Assembly (NCBI GenBank): GCA_011364925.1
Contig: RDOA01000061.1
Coordinates: 1-18,631, forward strand
Direction: 5' to 3'
Origin: Promethearchaeota archaeon
GTDB taxonomy: Archaea; Asgardarchaeota; Lokiarchaeia; Sigyniarchaeales; SOKP01
DNA: 18,631 nucleotides
In this document: piece by piece, positions 1-18,631 of the stretch
Position numbering within the stretch: position 1 is the stretch's first letter
Layout of the letters: every line of letters begins with the position of its first letter
Program-made: the position numbers and the translations under genes
The notes under the pieces: generated by a model
What the model was told of the DNA's origin: nothing
What the model saw: only the letters and a program-made list of their open reading frames with translations
The model's database searches: none

Positions 1-2
1 GT

Positions 3-407
3 CCAATTCATGCTGAAATGGGAACCCAGAAATGGTATATAGAAAATGCTCCTTCTAATTCTGATATTATGATTAAAAGTTTGATTCAATATTTAGATGA
101 TATATCAATTTTTTATTATCGTCCATATGATCATATCCCCGCATTAAGGTTAGAGGTTTCAGCCAGTGTAGCTAATAGCAGGAATAGATTGTCGGTACTC
201 TTAGAATCTGTGAAATCACAATGTAGTGTTCCAGGACTTTTGGAACCTTTTCCTTTGTATTTAGCTGATAGAATGGTAAAACATTTAAGAACTGCATTAC
301 CAGCAGTAAGGAAAACAACTACTCAGGAAATGAGTCAAAACTGGGAGGGAAAATATTCAGATTTGTATTTTGCAATGCATGGTTATAGAACTGAATGGGG
401 TAAATAG
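3..407 (+). CDS. nurA: NurA-like 5'-3' nuclease, C-terminal part (5'-truncated by the window edge)
   Basis: The frame is open from position 3 (PIHAE-MGTQ...), so the ATG at 18 is probably internal. The C-terminal motif RLEV...PGLLEPFPLYLADRMVK resembles the NurA-family 'R.E...GYPYPL..A(H/D)..(A/V)K' segment. The stop is 9 nt before a HerA-like gene. Confidence 0.7.
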   Translation, partial: PIHAEMGTQKWYIENAPSNSDIMIKSLIQYLDDISIFYYRPYDHIPALRLEVSASVANSRNRLSVLLESVKSQCSVPGLLEPFPLYLADRMVKHLRTALPAVRKTTTQEMSQNWEGKYSDLYFAMHGYRTEWGK

Positions 408-416
408 TGTGAAATT

Positions 417-2135
417 ATGACTAGTATAGAAGAAAATTTTGAAAAAGCTGAAAATATTGGAGTAATTGGTTCTCCTTCTTCCACAAATGAATTAACTGTT
501 GATGTATTGGGAACTGCTGTGGATAAGGGTTTGGTAGGCAAATTTAGTCTTTTCAACTACATTCAAGACGGAATGAGTCATTACGCACTTGGACAAATTA
601 CTGAGATATTAATGCAAAATATATGGACTCAAGATGCTACAATGAGAGGTATTATTCGCCAGAAGGGAAGAGTTGATCCTATTACTGAAAAACAAGATAT
701 CCATACAGCTAAAATGGTCGTAAGTTCTGTATTTGCTAATAACCATGATAAAATTGAACCTAGTATTTTTGGGACAGTGCCTTCAACGGGAACACATATT
801 AGAATGTTTGATGAAAGGATAATGAATGCTTTATTAGCAGATTACAAGGAAGAGTTATTCTACTTGGGTAAGACTTATGGAACAAACATCAATCTGCCAA
901 TGTGGTTAAAACATTTTGGTCAAGATAAGTTTGGTTTAGGAGAAGCTTATCATATAGGAATTTTTGGAAAGACCGGTTCGGGAAAATCTGTATTAGCCAA
1001 GATGATGATTACCGGTTATTTACGCCATAAAAGTATGTCAATATATATTTTAGATCCACAAGGAGAATTTTCTACTGAATTTAAATCCAATTTGAAATTG
1101 AAATCCATAATAATTAATGACCTAAAACGCGAAATCGATATCATCACATTACAAAACATTACTTTTGACTATAGTGAGATTCTTTTCAGAAAGTTATTAA
1201 ATACTACAGATTTTTTTGATAAACTTTCAATATGGTATAATGATCATAAAGTTAGGTTTATGAACGAATTTATTTCAATTCTCAAAGATAAAAATACCTT
1301 AGATGGCCCAATATCTTACTGGAACTATTATAAGAGAGAGTCTTTTGATAGAATTTGGAATCAAATTTCTACTGAAAAATTTTTACAAAAAACAATTGGA
1401 ACTAAGGGTCCGAGAGATCGAGTAAAAAGTAGTTGGCAAAATCTTGATCCAAACGAAATGTATTCCATCTGGGCAGGTATAACTAGCTTGTTCAGATATA
1501 GAAATGGGAGTATTAAAATCTCGGATTTATTTAAGAAAATCTCTGTAAAAGGAGCATTTGTAATAATTGACTTATCAGAGAGAGAAAAACCAAAAGATAT
1601 CATCTGGAATGATGAAATTCGTCTTATTGCTATCCAACAGATATTAAGTAAAATTAATGACCAAGCTGAGGAAAAGTTTAGGGAAGGCGGAAATTTAAAT
1701 TCTTTAGTCATTGTTGACGAAGCTCATAGATTAGCTCCAAGGGAAAAAGCGGATGATGAAGAAATTGAATTAATAAAAACTATCTTCATAGATGCTATAA
1801 GAACTACTAGAAAGTATGGTTTAGGGTGGATGTTCATTAGCCAAACGCTTTCAAGTTTACATAGAGAAATCCTAAATCAAATTAGAATTTTTATATTCGG
1901 ATTCGGATTAGCATGGGGTCTTGAACGTCAAGCTCTATGGGAGATAATTGGTGGAGCTACAGAAGCAATTAGATTATATCAGAATTTTAGAGACCCTGAA
2001 AGCGGTTTGATCAAGAAAGAATTCCCTTTTATGACAATTGGTCCGATTTCTCCGCTATCTTTTTCAGGTACGCCTCTTTTTTTCAATGCTTTAGACTATA
2101 AAGACCAATTTTTTAAAATCAATTTTGACAAATAG
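417..2135 (+). CDS. herA: HerA/FtsK-superfamily ATPase (DUF87/HerA helicase-like) with an N-terminal HAS-barrel-like region
   Basis: Walker A HIGIFGKTGSGKS, HerA motif YILDPQGEF, Walker B LVIVDEAHRLAP and arginine-finger region RKYGLGWMFISQ. The beta-rich N-terminus (IGVIGSPS...ALGQITEI) is typical of a HAS barrel. Confidence 0.85.
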   Translation: MTSIEENFEKAENIGVIGSPSSTNELTVDVLGTAVDKGLVGKFSLFNYIQDGMSHYALGQITEILMQNIWTQDATMRGIIRQKGRVDPITEKQDIHTAKMVVSSVFANNHDKIEPSIFGTVPSTGTHIRMFDERIMNALLADYKEELFYLGKTYGTNINLPMWLKHFGQDKFGLGEAYHIGIFGKTGSGKSVLAKMMITGYLRHKSMSIYILDPQGEFSTEFKSNLKLKSIIINDLKREIDIITLQNITFDYSEILFRKLLNTTDFFDKLSIWYNDHKVRFMNEFISILKDKNTLDGPISYWNYYKRESFDRIWNQISTEKFLQKTIGTKGPRDRVKSSWQNLDPNEMYSIWAGITSLFRYRNGSIKISDLFKKISVKGAFVIIDLSEREKPKDIIWNDEIRLIAIQQILSKINDQAEEKFREGGNLNSLVIVDEAHRLAPREKADDEEIELIKTIFIDAIRTTRKYGLGWMFISQTLSSLHREILNQIRIFIFGFGLAWGLERQALWEIIGGATEAIRLYQNFRDPESGLIKKEFPFMTIGPISPLSFSGTPLFFNALDYKDQFFKINFDK

Positions 2136-2187
2136 AGATTAAGCAAGAAGGAGTTATTCAATATTAGAATTATTTCAAAAATTTATC

Positions 2188-3492
2188 TCAATCTTGAGAA
2201 GTATTCATACTATTAATTTTCTCGTTGGTTAATTTATCAATACCTAAGATTTTGGTAAATAAGACTCCTATTGTTGTTATAACACCCATTAAAATGACAC
2301 ACAACCAAAAAAAGAGGTAAATACCTAATAAATCGGCGAAGAAACCCGAAAGAATCATTCCTACAGGAGTCACAGCGCTGGTAATAACAATAAGTATTGA
2401 CATCGCTCTTCCTTGTTTTCTTGGGGGTATAAGCGTCTGAATTAATGTCATAAGCAGTGAATTAATAATGGCGGAACCGAATCCTAAAATTGCAGGACCT
2501 ACGCTGAGAAGTAAAAATGCGCCTTCGGGAGCGAGTAGATAAAAAAATACCCCTAATAATTGGAAATACATTATTTGAATCATTGTAAGAACGTACTTAT
2601 TCCACTTTTTTTTAATCATCACCAGTATTGCTCCTGCAACAATACCGATTTCGTAAAAAGCCATAACAAGTGCTAAATCTAATGAAGTTCCAGAACGGGT
2701 AACAATGATATAGTAATAAACCAATGTATAAAATGGAATACTGAAAAAACTAATGCCGGCAAACACGAGTAGTAAGGAAATCAATCCTTCAACTTTCCTG
2801 AATGCTAGTAAGCCTTCCTTGAAATCTTTCACAAACTTTGATTTCTTCTTTCTTTTCCTTTTATCGACTGGAAGTTTTAAGAAAATCGAAGGGACTAAAG
2901 CGATTGAGAAGGTGATAATATCAATCCAAAGAACTTGTCTTATGTTTAAGAAAGTCATTAGGAACGAAGCGATTATAGGAGAAATGATATTGAGCAAGCC
3001 CATTAATAAAAAAGCAGTGGAATTAATCTTTGAGAGATATTTTTGAGGAACCATAAACGGGATAATTGCCGATAATGCTGGTTGATGGAACGCCTGACCA
3101 ATTCCTCTAAGCACAATTAATATTAATATTGCAACTAAGCTAATGGCGTGGATATAAAACAGTATAATTATTACCAAAGTAAATATCGCTTGGGAAAGAT
3201 CTGAAATGATTACTATCTTCTTTTTGTTCCATCGATCGGCATAAACACCAGTAAATGGAATTAATATAATAACGGGAGCAAAACTAAGGAAAGATGTGAT
3301 CGACAGGATAGGCGCGCTTTCAGTTTCGAGAGTAATCCATAAGATTATTGAAAACATTACGATCGAAGAACCGAAAAGCGATACCAACTGACCAATTAAT
3401 AGAAAAATAAAGCTTACAAATTTTTCTCGTTCCGTAGGAGGCTTTTCGGAAGGTGCGTGAATGTTGGCCTTATTAAGGTCATTTCCCTCCAT
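2188..3492 (-). CDS. MFS transporter, MefA/DHA3 (macrolide-efflux-like) family
   Basis: About 12 hydrophobic segments, N-terminal GQLVSLFGSSIV, MFS motif A GVYADRWNKKK, and QTLIPPRKQGR in the second half. Confidence 0.88.
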   Translation of the reverse strand: MEGNDLNKANIHAPSEKPPTEREKFVSFIFLLIGQLVSLFGSSIVMFSIILWITLETESAPILSITSFLSFAPVIILIPFTGVYADRWNKKKIVIISDLSQAIFTLVIIILFYIHAISLVAILILIVLRGIGQAFHQPALSAIIPFMVPQKYLSKINSTAFLLMGLLNIISPIIASFLMTFLNIRQVLWIDIITFSIALVPSIFLKLPVDKRKRKKKSKFVKDFKEGLLAFRKVEGLISLLLVFAGISFFSIPFYTLVYYYIIVTRSGTSLDLALVMAFYEIGIVAGAILVMIKKKWNKYVLTMIQIMYFQLLGVFFYLLAPEGAFLLLSVGPAILGFGSAIINSLLMTLIQTLIPPRKQGRAMSILIVITSAVTPVGMILSGFFADLLGIYLFFWLCVILMGVITTIGVLFTKILGIDKLTNEKINSMNTSQD

Positions 3493-3512
3493 ATTTCTTT
3501 AAATAGTTAGCC

Positions 3513-3527
3513 TTATAAAAATCTTTA
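3513..3527 (-). promoter_or_regulatory. Archaeal-type BRE/TATA promoter for a leaderless MFS transcript
   Basis: The minus strand reads aaagatt-TTTATAA-gg. The TATA lies 21-27 nt upstream of the ATG at 3492 and no SD precedes the ATG. Confidence 0.55.
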
Positions 3528-3574
3528 GTTTACCCTTTACATCCATAGGTATAATGAAATTATATTATTAAATG

Positions 3575-3582
3575 AAAAAAAA
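3575..3582 (-). terminator. Putative oligo-T (archaeal-type) terminator
   Basis: T8 on the minus strand about 35 nt downstream of the stop of 3617..4303. Confidence 0.35.
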
Positions 3583-3616
3583 GCTAATATTTAATCAGAT
3601 AAGATTTAGTATAAAC

Positions 3617-4303
3617 TTAAGCAGCAGGTTCTTCGACATCTACTTCCAATTCGCTTAAAAGTTTATCTATTTTATTTGATTTTTTACTTATATTAAGTAT
3701 TGTGCTTAAATGAGCAATGTTGTTTTCTCCATAAATTAACGTAATAGTTCCCGCTCTTAATAAGGCATATTCGACTAAATCGGGAATTTCTTTTTTAATT
3801 CTTAATCCACGAGTTGGATATCTTTCAGCTTTAACGAAAATTCCAGTTCTATGATAAATCTCATTTCGTTCCAAACGCCAATAATCAAATCTTACTCCAA
3901 TAAACGCAGAAGCTAATACGATTCCCAGCATTATTGACATTATCATATAAAATTCTACTGTCATTCCAATGTTAAATTCAAAATTTTGGAAGTGCTCCCA
4001 AAATATTGTTAAGGTTAGAGGTATTACAAGAAAAAACACTAGTAGAACGCAAATAACTATAATTAAAGCAATTACAACTAACTTAACTGAAGAAAAATCA
4101 AAAGCAACTGCTAATAGGTCAATGAAAAATACTAAAGTCCATATAAATCCCAATCCAGCTAAAGGTTTTCCAGGTTCTCCAAAAACTGCCTCTATTATCC
4201 AGAGGATAATTGATGTAATAAATAAAGGGTATAGAAATATCGCTTTAGAGTAATTTCTTAGATAGATTAAGTTTTTACTCTTTTTTTTTTTATTATTGTT
4301 CAT
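3617..4303 (-). CDS. Hypothetical membrane protein: 4 TM helices plus a C-terminal soluble beta-rich (possibly bacterial PH-like) domain
   Basis: Four long hydrophobic stretches, then DYWRLERNEIYHRTGIF...AGTITLIY, a pattern reminiscent of YdbS/bPH domains (Y.l...l...G.......G.i.i). It lies co-oriented just downstream of clpB. Confidence 0.65.
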   Translation of the reverse strand: MNNNKKKKSKNLIYLRNYSKAIFLYPLFITSIILWIIEAVFGEPGKPLAGLGFIWTLVFFIDLLAVAFDFSSVKLVVIALIIVICVLLVFFLVIPLTLTIFWEHFQNFEFNIGMTVEFYMIMSIMLGIVLASAFIGVRFDYWRLERNEIYHRTGIFVKAERYPTRGLRIKKEIPDLVEYALLRAGTITLIYGENNIAHLSTILNISKKSNKIDKLLSELEVDVEEPAA

Positions 4304-4411
4304 AGATATTACTTCTTTGATCTTTCTAAAAACATATTTGTGTTATTATTTGTGTTCTTAGAATATTAAATCTGGTATTATAATATTAAGTCCAAAAGTT
4401 TTTTAAAATAT

Positions 4412-7021
4412 TTAATTATCTAATTGCCCTGCTTTCTCAAACTTTATTTTATTTTTATTATCCATCGAAACTCTGATGATATCTCCTTCCAAGAAGTTAC
4501 CCTCTAATAATTCAAGGGATAAAGGATTCTGGATGTAATTCTGAATTGCTCTTTTCAAGGGACGAGCACCGAAATCTGGATCAAATCCTTTTTCCGCAAG
4601 GAACTCTTTCGTTTTTTCTGTGAGTTCTAATTTAATCTTGTGCTCAGCAAGGGTTTTATTTAGCTGTTTTATCTGAATATCAACAATATCCTTAATCTGT
4701 TCTTGTTTTAGGAAATTAAATATGACAATCTCGTCAATTCGATTTAAAAATTCGGGTTTAAAGTATTGCTTTAATACGTTTTGAAGCATTTCTGTGTTCT
4801 TCTCTTCATCTTGACTTCTTGATTCTAAAATGAATTGGCTACCAACATTGCTCGTCATAATTATTATTGTATTCTTGAAATCGACAGTTCTACCTTGTCC
4901 GTCTGTGAGACGCCCATCATCTAAGATCTGTAAGAGGATATTAAACACGTCAGCGTGCGCTTTTTCAATCTCGTCAAATAATAACACGGAATATGGTCTT
5001 CTCCTTACGGCTTCAGTGAGATATCCTCCTTCTTCGTAACCAACATATCCTGGAGGTGCTCCGATTAGGCGTGCTACGCTATGTCTTTCCATGAATTCTG
5101 ACATATCTATTCTAACCATGGCATTTTCGTTATCAAAGAGAAATTCCGCTAAAGCTTTAGCAGTTTCTGTTTTTCCAACTCCCGTAGGTCCCATAAAGAT
5201 AAAGGATCCAATAGGTCTATTTGGATCTTGTATACCTGCCCTAGCCCGCCTAATTGCGTTTGATATTTTTTCTAACGCTTGGTCCTGTCCGATCACCCGC
5301 TCCTTTAATCGATTTTCCATCTTTAATAACTTTTCGCGTTCACCCTCAAGCATTCTTGAGACGGGAATACCTGTCCATTGAGAGATAATTTTTGCGATAT
5401 CTTCGTCATCGACTTCTTGTTTCAGCATAGTTTTATTTTTTTGGATATTGGCAAGATTGGTATTATTCTCTTCTAGATCTTTCTTTAATTGATTTAAGAC
5501 TCCATAAGTAAGTTCTGCTGCTTTTCCTAAATCTCCCCGTTTTTCTGCTTTTTCGGCCTCTAATTTTGTTTGTTCCATCTGTTTTTTGATTTCGTTGATT
5601 TTTGTTATAATATCTTTCTCATTTTTCCATTGGATCTTGAGTTTATCGCTTTCTTCTTGTAAATTGTGTAACTCCTCGTCAAGTTTCTTCATTTTCTCTT
5701 GAATTGATTTATCGCTTTCTTTTTTTAACGCTTCCTTTTGAATCTCCAATTGAATTATTTTCCTTTCGATTTCGTCTATCTCTGTGGGCATACTATCAAT
5801 TTCTATTCTTAATCTCGAGGCAGCTTCATCCATTAGATCGATCGCTTTGTCCGGTAGAAACCTATCTGCAATGTAGCGATGAGATAATGTTACCGCCGCT
5901 ATAATCGCAGAATCAGTGATTCGAACTCCATGATGGATTTCGTACTTTTCTTTTAAACCTCGTAAAATTGCGATTGAATCCTCCACGCTAGGTTCTGCGA
6001 TGAAAACAGTTTGAAATCTTCGAGTTAATGCAGCATCCTTTTCGATGTATTTACGATATTCGTCTAAGGTTGTCGCTCCAATTGCTCTTAATTCGCCTCG
6101 AGCAAGCGCTGGTTTTAGCATGTTAGAAGCGTCAATTGCCCCTTGAGCGGCTCCCGCCCCAACTAGCGTATGCAACTCATCAATAAACAATATGTATTTT
6201 CCGGCTCCTTTTTCAATTTCTTTAATGAAAGCTTTCAATCTGTCCTCAAATTCACCGCGATATTTAGCTCCAGCAATCATGGCTGCTAAATCTAAGGCAA
6301 CTAAATCTTTATCTTTCAATGCCCCTGGTACATCGTTATTTGCTATTCGCTGAGCTAGGCCCTCGACTATTGCGGTTTTACCTACGCCAGCTTCTCCAAT
6401 TAAAACGGGGTTATTCTTAGTTCTGCGCGATAATATGTGCATCACACGCCGAATCTCGTCGTCTCTTCCTATAACAGGATCGATTTTTCCACGTCGCGCT
6501 AAATCTGTGAGATTTCTGCTATATTTCTGTATGGCTTGGTATTTACCTTCAGGATCTTGGTCGGTAACCGTTTGACTACCGCGAATACTCGCTAAAGCTT
6601 GCATAATTCTATCTTTTGTTATTCCATATTTGTTCATAATGTCCTTTATTGGTCTCGAATCCATCTGAGTAAAAGCAAGAATTAAGTGTTCTGTGCTTAA
6701 AAATTGATCTCGTAGCGTGTCTGCTTCCTTCCACGCAAGATTAAAAAGGTTGCTAGAGTTTGAACTTAGCACTGCTTCTGTCGCCCCGGCTCCTCTCACT
6801 TTTGGAAGTCTTTCTAATTCAGACTTTAAATCGCTGGATAACTGGTCTATATTCAATCCTAATTTTTGGTAAAGTGGTGTTGTAATTCCATCTTCCTGGT
6901 CAATTAAACTAATTAATAAATGTATTGGTTCGATTTGTTGATTGTCATTATTTTGAGCTAACGAGCGAGCAGCTATCAAGGCTTCTTGAACTTTTATGGT
7001 GAACTTATCAAATTTCATCAT
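4412..7021 (-). CDS. clpB: ATP-dependent chaperone/disaggregase ClpB (Hsp100)
   Basis: Clp N-domain (MKFDKFT...), NBD1 with [20 protein letters not shown] and [13 protein letters not shown], a long coiled-coil M domain, and NBD2 with [31 protein letters not shown] and FGARPLKR. Length 869 aa. Confidence 0.97.
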
Positions 7022-7027
7022 TTAAAA

Positions 7028-7032
7028 TCACC
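7028..7032 (-). promoter_or_regulatory. GGTGA Shine-Dalgarno of clpB
   Basis: The minus strand reads gGGTGAttttaaa-ATG region, placing GGTGA 6 nt before the ATG at 7021. GGTGA is the usual archaeal SD core. Confidence 0.65.
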
Positions 7033-7036
7033 CAAG

Positions 7037-7054
7037 ATTACAAAACCTTGTAAT
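7037..7054. repeat. Perfect inverted repeat ATTACAA-N4-TTGTAAT upstream of clpB (candidate operator)
   Basis: Read directly as attacaa aacc ttgtaat, between AT-rich TATA-like sequence (about 7062-7081) and the clpB SD. Confidence 0.5.
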
Positions 7055-7081
7055 TTTAAGTAAATAAAATTTCCTTATATT

Positions 7082-7978
7082 TTATTCCTTGCCTAATAAT
7101 CTATTAATTATATAGCTGATCCATAACCCTGGTTTTTTTGGGGTATCAAAATCTATCCACGCTGATTTCATGTAAGATATATCAGCTTGCCAGTATCCGT
7201 CTTTTCGTTGTTTCTTCCTCAGAATTTTTAAGGCATCGTTACAACGCTTATCTTCCATAAGCCCATTATCTTTGAGTAGTGATAAAATTTCTACTACATT
7301 TGATTTGTAGGTGTACGGATAGAAATTTTGGACGATGGAGTCTTCAATAGGCTCTCCCGTAGATAATTTCTTATAAACGCTATGTTTAAGAATATATTCT
7401 AAACCTTGTCTAAGCTTTATATCAAGTTTTTTTGGACTCTCAAATCGTTTTTTATATTCAGTAAGGGCAATCATTGACTTTATAACGCCATAATAGCATG
7501 GAACTGTTTTCATACAACCTCCAAACCTCGTGTAGAGATCTTTTCCAGGCCACTTGGATTCTATTCCTCTCTCAACAGATTGATATTCTATTATCCAGTT
7601 AATTCCAGAGTCGATCCTCGCTTTATCGTCATATTGCATCTTAATAAGTATTGTCGTAATCAAGGCATTATGGCACGCAAGTAGATGATCTTGCTCTCCT
7701 TCCAGTGCAAAGCCTTCTTGAATGTAAGATTTATCTACAAGAAGTTCAATCCATGTTTGAACTTTTTCTAGAGTGTGAGTAAAGGGAATTTCGGAGATCT
7801 CTAACAATCGCCATAAGTAGTTACGGAGACCAACGAAAGTGTTAGGTTTCCGTTCAGGAGTATCTAAAAGTTTGGGTAAAAGTTCAGATTGTTCAAGCAT
7901 TTTCTGAGCTTCACTAATAGTGATCCCATCTCCTCGTTCATAAGACTTTTTCAGCGATAATGCAGAATCCTCTTTCAT
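7082..7978 (-). CDS. Hypothetical alpha/alpha-toroid (prenyltransferase/terpene-cyclase-like repeat) protein
   Basis: Helical protein with QW-like repeats (GINWIIEYQ; LKILRKKQRKDGYW), PCYYGVIK and C-terminal KPGLWIS. No DxDD class II cyclase motif is present. Confidence 0.55.
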   Translation of the reverse strand: MKEDSALSLKKSYERGDGITISEAQKMLEQSELLPKLLDTPERKPNTFVGLRNYLWRLLEISEIPFTHTLEKVQTWIELLVDKSYIQEGFALEGEQDHLLACHNALITTILIKMQYDDKARIDSGINWIIEYQSVERGIESKWPGKDLYTRFGGCMKTVPCYYGVIKSMIALTEYKKRFESPKKLDIKLRQGLEYILKHSVYKKLSTGEPIEDSIVQNFYPYTYKSNVVEILSLLKDNGLMEDKRCNDALKILRKKQRKDGYWQADISYMKSAWIDFDTPKKPGLWISYIINRLLGKE

Positions 7979-8081
7979 AGTATAACAGATTACTTTGGTA
8001 TCAAATAAATAAATCTATAATATAAAATTAAATCGTTCGTTTATAATATCCAAACAATCCTCAATATGGAGTAAATTTCTA

Positions 8082-8765
8082 TTGACACCTAAAAAAAGAA
8101 AATCATTTCTTGATAAAAAGAAGAAATGTATTTTTGAGCCTCGAACGCTATGGAGAATAGCCAAGATGGCAACAGGGCACCCTACAAAAGAAGCTTTCGA
8201 TATAATAATTAAAAATTTAGATAAAGCTTATCCAGGTTATATAGAAACGAAACAAAATTGGATTTTTAATAACGCAGGTGGAGCTATGGGGCAAATGACA
8301 GTACTCCATGGGTCGTTGCGAGAATATATACTGTTATTCGGTACAAATCAAGGCACTGATGGACATTCAGGGAGATATAAGGCAGACGTATTTGATTTTA
8401 TCTTCAAAGGAGAAATGCTATGTGAATACGAAGGACAGTTCGAACGTAAAGTTCATAAACCTGGTTCTGCAGCTTATTTGCCCTCCAGTATGGTTAAACA
8501 TTATTGTATAAAAGACGAAGCTTGGATGCTAGAGTATGCTCGCGGTAATATCGTTTCAATGCTCCCATTTGGATTCGCAGATTCCTTATTAAGCACCCTT
8601 GATTACATTCCAGTTATGCGTACCATATGGCATTACGGTCGCTTAGTCGTTAGAAACCTATTTAAAAGAGGGAAAGACATTGGAATCGTGATTAAATGGA
8701 TTCTAATTATAGGAATAGGTATTTGGTTTGTCTTTTACGGAATTCCTTGGATTGCTAGAATATAA
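8082..8765 (+). CDS. ERG2/sigma-1 receptor family protein (sterol C8-C7 isomerase-like cupin) with a C-terminal TM helix
   Basis: WIFNNAGGAMGQMTVLHGSLREYILLFGT...GHSGRY...WMLEYARG...MLPFGFADSLLSTLDY matches, as recalled, yeast Erg2 (WVFNNAGGAMGQM..LHAS..EYLILFGT; MLPFGFLD...STLD) and human SIGMAR1 (GHSGRY; WMVEYGRG). TTG start with GGAG upstream. Confidence 0.92.
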   Translation: MTPKKRKSFLDKKKKCIFEPRTLWRIAKMATGHPTKEAFDIIIKNLDKAYPGYIETKQNWIFNNAGGAMGQMTVLHGSLREYILLFGTNQGTDGHSGRYKADVFDFIFKGEMLCEYEGQFERKVHKPGSAAYLPSSMVKHYCIKDEAWMLEYARGNIVSMLPFGFADSLLSTLDYIPVMRTIWHYGRLVVRNLFKRGKDIGIVIKWILIIGIGIWFVFYGIPWIARI

Positions 8766-8828
8766 TAATTAGTGTAGAGAAGTCAATTTGGGTTTTAATT
8801 TTGTTTTTGAGCACTTAGTTTTCAAAAC

Positions 8829-10019
8829 TTAGAGTTTGTGAGAATCTAAACTGAATAGGGAGCTGCATCCCTTTCCAATAGAGGGGGTTAAGCGCCCAAT
8901 GACTCTGAATATAGCTCCTACTCTCCCACATTCTGGACACTGCTCCCAATTTTCCACTTGAACAATATCATCTAATAGTACAGCAACCCCAGCATAACTA
9001 TCTACACCATAGGGGGTTATGAGTTCTAAAATACCCGGTTCTCCCGTCGCTTTAATAGGTTCCAGAGATTCAACATCACGAATAACTATACGACCTTTTT
9101 CGTGGTTAACATGAAGAACAAAATCGTTATATCGCTTTGACCAATGACCACCACACGCTAACGGACTCTCAGTTGCGGCAAAATTATCGCAAAATTTATC
9201 CGTTGTAATGTGGAACATATCACACATTTGTTCGATAAATTCTTCTTTGTTTACATTATATCCTAACTTGACACGACCCTTGGTACCATCCCATCCTCCC
9301 CCGCCTGTAATAATATAGAAATGTTCACTTAAATCAAAGGTTCTATTTTCTTTTTGATAATAATCGTTTAATACTTTGTGCATCCATAGAGGGGAGTTTG
9401 CCATAATCGTTGGAATGCCTTTCCTTTCAATACGATTTAATTCAGATTTTAATAATTTTCCATTAATTCCAATAACAGCCCGAGCTTTTCGTGTGGTAAT
9501 CATTTTCCTGATTGTTTTCGCCAAGAAGAACTGTAATAAAAAGTTTACATTCTTTCCATCCCATATGTCTACAATACTCTTGTATAAAAGATACGCGTCC
9601 TTGCCGTGGAAATTATGGCGAATCTTATTAATAATTGCCATACCCGGAGCAAATAAGATTAAATTATTTACATCGTCCTTTTTTGAAAAAGAATTGAAAA
9701 CAGTGTTATAATTTTCCTTTAACACTTCAATGTCGCTATCCAATCGTCCAACGATGCTTGGATCGCCACAGGTGGAGGAGGATTCCATCCAAAAACTTAA
9801 TTTTTCAAAGGAATCTCCTCGTATCAAATTTTTGAATAAATTGTTAGATTGTTTAAAAAAACTCCAAGGAACATATGGAATTTCACCAAGGGCTGGCTCT
9901 TTCACAGTTGCATCGAAGTCATACTCAATATTAACACACTGTTTTTTATAAATTTCGCAATCACTTGCCGTTTCCCGCACTACTCTCGATAAATCTTCCA
10001 AAACTTTGCTCGAACTCAT
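8829..10019 (-). CDS. LuxE-like acyl-protein synthetase (long-chain fatty acid--protein ligase family)
   Basis: Adenylation P-loop-like SSSTCGDPS, TGGGGWDG, GILELITPY..SYAGVAVLLDD, CPECGRVG..FRVIGR and C-terminal GKGCS with the acyl-accepting Cys typical of LuxE. Confidence 0.8.
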   Translation of the reverse strand: MSSSKVLEDLSRVVRETASDCEIYKKQCVNIEYDFDATVKEPALGEIPYVPWSFFKQSNNLFKNLIRGDSFEKLSFWMESSSTCGDPSIVGRLDSDIEVLKENYNTVFNSFSKKDDVNNLILFAPGMAIINKIRHNFHGKDAYLLYKSIVDIWDGKNVNFLLQFFLAKTIRKMITTRKARAVIGINGKLLKSELNRIERKGIPTIMANSPLWMHKVLNDYYQKENRTFDLSEHFYIITGGGGWDGTKGRVKLGYNVNKEEFIEQMCDMFHITTDKFCDNFAATESPLACGGHWSKRYNDFVLHVNHEKGRIVIRDVESLEPIKATGEPGILELITPYGVDSYAGVAVLLDDIVQVENWEQCPECGRVGAIFRVIGRLTPSIGKGCSSLFSLDSHKL

Positions 10020-10035
10020 TATAATGCATAGTATT

Positions 10036-10048
10036 TATTTAAATATAA
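10036..10048 (-). promoter_or_regulatory. TATA-like element for a probably leaderless luxE-like transcript
   Basis: Minus strand TTATATTTAAATA lies 17-29 nt upstream of the ATG at 10019, with no SD. Confidence 0.4.
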
Positions 10049-10136
10049 TGCTAATTCTTTTGAACTTTTAAAGTAGGGTTGTTAACAATTTTGGATACGA
10101 ATTTAGATGAATATCAAGATTTAAAAAATAAAAATA

Positions 10137-10559
10137 TTATTGTTCTTCAGAATAGTTTATTTGCCATCCGATTCCAAACGCGTCCTCGAACATCATGTAC
10201 CAAGAACCCCAGAACCTTTTTTCGAAAGGCATAATTATTGTAAACTTCTTTTTCTGAACTTTTTCGTTTATTTTCTCTATTTCTTCCTTCGAATCAACAG
10301 TTAATAATACCTGAACATTTCCGGATTCGGATTTTCCCATAGGATTATCGGATAGCATTACGGTGTTGCCCCCTATATCGAGTATAGCGTGCATTGTAGA
10401 ATTCTCATAATCAAAATCCTCCGGAAAACCGAAGGAATCACCTCCCATTTCCTTTGAAAACGGCATATGATCCACGACTTTTGCTCCAAATAAGTCTTTA
10501 TACAGTTGTATAGCTTCCTTACCATTTTTAACCATTAAATAAGGATTAATTTTAACCAA
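10137..10559 (-). CDS. VOC/glyoxalase family protein, PhnB-like
   Basis: INPYLMV.NGKEAI.LYKDLFGA, MHAIL.IGG..VMLSD and FWGSWYMMFEDAFGIGWQI. The start is moved from the GTG at 10568 to the TTG at 10559 because the GTG is part of an AGGTGA SD (10565-10570) 5 nt upstream of the TTG. Confidence 0.88.
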   Translation of the reverse strand: MVKINPYLMVKNGKEAIQLYKDLFGAKVVDHMPFSKEMGGDSFGFPEDFDYENSTMHAILDIGGNTVMLSDNPMGKSESGNVQVLLTVDSKEEIEKINEKVQKKKFTIIMPFEKRFWGSWYMMFEDAFGIGWQINYSEEQ

Positions 10560-10855
10560 TTTTATCACCTAAGTTTTACTAAGATTTTTTTAGTACTTAG
10601 CAATCGATTTAAGTTAATAATGAATTTTAAAGTTTATAATAACGAGAAAAGATCAATTGGAAAAACAACCAAAGTATAGAAGGGAGAAGAAGGTAGTAAT
10701 AATAAAAGCTGGAATACAAGGACTGGAAGTTTTTCCACTTGATCTAGAGGATACACGGCTCGCAAAGCTAATTAAATTAAGGTTGAGTTCATTGAAATAT
10801 GTAATGAATATACTCTATATAGAAGATATAGTTATAAGTAATGATATATAGAATC

Positions 10856-11686
10856 TTACTCTTTTAGAAATTCTAATATGTCTTTTTGAACTAACTTCCA
10901 TTTAGCTGCGAGTCTATGGTTATAACCTTTATAGAAAATTAATTGGGCATTGAGGATCCCCTCGGCAGTTTCGCGAACGAATTCAGCAGGATAATCGATA
11001 TCTAAATCTCCACTCAATACCAAGGTTGGAGCTTTAATCTCCTTTAACTTATCTTTAAAATTCATTTCTATATCTCCTCGAACTTCTGTTAGGAAATCAT
11101 TTACATATTCGTTTTTCCCTATAAATAGTCTGCCGAATATCCTAGTAAAGAATTTAGCGATAGCCAGTTTTATTTTAGAGGAAAAAATCATTTCTTCTAT
11201 TGTTGCTAGTGTTTTTGCATATTTTCCTTGTTTGAAATATTCAGCGGCTCTAGTTTCAATTTCTGCTCCTTTTTCGCTCATTCGATACGCAGCTGAAAGA
11301 ATTACCAGTTTTTGAACAACATTGGGATGATCAGCAGCTAAATAGAGAGCAATTTGGCCTCCAGTAGATGCTCCCATAATAATTACAGGGTTTTTAAATT
11401 TATTACGTATCATTTCAGCATAATCTTTTGCCATATCGGTAAATGTATAATCTTCTGGCACATTTTGTTTACGACCTATAAGGAATACAGTATAATTTTG
11501 TAGAAATGGTCTTGCAGATTTAATGAATCTTCTTAATGCAAAACCTAAGGGAGGTTCATGTTTGAAAGATAAAGCCTCGATATTAACTATAATATTTTGA
11601 TCATCACCAATCTTAGCGTACGGAAGACCATTTTCCGTGAATCCCTTTTCTACAGAATTTTTAAGCTTCATTTTTCTTCTTCTCAT
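10856..11686 (-). CDS. Alpha/beta hydrolase (esterase/lipase-like)
   Basis: Nucleophile elbow GASTGG, IKAPTLVLSGDLD (acid) and GYNH (His). An alternative ATG start is at 11671. Confidence 0.88.
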   Translation of the reverse strand: MRRRKMKLKNSVEKGFTENGLPYAKIGDDQNIIVNIEALSFKHEPPLGFALRRFIKSARPFLQNYTVFLIGRKQNVPEDYTFTDMAKDYAEMIRNKFKNPVIIMGASTGGQIALYLAADHPNVVQKLVILSAAYRMSEKGAEIETRAAEYFKQGKYAKTLATIEEMIFSSKIKLAIAKFFTRIFGRLFIGKNEYVNDFLTEVRGDIEMNFKDKLKEIKAPTLVLSGDLDIDYPAEFVRETAEGILNAQLIFYKGYNHRLAAKWKLVQKDILEFLKE

Positions 11687-11710
11687 TCAATCTGATTAAA
11701 ATCATGAATT

Positions 11711-11725
11711 GTAAGTTAATCTTAC
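11711..11725. promoter_or_regulatory. Palindrome GTAAG-N5-CTTAC, candidate transcription-factor site
   Basis: gtaag ttaat cttac lies between the divergent hydrolase and the GNAT fragment. The 13-mer agttaatcttact recurs exactly at 14027-14039 upstream of the intact GNAT. Confidence 0.45.
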
Positions 11726-11920
11726 TGTTAATCATTATAAGGAGGATATAAATATAATATGAATTTACTTAATCAACAAGAACTTTCCAACTCAGATAGA
11801 ATATGAAGATTCAAAAAGGATATTCTGAAGTATTCAACGAAAATATGGTTCTCAGAGTTGTTAACGACGAATTTGAGGATTTTCAACGATTTATTTTCTT
11901 TAACATAGTAATACATCAAG
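11714..11920 (+). repeat. Diverged direct repeat, copy 1 (GNAT promoter plus first 39 codons)
   Basis: Shares agttaatcttact, atataaatataatat and a colinear coding segment ending atacatcaag with 14027..14233. Confidence 0.85.
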
Positions 11921-11958
11921 GAATAATTTATATTATAGCGATCATGAATATATTCTAG
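11803..11958 (+). pseudogene. Truncated paralogue of the Eis-like GNAT gene (51-codon ORF, not in the ORF track)
   Basis: Translates MKIQKGYSEVFNENMVLRVVNDEFEDFQRFIFFNIVIHQ-GIIYIIAIMNIF*. By manual alignment, the first 39 aa are 26/39 identical and ungapped against MKILNGYSKVINDSMILRVANDEIGNFQRFISFNLVIHQ at 14116. Confidence 0.85.
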
Positions 11959-12049
11959 AAAACGAAAACCTTAAGTTCGAGATACTTGAGCCTTGATGAA
12001 ATGATTGAGTATCTTTGCTTTGTGTTTCTAAAAAAAGAAAAGAACGAAT

Positions 12050-13090
12050 ATGTGCCCTAATTATTGCCCCGAATGTGGAAATCCTCTAGACTCAGAGGAT
12101 ATAAAAATTTGTCCTAATTGTAAATTAGCAATAATCAAACCTGAACTCAGTTCTCAACCTGAACGCATTTCTCAACCTAAAGTAAATATAAAAGCAAAAA
12201 AAAGAGTTTGGAAAAATTCTAGCATGCTCATGTTACTTTTGAGTTCTGTAATTGGATTTATTGCATTTTTTACTCCCTCTGCAAGTTTTCATTTACTAAA
12301 TCTATATTCTTGGGATATGTGGATGTATGGTTATAACATTATTTTTGAATCGGGAGTTGGTACACATGTATTTTGGATTGGAAATTCTGAACTCTTAACA
12401 TTTTCGATTTTCTCCTCAATTTTTGTTTTATTAGGTAATACCATCGCTTTTTTCGGTGTTATAAGTTTACTTAGAAAAAAAGATTACGCGCACATATTAG
12501 CTGGTACAACAACAGTAATGTTAACTGGTTCTAGTCTTTTTTATCTCATTTCCTTTGAAGTTTATTTTTGGATATTTATGGGAGACACTTTTTGGGGTGT
12601 CCTACCTCCAAGTTTTGGTTTTTATGGCCAGTTAATCGCAGCTGCGATCTCCTTACCTGCGTTTTTTCTCTCAAGAAAAACTTCACAATATAGTGAACCA
12701 TTAGAAAAAGAAGAACATCAAGAAAAAGTATATAACATGCTTAAAAGAATAATCGAAAACAAGATACTACCTGAAACTATAAAGACCAGATTAAAAAAAG
12801 AAATGGAAGTGATATCTCTACGTCTTAAAGGAGTAGCTGATATAAAAGAAAAAATTGTGAGTTTAACACCTGAATATCAAGGAGGCATAGATTTCAATGA
12901 ATCATTAAACTATTTTCGCCAAGCATTAGAATTAAGCTCAGTTTCACAAGAAAATATTTCTAAAGTAGATATACAGTTAGTCGAGCAGATCATAATAGAT
13001 AAAGACAAAAACAAAGCTTTAAGGTACTTAAAAGAGATTTCCTCCCACACAACAGAATTAATAGGAGAGATTTTTAAGTATTTAAACTAA
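12050..13090 (+). CDS. Zinc-ribbon membrane protein (N-terminal CxxC...CxxC, 4 TM helices, C-terminal helical cytoplasmic domain)
   Basis: YCPECGNPL...ICPNCK, four hydrophobic segments at about aa 58-208, and a charged helical tail. Confidence 0.75.
   Translation: MCPNYCPECGNPLDSEDIKICPNCKLAIIKPELSSQPERISQPKVNIKAKKRVWKNSSMLMLLLSSVIGFIAFFTPSASFHLLNLYSWDMWMYGYNIIFESGVGTHVFWIGNSELLTFSIFSSIFVLLGNTIAFFGVISLLRKKDYAHILAGTTTVMLTGSSLFYLISFEVYFWIFMGDTFWGVLPPSFGFYGQLIAAAISLPAFFLSRKTSQYSEPLEKEEHQEKVYNMLKRIIENKILPETIKTRLKKEMEVISLRLKGVADIKEKIVSLTPEYQGGIDFNESLNYFRQALELSSVSQENISKVDIQLVEQIIIDKDKNKALRYLKEISSHTTELIGEIFKYLN
12140..12178 (+). repeat. In-frame 18-bp tandem duplication (PELSSQ/PERISQ) in the linker
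   Basis: cctgaactcagttctcaa / cctgaacgcatttctcaa / cct, 16/18 identical. Confidence 0.6.
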
Positions 13091-13133
13091 AGGTTAATTC
13101 TAATCAATCAAAAAAAAAAAGAATGAATTTTTA

Positions 13134-14009
13134 ATGAAATTTGATCAAAATACCATCTCAAAGTCCCAACAGAAATTAGCTCAAAAGTTTATCAATTCCG
13201 TCTTAGAGGGATCACAGTTGGTCCGTTCACCTAAATATATGATTATGGGACTTAATTCAGATGAAGAAATTGCGAAATTAGAGTTCGAGAAGTTCGAGAA
13301 GAATGAGAAGGAGATAAAAAAAATTGATAAAAAAATTAAATTCATCCAAAATTATATACGAGATTTTGTTAAAGTAATTTTTGATTTTGAAAACAATCCT
13401 AAAAAGCTAATTTGCATGAGTGACAAACTGGAAATGAAAAAATCTTTTCCAATTCCAAGATATTTATACTGTGGTGTTTTAGATTTTCCTGTGGCATGTC
13501 CCTTTCTATTTGGGCGAGTAGCTAAGTCCGTTAAGCACGGTGGTGGCGATTACTATTTTGCTCCATTTGGTAAAAAAGAGATAGACTTTGTTGATAGCCT
13601 TAAAAAAATGGAGGAAAAGGCTCCATATATGTTTCCTTATAATGTTATTGAATTCAATCCTTTTATAGAGGCATTTGGAAGTTTTAAATTCACTGAAGAA
13701 GTAAGAGATTGGTTACAGTTCCCACGAGTGATAGCTTCAGATGATAAATCATATTCTCTGATAAATACACTGAATCATGAAAAGGATTTGATAAAATCAT
13801 TGAAGAAAATAGCTCATTTTGGGACAACTGAATGGATTGGATATTCAGCGAGCCGCGTGAGGTTTATAAGTGATGTAGATGTTTCAACCATTTTCATCCC
13901 TTACAAGGATGTAACTTATTTTCATATCGATCATTTTGTTGAAAGTCCAAAAAAAGAATATGGAGCAATATATAATTTAATACAATACTTAGAGCAATTG
14001 AATGTTTAA
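13134..14009 (+). CDS. Hypothetical soluble protein
   Basis: 291-codon ORF with an ATG start and protein-like composition, co-oriented 43 nt after the Zn-ribbon gene. No motif recognised. Confidence 0.65.
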   Translation: MKFDQNTISKSQQKLAQKFINSVLEGSQLVRSPKYMIMGLNSDEEIAKLEFEKFEKNEKEIKKIDKKIKFIQNYIRDFVKVIFDFENNPKKLICMSDKLEMKKSFPIPRYLYCGVLDFPVACPFLFGRVAKSVKHGGGDYYFAPFGKKEIDFVDSLKKMEEKAPYMFPYNVIEFNPFIEAFGSFKFTEEVRDWLQFPRVIASDDKSYSLINTLNHEKDLIKSLKKIAHFGTTEWIGYSASRVRFISDVDVSTIFIPYKDVTYFHIDHFVESPKKEYGAIYNLIQYLEQLNV

Positions 14010-14026
14010 TTGCATTACGAATAATG

Positions 14027-14233
14027 AGTTAATCTTACTAATTATCTCTTTGAATAATATAAATATAATATTCTAAATTTGCTTATACATCGCAATATTA
14101 TTAATCGGTTTGTCGATGAAGATTCTAAATGGGTATTCTAAAGTCATCAACGATAGCATGATTCTCAGAGTCGCTAATGACGAAATTGGTAATTTTCAAA
14201 GATTTATTTCGTTTAATCTAGTTATACATCAAG
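14027..14233 (+). repeat. Diverged direct repeat, copy 2 (promoter and 5' end of the intact GNAT)
   Basis: See copy 1 at 11714..11920. The TATA-containing 15-mer atataaatataatat is at 14057-14071 versus 11746-11760, 59 and 57 nt before the respective ATGs. Confidence 0.85.
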
Positions 14234-15381
14234 TTGAATCTCTAAGAAGGTATGTAAATCGTTTGTACATGGAGCACCCAAGAAAAAGCAAAATATATTG
14301 GATATACATAGAAAAAATCGATACTAATGAATTAGTATCCATGATTACGCTGATGCCATTAGAATGGAATTTCAATGGAGTAAACATCCCTCTCTGTGAA
14401 ATGGGGCTTGTAGGAACTCTACCTGAGTATAGACATCGAGGACTAATTGGAATTATGAATGAAATCTATGAAATCCTTATGAGACAAGAAGGATACCTGC
14501 TATCCGTTATTCGAGGAATTCCTTATTATTATCGAAAATTTGGATATGAATTTGCTTTAAACCTTGATGAACACATAATTTTAAATAAAGATTTAATCCC
14601 ATCAAAAGAAATCAACAACATTTATTTTCAAAAGGCTACAAAACAAGATTTATCTTTCATTAAATCTATTTACAATAAAGAACAAGAGAATTTTTACATA
14701 TCGAACGGATTTAATCCTGACTGTTTTATATATAAATGTATGAATGACGACTTTGACAACAACTTCTTAAACACGTTCATTTTAAAAAGAAACAAAGAAT
14801 CTATTTCATACTTTTCACTTGGTATGTCTTTTGATTACGCTGCTTATTCCCTTATAGTTCCGGAACTCGATGACGACTATATAATTAAGATTCTGCAATT
14901 TGTTAGAGATTTGGACAAGGATAAAGATCAGATTGTCTTCAATGTAAACTCTGAAACTCAATTCGGGCAATTCCTCAGCTCAATAGGAGGAGAGAAAGAT
15001 TTAGGGTACGGTTGGCAAATCAAAATCTTGGATCTTAAGGAATTTTTGCTCGCTATTAAACCCATTTTAGAACAAAGAATAGAAAGTTCTTCCTTTAAAG
15101 GATTATCTCAAGATTTCGTAATTAGCGATTATCGATATAGTTATTTTTTACGATTTAAAAGTGGAAAAATAGAGGGTATTGAATCAAAACAAGGATATCC
15201 TTTACCCGAAAGTTGTGACGTTAAAATTCCCAGCTCAAATTTAATAAAATTACTGCTCTCAGACAAAACTTTCAATGAAATAAAGCATATCGTTAAGGAT
15301 TCAATGCTGAAACCCATGTCAGAAGAACTTCTTGAGATTTTATTTCCAAAAAAGCCATCAATTCCGGATACGTATTATTAG
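14116..15381 (+). CDS. Eis-like GNAT acetyltransferase (tandem GNAT plus probable SCP2-like C-terminal domain)
   Basis: Acetyl-CoA motif A VGTLPEYRHRGL, then GIPYYYRKFGYE and C-terminal LEILFPKKP. The ATG at 14116 is preferred over the TTG at 14110 because the paralogous fragment aligns from MKI. Confidence 0.85.
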   Translation: MKILNGYSKVINDSMILRVANDEIGNFQRFISFNLVIHQVESLRRYVNRLYMEHPRKSKIYWIYIEKIDTNELVSMITLMPLEWNFNGVNIPLCEMGLVGTLPEYRHRGLIGIMNEIYEILMRQEGYLLSVIRGIPYYYRKFGYEFALNLDEHIILNKDLIPSKEINNIYFQKATKQDLSFIKSIYNKEQENFYISNGFNPDCFIYKCMNDDFDNNFLNTFILKRNKESISYFSLGMSFDYAAYSLIVPELDDDYIIKILQFVRDLDKDKDQIVFNVNSETQFGQFLSSIGGEKDLGYGWQIKILDLKEFLLAIKPILEQRIESSSFKGLSQDFVISDYRYSYFLRFKSGKIEGIESKQGYPLPESCDVKIPSSNLIKLLLSDKTFNEIKHIVKDSMLKPMSEELLEILFPKKPSIPDTYY

Positions 15382-15487
15382 ATGGATCTCATCAACAAGG
15401 ACATCCAAAAAAAAGATGAGTAACGAAAAAGACTTAACGAAGAATAATCGAACTTCCAATAGAGTCGAAAAAGAATAATAGTTAAAG

Positions 15488-15495
15488 AAAAAAAA
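15488..15495 (-). terminator. Putative oligo-T terminator of the M28/hydrolase gene
   Basis: T8 on the minus strand about 29 nt after the stop at 15524, in a convergent intergenic region. Confidence 0.35.
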
Positions 15496-15523
15496 GGTTT
15501 TAATATAGTTTATTAAGATTTCT

Positions 15524-18445
15524 TTACACTTCACATCCCGTAAAGAAGACTTTATGACCGCTCGCGATTGCTATTCCTTTTTTCGAAATTGTAATCGTAA
15601 TTTTACCATCATCGTTCTTTCCTTTAAAAGTTTCGTGTTTTGTAGAAACATGATGTACGTAAATATCCCACGAAACTCGAAGATCGTCAATTCTAAGTTC
15701 GATAGTAGTAGCATTGATGTAAATCGCAGCATTATCGCCCCAACAACACCATCTACATGTTCCGATTCTACCCCATCCAACAAGCATACTATGACTCATC
15801 AACCAATCCACAGTCGGTTGACTCACTTGTTCTGCTGAATATTCACCAGAGTACACATCCAAGTGACCGTATCCCCAAAGATATATTCCTGTGAAATCTG
15901 GATTAGCAATACCGCGATTGAATTCACCAAAATAAGCTAGTCCCATCAACTCACTTGTAAAAGCGAGGATTGGAACATCAATCTCGCTATAATGGTCATC
16001 AAAGTCAAATGTTACGTACGGACAATTATCCCAGTCTCTTATTGCAGCGCTCTCGAGACTTAATCTTGAAGGCCAATATCTATCGAAAGTCGCATCAATG
16101 TGTATCATTACAGCGGGATCACCGAACCCTCCATAAATGTTACTAACAACACCAGGACCCCATGCCATATAAATCATAAATGCAGCCCACTCTTGTATAT
16201 TTGTCCACGGTAAAAGTGTAAGGGGATTTATTGTGGGTTCAAGGGGAGTTCCTAGAAATTCAGCTGGAGCTGTTGGATTTTGATCAGCATATTGCATGAC
16301 AAACTTTGATCCGGGAGAACCTCCTACTTCACTAGACCAACTACCCCCTGCTATCATTCCAGCAATCACAGCCGGTAGGTTAAACGAGTTAGTTCTATCT
16401 TCGGGGTCTATGGTTCCTCCTGTTCCACCATCCCGTAATAATAATCCTTTGAGATCTTCTTTCCAATACACCGATGCATAATTCATAGCTGCACTCCCTC
16501 CAAAACTATCACCTGCTAAATATACTCTCTTAGCCCCAGATACGGCTTTAGCTAATTCTATTGCTTCTTTTATATCGCTAATCCACTGGTCCCAACCCCA
16601 ATAGGCCATAAAGCCAAGATCAGGAGGATTCAAGTATTGATTTACAAAGTGGGTTCTATAATCTATTGCATAGACGTCAAAATTTCTATTTGCAAGGTAG
16701 AAAGCGAAACTATGATCCTCAGTGTGCGTCCACCAATCTTCAGGTGGATTTGAAGTTAATTGTTCACCATTACTCCAAGTTCCTGGTAGGACGAATACTA
16801 CTCCTTCTGGTTCAATACCAGCTTTCACTAATCTGTGTAAACCAATTTTATCGTAAGGACCAAAAGGAGGTACTTCTAACTCCCATATATCTTCTCTCAA
16901 GTCGGGATACGCTTTTACGCTCCTATCATCTATGGTCATATCCCATTTCATCAAAGCTACTGGAGTATCGTCAACTTTATCGATAATATCTCTTAAGGCT
17001 TTAGTTGTAGGCACTAAAGCATCTTTTTGGACGGTCTCTGGAGTATCCATATTAGTGAATTGAGGAGCATTGTGACCAATTAGGTGAAAAGTTGGTATTC
17101 CAATAGCATCGAATAAACCACCCTCTCCAGGTGCGTTAGGAAAGAGACCTCCGGAAGCAGGTTGAATGGACGTACGATCGAGATCGTTATCAACAACAGC
17201 ATCAATAGCAAAATCTAATAAATAGGGGTTTCCTGATCCTGGCAATCCTGATACAAATAGCGCTCTTGGAGAAATTAAACCAGTCGCGACAAATTCTCCC
17301 CCTACAATCTTATATTGTTTTGAAATCATCTCAACGCTAACAGCAGCAACAATTTTATCCTGTATCGCAGCTATCTGTGGGCAGAGCTCTAACAACGGAG
17401 GGCGTTTACCAAAATGACTTGATAATGTAAGAAAGATTAAAGATCTTTCTCTCTGATACCACGGAATTTTGGAGTAGTATTTAGCTAAAGCCATAACTAC
17501 TGACGCTCCTGAACCTTCGTTTGTCGCCCATCCATCATGATGAGAAACGACTACGATGGTTTCATCTGATTTTCCAGGTAAAAATCCATATACATTGAAA
17601 GTTTCTCCTATTCCTGCATACCCAGTCAAAACAATTGTTGCTTCAACTGGAGTTCCACCCAATAGCAAACTCCTCAATTCGTTACCGTCATTTGGACTTA
17701 TATAAACTCCTGGAATAGAAGTTTCTACATATGCGTGTAAATATTGATGAATATCATTAGCTGTGAATGTAAGTATTCCAACAAACCCAGCAGCGTCATA
17801 CCCGGCGGCTAAATCGTACGCACTGTTAATATTAGCTACTGGCCAATTTTCAGTAATCTTATCTCCCGCCAAATTGTTATCCGGATCGTAAGTATATAAA
17901 TCAAACAAGTCAAGCGCTGCCATTGGAATGCCGGGAGCAATCAAATCTACAACGACTATTTTTCCTGCAACACCACTAGCACTATCGGCTGCCGCAAAAT
18001 CGTCTGCAGATCCTATTCCTACATAAATCATTTCACCACTAACTCCTCCTGAAGGAGTGAACCCAGCATAACGAACAAAACCACATGGGATTGATGTATC
18101 TACTCCATCTACATGTGTTGTTAAACTCCATACATCTGGAAAGCATACTTCTATTGCTACAGGTTCGAGTAACGTATCTTGTAATCCAAATTTATCAAAT
18201 TTATTTAAAACATAATTTGCACCTTCAATATCCGCTGGTGTTCCTGGCATTCGGTAGCCATAGCGGCCCTGATCGCCTATTTCCCATAAATCCTCTATCC
18301 ATCCGAAAATCTCATCCTCTGAGGGAATTTTTGATTTCTTGCCTTTACCAGAACCACCACACGAACTTGCTGGTGATACAAACGCAAAAATCCCTAGAAA
18401 CAAGACAACTACTATAAAATAAATCTTTAATTTTTTAGTTTGCAT
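15524..18445 (-). CDS. Secreted multidomain hydrolase: signal peptide, PA-domain M28-like metallopeptidase, alpha/beta hydrolase and small C-terminal beta domain
   Basis: N-terminal KK plus hydrophobic signal. RMPGTPAD, PA insert (GEMIYVGIG...VAGKIVVVD), NVYGFLPGKSDETIVVVSHHD and RSLIFL mark the M28-like part. From about aa 499: VFVLPGTW, FDVYAIDYRTH, nucleophile AGDSFGG and GYGHLDVY. A GAGG SD is upstream. Confidence 0.8.
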   Translation of the reverse strand: MQTKKLKIYFIVVVLFLGIFAFVSPASSCGGSGKGKKSKIPSEDEIFGWIEDLWEIGDQGRYGYRMPGTPADIEGANYVLNKFDKFGLQDTLLEPVAIEVCFPDVWSLTTHVDGVDTSIPCGFVRYAGFTPSGGVSGEMIYVGIGSADDFAAADSASGVAGKIVVVDLIAPGIPMAALDLFDLYTYDPDNNLAGDKITENWPVANINSAYDLAAGYDAAGFVGILTFTANDIHQYLHAYVETSIPGVYISPNDGNELRSLLLGGTPVEATIVLTGYAGIGETFNVYGFLPGKSDETIVVVSHHDGWATNEGSGASVVMALAKYYSKIPWYQRERSLIFLTLSSHFGKRPPLLELCPQIAAIQDKIVAAVSVEMISKQYKIVGGEFVATGLISPRALFVSGLPGSGNPYLLDFAIDAVVDNDLDRTSIQPASGGLFPNAPGEGGLFDAIGIPTFHLIGHNAPQFTNMDTPETVQKDALVPTTKALRDIIDKVDDTPVALMKWDMTIDDRSVKAYPDLREDIWELEVPPFGPYDKIGLHRLVKAGIEPEGVVFVLPGTWSNGEQLTSNPPEDWWTHTEDHSFAFYLANRNFDVYAIDYRTHFVNQYLNPPDLGFMAYWGWDQWISDIKEAIELAKAVSGAKRVYLAGDSFGGSAAMNYASVYWKEDLKGLLLRDGGTGGTIDPEDRTNSFNLPAVIAGMIAGGSWSSEVGGSPGSKFVMQYADQNPTAPAEFLGTPLEPTINPLTLLPWTNIQEWAAFMIYMAWGPGVVSNIYGGFGDPAVMIHIDATFDRYWPSRLSLESAAIRDWDNCPYVTFDFDDHYSEIDVPILAFTSELMGLAYFGEFNRGIANPDFTGIYLWGYGHLDVYSGEYSAEQVSQPTVDWLMSHSMLVGWGRIGTCRWCCWGDNAAIYINATTIELRIDDLRVSWDIYVHHVSTKHETFKGKNDDGKITITISKKGIAIASGHKVFFTGCEV

Positions 18446-18469
18446 TTAAATTTTCCTCATTTTTTACAT

Positions 18470-18500
18470 CGTATTAAAGGTAGAGACATTCCTTAATACG
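18470..18500. repeat. Inverted repeat CGTATTAA(A)GG...CCTTAATACG in the upstream region of the M28 fusion
   Basis: 8-bp perfect stem that extends by GG/CC past a 1-nt bulge, about 25 nt upstream of the ATG at 18445. Confidence 0.45.
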
Positions 18501-18516
18501 TTCGTTTAAAAATTTG

Positions 18517-18546
18517 TAGTTAGATTTTTTGTTTTTAGTTAGATTT
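18517..18546. repeat. 11-bp direct repeat TAGTTAGATTT x2 (19-bp period)
   Basis: Copies at 18517-18527 and 18536-18546, downstream (minus-strand sense) of a TATTTATATA element at 18575-18584. Confidence 0.45.
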
Positions 18547-18631
18547 CGAAGCAAGTAACTATTCGATAACCTTCTATATAAATATTTTACTTTGTTGTAA
18601 GTTTATGATACTGGCTTAGTTCTTACCGTTT

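Follow-up and report, generated by a model that had tools for sequence, protein, structure and literature searches.

A gene of the ERG2/sigma-1 family in a Lokiarchaeia genome raises the question of what such a protein does in an archaeon, and whether it bears on the origin of eukaryotic sterol handling. The gene occupies positions 8082..8765 (+ strand) of the window, the whole 18,631-nucleotide stretch of DNA that was analysed, which is the entire contig C73 of a 3.9-Mb assembly (genome G000; 100% complete, 4.2% contamination). The open reading frame is intact and complete and encodes 227 amino acids. It begins with a TTG codon, at the same position as the starts of aligned homologues, and a GGAG sequence 10 nt before the TTG (8068..8071, + strand) is a putative ribosome-binding site. 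The host genome carries a single copy.

The profile search matched Pfam PF04622 (ERG2_Sigma1R) with 213.7 bits and an E value of 2.4e-63, against a curated cut-off of 21 bits; the match covered residues 12-195 and profile positions 18-208 of 210. All of the solved sigma-1 receptors in the PDB were matched at E values of 1e-31 to 1e-29. The AlphaFold2 model of the protein (mean pLDDT 92.6) contained a cupin-like barrel closed by two helices, the core encoded by 8115..8666 (+), and it could be overlaid on human sigma-1 (5HK1) with an rmsd of 1.6 Å over 180 columns (Foldseek E value 2.5e-21). The family membership that the initial annotation had read from the DNA was thus confirmed, and NCBI and JGI annotations already name such Asgard genes ERG2 family. 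The gene is under purifying selection: the copies in two other ERG2-bearing genomes (G017 and G010) gave a dN of 0.087 and a dS of 0.854 (dN/dS about 0.10), and the window gene compared with its congeners gave pN values of 0.14-0.18 with pS saturated.

The pocket and the membrane anchor

The residue equivalences given in the initial annotation also held in the alignment. E81-Y82 (8322..8327, +) correspond to human sigma-1 E102-Y103, D105 (8394..8396, +) to D126, and E151 (8532..8534, +) to E172, which is E174 of yeast Erg2 and is invariant in the family; E151 is a candidate catalytic acid/base. At the position of D105 the fungal ERG2 proteins have Phe, with an Asp two residues earlier. Y141 (8502..8504, +) lies in a column where every fungal ERG2 and bacterial member sampled has Tyr and animal sigma-1 has Val. 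Progesterone is contacted by 11 residues in Xenopus sigma-1 (PMC11224282), and eight of these are identical in the archaeal protein, the other three being smaller (W to A68, L to V74, A to G164). At 16 alignment columns fungal ERG2 and animal sigma-1 differ consistently, and here the archaeal protein showed the fungal state in 7, the animal state in 3 and neither in 6; where animal sigma-1 has W89, H154, V162, W164, T181 and A185, it has A68, L133, Y141, I143, M160 and G164. The same signature (N, A, L, Y, M and G, with the equivalents of D126 and E172) was detected in 65 anchor-less prokaryotic-type sequences. The mixture of Erg2-like and sigma-1-like features that had drawn attention to the gene is present, but it is the usual state of these 65 homologues and is therefore no mark of an intermediate. 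Judged from the alignment, the fungal-like pocket is the general prokaryotic state, and may be ancestral rather than evidence of a sterol substrate.

The architecture of the protein is different from that of its eukaryotic relatives, which have an N-terminal transmembrane helix; the common prokaryotic form of about 185 aa has none. An N-terminal membrane anchor like that of fungal ERG2 is absent here (maximum N-terminal hydropathy 0.15), and the eukaryotic helix is replaced by a Lys/Arg-rich stretch with no hydrophobic segment (residues 4-15; 8091..8126, +). At the other end, the alignment and the model showed a transmembrane helix at residues 200-226 (8679..8759, +), with a hydropathy of 2.47, which comes after a basic stretch and directly after the last core helix, and which is the mark of a subfamily. 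The initial annotation mentioned neither the missing N-terminal helix nor the C-terminal one. The tail-anchored form is a new architectural variant of a known family. Because there is no signal peptide and basic residues precede the helix, the barrel probably lies on the cytoplasmic side of the membrane. A model of three copies scored 0.94, compared with 0.00 for the best control, with at least 97% of contacts agreeing between runs and a pLDDT of at least 86; among solved structures, 20 of 30 homo-pairs and 1 of 23 single chains attained the mark for this score. The predicted trimer may reflect memory of the sigma-1 trimer, and as that trimer has already been solved, the model shows likeness and not binding.

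Sterol context and proposed function

In the complete host genome we found no squalene synthase, squalene epoxidase, triterpene cyclase or EBP, and no full ERG24, the sole trace being a weak C-terminal PF01222 match below the cut-off. A KstD-like ring dehydrogenase was not seen in the host either; its two strong PF00890 matches read as NadB and SdhA. Sterol synthesis genes were not seen in the Asgard hosts or the spirochaete tested, and no sterol gene adjoined ERG2 at any Asgard ERG2 locus examined. PMC8237579 describes the steroid precursor pathway as missing from most archaea, Asgard included.

The host carries a steroid 5-alpha-reductase-like gene (E value 3e-76 to PDB 7C83). Such a gene is present in 7 of the 9 ERG2-bearing genomes and in 106 of 400 genomes overall, with the strong matches concentrated in a few families, and the overlap is weak given kinship: family or genus frequencies would predict about 5.6 of 9, and of the four ERG2-bearing genus members three have a common insertion site. 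At the host locus (L068; positions 44622-46304 of contig C27) the gene is followed by a second, weaker member of its family. Co-occurrence of ERG24 with ERG2 in Asgard genomes was considered and rejected, full-length genes being found in another Asgard genus, g41, and in none of the nine ERG2 genomes. The g41 loci (L026-L036, e.g. L028:1513-2640) hold near full-length ERG4/ERG24-family reductase genes in about 11 genomes; the products are about 375 aa long (Pfam E value 3.5e-70). In one spirochaete (L008) the ERG2 member lies directly upstream of a full ERG4/ERG24 gene (E value 4e-128). This neighbour was found in one of six spirochaete-group genomes, the other five having no match to that query, and squalene synthase and epoxidase were not found in the L008 genome. 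The same locus (L008:4281-8092) has a tocopherol-cyclase-like gene divergent from the ERG2 and ERG4/ERG24 pair.

Our best reading is that the gene encodes an accessory, membrane-bound member of the ERG2/sigma-1 family maintained by purifying selection. The chances appear even that the protein works as a trimer, held in the membrane by its tail, and isomerizes a scavenged sterol or steroid taken up from the bilayer, with E151 moving a ring double bond. Three copies would form a sigma-1-like trimer, the tail helix would hold the barrel against the cytoplasmic membrane face, and a steroid-like lipid, coming from the bilayer, would pass between the two closing helices. E151, aided by D105 and Y82, would then add and remove protons to shift the ring double bond, in the manner of fungal ERG2. 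The most likely substrate would be a sterol or steroid scavenged from the organic matter of the sediment. The papers searched contained no assay of any prokaryotic family member. Turnover of sterols by the protein, if it occurs, would mean that anaerobic archaea and bacteria of sediments are able to rework sterols that they scavenge, which would bear on the change of sterol biomarkers during burial and on whether Asgard cells dealt with sterols that they were unable to make.

One could also envisage a protein that binds lipids or amines without catalysis and serves, like animal sigma-1, as a carrier, sensor or membrane scaffold. We consider this unlikely. It would agree with the lack of pathway context and with the sigma-1 arrangement of D105 and E151, kept here in place of the fungal Asp two residues earlier, and animal sigma-1, with the same fold, has no detectable isomerase activity (bioRxiv 10.1101/333765). 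However, the pocket residues that are altered in animal sigma-1 (W89, V162, T181, A185 and H154) are all in the fungal state in the archaeal protein, and D126 is also kept in sequences labelled Myxococcales. With its fungal-type pocket and sigma-1-type Asp/Glu pair, the protein is also a small prokaryotic model for asking what makes ERG2, but not sigma-1, an enzyme.

It seems rather improbable that the protein isomerizes a non-sterol isoprenoid of the cell or its partners, such as an unsaturated archaeal lipid chain or a cyclic terpenoid. The failure to see sterol synthesis genes in its hosts is consistent with such a substrate, as is the divergent neighbouring gene at 7082-7978 (- strand; 298 aa), which resembles prenyltransferase/alpha-toroid clusters often misnamed NifH. 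This neighbour, however, had no Pfam, NCBIfam or PDB match and no DXDD motif, was unlinked to ERG2 at every other locus examined, and has a homologue in G017 that lies on a different contig from ERG2. Moreover, an enzyme of membrane lipids should be commoner among congeners than 4 of 42, and the steroid-contacting residues are kept.

Distribution, descent and host contig

The family was detected in 9 of 400 genomes of the phylum and in 4 of 42 genomes of the genus, as three sequence types. Type A, to which the 8082-8765 gene belongs, was found in five genomes of the phylum, all Lokiarchaeia; type B (G122 and G127) and type C (G036 and G072) are both 42-48% identical to the window protein. Outside the archaea, type A is present in Spirochaetota (6 of 81 genomes around one spirochaete MAG) and in Brooklawnia, and many bacterial family members exist. 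With members in only 9 of 400 genomes and many in bacteria, the distribution is not that of an Asgard eukaryotic signature protein. One bacterial sequence, P0509 (cluster of P0079), is an anchor-less ERG2 family protein of Mycobacterium malmoense. Plasmid and phage collections gave no match to the gene.

A pan-Asgard spread, suggested by the NCBI labels 'Thorarchaeota', 'Hodarchaeota' and 'Heimdallarchaeota' on close homologues, was rejected on inspection of the contigs. P0013 lies within a same-genus genome despite its non-Loki label, and in L046 and L047 the majority of neighbouring genes encode proteins with 44-79% identity to those of the host, the gene order of L047 also being the same. 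Genes of L013, L046 and L047, which bear the names Heimdall-, Thor- and Hodarchaeota, are close to those of the host, and these labels or bins look wrong; the label 'Hermodarchaeota' on a protein in the same 90% cluster as the window protein is likewise doubted. L046 also has four unannotated tandem paralogues of about 100 aa adjoining ERG2 (6715-7916).

A conserved gene cluster around ERG2 was sought and rejected, as the neighbours differ in every lineage, and the insertion sites differ even within the genus. A radical SAM/alkylation-repair site carries ERG2 in G017 and G010, and on the assembled side in G012 and L047 too, and is empty in the host. The clpB-luxE slot, which is the ERG2 site in the host, holds another gene in G013, and a related public contig is without luxE and the VOC gene at the ERG2 locus. 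The clpB gene of the window (4412-7021, -) encodes a ClpB chaperone above the TIGR03346 cut-off and is widespread in the genus, at 72-84% nucleotide identity, and the luxE gene (8829-10019, -), which has three paralogues in other parts of the genome, encodes a distant LuxE-like acyl-protein synthetase. Farther away are a gene for a 973-aa protein with a hydrophobic N-terminus and an M28-like peptidase region joined to an alpha/beta hydrolase region (15524-18445, -), and a HerA-like ATPase gene (3-2135, +); before the latter lies the 3' end of a putative gene for a NurA-type nuclease, truncated at the contig edge.

A tree of 107 sequences and 181 columns (LG+C20+F+G4) united the tail-anchored proteins of Lokiarchaeia, spirochaetes and Brooklawnia in one clade (support 100/96). 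P0030 and P0036 are basal in this subfamily, and bacterial members lie between them and the other type-A sequences; the contig of P0030 is archaeal, and its SepSecS shares 45-57% identity with the SepSecS of every Lokiarchaeia family tested. The remaining ten type-A sequences (100/97) divide by host family where the hosts are known. As the Lokiarchaeia branches follow the host families, the gene is likely to be old. Monophyly of the 12 Lokiarchaeia type-A sequences was not rejected (p = 0.28): by the branching order, the gene would either be old in Lokiarchaeia and have passed to bacteria, or have entered twice. Inference of a donor is limited, since many prokaryotic rows of the tree carry no taxonomic label. 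We suggest that Lokiarchaeia have long carried the tail-anchored subfamily, that most genomes have since lost it, that it has changed loci, and that one or more exchanges with anaerobic bacteria (Spirochaetota and Brooklawnia) took place.

The eukaryotic sequences fell into two separate groups. One is of fungal type and sits with anchor-less 185-187-aa forms (100/99); the other is a sigma-1-like clade (100/100), outside which the window protein lies. A sister relationship of the subfamily to fungal ERG2 was rejected (p-AU 0.0007). None of 1000 bootstrap trees united the three Asgard types in a single clade. An AU test that joined all Asgard with all eukaryotic sequences (p = 1e-8) was set aside as confounded, because the eukaryotes themselves form two clades. 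The relevance to the origin of eukaryotic sterol handling that the initial annotation had raised is thus unsupported: the gene is rare in the phylum, the Asgard types are not one clade, and the nearest relatives are those of spirochaetes and Brooklawnia; beside this, a link of the subfamily to the sigma-1-like clade was not rejected. The other reading offered there, a horizontal acquisition used on environmental sterols, fits better of the two, but not as a recent isolated transfer, as the gene is resident in several Lokiarchaeia lineages under purifying selection.

That the Asgard gene survives from a lineage that gave eukaryotes their sigma-1-type gene is very improbable. Grouping the subfamily with the sigma-1-like clade (animals, Galdieria and others) costs 2.1 log-likelihood units and was not rejected (p-AU 0.47), since the backbone of the tree lacks resolution; the Lokiarchaeia sequences alone with that clade gave p = 0.06, and the agreement of branches with host families speaks for age. 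Nevertheless, the grouping appeared in 0 of 1000 bootstrap trees, the sister always being other prokaryotic sequences. The family is also sparse and of three types in the phylum, the anchor is at the opposite end, and identity to the animal proteins is 37%, compared with 53% to anchor-less prokaryotic forms. Lokiarchaeia are, in addition, not the group usually placed beside eukaryotes. The fungal branch is rejected and groups with the anchor-less forms. PMC8237579 favours a bacterial source of sterol genes and describes ERG2 evolution as complex, with a myxobacterial source inconclusive. It would be a long shot that the subfamily arose early in Lokiarchaeia, passed to spirochaetes and actinobacteria, and is sister to the eukaryotic sigma-1-type lineage; if so, an Asgard steroid-handling membrane protein would predate the eukaryotic acquisition of sterol synthesis, and the ERG2 and sigma-1 of eukaryotes would derive from two different prokaryotic sources. 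The view of a bacterial origin of eukaryotic sterol synthesis is unchanged at present. The literature searched, whose coverage is incomplete, yielded no paper on archaeal ERG2 genes or the tail-anchored form, and none that treated Asgard archaea together with the sigma-1 receptor.

The host genome belongs to Lokiarchaeia, and the contig is native to it, as the initial annotation had supposed of an Asgard host. A mis-binned or chimeric bacterial contig, which the 4.2% contamination, the absence of a ribosomal marker from the contig and the piecewise cover of the ERG2 locus by public contigs from sediment runs (none spanning the whole locus) might suggest, is refuted in practice: the remaining contig genes match same-genus genomes (best hits at 71-85% nucleotide identity), the tetranucleotide distance of the contig ranks 115th of 169 genome slices and the codon use of the ERG2 gene is ordinary for the host, copies 69-75% identical lie near S19e, L31e, EMG1 and eIF6 in same-genus genomes, and the junction of the ERG2 3' end with luxE recurs, with 34 differences, on a public contig from a related strain.

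Comparison with known family members

Fungal C-8 sterol isomerase ERG2 belongs to the same family, PF04622, with about 40% identity in the core, and shares with the archaeal protein the invariant Glu (E151, yeast E174) and N63, A68, L133, Y141, M160 and G164. Unlike fungal ERG2, the archaeal protein has a C-terminal helix instead of an N-terminal anchor, carries its second carboxylate at the sigma-1 position, comes from a host in which no sterol pathway was found, and is not its sister. Animal sigma-1 (SIGMAR1; PDB 5HK1, 7W2B and 8W4B) has the same fold (rmsd 1.3-1.6 Å), the equivalents of E102, Y103, D126 and E172, 8 of 11 progesterone contacts and the trimer that is predicted here. In contrast, identity to it is about 37%, W89, H154, V162, W164, T181 and A185 are lacking, the anchor is at the opposite end, and receptor or chaperone function is without evidence in the archaeal protein.

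The prokaryotic relatives are closer. The anchor-less 'ERG2 family proteins' of about 185 aa (Myxococcales, Deltaproteobacteria and Mycobacterium malmoense) have a nearly identical pocket signature and 50-58% identity to the window protein; they stop after the last core helix, whereas the window protein adds the basic N-terminus and the transmembrane tail. The tail-anchored ERG2 proteins of Spirochaetota/Leptospirales MAGs and Brooklawnia have the same architecture, form one clade with the archaeal protein (100/96) and are 55-63% identical to it; their hosts are bacteria, and one of them adjoins an ERG4/ERG24 gene.
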